A stretch of DNA of 63,161 nucleotides, filler included. It is 5 parts of 5 records of this genome, joined end to end, with 100 filler letters (N's around TTAATTAATTAA, not from the genome) between each part and the next. Parts side by side here need not be neighbours in the genome. Positions count along the whole stretch, not along the records: positions 1 to 20,390 come from SRR31156797_11248; 4 more parts are not named here. One strand, written 5' to 3'. How positions within the stretch are numbered: position 1 is the stretch's first letter; the number at the start of each line of letters is the position of its first letter. The position numbers were made by a program, and so were the translations under genes. Positions 1-63,161 of the stretch are shown here, one piece after another. The notes below the pieces were generated by a model. It was not told the origin of the DNA, searched no databases, and saw nothing but the letters and a program-made list of their open reading frames with translations.

Positions 1-12
1 ATGAGTAATGTA

Positions 13-188
13 GGTGGGGAACCCATAGGTGAAAATGATGACAAAAAAGAAATTCTGTGAAGTGAGGTACGAACTGAACTATTATTTCTTTTCATCAGTA
101 AGCCGTGATGGGTCACCGAATGCTTTCTCCTAGATTCTTTGCTTCTTTCTCATCAATGGAGAAAGAAGAGCCCGTCCGACTTGAGGAC
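13..188. repeat. Long imperfect palindromic intergenic element (MITE/REP-like)
   Basis: Nested stems: GGTG(13-16)/CACC(114-117), ACCCAT(21-26)/ATGGGT(108-113), TGATGA(36-41)/TCATCA(92-97), AAAAGAAAT/ATTTCTTTT. Then a perfect 10-bp stem CTTCTTTCTC(142-151)/GAGAAAGAAG(159-168). A similar module occurs at 52742-52806. Confidence 0.55.
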
Positions 189-221
189 AAAATCAAAAAT
201 AGATCTCTTGGAACCGTGTTC

Positions 222-252
222 CTTTCTCCTTAAGGAGAAAGATAGAATGAGG
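222..252. repeat. REP-like palindrome
   Basis: Perfect 20-bp palindrome CTTTCTCCTTAAGGAGAAAG (222-241) followed by ATAGAATGAGG. Confidence 0.45.
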
Positions 253-255
253 TAT

Positions 256-290
256 AAAAAAAAAGCCTCCGGTACACTACCGAAGGCTTT
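256..290 (-). terminator. Intrinsic terminator of buk
   Basis: Minus strand AAAGCCTTCGGTAG-TGTACCGGAGGC followed by a T run, just after the buk stop. Confidence 0.8.
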
Positions 291-312
291 CGCAATTAGA
301 AATAAACAATTC

Positions 313-1389
313 CTAATTGTATACTTTAGGTTCTATTTCATTTCTCAACACCATGTATCCATTCATAGCAAGAGCTTTCATTTCGTCCTCGCCAGGATAA
401 ACAACTACAGGAGCGATAAATGAAACCATATCTTTCACGTAGTTTACCAAATCAGGATTGTGAGCAATACCACCGGTTAGTAATATTCCATCAACATCAC
501 CTTTTAATACGGCTGCCATTTCACCAATCGATTTTGCTACCTGATACGACATCGCATCCTGAATCAATTTTGCTTTAGCATCACCATCTTTGGCTTTCAA
601 CTCAATCTCGTAAGCATCGTTAGTTCCCATGTGAGCAACTAGTCCACCTTCGCCTTTGATCATCTTTTTCAAATCATCAAGAGTATAGTCTCCGCTAAAA
701 CAGATTTTAGCTAAAGCACCTGCTGGCAATGTACCCGAACGCTCTGGTGAGAAAGGTCCTTCCCCATCCAATGCATTGTTTACATCAATTACTTTACCTT
801 TAAGGTGAGCACCTACAGAGATACCACCACCAAGGTGAGCCACGATTACATTGATATCTTCGTATTTTTTATCAACAGATTGAGCAAATGCACGACCTAT
901 TGCTTTTTGATTTAAAGCGTGAAAGATAGATACTCTCTGAAATTCTGGATGACCAGAAACTCGAGCAACATCAATCATTTCGTCAACCACTACAGGATCG
1001 GCAATATATGCCTTTGCCTTTGGTAGCGACTGTGCAATATTATCAGCAATTAGTCCACCAAGATTACTAGCGTGTTCTCCTAAAACTCCAACTCTCAAGT
1101 CTTCTTTCAGGCGATCGTTTACTTCATAGATACCAGATTCGATTGGCTTCACCAAACCACCTCGACCCACTACTGCTTCGATCAAATCAATTTGAATTTC
1201 TGCATCCACCATCTCTTGCATGATGATATTCTTACGAAATTCGAATTGCTCTGAAATTTGATTGTACTGAGAAAGTTCTTCTGCCGTGTGCTTGATATTC
1301 TTCAAGAAAACAGACTTATCTCCTTGAAATACTGCAATTTTAGTAGATGTAGATCCGGGATTAATTGCTAAGATTCTACGAGTTTCCAT
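313..1389 (-). CDS. buk: Butyrate kinase
   Basis: INPGSTSTK, VGRGG, HASNLG, FHALNQKA, AHLGGGISV, GEGPFSPERSG, YPGEDEM motifs; 358 aa. Confidence 0.95.
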   Translation of the reverse strand: METRRILAINPGSTSTKIAVFQGDKSVFLKNIKHTAEELSQYNQISEQFEFRKNIIMQEMVDAEIQIDLIEAVVGRGGLVKPIESGIYEVNDRLKEDLRVGVLGEHASNLGGLIADNIAQSLPKAKAYIADPVVVDEMIDVARVSGHPEFQRVSIFHALNQKAIGRAFAQSVDKKYEDINVIVAHLGGGISVGAHLKGKVIDVNNALDGEGPFSPERSGTLPAGALAKICFSGDYTLDDLKKMIKGEGGLVAHMGTNDAYEIELKAKDGDAKAKLIQDAMSYQVAKSIGEMAAVLKGDVDGILLTGGIAHNPDLVNYVKDMVSFIAPVVVYPGEDEMKALAMNGYMVLRNEIEPKVYN

Positions 1390-1433
1390 TAGTTAAGTAT
1401 ATGTTTGTGTTTATGTTGTTTCTCTATTTGTCG

Positions 1434-1441
1434 CAAAATTA
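1434..1441 (-). promoter_or_regulatory. Bacteroidota -7 promoter element upstream of buk
   Basis: Minus strand TAATTTTG matches TAnnTTTG, 45 nt before the start codon. Confidence 0.5.
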
Positions 1442-1590
1442 CCAAACTAGATTAACAATTAACAGAAATTACGCAGTTTTTAAGTGTAGTTTTGTAATTA
1501 AAATTGATTTTAAGTTACAATTTGACACTAAAACTTTAAATTCACTTAAACATTTACATCTTGAACTAACCAATAGGAATATCGAGTCAA

Positions 1591-2928
1591 TTAACTCCAT
1601 TCATTAAACTGCGGAAGTTTATCCAAGGCAATCACATCTGGTTTTGCTTCGAAATGATCAAACAAATCGTTTGAAGGCCATTCCTTAACCGAACGCATTA
1701 CACGTCGCATCAAAACACTAAGATCACGAGTGAAATCAGATCCTCTCCAGGTAGAACTATTGGTGATAATCACAAAGCTGTATCCACCTACCTGATGCTT
1801 TAATAGTGCAGAACTTCCTGCAAGGGTTCCCGTTCTCCACCAGGTTTTTGTTCTTGTTCCTTTCCATCCAATTGGACTGTGACCGTTCTTATTTGGAGTG
1901 GTCATATAGGTAATACTCTTCTTCGAAAGTACATCCGGATGAGAACTTTCCCCATCGATGGCAAGCATAAACTTCATCAATTCGGCAGCCGATGCTACCC
2001 AACCGCCAGCACCACCCAATTCTTCAATATTGTTTCCACCATTTGATCTGAAAACTGTTTTTCCTGATCCATCGAAGGCTGAAATCTTAATTGCATTGGA
2101 TTGCTCGTAATAGTTCACCTCATTAGAGAAATGATCATCCTGTAAGTTTTTCCCTAAATGCATATCGAAAATACCTGCAGGATTTAAAATATGTGTCTTC
2201 ACGTAATCCTCGTAATCTTCACCTGAAGCTTTCTCTACAATCTTTTCAAGAATCACATAGCCTAAATTGGAATATCCTCCTCTACTTCCAGGAGTAAAAT
2301 GAAGTCTTCTTGAAAGGGCAAACTGTATGGTAGTTTCGGCGCTAATTGGTGGTTCCACCTTCATCTTTTTAGCAATAGATAAAGGCAAAAACATAGGATC
2401 ACCATATTTACTCGAATATCCAGCCGAATGACGTAACAGATGTTCAACGGTAATGCGCTTTGATCTTTTGTCTCTTATTTTTAAATAAATGGAATCATTC
2501 AAAATTCCATGTTCTCCAAAAGCATAATCATCGAGATGAAGTTTTCCTTCCTCTTTCAATTTCATGATTGCTGTGGCTGTAATCAATTTAGAAACACTAG
2601 CAATACGGAACAAGTGCGAAGGCTCTACTGGCTCCTCATTTTCCACGTTAGCATATCCATATCCTTTAGCAAAGATTAATTTTTCATCCTTAACCACTGC
2701 AACGGTAGCTCCTGCTACTTCCCACTTTCTTAAAAATCTGTTGATTAAACGATCCGCTCTGGCAGTTTTTACACTTTCTGAAAGATTATTTGATAATCGG
2801 TGTGAAACCGCTTCGATACTCTTATCGATAGGAATCGCCTCGGCTCCCTGTTTTGAGAAACTAAAATTCCGATCTAAAAAGACCAGAAGTACTATTATTA
2901 GAAAAGAAAATATTCTTCTTACAATCAT
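1591..2928 (-). CDS. Serine hydrolase, beta-lactamase/PBP class C-like, secreted
   Basis: N-terminal signal/anchor; FRIASVSK (SxxK), LLRHSAG, YSN. Confidence 0.85.
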   Translation of the reverse strand: MIVRRIFSFLIIVLLVFLDRNFSFSKQGAEAIPIDKSIEAVSHRLSNNLSESVKTARADRLINRFLRKWEVAGATVAVVKDEKLIFAKGYGYANVENEEPVEPSHLFRIASVSKLITATAIMKLKEEGKLHLDDYAFGEHGILNDSIYLKIRDKRSKRITVEHLLRHSAGYSSKYGDPMFLPLSIAKKMKVEPPISAETTIQFALSRRLHFTPGSRGGYSNLGYVILEKIVEKASGEDYEDYVKTHILNPAGIFDMHLGKNLQDDHFSNEVNYYEQSNAIKISAFDGSGKTVFRSNGGNNIEELGGAGGWVASAAELMKFMLAIDGESSHPDVLSKKSITYMTTPNKNGHSPIGWKGTRTKTWWRTGTLAGSSALLKHQVGGYSFVIITNSSTWRGSDFTRDLSVLMRRVMRSVKEWPSNDLFDHFEAKPDVIALDKLPQFNEWS

Positions 2929-3305
2929 CTACAAAATATTGATTCAACATGCACTCCCAACATCACAACTCATTCTTTCAATAAGTTAGCATGTACCTTT
3001 GTACTTAATTCGCTACAAAAATGTTTATATTTTTTTGAAATACCATTCTAAATTAAACGCAATTTAAATATAGTAAAAATAATAACACTTATCCCAGTAA
3101 TATGCTTTTTAATCTAAACAATACACTCATTCATCACACCAACAAAGTCAATCAAATCTAATTTAGAAAGATTATTCCCAATTGGGTATTCTAAACAAGA
3201 CAAGAATAAAGCCTATCGAAAATAGAATAACGACAGGCTTTTCGATTTATTTTAAAGGATGATATAATTATTCGTAAAAGTTAACTTGAATACTTGCCCA
3301 TACAT

Positions 3306-4586
3306 TTATCCGACATTGAACACATTCACTTTTTCATCAATTCCTTTGAGTTTAACCAATCCAAAATCAGACAATTCGGACTTGGAATCCAACAAATCAG
3401 CAATTTGCTTGCTAATTAAAAACTGAGTTTTAAATTTCTTATTTAATTGTTCTATACGAGAAGCCATTATTACATTCTTGCCGGCAATAGAAAATTGTTT
3501 GCGAATTTCGTTACCAATATTTCCGGTAACCACTTCACCACAATGCAATCCGATCCCAACCTTTGTCGAATCTCCATTCTCCTCCATTTTAAGATGATCA
3601 ATCGCTTCGATAATCTCAATACCCGCATGATAGGAATCATTGGCGTGATTCTCGTTTTTTACTGCAATACCGAATGAGGCCATAAATCCATCTCCAAGAA
3701 TCTGATGAATGATTCCATTGTTCTTTTCGATGATTCGAATCAAAGGATCGAATATGGCATTCTGAAACTCAATCGTCTCTTCAGGACTCTGATGATCTGC
3801 CATAAGGGTAAAGTTTCGAATATCCAGAAACATGATCGATCCGGTTACTTTGTGCCCTACGGAATCATTTCTGTGCAATATCAATTCATTCGCAACATCT
3901 TTAGATAACTGCTGCCCCAGTAAGGATTCTATCTCCTGCTGTTCTTCTCTACTATTCAAAAAACTGTTCACTCTTTTCCGAATCTCATTGGCAACCACAC
4001 CTGCAATTGTTCCTGTTGTTAGTAAGCCAAAGCTTCGCATAGTGTAAATTTCTTTCATCTGCACAACATCCCCAGATGGATTTAAGTATTCTATTCCCCA
4101 CATCGCCACAACAAAATAACCCGAAGCAGCAAGTATTCCGGCACTCAACGAAATCTTAAAATCTAGATGCATCGCCGACAACATTAAAAGAATGAAGTAA
4201 AAGATCAATCCGTCATATTCCAAGATTAAAAGAGAATGATCGTACTTAATGGTGTGATACAAAACGATTGCCGGTAGTATGAATTCAATCAACAAATTGG
4301 GAATCAGAATCTTTTTAGGAACCGGAATATCTTTCTTAATAGCATAAGACAAACGTAAGAATATTAAGAGTTCGAACACACAAAACACTAACCACCAAAA
4401 GATTAATCCGTCAATAAAATTGATCTGATTCAAATAATGCCTTAACAAATTGGGCACCAGAAAATGGATTAATGGAACGAGAATGGAGCTAAATATAAAC
4501 AGCATCAATATGATTCCAACCCTTTTTCGTTCGATCTTTAAAAATTCGGGATGCAGAGATTCCTTAAAATTAGTGTGTAGCAGCAT
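3306..4586 (-). CDS. Membrane-anchored class III nucleotidyl cyclase with non-canonical specificity residues
   Basis: About 6 hydrophobic helices, then MFLDIRNFT, HQILGDGFMA, GLHCGEV, FSIAGKNVIMASRIE. Confidence 0.9.
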   Translation of the reverse strand: MLLHTNFKESLHPEFLKIERKRVGIILMLFIFSSILVPLIHFLVPNLLRHYLNQINFIDGLIFWWLVFCVFELLIFLRLSYAIKKDIPVPKKILIPNLLIEFILPAIVLYHTIKYDHSLLILEYDGLIFYFILLMLSAMHLDFKISLSAGILAASGYFVVAMWGIEYLNPSGDVVQMKEIYTMRSFGLLTTGTIAGVVANEIRKRVNSFLNSREEQQEIESLLGQQLSKDVANELILHRNDSVGHKVTGSIMFLDIRNFTLMADHQSPEETIEFQNAIFDPLIRIIEKNNGIIHQILGDGFMASFGIAVKNENHANDSYHAGIEIIEAIDHLKMEENGDSTKVGIGLHCGEVVTGNIGNEIRKQFSIAGKNVIMASRIEQLNKKFKTQFLISKQIADLLDSKSELSDFGLVKLKGIDEKVNVFNVG

Positions 4587-4611
4587 GACTATTTACATCT
4601 TTAGGTTTCAA

Positions 4612-5910
4612 TCATATATATCTTTCTTCTCTTGACTTGGACTTGGCTAGAATTTTCTCGGCTATTTCCGGATACTTCTTTAATACCTTATCAAACTCTT
4701 TTCGGTGTAATTCATAAATATCCGAATAACCTATTGAGACAACTGTTGCGGTTCTTTCTGTTTTTTTAAACATGGCAATTTCGCCCATAAAATCACCCGT
4801 TCTAAGTATTGTCAGCTGTTTTAACTCATCTGCTGAAAGAACTTTCAATTTGCCTCTTTGCACAAAAAACATAGATTTTCCTTTATCTCCTGCTCGAAAC
4901 AAATAATCTCCTGGTGTTAATATCATCGGCTTTAGATATTGAGCAATTTCTCGCACGAACTGATCATCAACACTCTCAAATAGTGTAATATCTTTAATTA
5001 CATTTTTCTTAAACTCTAACTGCAGTTCATTCCTTAAGCCAAATGGAAGAGCGTCCATTAGCTCCGATTCGTCGTATCCTAATTTTTGCTTTAACTCATA
5101 AGTAAAATAGTCTCCTATGCGGTGTTCCAAATCCTTTGATATTTCCTGATAATGAATCAAAGCACGCAACTTTTCCATATTGTCGATAAAACGCTGTTCT
5201 GCAGGATTTTTCTTTGTAAAAACTCCAACGATACTACCAACTAACAGAGCAAGCAAAGCCACACCTGAGAATTGCAAGATAATATTAAACAGCATTTCTA
5301 AATTGCCATGTGGTACAATATCTCCATATCCAACCGATGTGATTGTACTAACCGTATAATACAATGCTTGTATATAATTATCGATATTTGATAGCCCAGG
5401 TTCAATTCCATGAACCGCTACCCAAACGCATGCGCACCAATGTGAGAATAAAAATGTTCCGAATACCAACAACCAAAATAAGATACTGGAAGTGTTTCGA
5501 ATGTTTCGCATTTGAAAATGACGCATAGTTTGAAATACCTTTACCCATTTAAACAAACGCAAGAGTTGCCAAAGAGGTCCGGATAATAAAAATGCATAGG
5601 GCAAAACAGCTAATACATCTGCGATAAAATATTTCCAGGAAGAATAGGTATCCCAATAAACATCCTTCAAAACAGAATGACTCCTGATCTTTTTATATCG
5701 GTAAATATTAAAAAGTAAATCCAAAAGAAATAATCCAGAAATGCTAAAATCCAGTACCCAATACCACCTATTGGCTCTCAAATCGAATAAAAAATCCAAT
5801 GGTAGTATACTAGCTTGAACCAAAACAGCTACTATTATAATTATCCTCCACGAAGAATCGAATGCGGACTTTAGACGTTTGCTTTGCATTTGGGTTAGAA
5901 TTTCCATCAA
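4612..5910 (-). CDS. Cyclic-nucleotide-gated-like K+ channel (6TM + C-linker + CNBD)
   Basis: S4-like LLRLFKWVK, pore TITSVGYGD, phosphate-binding cassette GEIAMFKKTERTATV. Confidence 0.9.
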   Translation of the reverse strand: MMEILTQMQSKRLKSAFDSSWRIIIIVAVLVQASILPLDFLFDLRANRWYWVLDFSISGLFLLDLLFNIYRYKKIRSHSVLKDVYWDTYSSWKYFIADVLAVLPYAFLLSGPLWQLLRLFKWVKVFQTMRHFQMRNIRNTSSILFWLLVFGTFLFSHWCACVWVAVHGIEPGLSNIDNYIQALYYTVSTITSVGYGDIVPHGNLEMLFNIILQFSGVALLALLVGSIVGVFTKKNPAEQRFIDNMEKLRALIHYQEISKDLEHRIGDYFTYELKQKLGYDESELMDALPFGLRNELQLEFKKNVIKDITLFESVDDQFVREIAQYLKPMILTPGDYLFRAGDKGKSMFFVQRGKLKVLSADELKQLTILRTGDFMGEIAMFKKTERTATVVSIGYSDIYELHRKEFDKVLKKYPEIAEKILAKSKSREERYI

Positions 5911-5939
5911 ATAAACATGAATACATTAAATAACAATAT

Positions 5940-5947
5940 CAAAAATA
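5940..5947 (-). promoter_or_regulatory. Bacteroidota -7 element upstream of the channel-cyclase pair
   Basis: Minus strand TATTTTTG matches TAnnTTTG about 30 nt upstream of the channel ORF; no well-spaced -33 TTTG seen. Confidence 0.4.
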
Positions 5948-6006
5948 GATAAAAGCATCCTATTTATCGGTAAGTTGCAAAACAAGCTTATTCCCTTTCC
6001 TCTAAT

Positions 6007-7125
6007 TTAAGCAACTTTTTTATACCTACTCACTGCGAAAGAAATCATTACAATTGAATACAAGGATAAGATTTGCAACTCCTTAAGAACATCAGTAAAA
6101 CCGGATCCCTTCAACATTATCATTCTAATGATCTTGATAAAATAGGCAACAGGATTCAAGAGATTCAGTTTTTGTGCCCAGTCAGGCATGCTTTCAACCG
6201 GAGTGAACAAGCCGCTCATCATTAAGAAAACCACCATAAAAAACCAGGCAATAAACATGGCTTGCTGTTGCGTATCTGTTTGTGTTGATATTAATAAACC
6301 AAATCCTAAAATGGTGAGCAAATAAACAAAAGCAACCAAATAAATTAGCCAAACCGATCCCAATAAAGGAATTTTAAAAAGAAAGGCAGCGATTAACAAA
6401 CCCAATCCCAATTCGAAAAAACCAATTACCAAAAAGGGAATTAACTTGCCAATTAAGAACTGATATCTCTTTATCGGCGTCACATTTATCTGCTCTATTG
6501 TTCCAATTTCTTTTTCCCGAACCACATTCATTGCAGATAAGAACAAGCCAACAACGGTGATCAATAATACCAAAATACCTGGCAGCATGTAAGGTATATA
6601 TTTCATTTCTGGATTGTACAAATACGAATAAGTACTTTGAATTTGCAATGTATTATTATCCTTCCCAACTGAGTGGATATTCGCATTGGTACTTTGGTTG
6701 TATTCCTGGATTACAGAGTGAATGTAAGCATTGTAAAGTCCGGCTGCACTGGCATCAATCGCATTCACCAATACCTGAACCGATGCGCTTTCTTTTTTAT
6801 CTATAGCTTTGCCAAATCCATTTTCAAAATTAAGAACTGCATCAACCTTATCTCTATACAGTTCTTTTTCCGCCTCATCAATAGAAAAACCCGAACCTAC
6901 TACCGTAAAAAAAGGAGAACCACTGAACTTGGATACGATTTGTCGGGAATGTGTTGACAAATCATTATCTACGACATAAATATTGGTATTTTTCATTTCG
7001 TAGGTTGCCGCAAAAACCAAAACACAAAGCTGAATGATTGGCATTGCAAAAATAATTGGCAACATACTTTTGTTTCTAAAAATCTGTAGAAACTCCTTCT
7101 GTAATATGTATTTAATTGTTCTCAT
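6007..7125 (-). CDS. ABC-2 type permease (YbhR-like)
   Basis: KEFLQIFR start, VREKEIGTIEQINVTP, SGLFTPVESMP; multiple TM helices. Confidence 0.9.
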   Translation of the reverse strand: MRTIKYILQKEFLQIFRNKSMLPIIFAMPIIQLCVLVFAATYEMKNTNIYVVDNDLSTHSRQIVSKFSGSPFFTVVGSGFSIDEAEKELYRDKVDAVLNFENGFGKAIDKKESASVQVLVNAIDASAAGLYNAYIHSVIQEYNQSTNANIHSVGKDNNTLQIQSTYSYLYNPEMKYIPYMLPGILVLLITVVGLFLSAMNVVREKEIGTIEQINVTPIKRYQFLIGKLIPFLVIGFFELGLGLLIAAFLFKIPLLGSVWLIYLVAFVYLLTILGFGLLISTQTDTQQQAMFIAWFFMVVFLMMSGLFTPVESMPDWAQKLNLLNPVAYFIKIIRMIMLKGSGFTDVLKELQILSLYSIVMISFAVSRYKKVA

Positions 7126-7180
7126 CCTATTATTTGTAAATCAAGCATCTAAAATCAAGCGTTTAATTTCCCAATACAGC

Positions 7181-8287
7181 TTATTCCAATCTAATTTTAA
7201 ATTTGTTTACGCTCAATCCAATAAAGCCCACAGTCATTCCTAAAAGAATAAGCGTCTCCTTCCAAACAAATTCAAAACCAGTTCCTTTTAGCATGATATT
7301 TTTAATGATCACAATAAACCACCTTGGCGGAATAATGTGACTTATTACCTGAAGAGGCAAAGGCATGTTGCGAATTGGAAAAATGAATCCTGAAAGCAGA
7401 ATGGTCGGTAGCATCAGTGCGAACATCGATAGCATCATGGCAACCTGTTGACTGTTGGATACAGTGGAAATAAATATCCCAATTGATAGTGCCAAAAAGA
7501 TGAATAGAACACTTTCCGCCATTAACAAAGCAAAACTGCCCAATACCGGAACGCCAAAAACAAAATACCCCATTCCCACTATTACCAGTGCATTGATAAA
7601 GGACAACAACAAATAAGGCGTGACTTTACCCAATATAATCTGCCATGGCCGTAAAGGAGATACCAAAAGGATTTCCATTGTTCCCAGTTCTTTCTCTCTG
7701 GCTATTGATATGGAAGTCATCATTGCTGAAACCAGCATTAAAATGGTTGCCATAATTCCCGGCACAAACATGAAAACACTTTCCATATTCTCATTAAAAT
7801 ACATACGTTCCTTTATGACTATTTGATTAGGGGTAACATTCGATTTGTTAATTTCCACATTATAGTTTTGCAAAATACCTTGCAGGTAATTTACTTCCAG
7901 GCTTGCCATATTTGGTTCTGATGCATCTGCCAATATTTGAGCTTTCGCCCTTGTATTTCGAATCAAATTCTTTCCAAACTCGGGTTCAAAAACCAAGACA
8001 ACTTTGGTTTCACCACCCCGAAATACTTCTTCAACCTCATCTACATTTTTCAGGTTTTCAATTAAATCAAAATAACCTGATGAAGTAATCTTATTAATTA
8101 TTTCTGCTGTATATTCATCTTTTGAATGATCTAAAACTGCCATTTTCACATCCTTCAAATCATTGGTAATCACAAATCCGAACAACATCAATTGGACAAT
8201 GGGCATTCCAAATAAAATAAGCATCGATCGCTTATCTCTAAATATATGATAGAACTCTTTTCTTAAAAATCCGATAAATCGCTTCAT
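7181..8287 (-). CDS. ABC-2 type permease (YbhS-like)
   Basis: KEFYHIFRD, AREKELGTMEILLVSP, LSGFIFPIRNMP. Confidence 0.9.
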   Translation of the reverse strand: MKRFIGFLRKEFYHIFRDKRSMLILFGMPIVQLMLFGFVITNDLKDVKMAVLDHSKDEYTAEIINKITSSGYFDLIENLKNVDEVEEVFRGGETKVVLVFEPEFGKNLIRNTRAKAQILADASEPNMASLEVNYLQGILQNYNVEINKSNVTPNQIVIKERMYFNENMESVFMFVPGIMATILMLVSAMMTSISIAREKELGTMEILLVSPLRPWQIILGKVTPYLLLSFINALVIVGMGYFVFGVPVLGSFALLMAESVLFIFLALSIGIFISTVSNSQQVAMMLSMFALMLPTILLSGFIFPIRNMPLPLQVISHIIPPRWFIVIIKNIMLKGTGFEFVWKETLILLGMTVGFIGLSVNKFKIRLE

Positions 8288-8312
8288 AACAACTCCTAAT
8301 ATTGATTAGCAA

Positions 8313-9059
8313 CTACTCTTGATAATTACTTTTTCGTGCCAAACGAAGGAAAACTTCATCCATATCCTTGGCTTCAAATTGTTCTTTTAGCCCTTTGGGT
8401 GTATCCAATGCTTCAATTTTTCCATCCACCATAATCGAGATTCTATCGCAATATTCTGCCTCATCCATATAATGTGTAGTCACAAATACCGTAATCCCAT
8501 TTCGCGATGCTTCGTAAATCAAATCCCAAAATTGTCTTCGGGTAACAGGATCTACTCCTCCTGTGGGTTCATCGAGAAATACGATTTTAGGATTGTGAAA
8601 AATCGCAACCGAAAAAGCCAGCTTCTGCTTCCATCCCAATGGCAGTTCGCCAATTCTTTTGTTTCTGGCATGCGATAAATTCAACTTGTCGAGTAGTTCA
8701 TCAGACTTTTGCTTAATTTCTTTTGATGACATGCCATAAATTCCAGCATAAAAACGGATGTTCTCAAATACGGTAAGATCATCGTAGAGAGAAAATTTCT
8801 GACTCATATAGCCAATATTTCGTTTCAATTCTTCTCTCTGCTTGTAAACATTTAAACCTGCCACCATTATTTCTCCTGAAGTGGGATAAGAAAGTCCGCA
8901 AAGAATCTTCATGGCTGTTGTTTTTCCTGCTCCGTTCGCACCAAGGAAACCAAAAATTTCACCAGCAAACACATCAAACGTCAAATTATCGTTTGCCGTA
9001 AAAGCACCAAACTTTTTGTATAGGTTTCTTACTGATATTACTTTTTTCTCTGAATTCAT
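8313..9059 (-). CDS. ABC transporter ATP-binding protein
   Basis: Walker A GANGAGKT, variant signature LPLGWKQK, Walker B FLDEPT. Confidence 0.92.
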   Translation of the reverse strand: MNSEKKVISVRNLYKKFGAFTANDNLTFDVFAGEIFGFLGANGAGKTTAMKILCGLSYPTSGEIMVAGLNVYKQREELKRNIGYMSQKFSLYDDLTVFENIRFYAGIYGMSSKEIKQKSDELLDKLNLSHARNKRIGELPLGWKQKLAFSVAIFHNPKIVFLDEPTGGVDPVTRRQFWDLIYEASRNGITVFVTTHYMDEAEYCDRISIMVDGKIEALDTPKGLKEQFEAKDMDEVFLRLARKSNYQE

Positions 9060-9982
9060 TGCTGTGTTGAGTTTTCAATACTTAAAGCCATAAAACAATC
9101 TTCAATTCCTGCTTGTGCTTTCTCTATTTTCAAATCATCATGTCCCTTCAATTGGAGATATTCCTTTAAATCTGAAATTGAAAATTCATCTCTTGTATCG
9201 GTATAATGAATGCTTTGCCCAAATGGAAACACGGAATTAACGTAAGGATAATCCCTTACATCGAGAATCAATTGGTAAGTATCCGTCCCTTGAATAGAAT
9301 ACAAATCTTTTTCGAAATTTGAAATGATTCCTTCCGGAGTATCCAAACTTAAAATCTCACCATCCTGCATTAAGGCAACTCGCTCGCATAAATTGGCTTC
9401 ATCCATATAAGGCGTTGCCACAACAATTGTAATTCCTTTACTTTTCAAGCTTTTTAGCATTTGCCAAAATTCACTTCGCGAAACTGCATCAACACCTGTT
9501 GTTGGTTCATCGAGCAAAAGTATTTTAGGTTGATGAACCAAAGCGCAACAAAGTGCCAGCTTTTGTTTCATCCCGCCTGAAAGTTTACCTGCCAATCTAT
9601 GTTTAAATGGTTCAATTTGCTGCCATACATCTCGAATCATATCCATATTATCTTCTATTCGAGTGTTAAAAACGGTGGCAAAAAATTGAAGGTTCTCAAT
9701 TACACTTAAATCCTGATAAAGAGAAAATTTACCCGGCATATAGCCCAACAAATTTCTTATTTCCTTATACTCTTTGCGCATATCGTATCCGCAAAGTGTG
9801 GCAGAGCCTGAATCTGGAAGGAGTAATGTTGCCATCAGGCGAAACAAACTTGTTTTCCCCGCGCCATCAGGTCCAATTAAACCAAACAACTCACCGGATC
9901 CAATCTCTAAATTGATGTTCTTCAAGGCCTGTACTTCTTCGTAAGATTTGTACAGATTCTCTATGCTAATTTTAGATTCCAT
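9056..9982 (-). CDS. ABC transporter ATP-binding protein
   Basis: GPDGAGKT, LSGGMKQK, LLDEPT; 4-nt overlap with the next gene. Confidence 0.92.
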   Translation of the reverse strand: MESKISIENLYKSYEEVQALKNINLEIGSGELFGLIGPDGAGKTSLFRLMATLLLPDSGSATLCGYDMRKEYKEIRNLLGYMPGKFSLYQDLSVIENLQFFATVFNTRIEDNMDMIRDVWQQIEPFKHRLAGKLSGGMKQKLALCCALVHQPKILLLDEPTTGVDAVSRSEFWQMLKSLKSKGITIVVATPYMDEANLCERVALMQDGEILSLDTPEGIISNFEKDLYSIQGTDTYQLILDVRDYPYVNSVFPFGQSIHYTDTRDEFSISDLKEYLQLKGHDDLKIEKAQAGIEDCFMALSIENSTQQ

Positions 9983-9985
9983 ATG

Positions 9986-10876
9986 CTATTTGAATCTAAT
10001 TTCCCCTGGCATTCCTATTTTTAGGCGCCCATCATTTGCCACTTTTACCTTAACTGCATAAACCAATTTTACACGCTCCTCTTTGGTTTGTATAATTTTA
10101 GGCGTGAATTCCGATTGAGAAGAAATCCAGCTTACCATTCCTTTTAATGTCTCATTTTCGTTCTTGTTCTTATCAATTAAAACATCTACTTCCTGTCCTA
10201 ATTTCACCTCCGACAACTGATCTCCACTTATATAAACCCGCAAATCCAAACTCCTTAAATCAGCCAATTTAAACAGTGGAGTTCCTGTATTCACCATTTC
10301 GTAATCTTCATGGTATTTCTCTAAAACCGTTGCTGGTTCGGGAACGTAAATTTTACTCTTTTCAATCAAGTCGTTAATGGCGTCAATTTTTCGGGCAATA
10401 TTATCCAACTCTCCAAACACCTTTGCATTCTCTGTTTTCACAGATTTAATTTGTTTTTGAATCACCAATACATTCCCGTTAATATCATCAACTTCTTTTT
10501 TTGTAGCCGCTCCATCCTCAAACATTTTATCGATTCTCACCTTGTCTTTCCCCAGAATAGCTAACTGCTCCTTATAAACTTCGATTCTGGAAATGATATT
10601 TTGAATACCCGATGCAATGGATTTCTTTTGTGCCTTTAGTTGTTCTTTTTGCAGATAAAGTTGAGTAGTATCAATTAAACCAACTTGTTGAGCCTCTGTA
10701 AAAACATCACCTTCCTCGATATTCAATTGCAATAACTTACCACTATTCTCTGCTGAAATTTTGTAATCCGCAACTTCGAAATTACCATAAGCATCCGATT
10801 CATTCTCGGTTGAATTGCATGCTGAACTTAAAATCAAAAGCCCCAGACCTATTCCAATTATTGTAGTTAATCTCAT
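9986..10876 (-). CDS. HlyD-family membrane fusion protein (YbhG-like)
   Basis: Lipobox-like LSSAC, coiled coil, EFTPKIIQTKEER, LKIGMPGE. Confidence 0.88.
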   Translation of the reverse strand: MRLTTIIGIGLGLLILSSACNSTENESDAYGNFEVADYKISAENSGKLLQLNIEEGDVFTEAQQVGLIDTTQLYLQKEQLKAQKKSIASGIQNIISRIEVYKEQLAILGKDKVRIDKMFEDGAATKKEVDDINGNVLVIQKQIKSVKTENAKVFGELDNIARKIDAINDLIEKSKIYVPEPATVLEKYHEDYEMVNTGTPLFKLADLRSLDLRVYISGDQLSEVKLGQEVDVLIDKNKNENETLKGMVSWISSQSEFTPKIIQTKEERVKLVYAVKVKVANDGRLKIGMPGEIRFK

Positions 10877-10897
10877 TTTTTTATCCTTTAAGTTCTT

Positions 10898-12181
10898 CTA
10901 TATTCCTTTTATCCTTCTATACTCAGCAAGCGATTGCTGCAACTGAATCAAATGATATTTCTTATTTAATTTCGCTTGAATTTCTTTGTTTAAATCTTCC
11001 AGATAATCACTGGAAGTAATCACTCCATTATCCAATTGAGAAGCCGAACTTTTTGACACTTCCTCTTGCAATTCTATAATGGCATCATCCTTTTGCAAAA
11101 GCAGTTTGAAGGTATTGATATTGCTCAACTCACTTTCTAATTCTATCAATTGATTCTGAGTAAAACTCAATTCGTTCGTGGTAATAATATCTTTCTGAAT
11201 TGCAATCTCCTTTTGCTTTCTACGATTCACTTTCCAATCGAAAATATTCCATGAAACTTTTGCTCCAATCATGTAGTAGGTATCAAATTTATCATTCAGC
11301 TGGTTGTAACCCGGGTTACCATAGCCAAATTGCCCAAATCCTGTAACAACAGGATATCTATCTTTCTTTACCAAATCAATCTGAGATTCCAACAAGGATT
11401 TTTGGCTGGAATAAAACTGATATTCTGGTCGAGTCTTCTTATCCAGTTTAGGCATTACATTATCGGAGAATTCCGTACTTTCAAGTTTGGTCTCAATTCC
11501 AACATCTTTACCCATTAATTGCGACAATACTACAAATGATCTTACCTCATGAGAATTCAATTCCTGCATTTGCTGATCGACTAAAAGCAACTCTGATTGT
11601 AAAACTTTTAAATTGGCAGGCAATACTACACCATTCTCAACAGCCGATTTTACTTGTTGTAATCGCTCCAAAATGATTTTCTGCTTATCAACCAGTACCA
11701 ACTTGTTTTTGCGAACCAACTGAATACCAAAATATGCTGTATTAACTCTCTCTCTTAGCTGATACATCTGAATTTCCAGATTCTTAAGCTGAACTTCCGA
11801 AGTTTTCTTTTCTATGTCAATTCTACTTTGAGTTTTTCTACCATCATAAATCAATTGCTCAACATCAAGGTTAAGTGAATATTGATCTTTAGGTGCAGTA
11901 GGTGTATCCATTCCTGGCAATGAAATTCCTGTTACATCTGACTGATAACTTGCTTTTCCATTGGCATACAATTTTGGTAAATACGATATCTTAACATTAT
12001 CCACATTTAAATCAGCAGACAATTTTATAAGCTCCAGTCCTTTCCCTAACGGAAAATTCTCCTGCACCTCTTTTTGACATTGATCTAAACTAAGCGCACT
12101 CTCCTGTGCCCAGGTTTGATTGCCTAAAAAAGAGATTATCAAAAAAAGAATCAATTGGCTCCTTCTTGCAATTACTTTCAT
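10898..12181 (-). CDS. TolC-family outer membrane efflux protein
   Basis: Signal peptide, YLPKL...QLIYDG and YPVV...WNIFDW repeats; operon context. Confidence 0.88.
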   Translation of the reverse strand: MKVIARRSQLILFLIISFLGNQTWAQESALSLDQCQKEVQENFPLGKGLELIKLSADLNVDNVKISYLPKLYANGKASYQSDVTGISLPGMDTPTAPKDQYSLNLDVEQLIYDGRKTQSRIDIEKKTSEVQLKNLEIQMYQLRERVNTAYFGIQLVRKNKLVLVDKQKIILERLQQVKSAVENGVVLPANLKVLQSELLLVDQQMQELNSHEVRSFVVLSQLMGKDVGIETKLESTEFSDNVMPKLDKKTRPEYQFYSSQKSLLESQIDLVKKDRYPVVTGFGQFGYGNPGYNQLNDKFDTYYMIGAKVSWNIFDWKVNRRKQKEIAIQKDIITTNELSFTQNQLIELESELSNINTFKLLLQKDDAIIELQEEVSKSSASQLDNGVITSSDYLEDLNKEIQAKLNKKYHLIQLQQSLAEYRRIKGI

Positions 12182-12191
12182 AATCTAAACA

Positions 12192-12806
12192 TTAAATTTT
12201 TATGGATTGAATTATAAAATCGGCAACTTTATCCGCCCTAGTCTTTAACACTTCATCAAAATTTACATTTTGATACAAAAGTTCACTGGCAATAGGTTTA
12301 CTTGCAAAAGGGAATATAGATAAGCTAATAATATTCAAAATCAATTCTCTTGGATCAATTTCACGAATTTCTCCATTTTTAATTGCCTTAGATATTTGAG
12401 TCAAAGTCTTTTCCTTACCAGCCATAATACCTTCAACATTTATTAGTTTTAAAATTCTGCTAGGATCTGTATTTACTTCATTAATAATGAAATTTGGCAG
12501 AAATGGATACTCAACTAAAATCTTATTATAATGCCTGCATATATTTCTTATTTTTTGAAACAACTCCGAATCATCAGCTAAAAATGCGGCTAAGGGACGT
12601 GCTAATTTCTTAAATGCTTCTTCAAATATTTGCTCAAATAATTTCTCCTTACTCCTATAGTAATAATGCAAAAGAGCTTTGTTAATGCCAGCACTATCTG
12701 CAATTTCCTGCATGCGTGCACCTGCTAATCCTTTTTGCGCAAAAATCTTTCTTGCTGCTTCAAGAATATTCTCTTGTGTTTCGACTGATTTTTTCTCCTC
12801 TTTCAT
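12192..12806 (-). CDS. TetR/AcrR family transcriptional regulator
   Basis: N-terminal HTH ILEAARKIFAQKGLAGARMQEIADSAGINKALLHYYYRSKEKLF. Confidence 0.95.
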   Translation of the reverse strand: MKEEKKSVETQENILEAARKIFAQKGLAGARMQEIADSAGINKALLHYYYRSKEKLFEQIFEEAFKKLARPLAAFLADDSELFQKIRNICRHYNKILVEYPFLPNFIINEVNTDPSRILKLINVEGIMAGKEKTLTQISKAIKNGEIREIDPRELILNIISLSIFPFASKPIASELLYQNVNFDEVLKTRADKVADFIIQSIKI

Positions 12807-12809
12807 ACT

Positions 12810-12935
12810 TTAACCATTTGGTTAATTTACACTCAAAAATAAAACCATCCGGTTTAACCGTTTGGTTAATGCAAATATATGGGAAGAAATAGAACTAACA
12901 AAACATTTGGATATTTTTTTAACCATATGGTTAAA
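12810..12935. promoter_or_regulatory. Four palindromic operator-like sites (TTAACC-N4-GGTTAA) around the TetR operon promoter
   Basis: TTAACCATTTGGTTAA 12810-12825, AAAACCATCCGGTTTA 12841-12856, TTAACCGTTTGGTTAA 12854-12869, TTAACCATATGGTTAA 12919-12934. Minus-strand -7 box TATATTTG at 12872-12879 with TTTG near 12899-12902. Confidence 0.75.
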
Positions 12936-12998
12936 GTCCTAAACACAAAAAGCTCCAAATCTAGGATTCAGAGCTTTACATTTATAAATAATCAGTTA

Positions 12999-15425
12999 CT
13001 ATTCGTAACGAAGAGATTTTATCGGATTCATTCCTGCTACTTTAATAGAATGTCCACTAACTGTAACAATTGCCAATAGCAAGGAAATACCTAAGGCTAT
13101 TAAGAAGTAATACCATGGAAAATCTATCCGGTAAACAAAATTGGAAAGCCATTTATTCATGGCATAATAACTAACCGGCCATGCAATAACATTAGCAAGA
13201 ACAACACTAATACACAAATTCTTACTCAATAAGGCAATTAAATTCATTTCATTACTTCCCAACACTTTTCTTATTCCAATTTCCTTTACTCGCTGTTGCA
13301 TTTCAAAAGAAACCAAGCCTAATAGACCTAAAAGAGCTATAAGGAAAGCCAAGATCGTAAAAGCACTTAGAATGTTCGCCACCCTTACTTCTCCTTTAAA
13401 TAAGGTGTTAAAGTCATTATCAAGAAAGAAATATTCAAAAGGTTCACCTTTGGTTTTTTTCATCCAAACTTTCTTTACCACTTTAACTCCCGCCATTACA
13501 TTTTCAGGCTTTAACTTCACCAACAAATATCTTTGATGAGAATTGGGAGCATAATGCAAAAACATCGGTAATATTTTATCTTTCATAGATTCAAAATGAA
13601 AGTTTTTTATGACTCCAACAATCTCAACAGGAGTTCTTCCATTGTTATTAAAGCTTGGCTTATACACATATCTTCCGACTGGATTTTCACAATATTCCAA
13701 TACATCAATAGCCGCTTCGTTTGCAATAAAAACAGAAGTGTCCGCCAATCTCGACTTGTCAAATTTTCTTCCGTCAAGTAATTTCAATCCTAGTAAATCA
13801 ATAAAATTCTCATCAACACGCATCAACCTAAAATTGATCATATCCTCATTACTAGCTCCTTCACGATACATCGACCAACCATTGGTCCCTCTACCAGGAA
13901 CCATCCCTGAAAATGATACATTCTCAATCGCAGGACTCTTAGATAACATTTCCTTTACCGTCTCTTTCTCTTCATTATCGAAGGTATATGCTCTATTAAC
14001 AACCAGAATCCTCTCCTTTTCAAAGCCCAATTTCTTGTTCTGCATAAAATCAACCTGTTCTTTCATTACAAAGGTTGAAATCAATATTCCAATAGCAACA
14101 GTAAATTGAAAAATCACCAAAGTAGATCTAATTTTCTTTCCTAATTTTCCTTTACGAACCTCTCCTTTTAATACGCTCATTACTCGAAATCCAGAAAGAG
14201 ACATTGCTGTATAAGTCCCCGCAAAGATTACGACAAAAACAATTACCCCAAGTACAAATACGATGTAATCTAATTCCCATAATAAATTAGATGAGATACT
14301 CTTTCTTGCTATCTGATTAAATACGGGTAACACCAACTCCATCAGGAAATAAGATAAAATACCAGCCAGCACAGACATTAATAGAGTTTCTGCATAAAAC
14401 TGAAACAGTAACATTTCTCTGCTACTTCCAAAAACTTTTCGTACTCCTACCTCATTCGCCCTGGTAAAAGATCTGGCCGTAGTTAAATTCAAGAAGTTTA
14501 CACAAGCCAACAATAAAATAAAAAATGCAATTGCTGAAAAAATATAGATGTATCTGATATCACTAATAGGCTCGATCTGCCCATCAGTAGTAGAATGCAG
14601 ATATATTTCCTCAAGAGGTTCCAAGTAATAATAGAATTCATTTCCGGATTTTTCCCATTGCAGAATATCAATCCCCAGAACTTCCATTAATTTAGGTCCC
14701 ATGTGTTTTAATAAGAAAGGTCTGAATTTCTCCTGTAACATTTTAAAATCAGAACCAGATTCCAAAAGAAGATAAGCTTGCATATAGTCGCTAAACCAAT
14801 TCTCTTCGTCCTCCGTACTCAAATCTAAATTACAAACCATATTGTAATGAAAATGTGAATTCTTAGGAACATCTACCACTACTCCGGTAATAGTAAACAA
14901 TGTCTTCTCACCTAATCTAATTACCTTTCCTACTGGATTAATATCACCAAAGTATTTTGAAGACGTGGTCTTTGTTAATACAATATTGCCAGAGCCACTT
15001 AGTGCAGTTTTTGAATCACCATAAATAAATGGTCTTTCAAAGACTTCAAAAAATGTCGAATCCGTCCTAAGTAGCTTATCTTCTACAAATTGCTTTTTCT
15101 CATAACTAAACAGAACATTACTCCAAAAATGAGTTCGAACAGCATACTTTACTTCCGGAAAATCTGCTTGAGCAGCTGGTGAAAATGGAGCACAAATCGT
15201 ATTTCCATCATATGTTCTTTCTCCCATCTTCGACTTTACGGCAACGCGATAAATATCTTTTGATTTTGGATAAAATTTATCGTAGCTCAATTCATCCTTA
15301 ACAAAAAGGAAAATTAAAAACACACATGTCAATCCAATTGCCAAACCAACAACATTAATAAAGGAATATCCTTTATACTTCTTCATATTTCGAAAAGCAA
15401 CCTTGAAAAAATTCTGAATCATCAT
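12999..15425 (-). CDS. ABC transporter permease, duplicated MacB-PCD/FtsX type
   Basis: NFFKVAFRNMKK start, ACVNFLNLTTARS..RANEVGVRKVFG, second repeat RVKEIGIRKVLG, ends NPIKSLRYE. Start moved to the ATG at 15425 (or 15422). Confidence 0.9.
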   Translation of the reverse strand: MMIQNFFKVAFRNMKKYKGYSFINVVGLAIGLTCVFLIFLFVKDELSYDKFYPKSKDIYRVAVKSKMGERTYDGNTICAPFSPAAQADFPEVKYAVRTHFWSNVLFSYEKKQFVEDKLLRTDSTFFEVFERPFIYGDSKTALSGSGNIVLTKTTSSKYFGDINPVGKVIRLGEKTLFTITGVVVDVPKNSHFHYNMVCNLDLSTEDEENWFSDYMQAYLLLESGSDFKMLQEKFRPFLLKHMGPKLMEVLGIDILQWEKSGNEFYYYLEPLEEIYLHSTTDGQIEPISDIRYIYIFSAIAFFILLLACVNFLNLTTARSFTRANEVGVRKVFGSSREMLLFQFYAETLLMSVLAGILSYFLMELVLPVFNQIARKSISSNLLWELDYIVFVLGVIVFVVIFAGTYTAMSLSGFRVMSVLKGEVRKGKLGKKIRSTLVIFQFTVAIGILISTFVMKEQVDFMQNKKLGFEKERILVVNRAYTFDNEEKETVKEMLSKSPAIENVSFSGMVPGRGTNGWSMYREGASNEDMINFRLMRVDENFIDLLGLKLLDGRKFDKSRLADTSVFIANEAAIDVLEYCENPVGRYVYKPSFNNNGRTPVEIVGVIKNFHFESMKDKILPMFLHYAPNSHQRYLLVKLKPENVMAGVKVVKKVWMKKTKGEPFEYFFLDNDFNTLFKGEVRVANILSAFTILAFLIALLGLLGLVSFEMQQRVKEIGIRKVLGSNEMNLIALLSKNLCISVVLANVIAWPVSYYAMNKWLSNFVYRIDFPWYYFLIALGISLLLAIVTVSGHSIKVAGMNPIKSLRYE

Positions 15426-15454
15426 AGGGGGATTTAGGTTATGTATACCTTTTA

Positions 15455-15562
15455 TCAATAGATATACCACAAGCCATATCTAATTAACCAAATGATAGTT
15501 ACCACAAATACAAACCTATTAAACTTGTCCGTAATCGAAAGTTTAATGTTCGAAATCGGGCA
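15455..15562 (-). promoter_or_regulatory. Putative sigma54 -24/-12 promoter with two upstream palindromic activator sites
   Basis: Minus strand TGGTAT-ATCTA-TTGA (15469-15455); imperfect palindromes TGTCCGTAATCGAAAG (15526-15541) and TGTTCGAAATCGGGCA (15547-15562). Confidence 0.5.
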
Positions 15563-15563
15563 C

Positions 15564-15594
15564 AAAAAAAGAGGATACCAATTGGCATCCTCTT
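15564..15594 (-). terminator. Intrinsic terminator after the DUF1015 gene
   Basis: Minus strand AAGAGGATGCC-AATT-GGTATCCTC followed by a T run. Confidence 0.8.
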
Positions 15595-15614
15595 CAATAT
15601 ATTAAGTGACTTTA

Positions 15615-16865
15615 TTAGTCTAACTTGTGAATTAACAAACCAGAACGAAGTTTAGGCTCGAACCAAGTAGTTTTTGGAGGCATGATATTACCTGTATCAG
15701 CAATATCAATTAATTGTTGCATAGATACTGCATAAAGAGCAAAAGCTACTTTCATATCGCCGCTATCAACACGTTTCTTCAACTCACCTAATCCACGGAT
15801 ACCACCTACAAACTCAACACGAGTAGTAGTACGAAGATCTTTTACATCCAATAGGTTATCCAATACATGGCTTGAAAGGATTGTTACATCCAATACACCA
15901 ATAGGATCCTTATCATCGTAAGTACCTTCTTTGGCGTTCAACTTGTACCACTTGTTATCTAAATACATAGAGAACTCGTGCAATTGAGCTGGCTTGTACG
16001 TTTCTTCTCCCATGCACTCAACTACAAATGTCTCTTCTAACTTAGCTAAGAATTCAGCTTCAGTCATTCCATTCAAATCCTTAGCAACACGATTGTAATC
16101 GATAATTGCCAATTGATCATCTGGGAAGTGAACTGCCATAAAGTAGTTGTACTCTTCATCACCTGTATGGTTTGGGTTCTTAGCCGCAAACTCATCACCA
16201 ATACGAGCAGCAGCAGCTGTTCTGTGGTGACCATCAGCTACGTATGTAGCAGGAACTTTAGTTGCAAACAACTCTTCCAACTCTTTATTAGTAGCAGGAT
16301 CGTTTACTGGCCAGAAATGATGACCGAATCCATCTTCAGCAACAAAATCGTACTCAGCCTCTTCGTTCTTTACAATATTTGCTACGATAGCGTCAATCTC
16401 TGGAACAGCTTTATAAGAAAAGAATACTGGTTCCAAGTTAGCCTCAGTATAACGAGTTAAGATCATACGATCTTCCTCTTTATCCGGACGAGTTAGCTCG
16501 TGCTTCTTAATTACACCATTTTTATAATCAGCGCAAGCAGCATTAGCAACAATACCGTACTGAGTACGACCGTCCATAGTTTGAGCATAGATATAGAATT
16601 TAGCTTCTGAATCTTGCTTTAACCAACCTTTTTCTTGCCATAGCTTAAGGTTTGATACTGATTTTTCGTATACCTCAGCAGAGTGAACATCTGTTCCTGC
16701 AGGGCAATCGATCTCCGCGCGAGTAATGTGTAGTAAAGAACAATCTTTACCTTCAGCCATTTGAGCAGCCTCTTCTGAATTCATTACGTCATAAGGTAGA
16801 CATGCCAAATCTTTAGCGATATCTTTTGTAGGGCGCAAGCCTCTGAATGGTTTTACTATAGCCAT
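15615..16865 (-). CDS. DUF1015 family protein
   Basis: PFRGLRP, LPYDV, KKHELTRPDKEEDR, YVADGHHR, MPPKTTWFEPKLRSGL. Confidence 0.9.
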   Translation of the reverse strand: MAIVKPFRGLRPTKDIAKDLACLPYDVMNSEEAAQMAEGKDCSLLHITRAEIDCPAGTDVHSAEVYEKSVSNLKLWQEKGWLKQDSEAKFYIYAQTMDGRTQYGIVANAACADYKNGVIKKHELTRPDKEEDRMILTRYTEANLEPVFFSYKAVPEIDAIVANIVKNEEAEYDFVAEDGFGHHFWPVNDPATNKELEELFATKVPATYVADGHHRTAAAARIGDEFAAKNPNHTGDEEYNYFMAVHFPDDQLAIIDYNRVAKDLNGMTEAEFLAKLEETFVVECMGEETYKPAQLHEFSMYLDNKWYKLNAKEGTYDDKDPIGVLDVTILSSHVLDNLLDVKDLRTTTRVEFVGGIRGLGELKKRVDSGDMKVAFALYAVSMQQLIDIADTGNIMPPKTTWFEPKLRSGLLIHKLD

Positions 16866-16979
16866 CGTTAATATGTTTTTGTTGTGTTGTTAATCTTAAA
16901 TTGAAAACGTTTGCTTTCAATACTTATAAAAAAGGAAACAAGATAAATACATTGTATCTCTTGCTTCCTAATATTCTAT

Positions 16980-17900
16980 TTAGTTTACTTTATAGGTAGT
17001 ATCTCCTTTTTCGATGCAGTTCACAATTTGATTTGCACCAGCAATACCAGCATTGATATTTGCTTCAGCAGTTTGTGCACCCATCTTTTTAGGTGTAAAG
17101 AAGAAACGACCATCAAATTTGGCAGCAATTTCATCTTTACAATCAGGAGCGATATCAGAAATGTATGCAAAATCTTTACGATCATCCATTAATTTCATCA
17201 ATCCTTCTTCATCAATTACCTCTTTACGAGCAGTATTTACAAGAATTCCTCCTTCAGGCATCTTGTTTAATAAATCGTAATTAATTGATTTTTTTGTTTT
17301 ATCATTAGCTGGAATATGCAACGAAATGTAGTTACAAGTACTGTATAATTCTTCAACAGAATCAACAACAGTTACTCCATCAGCTTCAATTGCTTCTTTA
17401 GCTACAAACGGATCGAAAGCCAAAACTTCCATTCCAAACCCTTTAGCAATTTCGCCTACATAACGACCTACATTACCATAGGCGTGAATACCGATTTTTT
17501 TACCTCGTAATTCAACACCAGCTTTTCCGTTATAAGTATTTCTAGCCATAAAAACCATCATACCTAAAACCAACTCAGCAACAGCGTTTGAGTTCTGTCC
17601 TGGAGTGTTCATAGCAACAATTCCTTTTTCAGTACAAGCTTCAAGATCGATATTATCGTATCCTGCACCTGCACGAACTATTACTTTAAGATTCTTAGCA
17701 GCTTCAATAACTTCACGTGTTGCTTTATCACTACGGATAATCATTGCCTCAACGTCAGCAACAGCTGCTAATAGATCAGCCTTATCAGTATAAGATTCCA
17801 ACAAAACCAATTCGTAACCTGCGCCTTCCACAACTTCTCTGATACCATTAACGGCGGCAGGAGCAAAAGGCTTTTCGGTTGCAATTAATACTTTAGTCAT
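16980..17900 (-). CDS. serA: D-3-phosphoglycerate dehydrogenase, short type IIIK form
   Basis: RAGAGYDNID, NTPGQNSNAVAE, VNTAR; TPKKMGAQT has Lys where His is usual; no ACT domain; follows serC. Confidence 0.85.
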   Translation of the reverse strand: MTKVLIATEKPFAPAAVNGIREVVEGAGYELVLLESYTDKADLLAAVADVEAMIIRSDKATREVIEAAKNLKVIVRAGAGYDNIDLEACTEKGIVAMNTPGQNSNAVAELVLGMMVFMARNTYNGKAGVELRGKKIGIHAYGNVGRYVGEIAKGFGMEVLAFDPFVAKEAIEADGVTVVDSVEELYSTCNYISLHIPANDKTKKSINYDLLNKMPEGGILVNTARKEVIDEEGLMKLMDDRKDFAYISDIAPDCKDEIAAKFDGRFFFTPKKMGAQTAEANINAGIAGANQIVNCIEKGDTTYKVN

Positions 17901-17933
17901 TTTATTTGAAAATTTGAATTAAAAAAATAAAAT

Positions 17934-17999
17934 GTCATTGTCAGCCAAATCGAAGTAACTCTAGAGTTACTTTAGTCGTTCCTCATGCATCTGAATGAC
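17934..17999. repeat. Palindromic intergenic element between serC and serA
   Basis: GTCATT(17934-17939)...AATGAC(17994-17999) flanking the perfect palindrome AAGTAACTCTAGAGTTACTT (17953-17972). Confidence 0.4.
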
Positions 18000-18040
18000 G
18001 AAAAGTAGGAAGAATTACCCTCCTACTCATCAAATGTAAA

Positions 18041-19117
18041 TTATTTTACGTGAATTGCTTCGAATTCTTTCATGCAATCAGCCAAAGCTTGTACGCTTGC
18101 TTTTGGTAATGCATTGTATGTAGAAGCACGGAATCCACCAACCGAACGGTGTCCTTTAATACCAGACATACCTCTTTCAGTTGCGAATGTGAAGAATTCT
18201 TTTTCCAATTCTTTGTACTCGTCAGTCATTACGAAACAGATATTCATTAATGAACGATCTTCTTCGTTGATAACAGTACCTTTGAACATTGGGTTGCGAT
18301 CGATCTCGTTGTAAAGAACTGCAGCTTTTTCTTCGTTCATTTTCTGCATAGCAGCAACACCACCTTGTTCTTTGATCCACTTCAAAGTCTGAAGAGCAGC
18401 AAATACAGGAACTACAGGAGGAGTATTGAACATTGATTCTCCTTTAATGTGAGTTCTGTAATCTAACATTGTAGGAATCTGACGATCAACTTTACCTAAG
18501 ATTTCATCTTTAACAATCACAAAAGTTACACCTGCAGGAGCAAGGTTCTTTTGAGCACCACCATAAATCAAATCATATTTCGAAACGTCAACTGGACGAG
18601 AGAAAATATCAGATGACATATCTGCTACCAATGGTACATTTACGTCCATATCTTCTTTGATCTCGGTACCGTAAATCGTATTGTTTGTAGTAATGTGGAA
18701 ATAATCTGCATCAGCAGGAATTTCATATCCTTTTGGAATAAAGTTGTAAACAGTATCTTTTGAAGATGCTACTTCTACTACTTCACCAAAAAGTTTAGCT
18801 TCTTTCTGAGCTTTATTTGCCCAAGCACCTGTATTTAGGTATGCAGATTTCTTCCCCATCAAGTTGTAAGGAATCATGCAAAACTGAGTTGATGCACCAC
18901 CACCAACAAATAATACAGAGTATCCTTCAGGAATGCTCAATAATTCTTTGAACAATGCGATTGCTTCGTCCATTACTGCAACAAATTCCTTGCTACGGTG
19001 TGAAACTTCCATTACAGAAAGACCTGTTCCAGCAAAATTTTTGATTGCTTCAGCAGTTTTTTCAACTGTGAAATCCGGAAGGATTGAAGGGCCTGCAGAA
19101 AAGTTGTGTACTTTCAT
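18041..19117 (-). CDS. serC: Phosphoserine aminotransferase
   Basis: [32 protein letters not shown] (PLP lysine), [11 protein letters not shown]. Confidence 0.96.
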
Positions 19118-19556
19118 TTTTTCAAACGTTTTAAATTTTTGTATTATTCCATATCCTGAGGCAAATTTGCAAATAAAAATTTATTTTAAGACGGTTTTAT
19201 CTGTTAAAATGTATGTTTTAAAACAAATATTCCATCATCTTATCCCCCTTCGTATAGATTAACATCTGCAGTCTGAAAAACAGCAACTTAACCCTCAGAA
19301 ATTATTTTGATATTTTCTCTTTTTTTCAACAACATTGTCTGTTTTCATAAGATTTTGATTTTTGATGAAATCAATTGGTGCAAAAAATTACAAATCAACA
19401 TCAATCGAAGCTCAAAAAACAAACAAGAAATCTTCTAAAGAGAAAAACAAATGTATAAATTTATGTTCGAAATACTTCTTCCTTTTGTAAATAAAAAAAA
19501 CAGGTATACAATTAAGTACACCTGCCATATATAAATTCAAAATGAATTTCTTTTTC

Positions 19557-20390
19557 TTATCCTTTATAAAAAGGGATCTTCGTAATTTTAGCTTTTAAAG
19601 CTTTTTTTCTTACACGAATGTAAATTTCTGTATCTGCTTTGTAAAAACCTTCCTTAACGTATCCCATTCCGATTGATTTGCCAACCATTGGAGCCATAGT
19701 TCCCGAAGTAACCTCACCAATTTCATTACCTTCAGCATCTTCAATCTTATATCCCTGACGAGGAATTCCTCTATCAATCATTTCAAAACCTTTCAATCTA
19801 CGCTTTGGTTTTTCCTCTTTTTGTTTTTGGAAGAAATCACGATCGATAAAATCGTTACCATCTACAAACTTAGTAATCCAACCTAAACCTGCTTCAATTG
19901 GAGTATGAGTATCATCGATATCATTTCCATACAAACAGAAACCAACTTCTAGACGTAAAGTATCACGAGCTGCCAAACCAATTGGCTGAATACCAAACTC
20001 CTTACCTGCTTCCATAACAGCATTCAAAAGCTTTTCACCATCCTCGTTCGATACATAAATTTCACATCCTCCTGAACCAGTATAACCAGTAGTTGAGAAA
20101 ATAGCATTCTCGATACCAGCTACGGTAGCTTTTTTAAATGTATAATATTCCATATCCTCAACAGGAACATCTACAATTTTCTGCATTGCTTTTAATGCCA
20201 ACGGACCTTGAACTGCCAACTGACAAATTTCATCAGAAGCATTGTACAATTCTTTTCCAACTTCCAGTCCCATTTCCTCAGCGTTTTTCGAACACCAATT
20301 CCAGTCTTTTTCGATATTAGCTGCATTTACAACCAACAAATAGGTTTCAGCATCAATGCAGTAAACCAACAAATCATCAACAATACCACC
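19557..20390 (-). CDS. gcvT: Glycine cleavage system T protein (5' truncated at contig edge)
   Basis: GGIVDDLLVY, AVQGP, TGYTG, GLAARDTLRLE, GEVTSGT. Confidence 0.95.
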   Translation of the reverse strand, partial: GGIVDDLLVYCIDAETYLLVVNAANIEKDWNWCSKNAEEMGLEVGKELYNASDEICQLAVQGPLALKAMQKIVDVPVEDMEYYTFKKATVAGIENAIFSTTGYTGSGGCEIYVSNEDGEKLLNAVMEAGKEFGIQPIGLAARDTLRLEVGFCLYGNDIDDTHTPIEAGLGWITKFVDGNDFIDRDFFQKQKEEKPKRRLKGFEMIDRGIPRQGYKIEDAEGNEIGEVTSGTMAPMVGKSIGMGYVKEGFYKADTEIYIRVRKKALKAKITKIPFYKG

Positions 20391-20490
20391 NNNNNNNNNN
20401 NNNNNNNNNNNNNNNNNNNNNNNNNNNNNNNNNNTTAATTAATTAANNNNNNNNNNNNNNNNNNNNNNNNNNNNNNNNNNNNNNNNNNNN
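20391..20490. other. Artificial contig spacer
   Basis: 44 N + TTAATTAATTAA (stops in all six frames) + 44 N. Confidence 0.98.
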
Positions 20491-20689
20491 GTTGATGAAG
20501 CTCTGAATCCTGCATCTTGAAGTCACTTAGGTATAAGGCTTATTGTCTTTCCTTGGATAACAAGCCCTAATCAGTGATCGCGCTAGCATATTCAAATATT
20601 TTGTCGCTAAATTTCATTTAGCTTCCCTACGTTGTCATCGTCGTGTGGCAAAATAAACGTTTAAAGATTGAGAAACGGAAAGAGTTATT

Positions 20690-22078
20690 ATGTCGTCGCA
20701 TGTCGTACCGAGTCAGCAGATTGTTTGGGATCGCGCTGTTTTAGACAAGTACAACTACTCTGGGCCACGTTACACGTCTTATCCTACTGCGGTTGAGTTC
20801 CATGAAGCTTTTACTATCGCAGATTATGATAGGGCTTGTGCGCAGTACCCGGACAGACCACTATCGCTTTACGTTCACATTCCGTTTTGTCACAAGCTTT
20901 GCTACTACTGTGGCTGTAATAAAGTTATCACTCGTCATTCGCATAAAGCGGATGAGTATCTTGATGTACTTGCGCATGAAATACAGCAACGCGCTTCTTT
21001 GCTTCAAGGGCGACGCGTTACTCAACTGCATTTTGGTGGCGGTACGCCAACATTTCTGACCAATAAGCAGATTAGTCGTTTAATGGAATTGCTCCGCGAT
21101 GAGTTTTTCTTTGAAGATGATGCCGAAATCAGTATCGAAATCGACCCTCGAGAAATTGAGTTAAGCGTGTTGGATCACCTGCGTCAGGAAGGATTTAACC
21201 GTATTAGTATTGGTGTTCAGGATTTCGATAAAGAAGTTCAAGCACTGGTGAACCGAGATCAAGATGAACAGTTCATCTTTGATTTAGTGGCGAGAGCAAA
21301 AGAACTCGGCTTCCGTTCGACCAACTTAGACCTGATTTATGGCCTACCAAAACAAACGCTCGAAACATTCAGCCAAACGTTAGAAAAAGTGTTGGAGATG
21401 AAACCGGGTCGCTTGTCGGTTTTTAATTACGCACACATGCCTCAAATGTTTGCTGCGCAGCGTAAAATTAAAGATGAAGATTTGCCAAATGCCGATGAAA
21501 AAATGGCCATTCTTCAGTACTCCATTTCAACGCTGACGGATGCGGGTTATCAGTTTATCGGGATGGATCACTTTGCTCTTCCTGATGATGAGTTGGCGAT
21601 TGCGCAGCGCAACGGAGTTTTGCACCGTAATTTCCAAGGTTATACCACCCAAGGTGAGTGTGATTTAGTTGGCTTTGGTGTATCAGCGATCTCTATGGTT
21701 GGTGATGCGTATGCGCAGAACCAGAAAGAATTGAAAAAGTATTACCATCAAGTGAATGAAATGCGTCATGCCTTATGGAAAGGCGTGACTCTTGATAGTG
21801 ACGACTTACTGCGTCGTGAAGTGATTAAGCAGCTAATTTGTAATTTTAAGCTGGATAAAACCGTCATTGAGCAGCAGTTTGGTGTTCGTTTCCACCAGTA
21901 TTTTAAACATGACTTGGCATTACTACAGACGTTTATTGATGACCAACTTGTGGTGATTGATGATCAATACATCGAAGTGACACTGCGCGGTCGACTACTG
22001 ATCCGTAATATTTGTATGTGCTTTGACAAGTACTTACGAGAGCGTGCGCGGCAGCAGCAATTTTCACGCGTGATTTAA
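20690..22078 (+). CDS. hemN: Oxygen-independent coproporphyrinogen III oxidase
   Basis: GPRYTSYPTA, radical SAM CHKLCYYCGC, HFGGGTP, LHRNFQGYT. Confidence 0.97.
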   Translation: MSSHVVPSQQIVWDRAVLDKYNYSGPRYTSYPTAVEFHEAFTIADYDRACAQYPDRPLSLYVHIPFCHKLCYYCGCNKVITRHSHKADEYLDVLAHEIQQRASLLQGRRVTQLHFGGGTPTFLTNKQISRLMELLRDEFFFEDDAEISIEIDPREIELSVLDHLRQEGFNRISIGVQDFDKEVQALVNRDQDEQFIFDLVARAKELGFRSTNLDLIYGLPKQTLETFSQTLEKVLEMKPGRLSVFNYAHMPQMFAAQRKIKDEDLPNADEKMAILQYSISTLTDAGYQFIGMDHFALPDDELAIAQRNGVLHRNFQGYTTQGECDLVGFGVSAISMVGDAYAQNQKELKKYYHQVNEMRHALWKGVTLDSDDLLRREVIKQLICNFKLDKTVIEQQFGVRFHQYFKHDLALLQTFIDDQLVVIDDQYIEVTLRGRLLIRNICMCFDKYLRERARQQQFSRVI

Positions 22079-22093
22079 TCGAAATGAAAAAGT

Positions 22094-22116
22094 AAAGCCA
22101 GCGAGATGCTGGCTTT
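22094..22116. terminator. Bidirectional terminator between hemN and hemY
   Basis: AAAGCCAGC-GAGAT-GCTGGCTTT between convergent genes. Confidence 0.75.
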
Positions 22117-22149
22117 GTTGTTTTTAAGGACTCGGTGTGAGTAACGAAT

Positions 22150-23331
22150 TTAGTTCGCTTCTAACAGAGTGAGTGCTTTACGCGTAACATCGTGGGCGGC
22201 ATGCGTCAGGTTTTGATGTTGGAGTGCATCCGCTAAATACGCGTAATCAGACACATTTGAGCGCAGAGATAAGGCTGTCTCAAGATGTTCTTGTGCAAGC
22301 TTCCACTCTTGCTCTCTCACGTAAAGTTGACCAATGGCGCTATGAGCTTCGGCATTATTGCCATCTTTGCGTAATGCCTCTTTCAGCATCACGATAGCAG
22401 GGTAGCGATCACTTAAGTTCAGCTCTGGAATTAAAGCATACAGCTCTGCTGAAGGTAGCTTCTTCAGGTTCTCTTTGATTAACGTAAAGGCCTCGTTGTC
22501 CGCCTTACGTTTAATCAGTTGTTGAATGAGGCTAAGCATCAATGTCGGTTCAGATTTTAGTTTGCGTGGTAATCCATTCCAGTGCGCCAGAAGACCTTCT
22601 GTTCCTTTCTGGCTAGCGATGCTTTCCAGTGCGCCACTTTGAGCCGTTAGTGTGAGCTTATCGGCTTCATCCTGAGTGAGCTTTTTCGCTTTTACTAACT
22701 TAGGTAGTAGATCGAGCAACGGCTGCCACTCTTTATTGTGCAAGTAGGTCTGTTTAAGCAGGTTAAGAATCACAGGGTTGTTCGGATGCTGGTTCTGCAG
22801 TGTTGTCAGCGTTTCTGTCGCTTTAGTGTATTCGCCATCGCTGATTTGTTGTTTCGCGCGAGTCAGTTCAACCGCCAAAGTGGCATTTTCTTGTTTTGCT
22901 GCGATAGCTAGGTAGTGGTCGCGCTTCTCTTTATCACCCATACCATTTGCTGCTTCAGAGGCAACAAGGTAGCAGAGTAAAGGCATATCGTGGTGATTTG
23001 CCCAACGAGTCACTTTTTTCTCAGCTTGTTTCCAGTCACCCTCGAGTAGCTTGATGATACCTTGGTTGGTATAGCGGCGAGAGCGGCGTTGTTTGCGTAC
23101 ACTAAACCAGTTCCAGGTGTTGAAGCTCATGTATAGGAAACGCTTAAACAAAAACTCCAGCAGGAACAAACCGGCTAACGCACCAATGATAAAAATAACC
23201 AGTGTGGTGACGCTCATTTCAATAGTTTTGCTAGCGATAGAGATCAGCACATAACCTTGTTGGCCTGAGTACTGAGTTCCAACAAACAGACCGGCACCAA
23301 GAACAACGAATAAGAAGATCAAACGTATCAT
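22150..23331 (-). CDS. hemY: HemY protein (TPR, Gammaproteobacterial type)
   Basis: Two N-terminal TMs, GYVLI...IEMS, TPR-like C-terminus; hemCDXY order. Confidence 0.9.
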   Translation of the reverse strand: MIRLIFLFVVLGAGLFVGTQYSGQQGYVLISIASKTIEMSVTTLVIFIIGALAGLFLLEFLFKRFLYMSFNTWNWFSVRKQRRSRRYTNQGIIKLLEGDWKQAEKKVTRWANHHDMPLLCYLVASEAANGMGDKEKRDHYLAIAAKQENATLAVELTRAKQQISDGEYTKATETLTTLQNQHPNNPVILNLLKQTYLHNKEWQPLLDLLPKLVKAKKLTQDEADKLTLTAQSGALESIASQKGTEGLLAHWNGLPRKLKSEPTLMLSLIQQLIKRKADNEAFTLIKENLKKLPSAELYALIPELNLSDRYPAIVMLKEALRKDGNNAEAHSAIGQLYVREQEWKLAQEHLETALSLRSNVSDYAYLADALQHQNLTHAAHDVTRKALTLLEAN

Positions 23332-24584
23332 TGTTTATCCTCCTGAATCACGGAAGTCACTTCACGTCTTAAGCGCTGAGTAATCACATCTGAAAGTTCT
23401 TTTTGGGTTTCCAGTTTAACCGGATACTCCACGTCAACTTTTTGTTTAGCAAGTTGTTCAAGTGCGGTTTGGAATGACTTAACCGCATTGTTATTCTGAT
23501 TGAAGAACGACTGTGACCACTGTTGTGCTGTGCCTAGCGCGGCAGTGTAGATTTCTTGTTGTTCCACATATACAGACTTAATGGCGGTTTCTAGCTTAGC
23601 TTTAATGTTTTCTTTCAGGTAGAAGTGCTGCTCTGGCGAGAGTAACGGAATAATATTGCCATCGCGTGTGCGGAAGGTAATAAAGTTCTCTGAGAAATCT
23701 TTCAGCGACGTCATTAAGTTGGTTTGCCAATCGTTAATGTCTTGAGAGACAACTTGTTCTTCGACTTGTTCTGCTTCTGGAAGAATGGCATTTGCCAGAG
23801 GTAAAGCATCAACCTGTTGTTGCAGGCTTGATAAACGTAAAACTAAACCGTCGCGATCGATCAGCGGAATCGATTTTAGCTTAGTAATATCATTCGCCAT
23901 CGATTTACGCAGTGGTGTTAAGCTTGGATCGTTAAGTGCGGCGATGCGCTGGTCAGCGGTTTCCATCAGTTGGGTTGCACTTTCTACGTCATGCTCAATA
24001 AAGAGCTTACGGCCAGCCAGTTTGACTAAGTAGTCCGCTTCCGCCAGTAGCCAGTCATTTGGACGACGACCTTTAACGTCAGCCATCGCAACTTGTAAGC
24101 TGTGAATGCTTTTTTGTTGTTGTTCTAACACGGTTTCTACGCGATGGGTGATTTCAGTCGCTTTGCTACTCGCTTGCTCAGTAACGCTGGCAAGTTGGGA
24201 ATCAATGGTACCGCGTGTTTGTTTTAGCTCTGCGCGAAGTGCGGTGATTTGGTCTTGGTACGCCGCTTCTTGCTGCTGCATGTGAAGGGCTAAACCACCG
24301 CTGAGTAGCACTGACAAAACAATCGCCACAGTACCAAGCTTCACGCCTTTCTTGCTCTGTTTCTCCAGCTTTTCGTTATTGTTCGCTTCTGGTTTTGCAG
24401 AGTTGGCTTTAGGTGTTGGGGTTGATTTTTCTTTAACGGATTCTTTCTTCTCAGCGACGCTGTCAGTCTTAGATTTATCCTGCTCTGATTCTGGGGTTGG
24501 CGGAGTGTCTGTTGGCGCAGCAGTAGAAAGTGTTTGTTGTTTATTGTCCGGTTCGTTTTGCGGATTATCTTTTTTACTTGTCAT
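23328..24584 (-). CDS. hemX: HemX protein
   Basis: Single TM, coiled coil, DWLLAEADYLVKLAGRKL, PLLSPEQHFYL. Confidence 0.9.
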   Translation of the reverse strand: MTSKKDNPQNEPDNKQQTLSTAAPTDTPPTPESEQDKSKTDSVAEKKESVKEKSTPTPKANSAKPEANNNEKLEKQSKKGVKLGTVAIVLSVLLSGGLALHMQQQEAAYQDQITALRAELKQTRGTIDSQLASVTEQASSKATEITHRVETVLEQQQKSIHSLQVAMADVKGRRPNDWLLAEADYLVKLAGRKLFIEHDVESATQLMETADQRIAALNDPSLTPLRKSMANDITKLKSIPLIDRDGLVLRLSSLQQQVDALPLANAILPEAEQVEEQVVSQDINDWQTNLMTSLKDFSENFITFRTRDGNIIPLLSPEQHFYLKENIKAKLETAIKSVYVEQQEIYTAALGTAQQWSQSFFNQNNNAVKSFQTALEQLAKQKVDVEYPVKLETQKELSDVITQRLRREVTSVIQEDKQ

Positions 24585-24602
24585 TGCTGAAAGTCCTGTG
24601 TG

Positions 24603-25331
24603 TTATGGCTGGAGAGCCGCCACTAAATCCGGGTTTGACGCACTCTGTGAAGTCAGGGTGTGCGTAAATCCCAAAGCTTTTGCATCGCGAGCAATTCGCT
24701 CGCTGGGTACGACCAAAATCAACTGGCGAGCCCATGTTGAGCCAATCTCATCCAGTTGAGATAAAAAGTACGTTAGCTGATGGCTACTGGTTATGACCAG
24801 GGTATCGATTTGAGCCTGTTGCCATTCTTGGACGCATATACTGCCATTAAAAGGAACATTCGTTCTTTGATATACCTCTTTGTAATGCACATTGGCACCA
24901 CGTTGGGTAAGCGTTTCAAAGATAAGATCACGTCCACCATTACCGCGTAAAATAATAATATTTTGTCCGGAAACAGATTGAAGATCGGTCAATTCGAGTA
25001 AATGCTCGCTATCACTAACTTCAGGGTAGTTTACTGATTGTCCACTTGCTTTGCTTAAAAGGTGTGCTGTTTTTTGACCAACGGCAAGGTATCTTGTTGA
25101 TGTTGGCCAAAATGATTGCTGATTTCTCAGAAATTGGTCACTTAAAGCAACAGCATGCTGACTTACCGCAATGATGGTATCACACTTGTGAATGTCGGGA
25201 ATGAGCTGAGGCAGGTCAGTGCCTGCCTCGATAGTGATGAGCGGTTGGTGTAGCGCAGTGATGCCAACGTTAGTCAGTTGTTGGCACAACGATTTGCCTT
25301 GCTCGTCGGGACGAGTCACCAATACTGCCAT
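24603..25331 (-). CDS. hemD: Uroporphyrinogen-III synthase
   Basis: VLVTRP, AVGQKTA, LRGNGGR, VYQR. Confidence 0.93.
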   Translation of the reverse strand: MAVLVTRPDEQGKSLCQQLTNVGITALHQPLITIEAGTDLPQLIPDIHKCDTIIAVSQHAVALSDQFLRNQQSFWPTSTRYLAVGQKTAHLLSKASGQSVNYPEVSDSEHLLELTDLQSVSGQNIIILRGNGGRDLIFETLTQRGANVHYKEVYQRTNVPFNGSICVQEWQQAQIDTLVITSSHQLTYFLSQLDEIGSTWARQLILVVPSERIARDAKALGFTHTLTSQSASNPDLVAALQP

Positions 25332-25334
25332 GGC

Positions 25335-26273
25335 TTAGTCTTGCTCTGCGTATAACTTGGTTAAAATTTCTTTAGCGCCGTTATCCAACAACTCATTAGC
25401 CAGCTCGATACCTAAACGCTCGGCATCTTGGCGATGACCACGAATTTCACCACGAATGACTTCAGAACCATCGGGCTCGCCAACTAGCGCGCGCAGCCAA
25501 AGCTGGTCGTTCTCTAACAAAGAGTAGCTACCAATCGGTACCTGACACCCACCTTCCAGAGTTATGTTCATAGCTCGTTCGCACTTAACACGATCTGCGG
25601 TATCAGCGTGGTTAAGCGGCTCTAAAAGCTTAATTAACCGCTCATCATCTAAGCGGCACTCAATGCCAACAGCACCTTGACCCACAGCCGGGAGGGATTG
25701 TTCTGGTTCAATAAAGCTGCGAATACGTTCTTCCAGTTCTAAACGCTTTAAGCCTGCAGCAGCAAGGACAATGGCATCATATTCACCAGCGTCTAGTTTA
25801 CCTAAACGAGTGCCAACGTTACCACGCAGTTCTTTGATGATCAGGTCTGGACGTGCTTCTTTTAATTGGCATTGACGGCGTAAGCTACAGGTACCCACCA
25901 CAGCACCTTGTGGTAGCTCTTCAATAGAGTTATAGGTATTTGAAACAAAAGCGTCACGAGGGTCACCTCGTTCACAGATGGTCACTAAACCTAATCCTTC
26001 AGGAAACTCAACCGGTACGTCTTTCATGGAATGAACGGCAAGATCGGCGCGTCCCTCTAACATTGCAACTTCGAGCTCTTTGACGAACAATCCTTTACCA
26101 CCGACTTTAGCGAGCGGTGTATCTAAAATGATATCGCCTTTTGTCACCATGGTAACCAATTCGACTTCTAAGCCGAGATGAGCGGCTTGCAGAGCATCTC
26201 TGACATAATAAGCTTGCCATAAAGCGAGTGGACTTTGACGTGTTGCAATTCGAATTGGAGTTGTTTGTGTCAT
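25335..26273 (-). CDS. hemC: Hydroxymethylbilane synthase
   Basis: [50 protein letters not shown]. Confidence 0.97.
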
Positions 26274-26404
26274 GTTATTTCCGATATATATAAATAATTT
26301 GTAGGGCGATTGACGTTTTTAGTTTACCACCGTAAAAAAGAAAGTATCACTACTAGTTATTCTTCTTAAACGTATGGTGTTTTATTACGAAATTAATGGG
26401 GTAA

Positions 26405-26426
26405 AAATGTGACATTTAACACGTTA
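26405..26426. promoter_or_regulatory. CRP-like site in the hemC-cyaA intergenic region
   Basis: aaaTGTGAcatttaACACGtta versus consensus TGTGA-N6-TCACA. Confidence 0.55.
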
Positions 26427-26553
26427 AGAACTATGTTTTATTATAAAAAAACGATAGATAGTAACAGAACTTGAAATGACTGCTTTTTCAGCCCCTTGTG
26501 ATATAAGACTTTAGTGTGACTTAGTACCAAGATCGCTTTACCACTACTGATTA

Positions 26554-26575
26554 AAGTGTTAAATTGATCACGTTT
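26554..26575 (+). promoter_or_regulatory. CRP site of the cyaA promoter
   Basis: aagTGTTAaattgaTCACGttt, nearly identical to the E. coli cya P2 CRP repression site as I recall it. Confidence 0.75.
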
Positions 26576-26640
26576 TAATGGCGCTTTAGTGTAAAACACG
26601 ACCAATATGCGCACTTTTTGTTTCAACCAAGGACAACACC

Positions 26641-29169
26641 TTGCAGGCTTACACAACGACGTTAATCCAAAGATTAGATAAGTTAAACCAGCAGCGCATT
26701 GAGCGTTCGTTGGCTCTTATGGATTTACAAAGCCAGCGTGTATTTCAGCTGATCCCTGCGCTGTTTCATTATAATCACCCAATCATTCCCGGCTATTTTA
26801 GCGATGATGTGCCTTCCGGTATTCATTGCTTTGAACTGAATGATATTCAGAAGCAATTTGTTTCTGATACCCAACTCACTATTAATCAACCTCTAGCGAC
26901 GGCGGCTCATCCAGAAATATTGGGTTTGTACACCATGGGTAGTACTTCGTCGATTGGTCAGAGTACTTCAAGTGATTTAGATATCTGGGTTTGTGTGAGC
27001 TCTTGGATGAAGCCTGAGGCGAGAGAGCGTCTGATCAATAAGTGTTTGCTCATTACGGATTGGGCAAAAAGTCAGGGCGTTGAAGCAAACTTTTTCCTGA
27101 TGGATGAAGAGCGATTCCGCACCAATCAATCAGAAGAGATGACCGGTGAAAACTGTGGTTCTTCTCAACATTTACTGTTGTTGGATGAATTCTACCGTTC
27201 AGCAATGCGATTGGCGGGTAAGCGTCTACTTTGGCAAATTGTGCCGCCAGAAATGGAAGAGTGTTATGACCAATATGTGGCAGAGTTGTGTGCGAAATCC
27301 TATATCGATTGCAGCGAATGGATTGATTTCGGTCAGCTAAACCATATCCCCGCAGAAGAGTATTTTGGTGCCAATTTATGGCAACTGTATAAGAGTATAG
27401 ACTCGCCGTATAAGTCAGTGATGAAGGCGATTTTGCTTGAAGCTTATTCGTGGGAATACCCGCATACTCAGTTATTGAGTATTGACAGCAAACGTCGTTT
27501 TTTCGCTCATGATCCAGACCTGTACAGCATGGATTCTTATTACTTAATGCTGGAAAAAGTGACTCGTTACTTAGAGCGTATTGGTGATAGCACTCGTTTA
27601 GATTTAGTCCGTCGTTGTTTCTACCTGAAAACCCATGAAAAGCTTTCACGTGAGCCGGGTGTTGGTTCTGTTGAGTGGCGTCGTGAAGCGTTAGGCGAAT
27701 TAACCTCAGCATGGGGTTGGGACAGCTCTGTGATTGAAGAGTTGGATAATCGTCGTCACTGGAAAGTGGAACAAGTTAAAGTGGTACACCACTCACTGCT
27801 TGATGCTTTGATGCTGAGTTACCGCAACTTAATTCAGTTTGCACGTCGTAATGACATTACATCCGCAATCAGCCCTCAAGATATTTCGATTCTTGCTCGT
27901 AAGCTTTATGCCGCGTTTGAAGTGCTACCGGGTAAAGTGACTCTGCTCAACCCGCAAATTTCACCGGATCTCCATGAGCCAGATCTGACTTTCATTGAAG
28001 TAAGTCCTGGGCGTACCAATAAACCAGGCTGGTACCTGTACAAGCAACCTATCGAAGCTCATCGCCTGATTGGCCAACCTGTACTTGAGCATAATGAATA
28101 CCTCAGTAAGTTAGTCGCTTGGTCGTTTTTTAACGGCATGATTACGGAATCTACCCGTTTACATTCTGTGGTTCGTGGTGCTCATCTGGATATCGATAAG
28201 TTTTATCAGATGGTGAGTGATTTACGTAATACGTTCTCTTTGCGTAAACGTCGCCCGACGATGCAAGCGTTGGCAAGTCCGTGTGAAATCAGCCAGCTTG
28301 CGATGTTCATCAATTTTGAAAATGACCCAACCGCCGAACTGACGGGCAAGTCTTTAAAAGTCGATTTAAAGAAAGCGGATATTTTCAGCTTTGGTCCAGA
28401 GCAAAAGTGCTTGGTGGGCAGTGTTGACTTAGTTTATCGAAACTCATGGCAAGAAGTTCGTACTCTGCATTTTAAAGGCGAGACCTCTATGATGGAGGCT
28501 CTCAAAACCGTACTGGGTAAGATGCATCAGGATGCGTTGCCACCAGAATCGGTAGATGTATTCTGCTACAGCCAAAATTTGCGTGGCGTTATGCGTAACT
28601 TGGTTTATCAACTGCTCGCTGAATGTATTGATTTACGTTTGAAGCCTGTTGAGCCAGAAAAGCGTCGCCGATTTAAGGCCTTGCGCGTTGGAGATCAAAT
28701 GTATGGTTTGTTCTTCGAACGTCGTGGAGTCTCGGTGCAGAAGCTGGAAAACTCGGTAGACTTCTACCGCAGTATCTCGACCAATAAGTTGAAAGGTTCG
28801 CCGCTGTTGATGCTCGACCGCGATCAGGATTATCAGCTGCCGGATGTGGTTGACGGTTACGCGAGTGAAGGTCTGGTGCAGTTCTTCTTTGAAGACACCG
28901 ATAAAGGCTTCAATATTTACGTACTCGATGAAAACAACCGAATAGAAGTTTACCACCAGTTCAATGGTGAAAAAGATGAGATGATTACCAGCGTAAACTC
29001 ATTCTACACCTCGGTACGAGATGACAACGAGTTAGCTTCTCAACTGATCAATTTTAACTTGCCACAGTATTATCAAATTGTTCATCCGGAAGAGGGTGAA
29101 ACTTATGTCATTCCTTATCGTAATGACTCTTCGCATTACTCCAAACCGTCCAAAGCGGTTAATGCATAA
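26641..29169 (+). CDS. cyaA: Class I adenylate cyclase
   Basis: TTG start as in E. coli; GLYTMGSTSSIGQSTSSDLDIW, LLLDEFYRS; 842 aa; between hemC and cyaY. Confidence 0.97.
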   Translation: MQAYTTTLIQRLDKLNQQRIERSLALMDLQSQRVFQLIPALFHYNHPIIPGYFSDDVPSGIHCFELNDIQKQFVSDTQLTINQPLATAAHPEILGLYTMGSTSSIGQSTSSDLDIWVCVSSWMKPEARERLINKCLLITDWAKSQGVEANFFLMDEERFRTNQSEEMTGENCGSSQHLLLLDEFYRSAMRLAGKRLLWQIVPPEMEECYDQYVAELCAKSYIDCSEWIDFGQLNHIPAEEYFGANLWQLYKSIDSPYKSVMKAILLEAYSWEYPHTQLLSIDSKRRFFAHDPDLYSMDSYYLMLEKVTRYLERIGDSTRLDLVRRCFYLKTHEKLSREPGVGSVEWRREALGELTSAWGWDSSVIEELDNRRHWKVEQVKVVHHSLLDALMLSYRNLIQFARRNDITSAISPQDISILARKLYAAFEVLPGKVTLLNPQISPDLHEPDLTFIEVSPGRTNKPGWYLYKQPIEAHRLIGQPVLEHNEYLSKLVAWSFFNGMITESTRLHSVVRGAHLDIDKFYQMVSDLRNTFSLRKRRPTMQALASPCEISQLAMFINFENDPTAELTGKSLKVDLKKADIFSFGPEQKCLVGSVDLVYRNSWQEVRTLHFKGETSMMEALKTVLGKMHQDALPPESVDVFCYSQNLRGVMRNLVYQLLAECIDLRLKPVEPEKRRRFKALRVGDQMYGLFFERRGVSVQKLENSVDFYRSISTNKLKGSPLLMLDRDQDYQLPDVVDGYASEGLVQFFFEDTDKGFNIYVLDENNRIEVYHQFNGEKDEMITSVNSFYTSVRDDNELASQLINFNLPQYYQIVHPEEGETYVIPYRNDSSHYSKPSKAVNA

Positions 29170-29182
29170 AAGCGGAATAACA

Positions 29183-29208
29183 AAAAAGAGCACCTAGGTG
29201 CTCTTTTT
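29183..29208. terminator. Bidirectional terminator between cyaA and cyaY
   Basis: Perfect palindrome AAAAAGAGCACCTAGGTGCTCTTTTT. Confidence 0.85.
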
Positions 29209-29222
29209 GCTTTACAGGAAAC

Positions 29223-29537
29223 TTATTCCCAATCTATTGCTTCCCCAGCGTGCTTTTCGCATTCAGTTTTTACCATGCTAATGAGCTCAACTCCGGTTTT
29301 AGAACAGATCCATTGTTCGTCTTTCCACTGGAAGTGAAAGCCACCAGACTTCGACGCTAACCAAATCTCTTTCATCGGTTCTTGGCGGTTAATAATGATT
29401 TGGCTACGGTCATCAAACTCTAGTGTCATCACGTTACCAGAGGTCTCATAGTCAATATCAGCGCCGGAATCATCAATCGCTTCTTCAATGATTTGCATCT
29501 GAGTGTCGACCAGTTGATGAAATTCAGTCTCGTTCAT
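29223..29537 (-). CDS. cyaY: Iron donor protein CyaY (frataxin)
   Basis: MNETEFHQL, IIINRQEP..EIWLASKSGGFHF. Confidence 0.96.
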   Translation of the reverse strand: MNETEFHQLVDTQMQIIEEAIDDSGADIDYETSGNVMTLEFDDRSQIIINRQEPMKEIWLASKSGGFHFQWKDEQWICSKTGVELISMVKTECEKHAGEAIDWE

Positions 29538-29612
29538 CCTATCTGTCCTATTGCTTTTCCTGATTGTGGTGCGATTATAGGGGGCATTGAATCAATAATC
29601 ACGACATGCAAA

Positions 29613-29729
29613 ATGAAAAAGTCTATAACAGCAATTTTTCTGCTGTCTGTGCTCGCTTTAGCCGGGTGTGGACAAACTGGGCCACTTTACATGCCAGATG
29701 ACGCTCAAAATAGTGAGCAAAGCGAATAA
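29613..29729 (+). CDS. lptM: Small lipoprotein LptM/YifL
   Basis: MKKSITAIFLLSVLALAG-CGQTGPLYMP; lipobox plus CGxxGPLYxP motif; upstream of lysA-dapF. Confidence 0.85.
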   Translation: MKKSITAIFLLSVLALAGCGQTGPLYMPDDAQNSEQSE

Positions 29730-29759
29730 ATTCAAACGATTACAGTAAGGGAAAGCATT

Positions 29760-31013
29760 TTGGATCACTTCAATTATCAGGATGATGGCCAGCTTTGGGC
29801 AGAAAATACATCACTGACTCAATTAGCTGAGCAGTTTGGTACGCCATTATACGTATACTCACGTGCAACTTTAGAACGCCATTGGCACGCTTTCGATAAG
29901 TCAGTTGCTGACCATCCACATTTGGTTTGTTATGCGGTTAAGGCTAACTCTAACCTTGGGGTGTTGAATACATTAGCCCGTCTTGGTTCAGGCTTTGACA
30001 TCGTTTCTGGTGGTGAGCTGGAGCGTGTGATTGCAGCCGGTGGCGATCCAGCAAAAGTGGTGTTTTCTGGTGTGGGTAAAACCGAAGCAGAAATGAAGCG
30101 AGCGCTTGAGCTAAAAATTAAGTGTTTTAACGTCGAATCAGAGCCAGAACTTGAGCGTTTAAATAAGGTGGCGGGAGAGCTAGGCGTTAAAGCGCCAATC
30201 TCACTGCGCATTAATCCAGACGTCGATGCAAAAACTCACCCTTATATTTCGACGGGTCTACGTGACAATAAATTTGGGATTGCGTTTGATCGTGCTCCTG
30301 AAGTGTACCGACTTGCTCAAGGGCTGGAAAACTTAACGGTTTGTGGTATCGACTGCCACATCGGTTCTCAGTTGACGGATATTGAGCCGTTTATTGATGC
30401 CACTGACCGTTTATTAGCATTGATTGATGATTTGAAAGCGGCGGGCATTAAGATTAAACACTTAGATGTCGGTGGTGGTTTAGGCGTGGTTTATCGCGAT
30501 GAGCTTCCTCCTCAACCTTCAGATTACGCAAAAGCGTTACTGGCGCGTTTGGAAAACCATCAGGACCTTGAGTTGATCTTTGAGCCGGGTCGTGCGATTG
30601 CTGCAAACGCAGGTGTGTTACTGACTCGAGTTGAGTTCTTAAAGCACACAGAACATAAGAACTTTGCGATTATCGACGCTGCGATGAATGATTTGATGCG
30701 TCCTGCATTGTATCAAGCATGGCAAGACATCATCCCAGTGGCACCTCGTGAAGGTGAACCAACGACTTACGATTTGGTTGGCCCAATTTGTGAAACGGGT
30801 GACTTTCTGGGCAAAGACCGCGCTCTTGTGATTGATGCTGGCGACTTACTTGCGGTTCGTTCTGCGGGCGCATACGGTTTTGCTATGTCATCAAACTACA
30901 ATACTCGTACTCGCGCCGCTGAAGTGATGGTTGATGGTGAAAAAGTTCACCTTGTTCGTAAACGCGAAGAGTTAAGCAGCCTTTGGGCGCTAGAAAATAT
31001 TTTACCGGAGTAA
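29760..31013 (+). CDS. lysA: Diaminopimelate decarboxylase
   Basis: [35 protein letters not shown]. Confidence 0.97.
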
Positions 31014-31024
31014 AGAGACACATT

Positions 31025-31855
31025 ATGCATTTCCATTTTTCTAAAATGCATGGTTTGGGTAATGATTTCATGGTTGTGGATTGCATTACTCAAAACGCTT
31101 ATTTCTCTCCAGATTTGATCCGCCGTTTGGCGGATCGTCATACCGGAGTGGGCTTCGACCAGCTGTTGGTGGTTGAAGCACCTTATGATCCAGAAACTGA
31201 CTTCCACTACCGTATTTTTAATGCGGATGGCAGTGAAGTTGAGCAGTGTGGTAACGGAGCACGTTGTTTTGCTCGTTTTGTCCGTATGAAAGGGCTAACG
31301 AATAAGTACAGCATCAGTGTTAGCACCAAAAAAGGCAAAATGATTCTGAATGTTGGCGAAGGTGATGACATCACCGTCAACATGGGGGTGCCTGAGTTCG
31401 AACCAAGCAAGATTCCATTCCGTGCGAAGCAGATGGAAAAAACTTACATCATGCGTGTTGAAGACAAAACACTATTCTGTGGCGCTGTGAGTATGGGCAA
31501 TCCACATGTTGTCACCGTAGTGGATGATGTTGATACTGCGGATGTCGACACATTGGGACCCTTGTTGGAATCTCACGAACGTTTTCCTGAGCGAGTCAAT
31601 GCTGGCTTTATGCAGGTCGTTAGCCGTAATGAAGTTAAACTGCGCGTTTATGAGCGTGGTGCTGGCGAAACTCAAGCGTGTGGCAGCGGTGCCTGTGGTG
31701 CGGTTGCGGTTGGCATTCTTCAAGGTCTGCTTGATGAGCGCGTTAAAGTGCATTTGCCTGGTGGTAGCTTGGAAATTCAGTGGAAAGGTCAAGGTAGCCC
31801 GCTCTACATGACAGGACCCGCTGTGCACGTCTACGACGGCCAACTCTCCTGTTAA
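31025..31855 (+). CDS. dapF: Diaminopimelate epimerase
   Basis: [38 protein letters not shown]; start at ATG 31025. Confidence 0.97.
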
Positions 31856-31874
31856 CCCAATTTAAGGATTCATT

Positions 31875-32582
31875 TTGTCACAACTGGAAGCAGATACCCT
31901 GACCGCAGAAATTGTTGCAGAGTATCTTAAAGATCACCCAGACTTTTTTAAGCATCGACCAGAGTTGGTCGACCGCTTAGCTTTACCTAACCAGCAATTG
32001 GGTTCGGTATCTCTGGTGCATGTTCAGATGTCTCGTCAGCGCCAGCGTATCGAAGAGCTGGAAGAAGAAATTACTACGCTCATGTCATTGGCTGCCAATA
32101 ATGATCGTACCTTCCATGAGTTTATGGAGCTACAGGAGCAGATCTTAAAATGTCACTGTTTAGCCGATGTTTGCAGCTTGATCGAAGACAGAGCTCGAGC
32201 GTTAAATCTGACCGGTTATATACGCCTGTTAGATAATCAAGATGTGAACTACAGCTTGACGAAAGAGCAGTGGAGTCGTTTCTCGACCAATCATTTTAAC
32301 GGCAAGAGTGCTTATTTAGGCCGCTTACGCAAAGCTGATCGTCACTTGTTGTTTGGTGAAGAGCTGTTTGCCCCAGAAATGGGTTCTTATGTGGTTCTTC
32401 CTTTAATTAAACGCCACCCGCAAGGTGTGCTGGCGTTTGCCAGTGAAGATGGCGGCCATTTCCAACCTTCGATGGACACACTGTTTTTACGTCACCTCGC
32501 ATTAGTGGTTTCACATCTGATAGATACATTGCCTTGGCAACAGGAAGTTCATGACCGAATCAATACCTCAACTGCCAGCTAG
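31875..32582 (+). CDS. yigA: DUF484 family protein (YigA)
   Basis: VAEYLKDHPDFF, SLVHVQM, HFQPSMDTLFL; dapF-yigA-xerC order. Confidence 0.88.
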   Translation: MSQLEADTLTAEIVAEYLKDHPDFFKHRPELVDRLALPNQQLGSVSLVHVQMSRQRQRIEELEEEITTLMSLAANNDRTFHEFMELQEQILKCHCLADVCSLIEDRARALNLTGYIRLLDNQDVNYSLTKEQWSRFSTNHFNGKSAYLGRLRKADRHLLFGEELFAPEMGSYVVLPLIKRHPQGVLAFASEDGGHFQPSMDTLFLRHLALVVSHLIDTLPWQQEVHDRINTSTAS

Positions 32583-33486
32583 TTTCACGGAGCCTTTGAA
32601 TCGTTTCTACGAGTTTTTACGCAGTGAGAAAGGGCTGAGTGTTCATACTCAACGCAATTATAAGCAGCAGTTGGAAACCATGGCTCATTACCTGCTGTCG
32701 GTTGGGGTTAAAGATTGGAAACAAGTCGATGCCGCATGGGTCCGCCAGTTAGCCAGTAAAGGAATGCGCTCGGGAATGAAAGAGAGCAGCCTGGCAACGC
32801 GACTTTCATCTTTACGCAGTTTTTTCGATTTCTTAGTACTGCGTGGTGAGTTAAACGCGAACCCAGCCAAAGGCGTTTCTGCTCCTCGCAAAAAACGACC
32901 TTTGCCGAAGAATTTGGATGTGGACGAAATGGCTCAACTGCTGGAAGTCGACAATGACGATCCACTTTCAGTTCGCGATCGAGCCATGATGGAGCTGATG
33001 TATGGTGCTGGCCTACGTTTAGCCGAACTGGTTTCAATCAACGTGAAAGATGTCAATTTTGGTGCTGAAGAAATTCGCGTGATTGGTAAGGGTAACAAAG
33101 AGCGTATTGCACCGTTATCAGGGCAGTCTAAAGAGTGGATGCACAACTGGCTTAAAATTCGTAACCAGTTAGCCACTGATGGGGAACCCGCGTTGTTTGT
33201 TTCTAAACTGGGCGGGCGAATCTCACACCGAAATGTTCAAAAGCGTATGGCAGAGTGGGGACAAAAGCAGGCGGTAAACAGCCACATTAGCCCCCATAAG
33301 CTACGTCACTCATTCGCAACGCATGTGCTGGAATCAAGCAATAACCTTAGAGCCGTTCAAGAGCTGTTAGGTCATGAGAACATTTCTACCACGCAAATAT
33401 ATACTCACTTAGATTTTCAGCACTTAGCTGAGGTTTACGATCAGGCTCATCCTAGAGCGCATAAAAAGAAGCAAGACAAGGAGTAG
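32551..33486 (+). CDS. xerC: Tyrosine recombinase XerC
   Basis: LMYGAGLRLAEL, GKGNKER, HKLRHSFATH, LLGHENISTTQIY; core synteny. Confidence 0.96.
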   Translation: MTESIPQLPASFTEPLNRFYEFLRSEKGLSVHTQRNYKQQLETMAHYLLSVGVKDWKQVDAAWVRQLASKGMRSGMKESSLATRLSSLRSFFDFLVLRGELNANPAKGVSAPRKKRPLPKNLDVDEMAQLLEVDNDDPLSVRDRAMMELMYGAGLRLAELVSINVKDVNFGAEEIRVIGKGNKERIAPLSGQSKEWMHNWLKIRNQLATDGEPALFVSKLGGRISHRNVQKRMAEWGQKQAVNSHISPHKLRHSFATHVLESSNNLRAVQELLGHENISTTQIYTHLDFQHLAEVYDQAHPRAHKKKQDKE

Positions 33487-33489
33487 GTC

Positions 33490-34209
33490 ATGCAGGTTTA
33501 CCGTAGCTTGTTACCCATTCAGGCGATGACATTTGATTTGGACGATACCCTTTATGATAACCGTCCGGTTATTCGTCATGTGGAACAGCAAGTTGCGTTG
33601 TGGCTCCACTCACATCATCCCGTAACGAAAACGCAGTCAATGGGCTGGTGGAACCAATTAAAGAAACAAGTCGCTAAAGATAACCCTTGGTTACCCAATG
33701 ATGTCAGTTTATGGCGCTTTGAACAGATTCGCTGTGGCTTAATTTTACTGGGTTATTCTGAACAGGCTGCACAACAAGCAGCAACCACGGCTATGGACGA
33801 GGTGCATCGATTAAGAAACTTGGTGACGGTGCCTGAAAGCACTCATCAAGCGCTTGCTGAACTTGCAGAAAAGATTCCGCTGGTGGCAATTACCAATGGT
33901 AACGTAGACCCGAGTAAAATCGGTTTGGCAGATTATTTTCAGTTAATCCTTAAGGCTGGTCCAGACGGATATGCTAAACCTCATTCAGATATGTTTATTC
34001 GTGCCCAGCAATTTTTAGATTTGCCAGCACAATCCATTTTACATGTTGGCGACCACCCGATAAAAGACGTTATGGGAGCCAAGGTGAATGGTTTCCAAGC
34101 TTGTTGGTTTAACGACCGTGGTCACACACTACGTGCTACAAAAAAGGCTAAACTATTGCCTGATATAGAAATCAATCATATTGGGCAGTTGACTTGGTTA
34201 ATAGATTAA
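33490..34209 (+). CDS. yigB: HAD hydrolase YigB
   Basis: FDLDDTLYDN, ITNGN, AKP, HVGDHPIKDV. Confidence 0.88.
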   Translation: MQVYRSLLPIQAMTFDLDDTLYDNRPVIRHVEQQVALWLHSHHPVTKTQSMGWWNQLKKQVAKDNPWLPNDVSLWRFEQIRCGLILLGYSEQAAQQAATTAMDEVHRLRNLVTVPESTHQALAELAEKIPLVAITNGNVDPSKIGLADYFQLILKAGPDGYAKPHSDMFIRAQQFLDLPAQSILHVGDHPIKDVMGAKVNGFQACWFNDRGHTLRATKKAKLLPDIEINHIGQLTWLID

Positions 34210-34268
34210 GTCAATAGTGTAAACTGTATGTCATACCTAAAATGAAAAATAATGTATAACTATCAGCA

Positions 34269-36782
34269 ATGTCAGAGTATGGGGCGAGTCGGCTAAATTC
34301 CATGTTCACTTCATCAATATTAATCACGTCAGAACAACCGGTTGGGCCTTTACTCGATACGCTGGCTTTATCTCAAAGTGCGACAACTCTGATTCAGATT
34401 TTTTCAAATCAGTCACCGAACAGAGTCGAGTCCATTGTTCAGCAACTTCAGCGACAATATACAAGCGCGCAGATCATCGGCATGAGTGCCGTTGATGTCA
34501 TTCATCATGGTGATATCCACCATAATGCTACTCTTATCGTTTTTAGCCAGTTTGAACGGGTTGCACTAACCTCGACGGTGATTCCTCACACCAAAAATAT
34601 CGAGTCAGACACTGAGCAACTGTTCGAGCAATTACATCTCAATCAAGATTCTAAAGCGATTATTTGCTTAGTGGATAGAATCGAGCAAACTCGTGCTGAG
34701 AGGTGGACTCAGTTCAGCCAATATTCGTCGGTACCTATTTTTGGTGGTTCCTCCTGCTCTGGCGATGATAGCCGTTGGGTGATGCTAAATGGTCAGTTTT
34801 ACGAGCACGCATTGGTTGCAGTGGCGTTGAGTGGCCGAAACTTACATGTAGTGAGTGACTATTACACTCAATGGAATCCCATTGGTCGAACATTTCGAGT
34901 CACTCAGTCACAAGAGTGTGAACTGTTGAGTTTGGATGATACACCTGTGCAGCAGATTTACCGTAACTACTTAGGTGATAAGCAAGCTTTACCGGTCGAA
35001 CTGTTACGACATTTCCCATTGATTCGCGGAGCAATGGAAGATCAGGATGTGTTTCGACCGATTGATGTCACCGAACGCGGAATTGTATTTAATCGTCCAA
35101 TTGAAATCGGAGATGAAGTTAGATTTTGTTTCGACCATCCGGCATTGACGATTGACCAAGTTCAATCGGGAGCCTATCGGTTACATAACTTCAAGCCAGA
35201 GCAAATCTTTGTCTACAACTGTTTTTCAAGAATTGAGTTTATGGAAGGCAATCAGGAGCTTCAGCCGCTGCAGTCTGTCGCGGATACCTATGGAGGTTAC
35301 TGTTTTGGCGAACTGATGCATGATGGCAGTAAGCAGCGAGTACTGCACCATAGCATGACCTATGTGGCGCTGCGCGAAGGCGAAGTGTTGAATCCGTCTA
35401 CTCATGATCAACAAGTAAACAGCAATAATAGCATTGAGCCTATTTTTAGCTTGATCCGAAATGCTTTCAGCGATTTAGATATCATGAATCGCGACCTAGA
35501 GCAGAAGATACAAAAACAGGCGTCTCTGTTAATGGCAACGTACCGCAAAGACAAGCGAACGGGGTTGCCTAACCGTGAAGTATTGCGAGAACGGTTGAGT
35601 GCGATGGGGAAAGATGATCATCTTATTGCTTTGAAGCTGACTAACTTTAGCCGGATCAACGAGAAGTATGGTTATCAGGTGGGAGATAGGTTGCTGCAGG
35701 ATTTAAGTGATCATTTTCGGCAGTACATTGAAGTGATGCTAACTGGGCGCAGTGAGTTGTATGCGATTGGAGTCGGTGAGTGGGCCTGCGTTTTTCGCAG
35801 TGTGTATGACAGTGAGTACATCCATAAAAAGTTCTCTCAGTTTGTCGATCGATTAGAAAACTACAACTTTGAGCCTTATGGCTTACCCGAGGTAGATTAT
35901 CTTTCTGTCTCTTTATGCGCAGGATTCGTCAGCCGTCGAGATTTCCCTCAATTAGATAAAGATGAGTTGCTATTGCGCTCTATCGAAGCAAGACGGTTTG
36001 CGCACAATCAAAATCGTCATTTTTATTGTGCTAGCAAGCTACGTGAACGGGATGATATTAGACACGAACAACTAGGCTGGCTGTCATGTGTTAGCCGAGC
36101 GGTGCTTGACGATAATGTTCAAGTTTATGCCCAGCCACTGTTTGAAGCAAAAACTCATGCACTTTCTTCCTATGAGTGTTTAGTCCGGATTGAAGACGAT
36201 GGTGAAATTATCCTTCCTGGGCGTTTTTTACCGATTATCGAGGGGACGCACTTATATTCGCGTTTGAGCCGTCAAATGATCACGCGAACCTTCGAATTAA
36301 TGCGTTTTCGCGATGAGTGTTTTTCCATTAACCTTGCCCCACAGGACTTTATGAGTGACCGCACTCTGAATCATCTAGAAGATGCAATTAAGTTAATGGG
36401 TGACCCTTCAAGGGTGGGGCTGGAAGTGTTGGAAACCGAGCAGATTAAAGACTATGGGCACATGATAGAAGTGTGTAACCATTTCCGCTCTCTTGGTGTT
36501 TCTATCATTGTTGATGACTTCGGTTGTGGCTATTCCAATATTGATGAGATCGTCAAGCTAGAGCCTCAAGTAATAAAACTTGATGGCAGCTTAATTCGTA
36601 ATATTGACACTGATATTAAGCAACGAAAAATCGCTCAACAGTTAGTTAAGCTCTGTCAGGTGCTGGAGGCAAAAACGGTGGCCGAGTTTGTACACAATGA
36701 AGAGGTTTGTCGTATCAGTGAAGACATGGGCATTGACTACCTACAGGGATTTCATTTAGGCGCACCGAAAAGGCTAATTTAG
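34269..36782 (+). CDS. cdpA: FIST-degenerate GGDEF-EAL c-di-GMP phosphodiesterase (CdpA-like)
   Basis: N-terminal FIST (PIFGG, WNPIG, CFSR, GGYCFGE), GVGEW in place of GGDEF, ECL motif, DDFG, KLDG, QG; same position as V. cholerae VC0130. Start may be ATG 34302. Confidence 0.85.
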   Translation: MSEYGASRLNSMFTSSILITSEQPVGPLLDTLALSQSATTLIQIFSNQSPNRVESIVQQLQRQYTSAQIIGMSAVDVIHHGDIHHNATLIVFSQFERVALTSTVIPHTKNIESDTEQLFEQLHLNQDSKAIICLVDRIEQTRAERWTQFSQYSSVPIFGGSSCSGDDSRWVMLNGQFYEHALVAVALSGRNLHVVSDYYTQWNPIGRTFRVTQSQECELLSLDDTPVQQIYRNYLGDKQALPVELLRHFPLIRGAMEDQDVFRPIDVTERGIVFNRPIEIGDEVRFCFDHPALTIDQVQSGAYRLHNFKPEQIFVYNCFSRIEFMEGNQELQPLQSVADTYGGYCFGELMHDGSKQRVLHHSMTYVALREGEVLNPSTHDQQVNSNNSIEPIFSLIRNAFSDLDIMNRDLEQKIQKQASLLMATYRKDKRTGLPNREVLRERLSAMGKDDHLIALKLTNFSRINEKYGYQVGDRLLQDLSDHFRQYIEVMLTGRSELYAIGVGEWACVFRSVYDSEYIHKKFSQFVDRLENYNFEPYGLPEVDYLSVSLCAGFVSRRDFPQLDKDELLLRSIEARRFAHNQNRHFYCASKLRERDDIRHEQLGWLSCVSRAVLDDNVQVYAQPLFEAKTHALSSYECLVRIEDDGEIILPGRFLPIIEGTHLYSRLSRQMITRTFELMRFRDECFSINLAPQDFMSDRTLNHLEDAIKLMGDPSRVGLEVLETEQIKDYGHMIEVCNHFRSLGVSIIVDDFGCGYSNIDEIVKLEPQVIKLDGSLIRNIDTDIKQRKIAQQLVKLCQVLEAKTVAEFVHNEEVCRISEDMGIDYLQGFHLGAPKRLI

Positions 36783-37390
36783 GTGCGGCCAAATTCATCT
36801 GGCTGATAAACGTGACCACTTTTGTCTGCTTGATATACCTTGCTGAAATAGGCTAAAAAGCTCGTAAGGTTTTGGGCAGGCTGGTGGTCTCCCAAATGGT
36901 GCAAAATTTCACTTGCGACCTCCAGAGTGCAAAGGTGCCCTTGGTTTTGATTTCGCCTTAGCTGATAGTTTGATAACTGCTCTGGCGTCAAATGAACTCT
37001 TTGAATGGTCTCTAACCACGGGCTTTTGCGTTCCATCTTTTTGGCTTCCTGCCACGTTCCATCCAGTATGATGAAGTGAGGCTGCTTTTGCTGTTTTGCT
37101 GCCAGCAACAGTGCCTCATCTAAAGCGATGCTGTCTTCACTTGGGTAGACGAGTAGAGACAAATAACGACGACTGGCTGTTCGCTCTATCAGTTCTTGGT
37201 TTGCTTCGACTCGGCTCCATGGATAATCGCGACATTGTGGTAGCGACTTTAGTAACCATTTTCCCGTATTTGTTTCCCTTGAATACTCGTTCTCATGCAT
37301 CAGCAGAGAGAAGACAGCTTCGGAATTTAACTGTGGAATATCGTTGCAAACGCATTGGTAATTCAATCCGCAGTTTTCGCAAAACATCAT
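36779..37390 (-). CDS. DTW-domain tRNA-uridine aminocarboxypropyltransferase
   Basis: N-terminal CxxC..CxC, TNTG, ILDGTWQEA, YQLRR, LCTLE. Confidence 0.88.
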   Translation of the reverse strand: MMFCENCGLNYQCVCNDIPQLNSEAVFSLLMHENEYSRETNTGKWLLKSLPQCRDYPWSRVEANQELIERTASRRYLSLLVYPSEDSIALDEALLLAAKQQKQPHFIILDGTWQEAKKMERKSPWLETIQRVHLTPEQLSNYQLRRNQNQGHLCTLEVASEILHHLGDHQPAQNLTSFLAYFSKVYQADKSGHVYQPDEFGRT

Positions 37391-37401
37391 CGTTTCCTCT
37401 T

Positions 37402-38430
37402 TTATTGCTTAACGGCTGAGGAATAGAGAACCAGACCGCCATTCGCTAGTGGATACACAACATTTCCCACCTGTTCTTTTTCAGCTACAAGGGTTTCTCC
37501 TTCTCGGCTAAATATTCTTTGAGAGACTAAATACTGCTGTTGATGGCGAGTCATTACCACTTGGATTTGGTCGCGATTGAGTTGCTGCCAGTAGCCTTTT
37601 TCAATGATCGGAGCTTCCCCATTGTTGTAGGTATATTCTGTGATGGCGGAATGATCTGGGTTAACGGTCAGAGTGACACTAAAGCCACTGTTTTTGGTCG
37701 ACGATGCGAAATACTCACCCGCCCAACGTACGCTTGGGTCACTATTCCCCAGAGTTGCACAGCCTTGGTAGGCTTCACCGTTTAAGGTGAGAGCGGAAGT
37801 CCAGCCATAAAGGCTGTCGCTCATTCCATCTGAACAATATTGATGTTGTAACGTTAACTGACCGTTTTTTAAAGCATATTGGCGTTTATCCGAGCCCATT
37901 TGACGGTCAGTAATGGCTAAAGTTTGCTTTTGGGTACCCATAGCTTGAAAGGTCAGTTGTTGCGCTGAGAACTGCGTGATCCAGTTGGGTTCATTGCCAA
38001 AAGCTTTTGTGGATGAAGGGGTGTTTTGGCAACGGTTCGGGTTTTCCGCACTGATAATATTGACCTGTTCTACATTAAACCGAGCAGTATAGTCACCGTT
38101 ATAACCGGTTTTACTTGGTGGAGTCAGATAACCGATAAGTTCACCATACATAGGCTGATAGGGGGAAGACGAGAGCTTCATTGCTTGTTGTGTAAGCTCG
38201 GCGGGCATGTCTAACCAGAATTGCTGGTTACTGCCGCATGGCTTTACAGTGCGAACCTCATGGCCAATGACAACCTCACCACGCATTAGAAAAGTTTGTG
38301 GTTTGATGCTGTCGGGCTGATCTAAGCTCGCTTTTACGGTATCTTGCTCAGGTTGAGTGGTTGGCGATGATGAACACGCTTGTAATAGACAAGCACTCAA
38401 AATGGTAATGGGGTAGAGCTGCGCCTTCAT
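37402..38430 (-). CDS. Conserved Vibrio lipoprotein (COG3650-like)
   Basis: MKAQLYPITILSACLLQA-C lipobox; GNEPNW, CSDGMSD motifs; start reassigned to ATG 38430. Confidence 0.75.
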   Translation of the reverse strand: MKAQLYPITILSACLLQACSSSPTTQPEQDTVKASLDQPDSIKPQTFLMRGEVVIGHEVRTVKPCGSNQQFWLDMPAELTQQAMKLSSSPYQPMYGELIGYLTPPSKTGYNGDYTARFNVEQVNIISAENPNRCQNTPSSTKAFGNEPNWITQFSAQQLTFQAMGTQKQTLAITDRQMGSDKRQYALKNGQLTLQHQYCSDGMSDSLYGWTSALTLNGEAYQGCATLGNSDPSVRWAGEYFASSTKNSGFSVTLTVNPDHSAITEYTYNNGEAPIIEKGYWQQLNRDQIQVVMTRHQQQYLVSQRIFSREGETLVAEKEQVGNVVYPLANGGLVLYSSAVKQ

Positions 38431-38470
38431 AGTTAAAATTCCTTGTGACAGCAAACTAACGGATTTCATT

Positions 38471-38929
38471 ATGGCATATTGGTTATTTAAAACAGAACCA
38501 GACACGTTTTCGATTGATACATTACGGATTCAACAGACTTCTTGTTGGGAGGGGGTTCGTAACTATCAAGCACGAAACATGTTACGTGATGAGATCAAAA
38601 ATGGCGATTTAGTTCTGATTTATCACTCATCTTGCAAAAAAATCGGTGTGGCCGGTATCGCCAAGGTGGTGCGAGAAGCTTACCCAGACCATTTTGCCCT
38701 TGACCCGAATAGTGATTATTTTGATGCCAAGTCAGATCCGGAAAATCCTCGCTGGGTGATGGTGGATGTTGAGTTTGTGCGTAAAACTGAACGGGTGATT
38801 CCTCTTGGCGTGTTGAAAGCGATGCCTGAGCTGAGTAATTTGCCATTGGTTAAGAAGGGGAACCGTCTATCCATCATGCCAGTATCAGAACAAGAGTGGC
38901 AGGCGATTTTAGATAAAGAAACGCTGTAG
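38471..38929 (+). CDS. EVE domain protein
   Basis: YWLFKTEP, WEGVRNYQARN, YHSS, RLSIMPV. Confidence 0.93.
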   Translation: MAYWLFKTEPDTFSIDTLRIQQTSCWEGVRNYQARNMLRDEIKNGDLVLIYHSSCKKIGVAGIAKVVREAYPDHFALDPNSDYFDAKSDPENPRWVMVDVEFVRKTERVIPLGVLKAMPELSNLPLVKKGNRLSIMPVSEQEWQAILDKETL

Positions 38930-38944
38930 CGCTGATGGTGAGAT

Positions 38945-38971
38945 AAAAAAACAGGCAGCCTAAGCTGCCTG
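38945..38971 (-). terminator. Terminator of the Cof-type gene
   Basis: CAGGCAGC/GCTGCCTG stem with a T run on the minus strand. Confidence 0.7.
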
Positions 38972-38993
38972 ACTAAAGAGTAGGGGGGACTCT

Positions 38994-39821
38994 TTAAAAT
39001 AATTCTTTGTGTAAGTAGTGAGCGACAGCATCATCAGCATTGCTGCCAATAACTTCATTGTCAGGTAAAGCTTCCATCACTCTCTTATGTGATGTGCCCA
39101 TAACGAGACCTTTGCCGGCCATCGAGAGCATTTCAACATCATTCATTCCATCACCAAAAGCGATGCAATTTTCCAGGCTTAGGTTTAAAGACTCAGCGAC
39201 CGCTTTAAGGGCTTCGCCTTTTGATACTCCTGCGCCCATCACTTCTAGGCAGGTTGGGGCTGAAAAGGCCACATGGACGTTATCGGTAAAAGCGGCATTG
39301 AGTTTGTCTTCGTATTCAGCTAGATAGTCGTGATCGTATTCCAAATCAGTAAAAAAGACTTTAGCGATACCGTCTGTCGGTGCATTTTCCGGATCAAAGA
39401 TCTGATAAGTAAAGCCAGACTCGTTGTGATATTCACGTAAGATTTCATCTTCTTTACTGATTAGCCAACTGTCATTGTGATAGAGATGAACTCGAATTCT
39501 CTCATCATCTTTAGCGATGTTAATGATGGCTTGTACTAAATCTTGCGGGACATTTTTGCTGTACATTTCACGATCTTGCTGGTCATGCACCCGAGCGCCA
39601 TTGGACGTAATCATGTAGGCAGGAATACCAGCAATTTCACGGATGCCCGCAACATCAACATGGTGGCGACCTGTGGCAAAGATAAATGTGAATCCTTTTT
39701 CGTGTAGGTCTTTCAATGTCTTTTTGGTGAAAGTGCTTAACTTATGGTCTGGGGCTAGCAGAGTGCCGTCCAAATCAGAAGCCACAATTTGGATTGATTT
39801 ACCGTTATGTTCAGTGGTCAT
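38994..39821 (-). CDS. Cof-type HAD-IIB hydrolase (YigL-like)
   Basis: SDLDGTLL, ATGR, SNGA, SKG, FGDGMNDVEML; downstream of pldB. Confidence 0.9.
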   Translation of the reverse strand: MTTEHNGKSIQIVASDLDGTLLAPDHKLSTFTKKTLKDLHEKGFTFIFATGRHHVDVAGIREIAGIPAYMITSNGARVHDQQDREMYSKNVPQDLVQAIINIAKDDERIRVHLYHNDSWLISKEDEILREYHNESGFTYQIFDPENAPTDGIAKVFFTDLEYDHDYLAEYEDKLNAAFTDNVHVAFSAPTCLEVMGAGVSKGEALKAVAESLNLSLENCIAFGDGMNDVEMLSMAGKGLVMGTSHKRVMEALPDNEVIGSNADDAVAHYLHKELF

Positions 39822-39902
39822 ATTTATCTCTTAATACTACAGGTGTGGATCGCTTCGCTTTTTCGTAGACTCTAAGTCTATGCTAAAAGAGGCATAAAAA
39901 AG

Positions 39903-39933
39903 AGGGAAAACCTTCGATTTATGGTTTTCCCTA
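39903..39933 (-). terminator. Hairpin/terminator after pldB
   Basis: AGGGAAAACC...GGTTTTCCCT stem with a minus-strand T tract. Confidence 0.6.
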
Positions 39934-39939
39934 TTTTGG

Positions 39940-40929
39940 TTAGCTGTTGGAGTAATGTTCCAGTATTGCGTCGAGCGTTTGATTGCGAATGTCGTCTTTT
40001 TCAAATAAAAGCTCATGTTTCGCGTTATTGATGATCAGAATCTGGCTATCTGGATTGGTTTTCGCTAAGCGAGTAACAAAGCGAACTTGAGCGGCATTAC
40101 TGACTACTTTATCCAGCCCTCCTTGAATCACCAGTGTGGGTATTTTGACTTGTCTCGTGAGTTGAATGCACTGCTTAGCGGCCATTAACCCTTGCCATAC
40201 CCAGCGCGTACTTGGTCCGCCAAGTTTGAGTTCTGGTTTTTGTTCATATAAGTCTCTAAACCAGCGGTAACGAATTTCACACTGCGTTAGCGGATTATCC
40301 TCAAAAGGTTTCGGGTAATAGTCGCCATAGCCCGGCGCGTAAGTGGGTTTGCTATAGGTGGCGGTCATTACCTGTGTCAGCGTTATTGCAATTGGGCGCA
40401 GTTGCCACGGAACATTGATGCCAAACATAGGGGCACTAAGTGCAATGGCGTTAAACTGGTGTTGTGGATGGGTTTGGATGTAACGAGTGGCAATGGCACC
40501 GCCCATCGAATGTGCGAGCAGGAATCGCTGTTGATATTTACCGAGTTCAAACAGCTCAATCAGCTCATTCATGTCTGTCAGATAATTCTGAAAATCTTCA
40601 ACGTGCCCCATTTGTTGATTGTCGATCAATCGATCAGATAACCCTTGCCCACGATGGTCAAAAGAGTAAATGTCGTAACCTTGTTGGAATAGATCGTAGA
40701 AAAGCTCCTGATATTTCCAGCATGACTCAATGCGCCCATTAACCACCACAATCGCTTTGGTGTGATTCGGATTTGTTAGTTTGCACCAGTAAAGTTTTGT
40801 TTTATCTGATGATTTATGAAATCCCTCTAACCTTGATTGCCACAGTTCAGCAATTTGATTATGGATACGAGATTCAAAATTCGACTCTTGTGTATAGTCG
40901 CGTGGCATTGGGGTGGTATGAGTCATCAT
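39940..40929 (-). CDS. pldB: Lysophospholipase L2 (alpha/beta hydrolase)
   Basis: GRIES, DHRGQGLS, AHSMGG, AKHELLFE. Confidence 0.88.
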   Translation of the reverse strand: MMTHTTPMPRDYTQESNFESRIHNQIAELWQSRLEGFHKSSDKTKLYWCKLTNPNHTKAIVVVNGRIESCWKYQELFYDLFQQGYDIYSFDHRGQGLSDRLIDNQQMGHVEDFQNYLTDMNELIELFELGKYQQRFLLAHSMGGAIATRYIQTHPQHQFNAIALSAPMFGINVPWQLRPIAITLTQVMTATYSKPTYAPGYGDYYPKPFEDNPLTQCEIRYRWFRDLYEQKPELKLGGPSTRWVWQGLMAAKQCIQLTRQVKIPTLVIQGGLDKVVSNAAQVRFVTRLAKTNPDSQILIINNAKHELLFEKDDIRNQTLDAILEHYSNS

Positions 40930-41243
40930 TTACCAACAAGAACAAGTGGTTTGCTAGAGAGCTTAGAATAAGCCAGCAGTTTGGAAATGCAAAGGATAAC
41001 AATAGTTTGCTTTTAATAGCTCTAATGTTAAATTTCAATTTCCTTATGGTGTAGCAAATTTGAGATAGTTTTAAATAGGTTAGCTTCCTGTTTTCAATAA
41101 AATTTTTACCGTCGACTGTGCTTTGATCGCATCTTAGCCAAAATAGACCTTGGTTTTGTTCTCGGTTTATGAAATGTAGTGCAATACTTATTGACTGAGG
41201 TAATTGTTCAAATTGCTAACTTATCTGGATCTTTAAAACCGAT

Positions 41244-42467
41244 ATGAAAAGTACATATGTTGCTCGACAGCCAATCCTGAACGCGAAGCGTCATACATTA
41301 GGGTATGAACTTCTGTTTCGTGATGGTGAAGAGAATGCATTTCCAGTTCATGTTGACGCCGATCGAGCGACTTATCGTTTGATTGTTGAAAACTTCTTAT
41401 CGGTAGGAACTAACCCAGATATTGAAAACTCTCGCTGTTTCATTAATTTCCCCTACAACAGTTTGATCCGCCGTCTTCCTTTGACTTTGCCGAAGCATCA
41501 AGTCGTGATTGAAGTTTTAGAAACCTGCCAACCGACTGATGAGTTGCTTGAGGCAATTCAAGAACTTCATGGGGAAGGGTATCTGATAGCTTTAGATGAT
41601 TTCGTGTATTCCCCTGATTGGGAACGCTTTATTCCCTACGTCCATATTATTAAGTTAGACATTATGGCCATGGGGTTAGGTGCTGCTTGTCAAATGGTTA
41701 GGGAGCAATTAGCCAAAGGCAGCCGTAAGCGTTTTCTTGCTGAAAGAGTGGAGACAGAACAAGAGTTTCGAGCCACTCGAGACGCAGGCTTTCGTTTTTT
41801 TCAGGGTTATTTTTTCAGTAAACCTCAGATGATTAAACAGCGCTACGTGAGTTCGAAACATGTCATTGCGATGCAACTGTTTCAGGAGGTTTGTCGTCCG
41901 AACGTTGATTTTGACAAAGTGGAGCAGCTGGTGGCCAAAGATGTGGCTTTGTCCTATAAGTTGCTTCGCTTTGTAAACAGCATGACGGACAGGATTGCTG
42001 TCCCTATTTCCTCTTTTCGTCAGGCATTGGTCTACCTTGGCCAAGACAGGCTAAAAATATTTGTTTCGTTAGCGGTTGCCTCTTATATTTCGGCTCATAA
42101 ACCGAAAGAGCTGTATAACTTATCTCTGCAACGAGCCCAATTTTGTCAATTGATGGCGGTACGTCGCCAGTTTATTGAGCATAAAGATCAGGCTTTCCTA
42201 ATCGGCTTGTTTTCCGTTTTAGATGCACTGTTAGACATGTCGTTAGAGGTGGTGGTTGATCAATTACCGCTGGAGAAAGCGATTAAAGAGGCATTGAATA
42301 AGCGTGTCGGCCCATTTGGTGAACTACTCAATTTAGAAGAGTGTTTTGAAAAGGCTGACTGGCAAGGGGTGGCTGATTACTGTCAGCATTTCGGCCTGCG
42401 CTTTGATGATGTATCCCATGATCTTGCAGAAGCGCAGCGGTGGAGCCAGGAAGTCCGCGATATTTAA
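41244..42467 (+). CDS. EAL + HDOD domain protein (CdgJ-like)
   Basis: VARQPI, GYELLFR, ALDDF, FQGYFF, then HDOD LSYKLLRFVNS. Start may be ATG 41245. Confidence 0.88.
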   Translation: MKSTYVARQPILNAKRHTLGYELLFRDGEENAFPVHVDADRATYRLIVENFLSVGTNPDIENSRCFINFPYNSLIRRLPLTLPKHQVVIEVLETCQPTDELLEAIQELHGEGYLIALDDFVYSPDWERFIPYVHIIKLDIMAMGLGAACQMVREQLAKGSRKRFLAERVETEQEFRATRDAGFRFFQGYFFSKPQMIKQRYVSSKHVIAMQLFQEVCRPNVDFDKVEQLVAKDVALSYKLLRFVNSMTDRIAVPISSFRQALVYLGQDRLKIFVSLAVASYISAHKPKELYNLSLQRAQFCQLMAVRRQFIEHKDQAFLIGLFSVLDALLDMSLEVVVDQLPLEKAIKEALNKRVGPFGELLNLEECFEKADWQGVADYCQHFGLRFDDVSHDLAEAQRWSQEVRDI

Positions 42468-42480
42468 TCTTTCCTGATAT

Positions 42481-42508
42481 TAGAGCCTGTTTATCTTTTG
42501 AGGTTAAA
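42481..42508. repeat. Possible end of a MITE/IS-like repeat at the contig break
   Basis: TAGAGCCTGTTTATCTTT immediately before the gap; resembles ends of Vibrio intergenic repeats from memory; only 28 nt visible. Confidence 0.3.
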
Positions 42509-42608
42509 NNNNNNNNNNNNNNNNNNNNNNNNNNNNNNNNNNNNNNNNNNNNTTAATTAATTAANNNNNNNNNNNNNNNNNNNNNNNNNNNNNNNNNNNN
42601 NNNNNNNN
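42509..42608. other. Artificial contig spacer
   Basis: 44 N + TTAATTAATTAA + 44 N. Confidence 0.98.
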
Positions 42609-42638
42609 CGAACGATTACGAACGATTACGAACGATTA
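42609..42638 (+). repeat. 10-bp tandem repeat (CGAACGATTA)x3, truncated by the gap
   Basis: Read directly at the contig start. Confidence 0.9.
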
Positions 42639-42827
42639 ACTATTGAAGAGAAAACTATTTTAATTTATGTTTTAGATAATCAAAAAATTACAAGAAAAGA
42701 AGCTGTAGAGTTAACAGGATTACAAAATACAAAAGTATATGAGATTTTAAAAACACTTGTGGAAGATAAAAAAATATTAAAAAGATGTGGAAGTGGTAGA
42801 AGTACCTATTATAAGGTGGCAAAGTGA
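42609..42827 (+). CDS. 3' fragment of a protein with a C-terminal winged HTH (missing from the ORF track)
   Basis: Open frame RTITNDYERLTIEEKTILIYVLDNQKITRKEAVELTGLQNTKVYEILKTLVEDKKILKRCGSGRSTYYKVAK*; its TGA overlaps the hsdS GTG. Confidence 0.75.
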   Translation, partial: RTITNDYERLTIEEKTILIYVLDNQKITRKEAVELTGLQNTKVYEILKTLVEDKKILKRCGSGRSTYYKVAK

Positions 42828-44026
42828 GTAATAAATTGCCTCAAGGATGGGAAGAAAAAGAATTATCAGATTTTATAAATTTTAATCCAAAAGAAAGTAT
42901 AAAAAAAGGAACTGTTGCTAAAAGTATTCCTATGGCTTGCTTAAAAGAATTTTGTAAAAATATTACAGAATATGAAGAAAAAGAATTTAAAGGTGGTACA
43001 AAGTTTAGAAACGGGGATACTTTACTTGCAAGAATTACACCTTGTCTTGAAAATGGGAAAACAGCATTTATAGATTTTTTAGAAGAAGATGAAATTGCTT
43101 TTGGTTCTACGGAATATATTGTATTAAGAGAAAAAGAGAAAGTTAGTAATAAAGATTTTATATATTATCTTTCGATATCTCCACGATTTAGAGAAATAGC
43201 AATTAAATCAATGACAGGTTCATCAGGAAGACAGAGAGTTCAAAATGATGTTTTATTTAGTAAGAAGTTTATATTACCATCAGATATAAATGAACAAAAA
43301 AGAATAGCAGATATTTTATCTGCCTTTGATGATAAAATAGAAATTAATAATCAAATAAATAAAACCCTAGAAGAGATGGCAAGTGCACTTTTTAAAGAGT
43401 GGTTTATAAATAAAGCTGAAACAAATTGGATACAAACAAAAATAAAAAACTTTGATGTTATTGTAACTGATTATGTTGCAAATGGAAGTTTTAAATCTCT
43501 AGCTGAAAATGTGAACTACAATAATAATGAAGGCTATTCGATTTTAATAAGATTAACAGATTATAATAATAATTTTAATGGAAAATTTGTATATATTGAT
43601 AAACATGGACATGAATTTTTAAAAAAATCTGAGTTATTTGGTGGAGAAGTTGTTATATCTAATGTTGGTGCTTATTCAGGAACAGTCTTTAAGGTACCTT
43701 ATTTAAAAAGACCAATGAGTCTTGGTCCTAATGCTATTGTTCTAAAATCTAATTTTAACAATTTTTTTTATCTTTTTTTTAAAAGCTTTTATGGGCAACA
43801 TCTTTTGGATGGAATAATTACTGGTAGCGCACAACCTAAATTTAATAAAACAGCTTTTAGAAATTTAGATATAACATATCCATCTATAGAATATATAAAA
43901 GATTTTGAACAAATAGTTGAACCTTATTTTAAAAAAATTGAGCAAAACCAACAAGAAAATAAAATCTTAAAACAACAAAGAGATGCACTTTTACCAAAAC
44001 TTATAAGTGGTGAGATAAGGGTATAG
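42824..44026 (+). CDS. hsdS: Type I R-M specificity subunit
   Basis: LPQGWE start; two TRDs followed by conserved helices EQKRIADILSAFDDKIE and LKQQRDALLPKLISGEIRV. Confidence 0.93.
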   Translation: MSNKLPQGWEEKELSDFINFNPKESIKKGTVAKSIPMACLKEFCKNITEYEEKEFKGGTKFRNGDTLLARITPCLENGKTAFIDFLEEDEIAFGSTEYIVLREKEKVSNKDFIYYLSISPRFREIAIKSMTGSSGRQRVQNDVLFSKKFILPSDINEQKRIADILSAFDDKIEINNQINKTLEEMASALFKEWFINKAETNWIQTKIKNFDVIVTDYVANGSFKSLAENVNYNNNEGYSILIRLTDYNNNFNGKFVYIDKHGHEFLKKSELFGGEVVISNVGAYSGTVFKVPYLKRPMSLGPNAIVLKSNFNNFFYLFFKSFYGQHLLDGIITGSAQPKFNKTAFRNLDITYPSIEYIKDFEQIVEPYFKKIEQNQQENKILKQQRDALLPKLISGEIRV

Positions 44027-44027
44027 G

Positions 44028-45059
44028 ATGACAAAAGTAGAAAGTTTAAATGAATATTTAGACATTATCAAAGATTATGAAATAGAGTTGTACAAAGAAG
44101 GTGAAAAAAATAAAACTTTGTATTTTAGAGGTGAAACTAAAACAGGAAGGGCTTTACAACCTAGTATCTTTAGAGAGAAAGAATTATTACAAGTAGAGGA
44201 TAAATTGTTTTTTGATATGCAGAGATTAATTTATAAAGAATTTCAAAGTTTTCAAACAACACTTGATAAATTAGTATTTATGCAACATCATGGTTTACCC
44301 ACAAGACTGTTAGATATTACAGCTAATCCTTTAGTATCTTTATACTTTGCTTGTGAAAAATACCATAATGAAAATGATGGAATAGTATATATTTTACCTC
44401 AATATGAAGAGGATGATTCAGATAATAGTAAGATTATTTCTTTACTTTCACGATTGCCACAAAATTTCACTGATGAGAGAATTAAAGAATTAATATTTAA
44501 TGAACTAAATAGAGAAGCTAAGGAAATTGATTTTTTAAAATTTTTAGAGATGGATGTTTCTTTTATTAAAACAAATAGAAATAATAATAGACAGATAAAT
44601 CAAGATGGGGACTTTTTATTATTTTCTAATAATACAAAAATTCAAGAAAAACAAATATTTAGTATTGATAAAGAGAATATGGAATGTCCTCCAATAATCA
44701 TTAGTAAAAATTCAAAAAAAGATATATTAAATGAATTAAACCGGATAGGAATAAATCTTTTTACACTTTTCCCTGAACCTGAAAAACTTAGTAAGTATTT
44801 GGTTGATAAATATAAAGATAATAATATAATACAAACAGCAGTTAAATTAGATAATACAGAATTAGTATTAAGTTATTTAGAAAAGTTTGATGCAAAAGAT
44901 GTAGTAGATTTAATAGAATTTATCAATGACTATGATATTTTTAATGAAGAACATTGGAATGAATTCTTACCTCTTGCATATAACAGAATAGGTATACATG
45001 AGACTGATGAGTTAGAAAAGTATATTCATGTATTGAATAAAAAGGAAGCTAATGAATAA
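44028..45059 (+). CDS. FRG domain-containing protein
   Basis: LYFRGE, LQPSIFR, MQHHGLPTRLLDITANPLVSLYFAC, NRQINQDGDF, LNRIGINLFTLFPE. Confidence 0.9.
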   Translation: MTKVESLNEYLDIIKDYEIELYKEGEKNKTLYFRGETKTGRALQPSIFREKELLQVEDKLFFDMQRLIYKEFQSFQTTLDKLVFMQHHGLPTRLLDITANPLVSLYFACEKYHNENDGIVYILPQYEEDDSDNSKIISLLSRLPQNFTDERIKELIFNELNREAKEIDFLKFLEMDVSFIKTNRNNNRQINQDGDFLLFSNNTKIQEKQIFSIDKENMECPPIIISKNSKKDILNELNRIGINLFTLFPEPEKLSKYLVDKYKDNNIIQTAVKLDNTELVLSYLEKFDAKDVVDLIEFINDYDIFNEEHWNEFLPLAYNRIGIHETDELEKYIHVLNKKEANE

Positions 45060-48000
45060 CTTTTACGAAGACAATTTAGAACAAGCAATGATACAAATCT
45101 TTGAAAATGATTTGGGTTATGAGTATAAAAGTGGTATAGATATAGCTCCCGAATCTGTAGAGAGTGCTAGGGATGATTTTCATGAAGTTATTTTAAAAGA
45201 GAAGTTTTTTGATAGTTTAAAAAGGATTAATCCTACTATTTCAAAAGATGTCTTAGAAGATGTATTCAAACAAGTTATTCATCCTAATTCACCTATGATG
45301 AGTGAAAACAACAAGACTTTTCATAGGTATTTAGTAGAAGGTGTTGATGTAGTTTATAAAGATAAAGATGGAAATGACAAAGGGGACAAGGTATATCTTT
45401 TTGATTTTAAAGATATTACCAAAAATGAGTTTTTGATAGTCAATCAGTTTACTATCGTAGAGTTTGATGAGAGACGACCTGATTTGATACTATTTATAAA
45501 TGGCTTGCCTATGGTTGTTTTTGAGTTAAAGTCCTTGTCAAATGAAAAAGTAGGGTGTGAAAAAGCTTATAATCAATTACAAACTTACAAACAAAAGATT
45601 CCAAGTCTATTTAATACAAATGCTTTTATGGTGATAAGTGATGGAGTAAATGCAAAAGTTGGAACCATAAGTTCTAGTTTGGAGAGATTTTCATCTTGGA
45701 AAAGTGTAGATGGAGTAAAATTAAATTCACATATTCAAATAGAGACTTTACTTTTAGGAATGTTTGATAAAAATAGACTTTTGGATATCATCAAAAACTT
45801 TATTGTTTTTGTAGAAGATGGGGTGAAAAGTACAAAGATATTAAGTGCTTATCATCAATATTTTGCAGTAAAAAAAGCAATAGATTCAACTGTAAACTCA
45901 ATCTTAGAAAAATCAAAAAAAGCAGGTCTTGTATGGCATACACAAGGAAGTGGAAAATCACTCTCTATGGTATTTTATACAAGCTCCATCATACAAGCTT
46001 TGAAAAATCCTACGGTAATAGTATTAACTGATAGAAATGACTTAGATATGCAACTATTTACAACCTTTTCAAAAGCAAGTAGTATCTTAAGACAAACACC
46101 AATACAAATAGAAGATAAAGATGATTTAAGAGAGAAGTTAAATAGAGAAAGTGGAGGGATAATCTTTACTACAATTCAGAAATTTGCTCTAAAAGATGAC
46201 GAGGTACAAATAGAGTGCTTAAGTGATAGAAGAGATATTATACTTATTGCAGATGAAGCCCATAGAAGTCAATATGGCTTGGAAGCAAAGGTTGATACAA
46301 AAACAGGGAAAATAAGCTATGGATATGCCAAACATATTAGAGATGCCTTACCAAATGCAACTTTTATAGGTTTTACAGGAACTCCAATAGAAAATAGTGA
46401 TAAATCCACAAGGGAAATTTTTGGAGATGAGGTTGATATTTATGATATGACCCAAGCTGTTGAAGATGGCTCAACTGTAAAGATATATTATGAAAGTAGA
46501 ATTGCAAAACTAAAACTAGATGAAAAAGTTTTAAATGAGATTGATGAAGAATATGAAAAACTAGAAGATGAAGGTGCTCCTATAGAGCTTCTTGATGAAT
46601 CAAAAAGAAAATTCACAAAGCTAGAAGAGATAGTAGGAGATGCCCATAGACTGGAAATGTTAGCTATGGATATCGTAACTCACTATGAAGATAGAGAGAT
46701 TATCCTTGCCCCAAAATCTTTAGATAAAGCAATGATAGTTTGTATGAATAGAAAAATAGCAGTAAATCTATATGACCAAATTATAAAACTTCGACCTTCT
46801 TGGCATAGTGATGATATGGATAAGGGAAAAATAAAAGTTATTATGACATCAAGTGCAAGTGATGATGAACTTTTAAAAAAATATGAAACCACAAAAGAGG
46901 ATAGGGTTTATTTAGCAAAAAGAATCAAAGATATAAATGATGAACTAAAAATAGTGATTGTGGTGGATATGTGGCTTACTGGTTTTGATGTGCCCTCTAT
47001 GAGTACAATGTATATTGATAAACCTATGAAATCGCACAATCTAATGCAGGCAATAGCTAGAGTAAATAGAGTTTTTAAAGACAAAGTGGGTGGACTTGTA
47101 GTTGATTATATAGGAATTATGGGGTCACTAAAAGAGGCTTTACAAACATATACAAGAAGAGATGTAGATAAAGTTGAACTAAACCTTGATGCTGCTTTCC
47201 ATAAGCTAGAAGATGCTCTGACTTTCTTGAGAAAACTTTTTTCTGCTTTTGATTATAGTGGATTTGAAACTGGAAGTGATAAAGATAGATTAACTCTTAT
47301 TGGTGATGGGGTAGAACATATTTTAATAGAAAGCTATGGTGAAGAAAATATAAAAAAAGAGTTTAATAAAAAAGTTAGTGAATTAAGTGCTGCCCAAACT
47401 CTTTGTAACTCAATGCTTGATGATGATATGAAACTAGAGATTGCTTATTTTAAAGCAGTGAAAAGTGCTTTAAATAAGTTAGAGGGGGAAGAGTTTAATC
47501 TAAAAGAGATAAACCAAAGAGTTCTAAGTTTAGTAAAAGACTCTATACAAAAAGATTCTATCTTGGAGTTAAATGATATCTTAGGTATCAAGCAAAATGA
47601 GTTAGATATTTTTAATGAAGAGTTTTTACAAGAGATATCTTCAATGAAAAGAAAAAATATAGCCCTAGAACTTCTAAAAAGACTATTATCAAATAAAATA
47701 AAAGCCTATGAAAAAACAAATTTAGTTCAGAGTGAAAAGTTTTCATTTTTGATGAATGAAGTAATGAATAAATACAATAACAAAGCTCTTACAAATGCAG
47801 AAGTGATAGATGAACTTTTAAAAATGTCAAAAGATATGATGGAAGATTTTCTAAAAGGGAATGAACTAGGTCTAACAGATGAAGAAAAGTCTTTTTATGA
47901 TGCACTAACAAAGTTTGATACAGTAAAAGAAGCTATGGATGAAAGTGTTTTAAAAGAGTTAGCAGTAGAACTTACAAGAACAATACAAAATTCTAAAACA

Positions 48001-48153
48001 ATAGATTGGCAATACAAAGAGAACACAAGAGCTAGAATGAGAAGAGAAGTAAAAAGACTTCTTAAAAAATATGACTATCCTCCTAAAAAAGCATTTGATG
48101 CATTAACTTTAGTTATAAAACAGGTTGAATTGAGTTGTGAGAATGAGATTTAA
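45052..48153 (+). CDS. hsdR: Type I R-M restriction subunit
   Basis: RRPDLILFINGLPMVVFELK nuclease, HTQGSGKS, DEAH, FTGTP, MWLTGFD, QAIARVNR; 1033 aa. Confidence 0.96.
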   Translation: MNNFYEDNLEQAMIQIFENDLGYEYKSGIDIAPESVESARDDFHEVILKEKFFDSLKRINPTISKDVLEDVFKQVIHPNSPMMSENNKTFHRYLVEGVDVVYKDKDGNDKGDKVYLFDFKDITKNEFLIVNQFTIVEFDERRPDLILFINGLPMVVFELKSLSNEKVGCEKAYNQLQTYKQKIPSLFNTNAFMVISDGVNAKVGTISSSLERFSSWKSVDGVKLNSHIQIETLLLGMFDKNRLLDIIKNFIVFVEDGVKSTKILSAYHQYFAVKKAIDSTVNSILEKSKKAGLVWHTQGSGKSLSMVFYTSSIIQALKNPTVIVLTDRNDLDMQLFTTFSKASSILRQTPIQIEDKDDLREKLNRESGGIIFTTIQKFALKDDEVQIECLSDRRDIILIADEAHRSQYGLEAKVDTKTGKISYGYAKHIRDALPNATFIGFTGTPIENSDKSTREIFGDEVDIYDMTQAVEDGSTVKIYYESRIAKLKLDEKVLNEIDEEYEKLEDEGAPIELLDESKRKFTKLEEIVGDAHRLEMLAMDIVTHYEDREIILAPKSLDKAMIVCMNRKIAVNLYDQIIKLRPSWHSDDMDKGKIKVIMTSSASDDELLKKYETTKEDRVYLAKRIKDINDELKIVIVVDMWLTGFDVPSMSTMYIDKPMKSHNLMQAIARVNRVFKDKVGGLVVDYIGIMGSLKEALQTYTRRDVDKVELNLDAAFHKLEDALTFLRKLFSAFDYSGFETGSDKDRLTLIGDGVEHILIESYGEENIKKEFNKKVSELSAAQTLCNSMLDDDMKLEIAYFKAVKSALNKLEGEEFNLKEINQRVLSLVKDSIQKDSILELNDILGIKQNELDIFNEEFLQEISSMKRKNIALELLKRLLSNKIKAYEKTNLVQSEKFSFLMNEVMNKYNNKALTNAEVIDELLKMSKDMMEDFLKGNELGLTDEEKSFYDALTKFDTVKEAMDESVLKELAVELTRTIQNSKTIDWQYKENTRARMRREVKRLLKKYDYPPKKAFDALTLVIKQVELSCENEI

Positions 48154-48365
48154 ACTATCTCATCAACCTCAAACTCATAATAATCTGCAAGGGAACTAGA
48201 CATAAAATCTTTATATTCTTTTGATATGATTTCATAGTTTAGTTTTATTAACTCTTGATTTAAACTCACCTCTTTAAAGTCCATCTTGTATAGGTTTTCA
48301 AATTTAGGTGCTATATCTTTTACTTTTTGTGTTGTGAAGAAATCATCAGGATTAAATGTTTTCAT
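48150..48365 (-). CDS. Small acidic hypothetical protein (71 aa)
   Basis: AAGGA RBS 6 nt before ATG; stop overlaps the hsdR stop (shared TTAA). Confidence 0.65.
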   Translation of the reverse strand: MKTFNPDDFFTTQKVKDIAPKFENLYKMDFKEVSLNQELIKLNYEIISKEYKDFMSSSLADYYEFEVDEIV

Positions 48366-48500
48366 AATTTTCCTTTTATAATTAACATAGTTATATACAA
48401 TTCTTATTCCTTGAATTGTGTATTTATGCTAGAAATTTAATATTTACATAAACAAAAAGTTATAAAATGCGTTTTTTATGATTTATTTTGAAGGATATAT

Positions 48501-49010
48501 ATGTCAAATATAGCAATATTAGTAAGTAGTTCTAATAATAACTTGAAGCTAGGACTTAAAATAGCAGAACTTGCACAAGAGCAAGGTGTTGAAACTGAAG
48601 TTATTGATTTAGTGAGTTTAGGGTTACCTTTATATAATACAATAGAAGAAGAAAAAAATGGTATTCCTCAATCTGCAAAAGATTTAGCTAAAACAATTTT
48701 AGAAAAAAAAGCGTTTATAGTGATTGCCCCAGAATATAATGGAGTGATGCCAGCAGTTTTAAACAATGCAATTTCATGGACTTCAAGAGCAACTCCTTAT
48801 TGGAGAGATGCCTTTAATGAAAAGTTTGTAGGTTTAGCAACTCACAGTGGTGGTGGAGGAACAAAAGTTCTTCAAGCAATGAGAATCCAATTTCAACATT
48901 TAGGTGCAAATATTTTAGCAAGAGAACTTTTAACGAGTTACGATAAACCGTTAAATGAAGAGAGTGCTTTAAATATGATTTTACAACTTGATAAGTTATC
49001 AAAGTTGTAA
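48501..49010 (+). CDS. NADPH-dependent FMN reductase family flavoprotein
   Basis: LPLYN, APEYNGVMPAVLNNAISW, SGGGG. Confidence 0.88.
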   Translation: MSNIAILVSSSNNNLKLGLKIAELAQEQGVETEVIDLVSLGLPLYNTIEEEKNGIPQSAKDLAKTILEKKAFIVIAPEYNGVMPAVLNNAISWTSRATPYWRDAFNEKFVGLATHSGGGGTKVLQAMRIQFQHLGANILARELLTSYDKPLNEESALNMILQLDKLSKL

Positions 49011-49064
49011 GATATTTTAGAAATTGAGATATAATAGAGATAAAATTATTATATAGAAGAGTAT

Positions 49065-49988
49065 ATGGAACATATTTTAACTGCATTAATTCCCATTTTT
49101 TTACTTATACTTACAGGATTTTTATTTAAGAAAATAGATTTTCCTTCTGCTGAGTTTTGGAAAAGTGCAGATAAATTAACATATTTTGTTCTTATGCCTT
49201 CTTTATTGATATATAAACTCTCAACAGCAAACTTAGAAAATTTAGAAGCATTTGATTTTGTTTTAACAGGGATTTTAACAATATTTTTTATTTTGATTCT
49301 TGCTATGATATTAAAATCAAAAATGAAGTCTTCAGGGGCTTCTTTTAGTTCTGTGGTTCAAGGTGCAGTTAGATTTAATACTTATGTGTTTTTAGCATTG
49401 ATAAATGCAATTTTAGGGGATGAAGGTATTGCTTTAGCAGCTTTACTTATAACATTTGCTATACCTATTTTAAATGTAATATGTATTACAGTTTTTGCTT
49501 TTTATGTTGATGATAATAAAGCAACATTTATAGGGATGTTAAAATCAATTATTAAAAATCCTTTAATAATAGCTTGTTTAATAGGTGGAGCAATAAATTA
49601 TATAGATTTTTATATGCCAATTATTGCAGTGGAGTTTTTAGAAATATTAAGTGTTTCTGCATTGCCTCTTGGACTTTTATCTATTGGTTTTGCATTAGAT
49701 TTAAACTCTATAAAAGAAGCAAAAACAGAGTTGATTGTTTCCTCTTCTCTTAAGTTAATTGTGATGCCTATTTTGATGTTTTTAGTTGGAAGTTTATTTT
49801 CACTAGATTCTTATCTTCTAACTATTTTAATAATCTTTGCAGCTATGCCAACTGCTTCATCCTCTTTTATATTAGCAAGACAATTGGGTGGAGATACAAA
49901 ACTTATGGCTTCTATAATAACTTTTGAGACTCTATTTTCTCTTTTTAGTGTGTCCTTTATTTTAGGTTTTCTTCAATACTTGAATTAA
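49065..49988 (+). CDS. AEC family transporter
   Basis: About 10 TMs; YFVLMPSL, RFNTY, NPLIIA, AMPTASSSFILARQLGGD. Confidence 0.88.
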   Translation: MEHILTALIPIFLLILTGFLFKKIDFPSAEFWKSADKLTYFVLMPSLLIYKLSTANLENLEAFDFVLTGILTIFFILILAMILKSKMKSSGASFSSVVQGAVRFNTYVFLALINAILGDEGIALAALLITFAIPILNVICITVFAFYVDDNKATFIGMLKSIIKNPLIIACLIGGAINYIDFYMPIIAVEFLEILSVSALPLGLLSIGFALDLNSIKEAKTELIVSSSLKLIVMPILMFLVGSLFSLDSYLLTILIIFAAMPTASSSFILARQLGGDTKLMASIITFETLFSLFSVSFILGFLQYLN

Positions 49989-50081
49989 TAGTATAAATTT
50001 GTGGTTACAAAATTGGCAATTAATAATGTATGCCTTTAATGAAATTGTAGTAAAATATAAGTATTAAGAAGGAGATATCTT

Positions 50082-50435
50082 ATGATTTTTTTAGTTTTAG
50101 TAGGAATTGTAGCAATAATTGTTATTGTTTTGAATATGATGGATAATTCAAATTTAGACACTATAAGACAATATTTTATTGATAATAATTGTACTAATAT
50201 TACATATTCAAAAGGTAGCTACAAGGGTATTTGTGGAGAAAAAGTTGTTGAAATCCATAATAGTTTTAATGTTGATTTAAAAGAGAACAAAAAATCAATA
50301 GATTTAGAAAAAATCAAAAAAATAAATGAAAAAAAATTAGTGATTATTATAAATGATGATTATGAAATTGAGTTCAAAGATAAACAAAATAAAGAGATAT
50401 TTTACAATAATTTAAAGGAACATTTGAATAAATGA
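50082..50435 (+). CDS. Hypothetical membrane-anchored protein
   Basis: AAGGAG RBS, N-terminal TM, 4-nt overlap with the ATPase gene. Confidence 0.7.
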   Translation: MIFLVLVGIVAIIVIVLNMMDNSNLDTIRQYFIDNNCTNITYSKGSYKGICGEKVVEIHNSFNVDLKENKKSIDLEKIKKINEKKLVIIINDDYEIEFKDKQNKEIFYNNLKEHLNK

Positions 50436-52168
50436 ATGAAATAATAGATTATATACAAGCCAAAAATGTAGAAAAAACAAGCTTTTTCAAACATTTAAAA
50501 TGCTCAAAAGAGGAAGCAAGAATTTTACAATATATTACAAAAGAATATATTATGGGTAGAGATACTTTAATTGTAATAGATATTTTGGCTGAATTTTATG
50601 ATTTAAAAAGTTTTGAACACTTAAAACATATCCAAGAGATAAAATCTCTTTTAGGACTTGGTTGGTTAGTTCAAAACAGTTTTGAACATCTAAAATTGAG
50701 TGATATGTCACAATTAGAATTATTAAATTCAGCAGTTACTTTATCAGCTGCATATTTGAAGTTTCTAGAAAAAGGTTCATTGGATTTTGTTTTACCTGAA
50801 GTGAAAAGTTATACTGACCATTTGGAATATTTACAAGACCAGTTTTTTAAAATAGATTTAGCACAGCAACTAAATCTAGTAAAAAGAAACTTTGATGAAA
50901 ATTCACCAAATATCAATAGATTAAGAACAAAATTAACTTTGCTTGAAAATAGAATTAAAGATAGAGTAAATGAAACTGATAGTGAAATTTTACTTGAAGA
51001 TTTTTTCAAACAAAACAATCTTGATGAACAAGAGCAGATGTTGTTTTTAGCTTTACTAAAAGAGGAATACTCAGGAAGTGATGGAACAATCAGAGATATG
51101 AATTCTTTGATAGAATTAATCTCAAGTGATGATTATGAAAAAATCAAATTTAGAAGTCTTTTAGAAGAGGGTTCAAACCTTGTATCAAATGGTTTGGTTG
51201 ACTATGATGAGGTTTTAACACCTTTTGGTGGCATAAATAGAAACTTCTATATCCCAGATGATGTTTTATATAAGATTTCACACCCAACAAAAAAGAAAAC
51301 AAACAATAGAAAAATAAAGCTTGATACTCTTATAAGAGACCAAGATATTTTTGAACTTGTATCTACTCATAAAACTTTAGATGATGTGATTTTGAATGAA
51401 AAAACAAGAGAGATATTAAATGACTTGTTAAAACAAGTTGATAAAACTGTGTTCAACAGATTAAAACAATGGGGAATCAAAGACAAAAAAAGAGGAATTG
51501 AAGCAAGGATAATCTTTTATGGTTTTGCTGGAACGGGTAAAACATTAACTGCATTAGCTTTAGCAAAATCTTTGAAGAAACAAGTTGTGAGTTTTGATTG
51601 TTCTAAAATCTTATCAATGTATGTTGGTGAGAGTGAAAAAAATGTAAGAGCTATTTTTGATAAATACTATGAGTTAAGAGATAAAAGTAAATCTGAACCA
51701 GTTTTGCTTTTAAATGAAGCAGACCAATTTTTGAGTGCAAGAACAACATCTAGTGGAAGTGGTAGCGAAAAGATGCATAATCAGATGCAAAATATATTTT
51801 TAGAACAGATTGAAAGGTTCGATGGAATACTTATTGCAACTACAAATCTACTAGAATCACTTGATAAAGCCTTTTCTAGAAGATTTAATTACAAAATTGA
51901 ATTTAAGAAGCCTACATTGGAACAAAGAGTTCAATTGTGGGAAAAACTATTACCTGAAAATCTTCCGTTAGAAGATGGGTTTGATATACACAGCCTTGCA
52001 GAGCATGAGCTAACTGGTGGACAAATTGAGATGATTATTAAAAACACGGCTTTTAAAGTAGCCGTTGAAGATGATCCAATTTTTACCATCAAATCTTTTG
52101 AAGAGCAAATCGAAAAAGAGAAAAAAGGGAATTTTGATTCAGAAGCGAAAGTTGGATTTTTTAGTTAA
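50432..52168 (+). CDS. AAA+ ATPase (Campylobacterota type)
   Basis: GFAGTGKT, SMYVGESEKN, LLLNEAD, ATTN, AFSRRF. Confidence 0.9.
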   Translation: MNEIIDYIQAKNVEKTSFFKHLKCSKEEARILQYITKEYIMGRDTLIVIDILAEFYDLKSFEHLKHIQEIKSLLGLGWLVQNSFEHLKLSDMSQLELLNSAVTLSAAYLKFLEKGSLDFVLPEVKSYTDHLEYLQDQFFKIDLAQQLNLVKRNFDENSPNINRLRTKLTLLENRIKDRVNETDSEILLEDFFKQNNLDEQEQMLFLALLKEEYSGSDGTIRDMNSLIELISSDDYEKIKFRSLLEEGSNLVSNGLVDYDEVLTPFGGINRNFYIPDDVLYKISHPTKKKTNNRKIKLDTLIRDQDIFELVSTHKTLDDVILNEKTREILNDLLKQVDKTVFNRLKQWGIKDKKRGIEARIIFYGFAGTGKTLTALALAKSLKKQVVSFDCSKILSMYVGESEKNVRAIFDKYYELRDKSKSEPVLLLNEADQFLSARTTSSGSGSEKMHNQMQNIFLEQIERFDGILIATTNLLESLDKAFSRRFNYKIEFKKPTLEQRVQLWEKLLPENLPLEDGFDIHSLAEHELTGGQIEMIIKNTAFKVAVEDDPIFTIKSFEEQIEKEKKGNFDSEAKVGFFS

Positions 52169-52338
52169 TAGTCTACTTTCTGAAAAGATATTAAATATTG
52201 CTTAATATTTTTTTACTATTTGATACATTTAGTTATATATAGAAAAATGTGTTAGAACTACACAATGATTATAAGACTAGCTTTATAAATCATTAGATAT
52301 TATCTAACACAAATGATAAAAATTAAGAAGGATTAAAG

Positions 52339-52563
52339 ATGACACATATGGAGTTTTCACATCCGTATTTTGGTGCATTTTTCATGTTTGTATTAACATT
52401 TGGTGCTTTTACTGCAACTGTGTTTTTAGCAAGATTTATAAGTCGAAAATTAGCTAGACTTGATACAGAAAAATTAAAGTCTACCCTTTATGAGTGTGGA
52501 CCAGAAGTTACAAAACAACCAAGTAGTATCTCAGTACAGTTTTATTTAATGGCACTACTTTTT
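52339..52563 (+). CDS. nuoA: NADH-quinone oxidoreductase subunit A (3' truncated)
   Basis: TM helix then KSTLYECG...SVQFYLMALLF. Confidence 0.88.
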
Positions 52564-52663
52564 NNNNNNNNNNNNNNNNNNNNNNNNNNNNNNNNNNNNN
52601 NNNNNNNTTAATTAATTAANNNNNNNNNNNNNNNNNNNNNNNNNNNNNNNNNNNNNNNNNNNN
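52564..52663. other. Artificial contig spacer
   Basis: 44 N + TTAATTAATTAA + 44 N. Confidence 0.98.
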
Positions 52664-52741
52664 TTGAGAACTTGTTCGAAAATCACCCGGCCGTACTTAA
52701 GTCTGAGGCAAATAAGAAACATGTTTTAAAAGCAGCCTTGA

Positions 52742-52806
52742 TCTTTTTTGCTTCGTTTTTTGGATCAAGCCAAAAAGATGAAGTCGGGTTTGGGCGGATA
52801 GCCCAA
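52742..52806. repeat. Structured repeat module related to 135-188
   Basis: TTGCTTCGTTTTTTGG-ATCAAG-CCAAAAAGATGAAG hairpin, then TTGGGC-GGATA-GCCCAA; near the contig start. Confidence 0.5.
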
Positions 52807-52853
52807 TTGCATGACGTATAAAATAACATTGAAACCTAATAAATATCCTTTCC

Positions 52854-53867
52854 ATGATTAAAAATATTGTGTTGATTTTTACGCTGAGTATACTGCTCAT
52901 TTCATGTAAACAAGCTAATACAGATGCCATTTCTATTAATGGACGGGATATTTTAGTAAACGATTCTGTTTATACAATTAGGGGGATATGTTATCATCCT
53001 GTGCCAAAAGGGAGCGATCAAAGAAGTTTTGATAATTTGAAGGAAGATTTGGCTTTAATGAAAGAGGCAGGAATCAATACTATTCGTGTGTATGAACCAA
53101 TTACAGAGCTTTCTGTTCTTGATAAAATACATGAATCTGGTTTGAAAGTGATCATTGGCTTTGGCTACAATCAGGGAGGAGAGAATGATATTCTATCCGG
53201 AACTTTTATCGATTACGTAAATACGTTCAAAAACCACGAGGCAATTTTGATGTGGGAATTGGGCAATGAATACAATTATCATCCAGAGTGGTTTCAGGGA
53301 GACATGAAAAATTGGTACACAGCTATGAATAATGCAGCAAAACTAATTCATGAGCAAGATCCATTACATCCTGTTACAACAGCACATGGAGAATTGCCAG
53401 ATGCTTTGGCTTTAAGCATGTGCCCTAATATTGATGTTTGGGGAATGAATGTGTATCGCTGGGACAATCCGGAAGAGATATTTTCACAGTGGGCTGATGT
53501 AAGTGATAAGCCGATGTATTTATCGGAGGCTGGCGCAGACAGTTATATGACCATCGAAAAAAGTGGTTACAGCAAAGGCGCAAACGAGTTGGCTCAAGCC
53601 GATGCTACAACTAATATTTTAGATGCCACATTTCGAAATCAGGAAATTTGTTCGGGTGTAACTCTTTTTGCTTTTGTAGATGAATTGTGGAAAGCAGGTA
53701 ATAATGATGTTTTAGATACAGGTGGATGGGCTCCAAATAGCAGTGGCGTTCCTTACGATGGAGCTCCTAATGAAGAGTATTGGGGAATTGTAGATATAGA
53801 TCGGAACAAGAAAAAGGCTTTTCAGATCGTCAAAGAGAAGTACACCAATTTATCGAAGTCAAATTAG
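52854..53867 (+). CDS. Clan GH-A glycoside hydrolase (GH2-like TIM barrel), lipoprotein
   Basis: Lipobox LISC; GINTIRVY, WELGNEY (acid/base), LSEAGAD (nucleophile), EEYWGIVD. Confidence 0.82.
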   Translation: MIKNIVLIFTLSILLISCKQANTDAISINGRDILVNDSVYTIRGICYHPVPKGSDQRSFDNLKEDLALMKEAGINTIRVYEPITELSVLDKIHESGLKVIIGFGYNQGGENDILSGTFIDYVNTFKNHEAILMWELGNEYNYHPEWFQGDMKNWYTAMNNAAKLIHEQDPLHPVTTAHGELPDALALSMCPNIDVWGMNVYRWDNPEEIFSQWADVSDKPMYLSEAGADSYMTIEKSGYSKGANELAQADATTNILDATFRNQEICSGVTLFAFVDELWKAGNNDVLDTGGWAPNSSGVPYDGAPNEEYWGIVDIDRNKKKAFQIVKEKYTNLSKSN

Positions 53868-53885
53868 TTTTTCAAATTCCAAGGA

Positions 53886-54845
53886 ATGAAAAATATACTA
53901 TTGATTTTACTGATCATTTTTGCCTTTAATAGTTCAGCTCAGCAAAGAAAAGACGCGAATATGAAATACATTCTTAAAAATAGCAATCTTGAAATTTGTA
54001 TTGATTTTCCCTTAAAGAATTATCAGTTTTCAAGATTCGATTGGACGGGTAAAATCGCAGCCGTAAAATTTAAAGGCATTCCTGTTTCCACTCAAGAAAA
54101 AATAAGTGGAGATAAAGAGAATATTTATGGCAAAGGTTTTTACAATGAGTTTGGTATTGAAATGCCCATTGGTTTTGATGATATAAAAGAGGGTGAGTAT
54201 TTTCCTAAAATCGGGATAGGATCCTTAAAAAAGGAGGGAAAGAATTATGTTTTTAGCAAGAAGTATGAAATTCTACCAGCCAATTTTAAGGTGACAACAG
54301 AAAAGAATAAGCTAATTGTAGAATGTGAATCAAAAAGTATGAATGGTTATTCCTATGTTCTGAGAAAAGAAACAGAACTACTGGAAAGTAGTTTTATAAT
54401 TCGATACAGCCTACGAAATACAGGAGTAAAAACCATTACAACCAATGAATACTGTCACAATTTTTTAGCCATCAATAAAGAGTTAATGGGAAGTGATTAC
54501 ATCTTAAAATTTCCATTCGATCTCAATGCGGAATTATTTGATGCAGCACTAAATCCAGAAGGAAAAGTGATGGTTGAAAAGGAGAAAATTACTTTCAATA
54601 GCACGCCTGAAGAACAATTCTTTTATGGAAATCTTACAGGTAATAAAATGGTTGATGCAAGTTGGGAGTTAATTAATACGAAGAGCAAGATTGGAATAAG
54701 GGAAACAGGAAGCTTTAAAACAAACAAAGTAAACCTATGGGGATGGAAACATGTGATAAGCCCGGAATTGTTTTTCGATTTAAGCGTGGAACCCGGAAAG
54801 ACCATCGAATGGTCTCGAGCCTATGCCGTTTATGAAGTTGAATAG
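53886..54845 (+). CDS. Secreted hypothetical protein, possibly galactose mutarotase-like fold
   Basis: Signal peptide; beta-rich; RFDWTG, YCHNF, SPELF..L.VEPG..IEWSR tail. Confidence 0.55.
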   Translation: MKNILLILLIIFAFNSSAQQRKDANMKYILKNSNLEICIDFPLKNYQFSRFDWTGKIAAVKFKGIPVSTQEKISGDKENIYGKGFYNEFGIEMPIGFDDIKEGEYFPKIGIGSLKKEGKNYVFSKKYEILPANFKVTTEKNKLIVECESKSMNGYSYVLRKETELLESSFIIRYSLRNTGVKTITTNEYCHNFLAINKELMGSDYILKFPFDLNAELFDAALNPEGKVMVEKEKITFNSTPEEQFFYGNLTGNKMVDASWELINTKSKIGIRETGSFKTNKVNLWGWKHVISPELFFDLSVEPGKTIEWSRAYAVYEVE

Positions 54846-54886
54846 TAATAGATTTCTATAAAAGTTAATGGGGAGTAATTAAAGAG

Positions 54887-55435
54887 ATGAAAATACATAT
54901 AAAAGACAGACTTGAATTATCCTTATCTGAGATTCGTAAAATTTTAGAATTACTTACCTCCATTTGGCCTCCACAAGTGGGTTTCGTTGATACTGAAAAA
55001 ATGATTCAGGATTATTCACGTAAGAATTTAAGTTCATTTAATAAGGTTCTCTTGTATTTTAAAGGAGAAGAGTTGATTGGCCATACCGAAATATTTAATC
55101 GGGAAATTATTGTTGATTCTGAGAGAAAGGAAATATTGGCCTTGGCTGGAGTTTGTGTTAAACCAGAATACCGAGGTAAAGATATTGGATATAGTCTGGT
55201 GGAGAATGCATTCAGATACGTAGACAATGGACAATTTTCTTGTTCAATATTTCAAACTAATGTGCCGGGATTTTATGAGAGATTCGATTGCAAACAAATC
55301 CAGAATAAATTTATTAATGGAAAAAGTACTATTGGAATAAATATAAATCCTTGGAGGGATCCGTACGTTATGGTTTATCCTGAAACCTGTATTGTAGGAG
55401 ATAATGACATAGATTTAAATGGAGAAGGCTATTAA
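54887..55435 (+). CDS. GNAT N-acetyltransferase
   Basis: LAGVCVKPEYRGKDIG motif A; FYERF. Confidence 0.85.
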   Translation: MKIHIKDRLELSLSEIRKILELLTSIWPPQVGFVDTEKMIQDYSRKNLSSFNKVLLYFKGEELIGHTEIFNREIIVDSERKEILALAGVCVKPEYRGKDIGYSLVENAFRYVDNGQFSCSIFQTNVPGFYERFDCKQIQNKFINGKSTIGININPWRDPYVMVYPETCIVGDNDIDLNGEGY

Positions 55436-55525
55436 TTAAAGAAAAGTATTCAATACTAAGTATTAATATCCAACACTGCAATTAGGATTATATAGAAAGG
55501 ATTTATAGCACTTAAATTAAAGAAA

Positions 55526-56317
55526 ATGAAAATAACAGCTCTAAGTTCCTGTTGTGTAGATTTTTTTCCGGAATTAGAAAAAGTATATGTTGGAGGAAAT
55601 TCCCTGAATTTCGCAACCCAATGCAAACTTTCTAATATAACTGATATATCGGTAATGGGTGCAGTTGGTGAAGATTGGTATGGAGATCTTATCGAGCAAC
55701 ATTTGGATAAATGTAATATTGACCGATCCAGATTGTATCGCTTAAATGTTCCCACAGCTTCCAATCGAATTTACATTAATGAGCAAGGAGATCGTTATTT
55801 TAAGGAGAATAGTTGGAATGGAGGTGCTTTTGATAAATTTCGTTTGTCTGAAGAAGACTGGTTGTACATGGAAAATAGGGACATTATTGCAATGCCTGCA
55901 GGCGATCCTAATTTAGATTCGCTATTGGAGAGAAGGATCCAAAACCAGCTTGTGGTAATTGATTTTCTGGATTACCATAGCATTGAATTCATTGAAAAAC
56001 GAATTGAGCATATTGATATTGTATTTTTAAGTGCCAATGAAAATAGGTTTGATAGTTTGAAAAAGTTGGCATTTAAATCAGGTAAGATGATTGTGGCTAC
56101 TATAGGAAGCGAGGGAAGTGTGGCATTCTATAAAGATTCAATTTTTCGTCAGGAAGCTATCCATGTAGATAAAATTATTGATACTACTGGGTGTGGTGAT
56201 GCATATCAAGCAGCATTTATGATTGAATGGTTTACATCGAAAGATGTGAAAAAAGCTATGCTAGAGGGAAGTTTGGCGGCAAGTAAAGTCCTGTCTTTCA
56301 TAGGAGGAGTTGAGTAA
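55526..56317 (+). CDS. PfkB-family kinase, FrlD (fructosamine kinase)-like
   Basis: CVDFFPEL..VGGNSLN, GAVGEDWYG, GDRYF, FRLSEED, DTTGCGDAY. Confidence 0.8.
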   Translation: MKITALSSCCVDFFPELEKVYVGGNSLNFATQCKLSNITDISVMGAVGEDWYGDLIEQHLDKCNIDRSRLYRLNVPTASNRIYINEQGDRYFKENSWNGGAFDKFRLSEEDWLYMENRDIIAMPAGDPNLDSLLERRIQNQLVVIDFLDYHSIEFIEKRIEHIDIVFLSANENRFDSLKKLAFKSGKMIVATIGSEGSVAFYKDSIFRQEAIHVDKIIDTTGCGDAYQAAFMIEWFTSKDVKKAMLEGSLAASKVLSFIGGVE

Positions 56318-56366
56318 TATCACAAGAAAACAAAATTAAGTATACCCTTAATATAACAAATAGAAC

Positions 56367-57728
56367 ATGAGTAAGATTGAGTCAAAGTTATCCTTAAAAG
56401 AAAAAGTAGGTTACAGTCTAGGAGATACAGCTTCTCATTTTGTATGGGATATGGTAGGCTTTTGGATTCTGATATTTTATACCGATACATTTGGAATTTC
56501 AGCAGCTGCAGCAGGAACCATCATGTTAATTGCTCGTTTTTGGGATATGATTAGTGATCCAATTATGGGTATTATTGCCGACCGTACCAAAACTCGATGG
56601 GGAAAGTTTCGACCTTATATTTTATGGATGGCTTTACCGTATAGCGTGCTGGCTGTTCTTACTTTTACAACACCCGATTTAGGAGCGACAGGTAAGGTGA
56701 TCTACGCAGGAGTTACATACATCTTGTTGATGTCTGTTTTTACAGCTATAAACCTCCCATATTCCTCTTTAGGAGCCGTTATGACATCTGATTCTTATGA
56801 ACGTGCAGGCTTAAACTCATACCGATTTATATTTGCTTTTATTGGGCAGTTTATTGTCTCGGGAACGGCTCTAAGTTTGGCTTTGTATTTCGGAGGTGGT
56901 GACAATGCAAAAGGATATCAATACACTTTAATTCTATTTTCGATTATCAGTTTTGCCTTGTTCATGATTACTTTCAAAACCACAAAAGAAAGAGTTCAGC
57001 CCCCTAAAAAACAAAAAGAAAACTTAAAAGAAGATTTTAAAAACCTATTTAAAAACAAGCCCTGGGTAATTCTGTTTTTTGTGGGTATTATTTCGTTTAT
57101 CATGTTTGCAATGCAAAATTTATCCATTGCTTACTACTTTAAATATTACATAGGAAATGAAGAAAATGTACAATTGTTTAATGTGATTGGGACGGTTGCT
57201 TTAATTGTAGCAATTCCTTTCTCAAAACCATTGGCAAAACGATTCGGAAAACGTAATGTGTTTTTGGCTAGTTCATTACTTTCCGGATTTTTCTTCATCT
57301 GCCTATACATTCCCAATGCAGAGAATACTGCAATGATATATGCCTTTAATATTTTGGCAAAAATGGCATACGCACCTGCCGTTCCATTACTATGGACCAT
57401 GCTTGCCGATACAGCTGATTACTCGGAGTGGAAAACAGGAAGAAGATCAACTGGCTTGGTATTTTCTGCAGCCACTTTTGCACAAAAAGCTGGTTGGGGA
57501 ATAGGTGGAGCTTTGGCAGGTTGGTTATTGGCAATATTCCAATTTACGCCCAATGCAGAACAAACCGAAACAGCCATAACCGGAATAAAACTCATGATTT
57601 CGGTAATACCAGGAATTTTGTACATGTCCTGCGCCATTCTCTTGTATTTCTACACCATCGATCATGATACCTGCGTGATCATGAAAACCGATTTAGACAA
57701 AAGAAGATTGGTGGAAGCTTCTCTATGA
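56367..57728 (+). CDS. MFS glycoside-pentoside-hexuronide:cation symporter
   Basis: EKVGYSLGD, DPIMGIIADRTKTRWGKFRPY, LADTADYSEWKTGRR. Confidence 0.92.
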   Translation: MSKIESKLSLKEKVGYSLGDTASHFVWDMVGFWILIFYTDTFGISAAAAGTIMLIARFWDMISDPIMGIIADRTKTRWGKFRPYILWMALPYSVLAVLTFTTPDLGATGKVIYAGVTYILLMSVFTAINLPYSSLGAVMTSDSYERAGLNSYRFIFAFIGQFIVSGTALSLALYFGGGDNAKGYQYTLILFSIISFALFMITFKTTKERVQPPKKQKENLKEDFKNLFKNKPWVILFFVGIISFIMFAMQNLSIAYYFKYYIGNEENVQLFNVIGTVALIVAIPFSKPLAKRFGKRNVFLASSLLSGFFFICLYIPNAENTAMIYAFNILAKMAYAPAVPLLWTMLADTADYSEWKTGRRSTGLVFSAATFAQKAGWGIGGALAGWLLAIFQFTPNAEQTETAITGIKLMISVIPGILYMSCAILLYFYTIDHDTCVIMKTDLDKRRLVEASL

Positions 57729-57769
57729 AAATAATGTGATAGGTAGTGGTTACCTTCATTTGGTTTGGT

Positions 57770-57799
57770 AAGCCCACTTCGGAAACGGAGTGGGCTTTT
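57770..57799 (+). terminator. Intrinsic terminator after the MFS gene
   Basis: AAGCCCACTTCG-GAAA-CGGAGTGGGCTTTT. A second hairpin TCGTCACC/GGTGACGA (57822-57845) with an A tract may terminate an unseen convergent gene. Confidence 0.75.
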
Positions 57800-57845
57800 A
57801 TCATCTTTTATAAACAAAAAATCGTCACCGGATGAAGGGTGACGA

Positions 57846-57945
57846 NNNNNNNNNNNNNNNNNNNNNNNNNNNNNNNNNNNNNNNNNNNNTTAATTAATTA
57901 ANNNNNNNNNNNNNNNNNNNNNNNNNNNNNNNNNNNNNNNNNNNN
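57846..57945. other. Artificial contig spacer
   Basis: 44 N + TTAATTAATTAA + 44 N. Confidence 0.98.
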
Positions 57946-58678
57946 TACTTTGATCATAATCCCCTACACAAAACAAAGATTTTGGTCTAAAACCATCTAA
58001 TAATCTTCCTTGCAGTGGATTTGTATCTTGATATTCATCAACTAAAATCTCTTTAAAAGGAAACTCTTCCTCTTTTAATGTATCAAGCATAATAGTTAAC
58101 AAATCATCAAAATTTGCATATCCGTATTTTATTTTCAGTTCATTAAACTCTAAAACTACATCGGCATAAATAGCCACATACAATTCATGGTCTGGATTTC
58201 TATTTAAAATCCATTTTTCAAAAGTTTCCCCATCATTTGAGTTTAAAAACAATGAATACATATCATACAAATATCCACCATCATAAGGGTTTGCATCATC
58301 ATGTCTATCATAAAAAACCCTCTTTTCATATAGAGATTTAAAAAGTGTTTTTAGCTCACTTGGTTGTTTTAGTGTAATATTTATATTTAGTTGTTTTAAA
58401 AGTTTGTAGGAAACAGAGTGAAATGTTCCTGCCATAATCTTTTGAGCAATCTCTTTACCAAAAAATTTAGCTACCCTTTGAACCATCTCAGCAGCTGCTT
58501 TATTTGTAAAAGTTAATAATAAGATTTCATCAGGTTTTACACCACCATTTATAAGATTTGCAATTCTTCCTACAATAGTTGATGTTTTTCCTGTTCCTGC
58601 ACTCGCAATAATAAGATTATATCCAGTAGGACAGGTAGCAGCACTTAGCTGGTCTTCATTTAAATTTGATAATGGCAT
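57946..58678 (-). CDS. UvrD/Rep-family helicase (3' truncated)
   Basis: LNEDQ, ASAGTGKT, LTFTNKAA, GTFHS, VDEYQDTN, VGDYDQS. Confidence 0.92.
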
Positions 58679-58746
58679 TTAGTGATATACTCTTTGATAG
58701 TTTTTTTATGTGGCGAATGTTAGCAATAAAGTACTTTAATCTGGGT

Positions 58747-58864
58747 AAAAAAAAAGCTCCTTTTGCAAGGAGCTTTTTTACACACACAAGGAAACAAATT
58801 GGAAAATTTAAAAATTCGCAGTTTTTAAATTATTAAGAAGAATCTCTTTGTCTTCTTAACCCAT
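58747..58864 (-). ncRNA. Candidate small RNA (about 118 nt)
   Basis: Minus-strand TATAAT at 58876-58871, two perfect hairpins, unpaired UUUCCUU, intrinsic terminator; the 5' AUG reads AUG GGU UAA. Confidence 0.65.
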
Positions 58865-58870
58865 AAGAAA

Positions 58871-58924
58871 ATTATACAAATTGAGTATTAATAATTAAGT
58901 AACAAAAGGTTAATCAATAGTTAA
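58871..58924 (-). promoter_or_regulatory. sigma70 -10 box plus four 11-bp-phased direct repeats
   Basis: Minus strand TTAAC-N6-TTAAC-N6-TTACT-N6-TTAAT (58924-58887), then TATAAT. Confidence 0.55.
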
Positions 58925-58935
58925 TAATAGAACTT

Positions 58936-59490
58936 TTAGGTTCTATTTTTCCTAATAATATTTTGTAATAATTTAAAGTATCCAATTACTAAGATTGCCA
59001 GTATATAGATAAGCTGTAGGATTGTTAAACTTTTTTGAGCCATTACAAAATGTATTGTTATCAAAATCAATGCTAAATAAACAAATTTATGATAATTTTT
59101 AAATCTTTTAAATAGATTTCTTGAAGAAGTTATTGCCATAAACGACAATATAAAGAAAGCTACCATTCCTAGATAGATAAAGGGCTTATCCAAACTCTCT
59201 TCTATCATAAATTCTAAATCAAACTGTGCATCTAAAATATAGAAATTCAAAAGATGTAAAAAAGCGTAAAAGAAGCCAAATAAACCTATTTGTCTTCTAT
59301 ATTTTATTAGGTTTATTTTGTTTTTGATTAATGATAAAGTGATAGAAAAAAACAATATTACAGTTGCACTTACACCAGTTATTGTATAGATATACTTTAT
59401 AGGGTCAATTACACTTTGAAAAATAAATAATTCAAAAAGCATAAATATAAAAGGAACAAGAAAGGTTATAAATAAGGCAACTCTTTTCAT
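58936..59490 (-). CDS. msrQ: Heme-binding membrane subunit MsrQ
   Basis: RRQIGLFGFFYAFLH, MAITS, HKFVY...IH; downstream of msrP. Confidence 0.85.
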   Translation of the reverse strand: MKRVALFITFLVPFIFMLFELFIFQSVIDPIKYIYTITGVSATVILFFSITLSLIKNKINLIKYRRQIGLFGFFYAFLHLLNFYILDAQFDLEFMIEESLDKPFIYLGMVAFFILSFMAITSSRNLFKRFKNYHKFVYLALILITIHFVMAQKSLTILQLIYILAILVIGYFKLLQNIIRKNRT

Positions 59491-59500
59491 AATAATTCTT

Positions 59501-60460
59501 TTAAATATATTTTCTTAAATCCATTCCCTTATAAAGATGTGCAACCTCACCTTCATAACCATTAAACATTAGTGTTTTTTGTTTGAAAAAACTTCCTAAG
59601 ACTCTTTCTCTTTTTTGAGACCATCTAGGGTGGTCAACATTTGGGTTTACATTTGCATAAAATCCATACTCTTTTGGGTTTTCTTTTTGCCAAGAGTTTA
59701 AAGGTTCTTTATCTGTAAAAGATATTCTTGCAATTGACTTTACTGATTTAAAACCATATTTCCAAGGAACAATAAGTCTTAACGGAGCGCCATTTTGCTT
59801 TGGCATTTTTGAACCATAGAGCCCAACTGCGATTATTGTCAAGTCATTCATAGCTTCATCCATTCTAAGCCCTTCAACATAAGGGTAAGATATAGTTGAA
59901 AAAACTCCTCTTGCTTGGTCAGGAAACATCTCTTCATCAAGTAAAGTTTCAAATCTAATATATTTTGCAGATGATAAGGGTTTTAGATATTTTATAAATT
60001 CTGAAAGTTTAAATCCAATCCAAGGTACAACCATAGACCAACCCTCAACACATCTAAATCTATAGATTCTCTCTTCAAGTTGAACATTTTTTATAAACTT
60101 GTCAAATCTTATAATTTGTTCTTTTTCAACTAAACCATCAACAATAATATCCCAGTTATTTGGTTCAAGGGTTGAAGATAGAGGTTTAACACCTTTTTTG
60201 CTTGTAGTAAACTCATAAAAGTTGTTATAAGAAGTTATCTCTTCATAAGTGTTTAGTTTTAGATTATTAGGATTATTGTCTTTTACAAATTGTAAATTTT
60301 GTACTGGAATTTCATCTTTTGCTAAAAGTTCAACAACACTTGAACTTGCTACTAAAGAAGCTGCTCCTAGTTTTAAAAAGTCTCTTCTTTTTTCAAAAAT
60401 CTCTTTTGGTGTCACTTCATTTTCACTAATTTGCCAAGGCTCTTTTTTCAAATAAAACAT
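59501..60460 (-). CDS. msrP: Methionine sulfoxide reductase catalytic subunit MsrP
   Basis: Tat motif [44 protein letters not shown]. Confidence 0.95.
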
Positions 60461-60525
60461 TCTAAATCCTTTTTAGATATTAATGAAATTTTAGGTGAAA
60501 AATGTTTAGTTTCTGTGTAGGAGGA

Positions 60526-60551
60526 TTTTGAGGAGCAAAAACTCCTCGAAA
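60526..60551 (-). terminator. Hairpin after tpx
   Basis: TTTTGAGGAG...CTCCTCGAAA stem; no clear U tract. Confidence 0.4.
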
Positions 60552-60556
60552 AGTTA

Positions 60557-61045
60557 TTATTTGATTGCTGCTAACGCGGCATCATAATTTGGTTCTTCAG
60601 TTATTTCAGGACAAATCTCTTTGTAAGTAACAACTCCGTTATCATCAGTAACAAAAACTGCTCTACAAGTTACACCTGCCAAAGGACCATCAGCAATTAA
60701 TACTCCAAAAGCATTTGAAAAGTCTTTATTTCTAAAATCACTTCCAACTTTTAGGTTTTCAATACCTTCAGTTGTACAAAATCTTCCCGCTGCAAAAGGT
60801 AAATCCATTGATACTACAACTACTTCAATATCAGATTGTGCTGCATCTTCATTAAACTTTCTAGTTTCAGCTGCGCATACGGCAGTATCTAAAGATGGAA
60901 CAACAATAAGCATTTGAGCTTTTCCGCCAATTTCAATGTCTGATAAATCTTGCCCTACTACTTTTACAATAGGAGCTTTATCTCCAACATTTACTTCAGT
61001 TCCAGCAAGGTTAACAAGGTTTCCTTTTAATTTAGTTGTTGCCAT
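60557..61045 (-). CDS. tpx: Thiol peroxidase
   Basis: VPSLDTAVC, SMDLPFA.GRFC, EEPNYD. Confidence 0.95.
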   Translation of the reverse strand: MATTKLKGNLVNLAGTEVNVGDKAPIVKVVGQDLSDIEIGGKAQMLIVVPSLDTAVCAAETRKFNEDAAQSDIEVVVVSMDLPFAAGRFCTTEGIENLKVGSDFRNKDFSNAFGVLIADGPLAGVTCRAVFVTDDNGVVTYKEICPEITEEPNYDAALAAIK

Positions 61046-61179
61046 TATTTGCCTTTTTGTAAAATTTTGGCGAACTATACTTACAAGTATAAATTCTAAT
61101 TTTATTCTATCAATATTTTTATATTATTGACTTAAATACTAGTTAAAGGCTAATTCCTAGCCTTTTATGTAACAATATG

Positions 61180-62010
61180 TTATTTGAGCTTTATTGAATC
61201 TTCTGAAAGTTCAATTTTCCCCTCATCGATTAGTTTTGTTAAGGCTGCTTTAAAAGCTTTTTTACTCAAACCAAACACCTCTTTTATCTTTTCTGGTTCA
61301 CTTTTATAAGTAAAAGGTAACTCTTTTTCTACTTCCAATATTTCCAAAACTTTATTAGGATTATCTTCTGTAGTTTTAGCTCCAATTTTTTGTAATGAAA
61401 TATCTAGTTTTCCATCTTCTCTTATATTTTTTACATAAGCTCTTTTTTTATCACCTACTTCAATTTTCTCAAAAACCTCATTGTGATAAATCAAACCTTC
61501 ATATTTATTATCAACTACAACTTTAAAACCTAAGGGTGTTTTTATATATAATAAAATATCAACTTCACTATTTTGTTCATATCCTACAGGCTCTTTTGAT
61601 AATGTAAACTTTTCATTTCCAATTAAACGATGAGTTCTTTCATCTTCTACTATTTGAACTACTTTTCTACTTCCAATTGTAAAAGTTGATTTTTGTTTAT
61701 TTTTAGGAACTAATAAATCTTTTGTTAACCCCATATCCATAAAAGCACCAAATTTTGCTATATCAACAACTTCAAGTGAAGCAAAATCGTTTTTCATTCC
61801 ATAAGGTTTTAGTGTTGTTGCAACAAGTCTATCTTCACTATCTGTATAAATAAATACATCTAATAATGAGTCAATTTCCATTGAACTTGTAACATAACAA
61901 TTTGGTAAAAGTACCTCTTCTTCATCTTCTGCTTTTAGATAAATTCCTGGTTCTGACACCCTTGCAACTTTTAGACTGTTTATTACACCCAGTTCTATTT
62001 TTTTATTCAT
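61180..62010 (-). CDS. CvfB-like S1 RNA-binding protein
   Basis: FIYTDSEDRLVAT, FGAFMDMGL.KDLLVP, C-terminal wHTH FGLSKKAFKAAL. Confidence 0.88.
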   Translation of the reverse strand: MNKKIELGVINSLKVARVSEPGIYLKAEDEEEVLLPNCYVTSSMEIDSLLDVFIYTDSEDRLVATTLKPYGMKNDFASLEVVDIAKFGAFMDMGLTKDLLVPKNKQKSTFTIGSRKVVQIVEDERTHRLIGNEKFTLSKEPVGYEQNSEVDILLYIKTPLGFKVVVDNKYEGLIYHNEVFEKIEVGDKKRAYVKNIREDGKLDISLQKIGAKTTEDNPNKVLEILEVEKELPFTYKSEPEKIKEVFGLSKKAFKAALTKLIDEGKIELSEDSIKLK

Positions 62011-62804
62011 TTTTTTCCTAATAATTTAAAAATCAACAATGTTAATACTCCAACAACAATAATACTAGCTCCTGAGCTGATATCATAATAATAAGAGATA
62101 CATAATCCAACCAATGTAAACAGTGTAGCTAAAATTGAACTAAGAATCATCATTGATGATAATTTTTTTGCAAACATCTCTGCAAGATATGTTGGAATTG
62201 TAAGCAACGCAATCACTAAAATCAAACCAACAACTTTTATAGCCCCTACTACACTTAATCCTGATAAAATCAATATCAATGTGTAAAAGAACTTAACATT
62301 TATTCCTCTTAATTGAGCAAATTCACTATCATAAGAAACTGCTAATATCTCTTTATAAAATAGTGCTACAAGACCTATAATAAACCCATCTAATATCAAT
62401 AGATAAGTTAAATCTTCACTGGAAACTGCAATAATAGAACCAAATAAATAGCTCATTAAATCAACATTATATCCAGGAGTCAAATCTACAAAAATAATCC
62501 CTAAGGCCATTCCAAATGCCCACATAATACCAATTATTGAATCTATTCTATTTCTATTTTTTAGAGTAAGAAAAGATATTATCACAGCTGTGGCAACCGC
62601 AAAAATTGTAGCTCCAAATAAAATAGGTAAACCTAAAAATATAGCTAAACCTATTCCACCATAAGAACTATGTGCAATTCCACCTGCTAAAAAAGTTATC
62701 TTATTTGATACAACCAAAGAACCAATAATCCCTGCTGCAATAGATACTAAAACTCCTGAGATTATTGCATTTTGTATAAAATCATACTGTAAAGCTTCTA
62801 ACAT
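62007..62804 (-). CDS. Zn/Mn ABC transporter permease (ZnuB-like)
   Basis: GGIAHSSYGG, LMSYLFGSI, VVGLILVIALLTIP. Confidence 0.9.
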   Translation of the reverse strand: MLEALQYDFIQNAIISGVLVSIAAGIIGSLVVSNKITFLAGGIAHSSYGGIGLAIFLGLPILFGATIFAVATAVIISFLTLKNRNRIDSIIGIMWAFGMALGIIFVDLTPGYNVDLMSYLFGSIIAVSSEDLTYLLILDGFIIGLVALFYKEILAVSYDSEFAQLRGINVKFFYTLILILSGLSVVGAIKVVGLILVIALLTIPTYLAEMFAKKLSSMMILSSILATLFTLVGLCISYYYDISSGASIIVVGVLTLLIFKLLGKK

Positions 62805-62812
62805 TAAATTTC

Positions 62813-63161
62813 CTATTGGTGTGTATGATTACAACAAATCTCTTTTTTACCTAAAGCTGACAATAGTTCAACTTCACAAAGATGTTCATCATTTATATTT
62901 TTATTTTGCTCTGTATCTTTTAAGTGATGATAAACCAAACTTTTATTTACATGTGCAACATTTTTTGCATAATTTAAAAGAACTGAAATATCATGGCTTA
63001 CAACTACAATTGCAATTGATTCATTAAGCTTTTTAAGTAGCTCATAAATCTCTTGTTGACCTTTTACATCAATACTTGCAGTTGGCTCATCTAAAAGCAT
63101 AATTTTAGGATTTGTACAAAGTGCCCTTGCTATAAAAACTCTTTGTCTTTGTCCTCCACTT
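62813..63161 (-). CDS. Zn/Mn ABC transporter ATP-binding protein (ZnuC-like, 5' truncated)
   Basis: SGGQRQRVFIARAL, LLDEPT, VSHD; Cys/His-rich tail CCNHTHQ. Confidence 0.88.
   Translation of the reverse strand, partial: SGGQRQRVFIARALCTNPKIMLLDEPTASIDVKGQQEIYELLKKLNESIAIVVVSHDISVLLNYAKNVAHVNKSLVYHHLKDTEQNKNINDEHLCEVELLSALGKKEICCNHTHQ

Follow-up and report, generated by a model that had tools for sequence, protein, structure and literature searches.

A conserved gene pair of an SthK-type channel and a six-helix class III cyclase in a marine Bacteroidales bacterium

SthK and other bacterial cyclic-nucleotide-gated channels are in wide use as models for structural work and optogenetics, and the open-access literature and bioRxiv preprints that we searched give no physiological input for them. 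Cyclic nucleotides also serve in Pycsar and Pucsar systems, in which infection leads a cyclase to produce cCMP, cUMP or cGMP and the cell gains protection from phage. In earlier work, SthK is activated by cAMP, selective for K+ and inhibited by cGMP (PMC5987880); the 6TM adenylyl cyclase Rv1625c uses K296, D365 and N372 (PMC4174876); bCNG channels have an unknown physiological role (PMC13591265); and Pycsar and Pucsar are defined by effectors of the CNBD-TIR or 3TM type (PMC11224242; 10.64898/2026.08.12.744502).

The locus described here comes from a marine Bacteroidales bacterium and lies in a window of 63,161 nt, by which we mean the whole stretch of DNA analysed, filler included. The initial annotation had reported a complete 6TM-GYG-CNBD channel 25 nt upstream of a co-oriented multi-TM class III cyclase, and both minus-strand ORFs are present as described (Table 1); within the span that it gave to the unit, 3306-5910, the two ORFs stand but the channel start does not, as orthologues of 423-429 aa place it at the ATG at 5889-5887 and not at the TTG at 5910. 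We think it on balance probable that the two genes form an envelope-linked signalling unit converting cNMP into K+ flux. On this reading, the transcription unit comprises just these two genes, is specific to its lineage and inherited vertically, and closes the 3' end of a tripartite ABC-2 exporter cluster that has a TetR gene at its head.

Table 1. Features of the channel-cyclase locus and its exporter cluster, in window coordinates.
Feature	Position	Strand	Basis
Hairpin, 11-bp stem then U-rich tail, 65 nt past the cyclase stop; candidate terminator	3208..3241	-	Fold
6TM - long helical domain - class III cyclase, 426 aa	3306..4586	-	Pfam; AC5 C1/C2 and Cya2 alignments; AF2; Foldseek
Spacer, channel stop to cyclase ATG, 25 nt	4587..4611	-	Without terminator-like site in scan
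SthK-type cyclic-nucleotide-gated K+ channel, 425 aa	4612..5889	-	Pfam; SthK alignment; orthologue-set start
Promoter/leader region, three conserved blocks	5890..6006	-	Alignment of 15 orthologous loci
Leader block GTTTATTTGA	5907-5916	-	Leader alignment
Leader block TTTTATCTATTTTTG, holds -7 box	5940-5954	-	Leader alignment
Leader block CTTACCGATAAA	5963-5974	-	Leader alignment
Two ABC-2 permease genes	6007-7125, 7181-8287	-	Pfam; RbbA-like in NCBIfam, below cut-off
Two ABC ATPases	8313-9059, 9056-9982	-	Pfam; NCBIfam
HlyD-type adaptor	9986-10876	-	Pfam; NCBIfam
Outer-membrane efflux protein	10898-12181	-	Pfam; NCBIfam
TetR-family regulator, head of exporter cluster	12192..12806	-	ORF; NCBIfam TetR-type matches all below cut-off

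Two genes behind one leader

The channel has the make-up expected of the SthK type, six TM segments with a K+ filter followed by a C-linker and a C-terminal CNBD with its phosphate-binding cassette. In the ORF at 4612-5910(-), Pfam finds Ion_trans (E 1.5e-19), Ion_trans_2 (E 3.8e-14) and cNMP_binding (E 6.8e-18), and residues 21-427 align with SthK over the whole length, C-linker and CNBD included (E 1.2e-64). S1-S6 are present, the filter reads TSVGYGD (aa 184-190), and the CNBD carries GEIAMF (aa 369-374) and RTAT (aa 379-382); VGYGD is unchanged in all 11 aligned channel sequences, and G369, E370, R379, T380 and A381 of the cassette are invariant in the same number of aligned relatives. By homology, the channel is probably gated by cAMP or cGMP and selective for K+. 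The cyclase, for its part, shares the 6TM membrane architecture of Rv1625c/Cya. Its residues 250-420 form a Guanylate_cyc domain (Pfam, E 5.7e-25), N-terminal to which the AF2 model (pLDDT 80.9) has six predicted TM helices, with helices at 13-43, 55-85, 91-116, 120-140, 143-168 and 174-223; TM6 runs on into the long helical domain that leads to the cyclase fold. Searched with Foldseek, the model matches Rv1625c/Cya (7yzk) with an E value of 2.5e-13 over 433 columns, and human AC9 and AC5 are also matched full-length.

The spacer between the two genes measures 11-45 nt in 11 orthologous loci, and the non-coding DNA ahead of the pair is conserved as well. Its three blocks were aligned across 10 channel-first and five cyclase-only loci, leaving out L089, L090, L091 and L104; they lie 5' of the channel in the former and 5' of the cyclase in the latter. 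As the blocks stay in front of whichever gene comes first, the channel-cyclase unit has a promoter/leader of its own. C40, C41, G42 and a later TTT are invariant. Among the loci left out, L089 and L090 show the same leader, the mosaic locus L091 lacks the ACCGAT block, and the cyclase-only locus L104 has a variant block further upstream. The candidate -7 box that the initial annotation had assigned to the pair, TATTTTTG at 5940-5947(-), is present and sits inside a block kept in all 15 aligned loci; taken alone, the motif shows no enrichment across the window (76 matches, with 83.9 expected), and the weight of the box comes entirely from its conservation in orthologues. A sigma-70 scan found 8 sites where shuffled sequence gives 14.4, and 2 terminators against 1.9, with Bacteroidota promoters lying outside the scope of the scan. 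The hairpin noted earlier downstream of the pair, at about 3210-3241, was found again (z = -1.75 for the 121-nt fold, 7 of 200 shuffles folding equally well); it is missing from the list of the terminator scan because its loop exceeds 8 nt. An Rfam search of 2900-6200 at E <= 1 returned no RNA family, and the leader thus holds no known riboswitch. As for transcripts, two RNA-library contigs from one study of a close relative cover the 3' part of the channel and 62 nt of the 5' end of the cyclase; bridging the junction, they give a weak hint of co-transcription, as contigs of a relative that may contain DNA. The RNA contigs, from four runs, leave 5902-6148 and 3963-4508 uncovered, gaps that mark neither the start nor the end of a transcript.

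Inheritance of the pair

Within a sample of 60 genomes of the family, 12 carry the channel, 17 carry the cyclase and 11 have the two together (Fisher test, p = 4e-7, relatedness ignored). Where both occur, they adjoin, with the channel upstream in all 11 cases, and the flanks are syntenic, with ABC2 genes bordering the pair at one end and a beta-lactamase-family gene and butyrate kinase at the opposite end. Six of the 17 cyclase genomes lack the channel and have the cyclase in the same slot; in the tree, the cyclase-only genomes are nested among the channel-bearing ones, five of them in one starred clade (98/96). In Marinifilum and Ancylomarina, then, the pair is vertically inherited. Beyond this group, the loci sampled showed no adjacency. 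Among the 80 loci kept from a scan of genome contigs, the channel adjoins in six, all of them Marinifilaceae, and none of the channel loci examined in other Bacteroidota (19) or in Spirochaetota (30) has a cyclase domain within 1.5 kb, in a search whose positive controls worked. The adjacency is confined to a single clade. Of 401 genomes at phylum level, 20 have the channel, 17 the cyclase and three both, in two cases on separate contigs; with the centre genome removed, the co-occurrence is not significant (p = 0.17). No channel-cyclase fusion was seen among longer proteins, which is weak evidence; the only fusion there was a TPR-cyclase of 753 aa.

Such a distribution leaves room for the view that the two genes are co-located, and perhaps co-transcribed, yet independent: the channel would hear the cAMP of other cyclases, the main targets of the 6TM cyclase would be Crp/Fnr-type regulators or the exporter, and their adjacency would persist by inheritance in one clade. 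The related genomes do contain 2-6 cyclase-domain and 9-14 cNMP-binding-domain matches each, none of the 49 other channel loci has an adjacent cyclase, and the cyclase-only genomes and the phylum-level test fit the same view. On the other hand, gene order, the 11-45 nt spacing and the promoter blocks have been kept down to 57% channel identity, the cyclase adjoins the channel in 11 of 12 channel genomes, and the sole channel without a cyclase, in G061, is on a mosaic contig. We consider independence unlikely, though an alternative to be taken seriously. The same genome contents do count against one word in the initial annotation, which had called the sensor-to-cNMP-to-ion-flux circuit self-contained: with other cyclases and CNBD proteins in related genomes, six cyclase-only genomes and one channel-only genome, the word is not supported. 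The circuit itself remains a reasonable reading, given the conserved unit, its own leader blocks, the adjacency in 11 of 12 genomes and, as a weak hint, the RNA contigs.

A signalling unit of this kind would work as follows. The membrane domain of the homodimer-type 6TM cyclase probably takes a signal from the membrane or envelope, an input perhaps tied to the exporter that travels with the cyclase in several lineages. The catalytic domain would then make a 3',5'-cyclic nucleotide, with cAMP the likeliest product, and the CNBD of the tetrameric SthK-type channel would bind it, opening the K+-selective pore and altering the K+ content of the cell along with its membrane potential. A single conserved promoter/leader driving both genes would keep maker and reader in step.

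The cyclase family and its neighbours

The active site of the cyclase is only half canonical. The metal-binding Asp residues D255 and D299 and the transition-state Arg R377, the last aligned to its counterpart in AC5 C2 and Cya2, are present in 57 of 57 cyclase relatives, as befits class III. The other three of the six canonical catalytic and specificity residues are absent, Q295, S366 and I373 standing in for Lys, Asp and Asn. Q295 and S366 are likewise found in 57/57 and correspond neither to an AC pair (Lys/Asp, Lys/Thr) nor to a GC pair (Glu/Cys, Glu/Gly); position 373, where Cya2 and AC5 C2 have their Asn, is Ile in 52 relatives, Val in five and Asn in none, leaving the family without the ribose-orienting transition-state Asn. 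Because all relatives share Gln, Ser and Ile (or Val at 373) in these places, the product of the cyclase is uncertain, and judged from its residues, the enzyme may have low activity or a product other than cAMP. The nearest precedent appears to be Rv0386, which reportedly has a Gln/Asn pair. In the membrane domain, the intramembrane Glu E101 is invariant (57/57) and E72 largely conserved.

The genes next to the pair were initially described as unrelated to it, a description that does not survive comparison with other lineages. The ABC-2 permeases directly upstream of the channel-cyclase unit here have the cyclase itself as the next gene downstream in distant lineages: the order OEP-HlyD-ABC-ABC-ABC2-ABC2-cyclase, with the cyclase last, recurs in Cytophagales, the exporter genes stand in the same order in L024-L029, and in a similar arrangement in Ignavibacteria, the cyclase comes directly or one gene after paired ABC-2 permeases. 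Among 68 loci from outside Marinifilaceae whose upstream sequence reaches 1.5 kb or more, co-oriented ABC-2 permeases directly precede the cyclase in eight and the full order is found in five; the exporter-linked loci fall in three separate clades of the cyclase FastTree. In other lineages, a protein with HD and PycTM domains adjoins the same cyclase family in 20 of 67 loci. A complex prediction for the two ABC-2 permeases and cyclase aa 1-240, run without controls and without supplied alignments, scored 0.00 and speaks neither for nor against contact. The open-access literature and bioRxiv, searched for a Bacteroidetes cyclase linked to ABC-2 or HlyD, yielded nothing.

One could imagine from this an exporter-coupled sensor cyclase, whose membrane domain, with E101 and E72, would sense how loaded the ABC-2 tripartite pump is, or what it carries, in Marinifilaceae, Cytophagales and Ignavibacteria, where the cyclase follows that pump, and whose Gln/Ser/Ile pocket would make a nucleotide other than plain cAMP; it would be wired to the SthK-type channel in Marinifilum and Ancylomarina, turning efflux or envelope stress into a change of membrane potential, and to the HD-PycTM protein in other Bacteroidota. 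We regard this fuller scheme as distinctly improbable as a whole. The HD-PycTM membrane protein that it draws in may be a housekeeping cousin of Pycsar effectors.

The altered pocket could also mean that the cyclase domain has little or no enzymatic activity and that the protein is a membrane sensor acting through contacts with the exporter or channel, with no diffusible nucleotide. Besides the replacements found throughout the family, the unequal match to the mammalian AC5 halves (47 bits to C1 against 21 bits to C2) would suit such a role, and the conserved placement after ABC-2 permeases lacks a messenger-based explanation. Pseudo-enzymes, however, usually lose the metal Asp, the transition-state Arg and the motifs around them, whereas the Asp pair, the Arg, GDGFMA and GNIGN are invariant here across phyla and the partner in the channel-cyclase unit has an intact CNBD, making this reading very unlikely.

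The initial annotation had also proposed abortive-infection defence by depolarisation. In a Pycsar-like system of this sort, phage would activate the cyclase, its nucleotide would open the channel and the membrane potential would collapse. PADLOC does match the cyclase with PycC models (best E 1.8e-20) and the channel CNBD with PycTIR models, and the cyclase family has its HD-PycTM neighbours; but these PADLOC matches reflect generic cyclase and CNBD homology, the cyclase being matched better by Pfam Guanylate_cyc. The PycTM domain gives no match in the window and occurs in 165 of the 401 Bacteroidota genomes, usually as a single copy, and so behaves like a housekeeping gene there. With a syntenic, vertically inherited locus among housekeeping genes, a cyclase relative in 0 of 29 candidate stretches of viral contigs, viral-contig channel matches that lack the CNBD part, and a K+-selective 6TM channel in place of a CNBD-TIR or 3TM pJV1-spdB3 PycTM effector, the defence proposal is hardly credible. 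Ordinary signalling within the cell describes the pair better than defence against phage.

The locus matters in two ways. An SthK-type channel is locked with a specific membrane cyclase in a single transcription unit in cultured, named species (Marinifilum fragile, M. flexuosum and Ancylomarina euxinus), and their close relatives in Labilibaculum, having lost only the channel, are natural knock-outs, so that the role of a bacterial CNG channel becomes testable by ordinary genetics and flux assays. Moreover, a cyclase family with a non-canonical active site recurs downstream of an ABC-2 tripartite exporter or next to an HD-PycTM protein, and these recurrent neighbours suggest that Bacteroidota and Ignavibacteria have an envelope-linked cyclic-nucleotide pathway not yet described; this wider result may matter as much as the pair itself.

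Comparison with known systems

The channel resembles the prokaryotic CNG channels SthK, LliK and MloK1 in S1-S6, the GYG filter, the long C-linker and the CNBD with its Arg-Thr cassette. It shares only about 30-45% identity with SthK, however, and stands in an operon with a cyclase, an adjacency not seen in the 30 Spirochaetota and 19 other Bacteroidota loci. It differs from bCNG, an MscS-like heptamer with a CNBD, in being a 6TM tetrameric K+ channel; Pfam finds no MscS pore in it, the matches being Ion_trans, Ion_trans_2 and cNMP_binding only. The cyclase has the 6TM domain, helical domain, cyclase fold, metal Asp pair and Arg of Rv1625c/Cya and the class IIIa adenylyl cyclases, each half of a mammalian AC, but belongs to a separate sequence family, with Q295, S366 and I373 where Rv1625c has K296, D365 and N372. 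Pycsar and Pucsar systems, like the pair, join a class III-type cyclase to a cNMP-responsive membrane protein; they part from it in effector type, in mobility pattern and in cyclase architecture, since their cyclases are stand-alone, fast-evolving, patchy and island-like, whereas this one is 6TM-anchored in a syntenic slot across genera. Searching the open-access literature and bioRxiv for a natural pairing of an SthK-type channel with a cyclase, we found nothing relevant. A parallel exists that is man-made: in PAC-K and RoCK (PMC6218482, PMC12662207), a light-activated cyclase is combined with SthK, following the same logic from cyclase through cNMP to an SthK-type channel. Those tools are engineered from unrelated organisms, whereas the pair in Marinifilum and its relatives is natural and co-inherited, and its cyclase carries a membrane input domain.

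The channel-cyclase pair within and beyond Marinifilaceae

The channel-cyclase feature is real, well conserved, restricted to one clade and assembled from known families. Minus-strand genes continue uninterrupted from 12806 down to 3306 in the window (see table), ending with the SthK-type channel and the class III cyclase, and measurement of the spacer between these two gave the 25 nt reported in the initial annotation. The closest named relatives of the cyclase are from Marinifilum (84% identity), followed by Ancylomarina and Labilibaculum (66–76%), which places the window in a Marinifilum-like member of the Marinifilaceae. The stretch upstream of the TetR gene contains a palindrome of the form AACCAnnTGGTT in several copies, aaccatatggtt and aaccaaatggtt among them, which probably serve the exporter cluster as TetR operators.

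Coordinates of features in the window and in relative loci (Lnnn, fetched loci; Gnnn, genomes of the family sample)
Feature	Position	Strand	Remark
TetR palindromes	12815-12935		upstream of TetR gene
TetR-type regulator	12192-12806	-	heads minus-strand run
Outer-membrane efflux protein, HlyD-type adaptor, two ABC ATPases		-	follow TetR in this order
Two ABC-2 permeases	ending at 6007	-	followed by channel, then cyclase
Candidate -7 box, TATTTTTG	5940-5947		
Channel	4612-5889	-	
Cyclase	3306-4586	-	
Hairpin	3208-3241		downstream of cyclase
Beta-lactamase-family serine hydrolase	1591-2928		beyond cyclase
Butyrate kinase	313-1389		beyond cyclase; above NCBIfam cut-off
HD-PycTM gene	L045:7101-8300	-	with L060, 2 of 20 loci
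HD-PycTM gene	L060:7411-8562	+	plus 18 further loci
Channel-only locus, G061	L091:1-4260		
Cyclase-only locus, G018	L104:3007-4263	-	

Scanning species representatives with the cyclase alignment gave 600 matching stretches; 549 proved to be relatives, and the 80 best loci were retained. The channel adjoins the cyclase in six of these 80 (four Marinifilum, one Marinifilaceae MAG and Ancylomarina euxinus). The gene order ABC2b-ABC2a-(channel)-cyclase-hydrolase-butyrate kinase, where ABC2a and ABC2b are the permeases, is common to seven Marinifilaceae loci; in Labilibaculum sp. K2S this slot lacks the channel, and no full-length channel was found elsewhere in its genome (best E 4.7e-7). In the family sample of 60 genomes, the channel is present in 12 and the cyclase in 17: both occur in 11, the cyclase only in six and the channel only in one. 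The channel lies upstream of and adjacent to the cyclase in all 11 two-gene genomes, and the conservation of the pair, which the initial annotation had proposed to check across Bacteroidota, is thus seen within the family. The sole channel-only genome, G061, is doubtful as such. Compared with locus L092 of genome G007, its locus is 100% identical over 1–700 and 2301–2763 and 99.7% identical over 2001–2300, no alignment was found over 1401–2000 or past the channel stop codon, and the place of the cyclase is taken by an NlpC/P60-like lipoprotein gene and repeated tRNA-like segments; the mosaic could reflect recombination or an assembly chimera. In a maximum-likelihood cyclase tree rooted with Prolixibacteraceae sequences, five of the cyclase-only rows group in a single clade (support 98/96) that lies nested among channel-bearing rows, so loss of the channel is the simplest history of the cyclase-only genomes. 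In the cyclase-only genome G018, a MutS-like ATPase (assigned by eye) stands upstream of the cyclase in place of an ABC-2 permease, and the exporter link is therefore broken there.

The pairing is not general. With SthK-type channels called at E <= 1e-40, they were found in 20/401 Bacteroidota and 57/301 Spirochaetota genomes; a family-derived cyclase-domain HMM, which finds 5/5 positive controls, placed a cyclase domain within 1.5 kb in none of the 19 other channel loci of Bacteroidota and none of the 30 retrieved from Spirochaetota. The cyclase family itself occurs in 17/401 Bacteroidota genomes and together with the channel in three, two of which carry the genes on different contigs.

Channel, cyclase and their leader

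The reading of the first gene as a complete 6TM-GYG-CNBD channel is borne out: it carries Ion_trans, Ion_trans_2 and cNMP_binding domains (Pfam), aligns with SthK from S1 to the end of the cyclic-nucleotide-binding domain (CNBD; E 1.2e-64), ahead of LliK and eukaryotic CNG, HCN and KCNH channels, and contains the selectivity filter TSVGYGD and the phosphate-binding cassette GEIAMF...RTAT. Its start, placed initially at 5910 (a TTG), needs correction, as the orthologues, 423–429 aa long, begin in alignment with the ATG at 5889. The multi-TM class III cyclase was rightly recognized; the Guanylate_cyc domain covers residues 250–420 (Pfam), and the AlphaFold2 model, built with a 57-sequence alignment (mean pLDDT 80.9), has six long helices within the first 170 residues, the sixth continuing as a 50-residue helix into the catalytic fold. 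The model matches Rv1625c/Cya (7yzk; Foldseek E 2.5e-13, 433 columns) and also human AC9 and AC5. Within predicted membrane helices, E101 is conserved in 57/57 relatives, E72 in 47/57 (Gln in the rest), H140 in 40/57 and D142 in 45/57, and these charged or polar residues could bind a ligand or an ion within the membrane domain.

Catalytic equivalents were obtained from an alignment with AC5 C1/C2 and Cya2 and the canonical residues of Rv1625c as listed in PMC4174876: the cyclase has D255 and D299 for the metal-binding D256 and D300, and R377 for the transition-state R376, whereas the substrate-specifying K296 and D365 are replaced by Q295 and S366, and the transition-state N372 by I373. The Gln/Ser pair matches neither the adenylyl nor the guanylyl signature. 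All six positions are constant in 57/57 relatives, save for Val instead of I373 in five, and the fact that the metal and Arg residues and the motifs around them do not vary across phyla speaks for a working enzyme. In mutagenesis of mammalian adenylyl cyclases, loss of the transition-state Asn lowers turnover, and by analogy its absence would be expected to do so here. That the product is cAMP is only a guess, the first one to make since the CNBD of the channel most resembles that of SthK, a channel opened by cAMP (PMC5987880).

The unit has its own conserved promoter/leader: in an alignment of the 120–146 nt before its first gene, the conserved blocks TTTACCGAT, TTTTATCTATTT(TT) and TTT(A/C)TTTTGA occur in this order in 10 channel-first and 5 cyclase-only loci, and between leader and cyclase the channel ORF with its spacer is cleanly present or absent. 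The upstream region matched no Rfam family. The -7 box proposed initially does exist and closes the second block on its 3' side, but its motif is no more abundant in the window than expected by chance (76 matches vs 83.9); the downstream hairpin is there but not among the sites listed by a simple terminator scan. Contigs in four marine-sediment RNA libraries (two studies) cover portions of both genes, and two contigs of one study run from the 3' part of the channel gene into 62 nt at the 5' end of the cyclase gene. At the junction their sequence is replaced, so they derive from a relative; they are compatible with co-transcription, nothing more.

Other companions of the cyclase

Among the best 80 of the 549 cyclase loci, 73 lie outside Marinifilaceae and were surveyed for companions. 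Of the 68 with enough upstream sequence, 8 have co-oriented ABC-2 permeases immediately upstream of the cyclase, and five of these 8 show the order OEP-HlyD-ABC-ABC-ABC2-ABC2-cyclase (OEP, outer-membrane efflux protein), which is the window's own order without the channel, with 41–70% protein identity to the window. Exporter-linked cyclases fall in three separate clades, Marinifilaceae, Chryseolinea/Ohtaekwangia and Ignavibacteria, as counted in a midpoint-rooted FastTree cyclase tree with supports not inspected. Directly 3' of the cyclase, 20 of 67 non-Marinifilaceae loci encode a protein of ~400 aa, here HD-PycTM, with an HD domain and a PycTM domain (the latter PF18967, E 8e-35), co-oriented in 9 of the 20 with gaps of 0–91 nt. 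The PycTM domain occurs in 165/401 Bacteroidota genomes, mostly in single copy, and HD-PycTM thus has the look of a housekeeping protein related to Pycsar effectors; it may sense the product of the cyclase or break it down. The domain is found in 13/17 cyclase-positive Bacteroidota genomes (p = 0.003, relatedness ignored), and five Marinifilaceae genomes have one copy each, elsewhere in the genome. In five Cyclobacteriaceae-type loci (L052, L055, L068, L013 and L030), a polyphosphate kinase 1 gene immediately follows the cyclase, in three of them separating it from the HD-PycTM gene. With an exporter or HD-PycTM beside it according to lineage, the cyclase is the anchor, next to which lineages set different membrane proteins.

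Signalling, defence and known systems

Overall, the unit most likely serves signalling from cyclic nucleotide to K+ conductance, attached to an envelope exporter locus. The circuit is not the self-contained one envisaged initially, as five related genomes each have 2–6 cyclase-domain and 9–14 CNBD matches; the channel may respond to other cyclases, and Crp-type regulators may be targets of this one. The suggested role in abortive-infection defence is highly improbable: PADLOC models of PycC match the cyclase (best E 1.8e-20) and those of PycTIR the channel's CNBD, but such hits reflect the domains in general and fall short of the Pfam match. On viral contigs, 0/29 candidates were confirmed as cyclase relatives, and matches to the channel are confined to its pore and voltage-sensor part (21–29% identity). 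Pycsar and Pucsar, as defined in PMC11224242 and 10.64898/2026.08.12.744502, combine a fast-evolving cyclase that stands alone with a CNBD-TIR or 3TM effector, whereas the cyclase here is membrane-anchored, slowly evolving and placed in a fixed syntenic housekeeping neighbourhood.

The interest of the signalling unit lies in the tractable natural context that it offers for a much-studied model channel and in the unstudied cyclase family, with its non-canonical active site, that it exposes. No description of a natural operon of an SthK-type channel and a cyclase was found in open-access papers and bioRxiv; the roles of bCNG channels, MscS-like channels with a CNBD, remain unknown according to a recent review (PMC13591265). 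Light-activated cyclases and SthK are in use together as optogenetic silencers (PMC6218482 and PMC12662207), but while that combination is engineered, the pair in the window is a natural one.

Follow-up and report, generated by a model that had tools for sequence, protein, structure and literature searches.

The hsdS gene, a 343-aa FRG-domain gene and hsdR lie consecutively on a 9,955-bp contig of 27.7% GC, which occupies positions 42609-52563 of the window, the whole stretch of 63,161 nucleotides that was analysed. The contig is preceded by a joint (N44-TTAATTAATTAA-N44, 42509..42608, unstranded), and the DNA 5' of this joint belongs to a different contig (GC 0.445 vs 0.277). The contig opens with the 3' end of a gene truncated at the contig boundary (42609..42827, 72 codons), which encodes a winged-helix C-terminus. 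This fragment and the three genes after it are on the + strand. It is followed by hsdS (42824..44026; GTG start, 400 aa), encoding a type I specificity subunit with two target-recognition domains, by the FRG open reading frame (44028-45059) and by hsdR (45052..48153), encoding the type I restriction/translocase subunit of 1033 aa. Within the FRG gene, residues 1-261 (44028..44810) form the predicted catalytic core, supported by Pfam PF08867, PADLOC PDC-S15 and the AF2 model, while residues 262-343 and the stop codon (44811..45059) make up a clade-specific acidic tail for which AF2 predicts four helices.

The junctions between these genes were read directly. The hsdS stop codon TAG (44024-44026) is separated by one base from the FRG ATG at 44028, with AAGGG upstream, and the FRG stop codon TAA (45057-45059) lies downstream of the hsdR ATG at 45052, giving an 8-nt overlap with AAGGAAG upstream of the hsdR start. 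The original prediction had inferred translational coupling of the three genes from exactly this 1-nt gap and 8-nt overlap, and both were confirmed. Because the cut upstream gene (stop TGA, 42825-42827) also overlaps the hsdS GTG by 4 nt, the tight coupling extends to four genes or more. A terminator scan found no terminator-like site on the + strand within hsdS-FRG-hsdR, and in a promoter scan promoter-like sites were not commoner than in shuffled sequences (58 vs 60.5). It is nearly certain that the FRG gene is translated from the same message as hsdS and hsdR. It is noted that the three genes leave no space between them for a second gene (an antitoxin).

Both hsdS and hsdR are present and apparently intact. 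The hsdS product matches Pfam Methylase_S in two stretches (E 3.9e-24) and PADLOC Specificity_I (E 1.5e-72). The hsdR product scores 612 bits against TIGR00348 hsdR (cut-off 284.55) and 1076 bits against PADLOC REase_I, carries the Pfam domains HSDR_N, SWI2_SNF2, T1R_D3-like and T1RH-like_C, and looks intact from its translation, in which the ELK nuclease motif, GSGKS and DEAH can be seen. The methyltransferase gene hsdM had been predicted to be missing from view and to lie beyond the contig break. Indeed, an HMM made from 20 HsdM-like proteins finds no match in the whole window, translated in six frames as 198 pieces, and the contig begins at 42609; since the operon is cut at this position, absence of hsdM from the window does not imply its absence from the genome. 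The upstream fragment gives matches below the cut-offs to Pfam HTH_24/TrmB/SarA-Rot (E 7e-4 to 3e-3) and a match to PADLOC SoFic (E 0.005). Locally it aligns best with the C-terminus of a Fic+HTH_24 protein at related locus L019 (E 0.003), a weak hint that the fragment may be the last part of a Fic-type gene. Elsewhere on the contig, an AAA ATPase gene (50432-52168) was considered as part of an IetA/IetS system, which was ruled out by the next gene being the start of nuoA.

The FRG protein matches Pfam PF08867 over residues 30-116 (E 4.5e-20; 72.8 bits, cut-off 25) and fourteen PDC-S15 models of PADLOC, the best of them over residues 2-264 (E 5.4e-59). No PADLOC family other than PDC-S15 was matched, and no NCBIfam model. 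The three motifs on which the gene had been recognised, F33-R34-G35, Q86-HHGLPTRLLD-96 and R188-QINQDGDF-196, occupy invariant columns in an alignment of 118 family sequences. In the same alignment, N186, R188, Q192 and G194 of an NxRxxxQxG motif (186-194) are on invariant or near-invariant columns, and the invariant polar core residues are R34, R49, E57, Q86, D96, R188 and Q192. An FPE motif is found at 248-250. Almost certainly, the gene is a divergent FRG/Frg family member, corresponding to PADLOC candidate PDC-S15, in the slot from hsdS to hsdR. The family is large, with 1,280 of 3,878 scored candidates passing E 0.001. It had been described as biochemically uncharacterised, and our literature searches likewise found no published biochemical study of FRG.

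An acidic C-terminal extension of about 80 aa had also been predicted, and the tail comprises 82 residues (262-343) with 19 D/E vs 8 K/R. Its AF2 helices span 266-284, 289-301, 307-321 and 323-342, with block-mean pLDDT of about 80-90 over most of the tail and lower values at both ends. The tail is homologous only to those of the close relatives P0002-P0009 and has no Pfam match. In the ESM Atlas, the best look-alike scored 0.87, below the lead level of 0.9, and no named family was recovered. No similarity to HsdR or to the Bacteroidales-type tails was detected in comparisons by BLASTP (best E 0.17) and hhalign (probabilities of 0.1% and 3%) and with an HsdR C-terminal HMM (E 3.5). A complex prediction of FRG with HsdS returned a score of 0.00 ('no answer'), which bears neither way on binding.

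The tails of a Bacteroidales clade, of L020 and of P0046 do resemble the extreme C-terminus of HsdR, a subunit whose C-terminal domain has a role in assembly. The HsdR C-terminal HMM matches the L066 tail with E 1.8e-8 and 11 of 43 tails with E<0.01, and hhalign on the HsdR-like FRG tails gives E 4.4e-4. The L066 tail also matches Pfam T1RH-like_C (E 1.3e-5). A PDC-S15 model matches residues 909-1025 of the window HsdR (E 9.8e-9).

A fold search for an ADP-ribosyltransferase (ART)-like structure had been suggested. AF2 models were obtained for the whole protein (pLDDT 89.7) and for the core only (pLDDT 86.4, pTM 0.85). In Foldseek searches of the PDB, ART toxin entries are the top matches, taking 30 of the 48 listed rows for the full-length model (best E 0.11) and 17 of 46 for the core (best E 0.057), as counted by entry, whichever component of a complex was matched. 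None reaches E <=0.001, and TM values are 0.15-0.39. The core-only model thus gave the same fold matches as the full model, still not significant. The recurrent matches are ART-fold, NAD+-using toxins, including Rhs TreTu/TreX, MbcT, NatT and cholera-type A1 chains. At the level of sequence, none of the 118 FRG members matched an ART Pfam family, weak matches included, and PDB searches with the single protein and the 118-sequence profile gave no credible relative, the best matches being one at E 0.32 and one to interferon-gamma at E 0.018, the latter on a low-complexity stretch. The primary source for Frg is said to be Burroughs and Aravind, J Bacteriol 2020. R34, on the first predicted strand, is compatible with an ART triad (R-S-E or H-Y-E), and the position of the catalytic Glu in the ART Q/E-x-E motif appears, as read from the alignment, to be taken by G194. 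The ART-like idea is not new, being already in print from Aravind's group, which assigns Frg to the ADP-ribosyltransferase superfamily, that of the toxins matched here, and predicts it to be an antiviral effector, possibly an NADase; the assignment of the window FRG follows theirs.

To place the arrangement in context, 80 related loci were compared. The FRG gene lies within a type I R-M cluster at 22 of these 80, a share that is biased upward, because the loci are the top-scoring matches of a query that is itself R-M-embedded, and that has no counted control family beside it. FRG is directly upstream of hsdR at 12 loci, elsewhere inside a type I cluster at 7 and next to hsdM (hsdM-FRG) at 3; hsdS, FRG and hsdR are all directly adjacent at 10, and at 2 the contig begins with FRG directly before hsdR. 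Pfam scans of the genes around L001-L062 are in line with this labelling. Counting FRG genes in hsd operons had been proposed as a check, and relatives do recur there. The arrangement hsdS-FRG-hsdR is not due to chance: the E-values of the Pfam and PADLOC matches lie far under chance, and unrelated genomes share this gene order. At L001, L003 and L004, clusters of the form hsdS-AAA-x-hsdM-FRG have no hsdR within the fetched ±10 kb, the L004 contig ending 1 kb upstream, which limits the absence there. An unrelated large helicase-methylase gene lies downstream at L003.

The other 58 of the 80 loci are outside any type I cluster, with integrases, RHS/T6SS toxins, Abi_C, ApeA, SIR2 and HEPN genes as neighbours. 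FRG homologues were also found in 335 plasmid records and 11 phage records, including a P2-like phage, and no hsd genes were near the FRG copies in the two plasmid/phage records inspected. This implies that the core is able to function independently of Hsd proteins. In the family tree, the window protein and P0001-P0009 form a clade (SH-aLRT 99), which groups with L020+L038, an 8-row Bacteroidales clade and L036. This grouping is weakly supported (SH-aLRT 81-84) and involves long branches flagged by the tree program. The 11 rows of the latter three groups, which are the relatives of known context in this part of the tree, all lie inside type I R-M operons; the nine nearest relatives, P0001-P0009, are outside this count. 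Over the whole tree, the R-M label has to change at least 5-6 times.

The window FRG is a divergent new member of an already catalogued candidate family, so that the family itself is not novel. The PDC candidates of PADLOC were drawn from genes found inside BREX, DISARM and type I R-M systems (Payne et al. preprint), the last being the context of the window gene. PDC-S15 is a single-gene candidate only, for which we found no experimental test in the literature. The window protein belongs to it distantly: nothing found shares more than 65% identity with it, and its tail is confined to its own small clade. PrrC is one of the closest known systems. It is an ABC-ATPase-type anticodon nuclease, and prrC reportedly sits exactly in the hsdS-hsdR slot of EcoprrI. 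PrrC is described as embedded in the type IC locus EcoprrI and, in a review, as a guardian of the R-M system that is switched on when the restriction enzyme is inhibited by T4 Stp. Both PrrC and the window FRG are embedded in a type I locus and lack a separate antitoxin. However, the two are unrelated in sequence, only FRG/PDC-S15 profiles matching FRG; PrrC is a nuclease whereas FRG is predicted to be ART-like; and coupling to Hsd has been shown for PrrC but is inferred for FRG. The same slot holds DarTG2 in the EPEC RRDM island, which is active against phages, and either DarTG2 or an RNA-binding/AAA pair in other bacteria, where the authors regard it as a potential recombination hotspot. DarT, an ART-superfamily enzyme in phage defence, ADP-ribosylates DNA. 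DarTG2 has no sequence match to the window FRG and is an independent toxin-antitoxin pair of DarT with DarG, whereas FRG has no second gene: hsdS and hsdR flank it directly, and a macrodomain antitoxin gene beside it is absent.

The FRG gene probably gives the R-M operon a second weapon against phages, in an arrangement that is already a catalogued candidate. The original prediction of an R-M-guarded accessory effector is partly supported, by the family, the slot and the recurrence in type I operons. No immunity gene adjoins FRG, and its context-known relatives in the same part of the tree all lie in type I R-M operons; we therefore think that the lineage has a functional link to the Hsd complex, beyond mere parking. 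We tentatively favor, at somewhat short of even chances, an R-M-coupled, NAD+-using effector that acts as the second arm of the R-M system. The predicted core would be ADP-ribosyltransferase-superfamily-like and would either deplete NAD+ or ADP-ribosylate nucleic acid or protein. In the uninfected cell, FRG may be held silent through its C-terminal tail and/or the Hsd proteins, of which HsdM is the likely docking partner, and a phage that escapes or inhibits restriction would release it, so that infection is stopped with an abortive outcome. The main competitor, a serious although doubtful possibility, is an autonomous defence gene hitch-hiking at an hsdS-hsdR insertion hotspot, which would sense phage alone, use its tail as sensor or autoinhibitor and need only the Hsd promoter. 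The 58 loci without type I context, the copies on conjugative plasmids and a P2-like phage, the repeated label changes on the tree and a window tail that is not Hsd-like are all consistent with it, and the DarTG2 and RNA-binding/AAA occupants of the slot fit a simple hotspot. It accounts less readily for the uniform R-M embedding on the window's side of the tree, the HsdR-C-like tail of the sister clade and a presumed toxic enzyme without an immunity gene.

A bolder version of the coupled-effector reading, which we consider unlikely, makes the R-M-embedded FRG an alternative type I effector subunit. Its tail would dock on the HsdM2-HsdS core, copying the HsdR end in Bacteroidales and using a different four-helix tail in the window clade; when anti-restriction proteins block HsdR, FRG would use NAD+, ADP-ribosylating unmodified target DNA or collapsing the NAD+ pool. 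The L001, L003 and L004 clusters would then be type I-like systems with FRG replacing HsdR. Tight translational coupling to hsdS and hsdR would also suit an accessory or addiction factor that tunes restriction/modification, or stabilises the operon by killing cells that lose it, and the wHTH tails of 13 of the 118 family members are compatible with regulation. The invariant polar residues suggest an enzyme, however, the other family neighbourhoods are defence islands and mobile elements, and nothing points to a regulatory role for the window tail, making this improbable. Least credible of all is an intact-looking but functionless, decayed passenger. A nearest relative only 65% identical and an R-M system that may itself be incomplete, with hsdM unseen, could be taken that way, but all 19 invariant family columns (118-sequence alignment) are kept, the AF2 model is confident, ribosome-binding-like sequences are present, and 343 codons stay open in 25% GC DNA, where stops are frequent.

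An R-M-embedded FRG without an antitoxin, in a four-gene operon, offers a compact test case. It poses the questions of whether an ART-like enzyme backs up restriction as PrrC does and which Hsd subunit, if any, restrains FRG. Should the coupling prove false, the gene would be one more passenger at a known insertion hotspot. If it is true, FRG would be a second, chemically different R-M guardian, and the coupling would account for the copy of the HsdR C-terminus at the end of some FRG proteins.

The FRG gene lies on the third contig of the window (42609-52563; 9,955 bp, 27.7% GC). The five contigs are separated by linkers of the form N44-TTAATTAATTAA-N44, located by reading the sequence at 20391-20490, 42509-42608, 52564-52663 and 57846-57945, and their GC contents are, in order, 0.356, 0.445, 0.277, 0.356 and 0.290. 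Such differences point to a draft genome or to a bin whose composition is mixed, so that adjoining contigs are not genomic context for one another; with the preceding contig at 44.5% GC, the sequence left of 42609 cannot be taken as context for the FRG operon. On the + strand, ORF calls give the final 72 codons of a gene truncated at the contig edge (42609-42827), followed by hsdS with a GTG start (42824-44026), the FRG gene (44028-45059, also supported by Pfam FRG) and hsdR (45052-48153). Both hsd genes are placed unambiguously by Pfam, PADLOC and NCBIfam. The truncated gene overlaps hsdS by 4 nt (GTGA), 1 nt separates hsdS from FRG, and FRG overlaps hsdR by 8 nt; the FRG and hsdR starts are each preceded by a purine-rich, ribosome-binding-like stretch. 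The hsdS-FRG-hsdR arrangement of the original prediction is thus reproduced in every detail of its ORFs and junctions. The nuclease, Walker A and DEAH motifs are preserved in the hsdR translation. A terminator scan found no + strand terminator-like sites within the operon, and shuffled sequence yields promoter-like sites at least as often.

No hsdM was detected by profile search anywhere in the window; presumably it once lay upstream of the contig break. Downstream of hsdR the contig carries genes for an FMN reductase, a transporter, a small membrane protein and an AAA ATPase, together with the first part of nuoA, neighbours that mark the contig as chromosomal DNA with no obvious island. The ATPase (578 aa with a winged-helix domain, within 50082-52168) matches PADLOC IetA with an E-value of 1.3e-32 and scores 100 bits against NCBIfam IteA, far under the cut-off of 510. 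It is preceded and overlapped by a 117-aa ORF with a hydrophobic N-terminus, and it is not followed by an IetS-like protease, the nuoA start being the next ORF.

The identity of the window gene as a member of the FRG family is settled. The protein scores 72.8 bits against Pfam FRG and is matched over residues 2-264 (best E 5.4e-59) by PADLOC models, all 14 of which belong to the phage defence candidate family PDC-S15; no NCBIfam model matches it. Among 3,878 protein-database candidates, 1,280 are relatives at E ≤0.001. The closest show 65%, 52% and 47% identity, the remainder ≤42%, and the top identity in species-representative genomes is 38%, which places the window protein far from the known members of a large family. 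In an alignment of 118 sequences the window protein shows the three predicted FRG motifs, and 19 columns are invariant, including R34, G35, R49, E57, Q86, P91-D96, N100, R188, Q192, G194 and K230. The acidic C-terminal tail is likewise present.

The AlphaFold2 model of the full protein (pLDDT 89.7, pTM 0.76) consists of an alpha/beta core, ending near residue 262, and four helices after it, and a core-only model (pLDDT 86.4, pTM 0.85) agrees with it. Neither gave a Foldseek match in the PDB at E ≤0.001. Above that threshold, the top rows are dominated by NAD+-using toxins of the ADP-ribosyltransferase (ART) fold, which make up 30 of the 48 matches listed for the full model (best E 0.11) and 17 of the 46 listed for the core (best E 0.057). 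They include Rhs TreTu/TreX complexes, cholera and heat-labile A chains, diphtheria-type toxins, pertussis S1, PltA, CARDS, NatT and MbcT. PDB sequence and profile searches returned no ART match, and Pfam scans of all 118 FRG members found no ART family. ART-like chemistry is a prediction published for FRG by Aravind's group, with which the fold search is compatible and which it does not establish. In the literature, judged mostly from search listings, we found no biochemical work on FRG.

The genomic settings of the family were surveyed in 80 loci, the best of at least 584 that encode a relative (584 confirmed among the first 600 pattern matches). ORFs were called, and HsdR, HsdS and HsdM were labelled by phmmer and purpose-built HMMs; the Pfam check of neighbours covers 250 proteins of L001-L062 and excludes the 84 neighbours in L063-L080. 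A type I R-M context was found in 22 of the 80 loci, which were picked by their likeness to an R-M-embedded query and carry no control-family count, so the enrichment is real in kind and poorly measured. In ten loci (L015, L018, L025, L026, L032, L034, L036, L039, L048 and L052) hsdS, FRG and hsdR are directly adjacent on the same strand, with gaps of -41 to +151 nt. FRG stands at a contig end directly before hsdR in two (L016 and L066), elsewhere within the type I cluster in seven (L012, L020, L022, L033, L038, L062 and L065), and as a protein of about 500 aa immediately after hsdM in three (L001, L003 and L004). The hosts include Bacteroidota, Bacillota, Fusobacteriota, Verrucomicrobiota and Pseudomonadota.

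The last three clusters (L001 3701-10822; L003 3725-10822; L004 124-2514) read hsdS, an AAA_21/AAA_15 ATPase, an unknown gene, hsdM and FRG, the FRG gene occupying the expected place of the restriction subunit. No hsdR was found for L001 and L003 within the ±10 kb fetched, and the 220-260-aa N-terminal extension of these FRG proteins has no Pfam match. Other features accompany the R-M-embedded copies. Several full and half-size hsdS genes stand in a row upstream of FRG in L015, L025, L026, L034 and L018, the last with a tyrosine recombinase between two hsdS copies; these arrays look like phase-variable specificity shufflons. The R-M operons of L015 and L025 contain a Fic gene. Directly after the FRG-bearing operon lie HamA and a DEAD helicase (Hachiman-like) in L039 (14346-17983) and genes with T5orf172/MUG113 domains in L016, L018 and L026.

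FRG lies outside any type I cluster in the other 58 loci. Its neighbours there are integrases, HTH genes, RHS/T6SS toxin cassettes, Abi_C, ApeA-HEPN, SIR2, HEPN_Swt1, caspase-like genes, and prophage or plain housekeeping genes. In four Bacteroidales loci (L014, L021, L024 and L047), an FRG protein of about 495 aa sits beside RHS/AHH polymorphic-toxin cassettes with Hcp (TssD), Imm11 and TriTu immunity genes and a KAP NTPase; coincidentally, the structures that match the FRG core best are entries of the Rhs TreTu/TriTu complex. Homologues were also found in 11 phage records and 335 plasmid records (207 conjugative, 74 mobilizable, 54 non-mobilizable). Examples of about 454 aa are gp44 of Peduovirus P22H1, at the right end of a P2-like phage genome (L081 320-1684), and a gene of the Enterobacter IncF plasmid pK528_mcr-10 (L082 5464-6825); no hsd genes lie near FRG in these two records. 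Homologues of this length also occur on many conjugative Enterobacterales plasmids, and IS elements flank these copies.

A quick maximum-likelihood tree (90 proteins) unites the window protein and its closest relatives P0001-P0009 in one well-supported clade (SH-aLRT 99). This clade joins L020 and L038, an eight-row Bacteroidales clade and L036 with weak support (SH-aLRT 81-84), the long branches being flagged. All 11 of these context-known rows are R-M-embedded, a count that does not include the contexts of P0001-P0009. Mapped over all branches, the R-M label has to change at least five or six times, indicating that the association arose or was lost repeatedly.

FRG members vary chiefly outside the core. 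Many are tailless (about 277 aa), 13 of the 118 bear a winged-helix tail, and the N-terminal extensions of the long forms have no Pfam match. The C-terminal domain of HsdR participates in assembly with the methyltransferase core. The tails of the R-M-embedded Bacteroidales clade, of L020 and of a further relative, P0046, are similar to the very C-terminal end of HsdR; the 400-aa FRG protein of the Bacteroides intestinalis locus L015, which also encodes HsdM, has such a tail. When the last 130 residues of 17 HsdR proteins were built into an HMM, it matched 11 of 43 tails at E<0.01 (1.8e-8 for L066), and hhalign aligned 38 columns, centred on a YPDW-x-K motif, at an E-value of 4.4e-4. The L066 tail reaches 1.3e-5 against Pfam T1RH-like_C, just below the cut-off, and one PDC-S15 model matches residues 909-1025 of the window HsdR. 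If the HsdR C-terminus serves assembly, FRG proteins with such a tail may, judging from sequence, dock where HsdR docks. The window tail is homologous to those of its own clade (hhalign probability 97% against the P0004 type), and we found no similarity to HsdR, HsdR-like tails, Pfam families or named Atlas clusters.

The original prediction saw in this gene an R-M-guarded accessory anti-phage effector; the embedding stands, and the interpretation is supported in part. For the window lineage we tentatively favour, at somewhat less than even probability, a coupled arrangement whose mechanism we infer. FRG would be an NAD+-using effector produced together with the Hsd subunits, would be kept inactive by its own tail and/or the Hsd complex, and would be freed when restriction fails. 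We lean this way because the presumably toxic enzyme comes without an immunity gene, because all context-known kin on the window's side of the tree sit in type I operons, and because the tails of a sister clade are borrowed from the end of HsdR. The main competing explanation, a serious if doubtful one, is that FRG acts as a defence gene on its own and occupies a known hotspot of insertion. It draws on the many stand-alone family members and on the unrelated cargo of the same slot, where DarTG2 and an RNA-binding/AAA pair have been found at what the authors call a potential recombination hotspot. It is unlikely that FRG is an R-M accessory or addiction factor, and most improbable that it is a functionless passenger.

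Under the coupled reading, the arrangement would work by analogy like PrrC in EcoprrI, an R-M guardian according to a 2025 review; FRG is not a PrrC homologue. With DarTG2 in R-M operons it shares the slot and the presumed chemistry; unlike that system, the window FRG has no antitoxin. The window protein belongs to both the FRG family and PDC-S15. The preprint by Payne et al. drew its 145 PDC candidates, which were added to PADLOC, from genes that lie within BREX, DISARM and type I R-M systems, and its main text names neither FRG nor PDC-S15. Given this derivation and the PDC-S15 membership, FRG within R-M operons is already catalogued, and the window gene is a divergent addition to a known kind of candidate. 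The HsdR-like terminus of one R-M-embedded clade and the clusters with FRG after hsdM and no hsdR in reach (±10 kb) may be new observations. The window locus matters because it offers a convenient test-case operon for a large FRG family.
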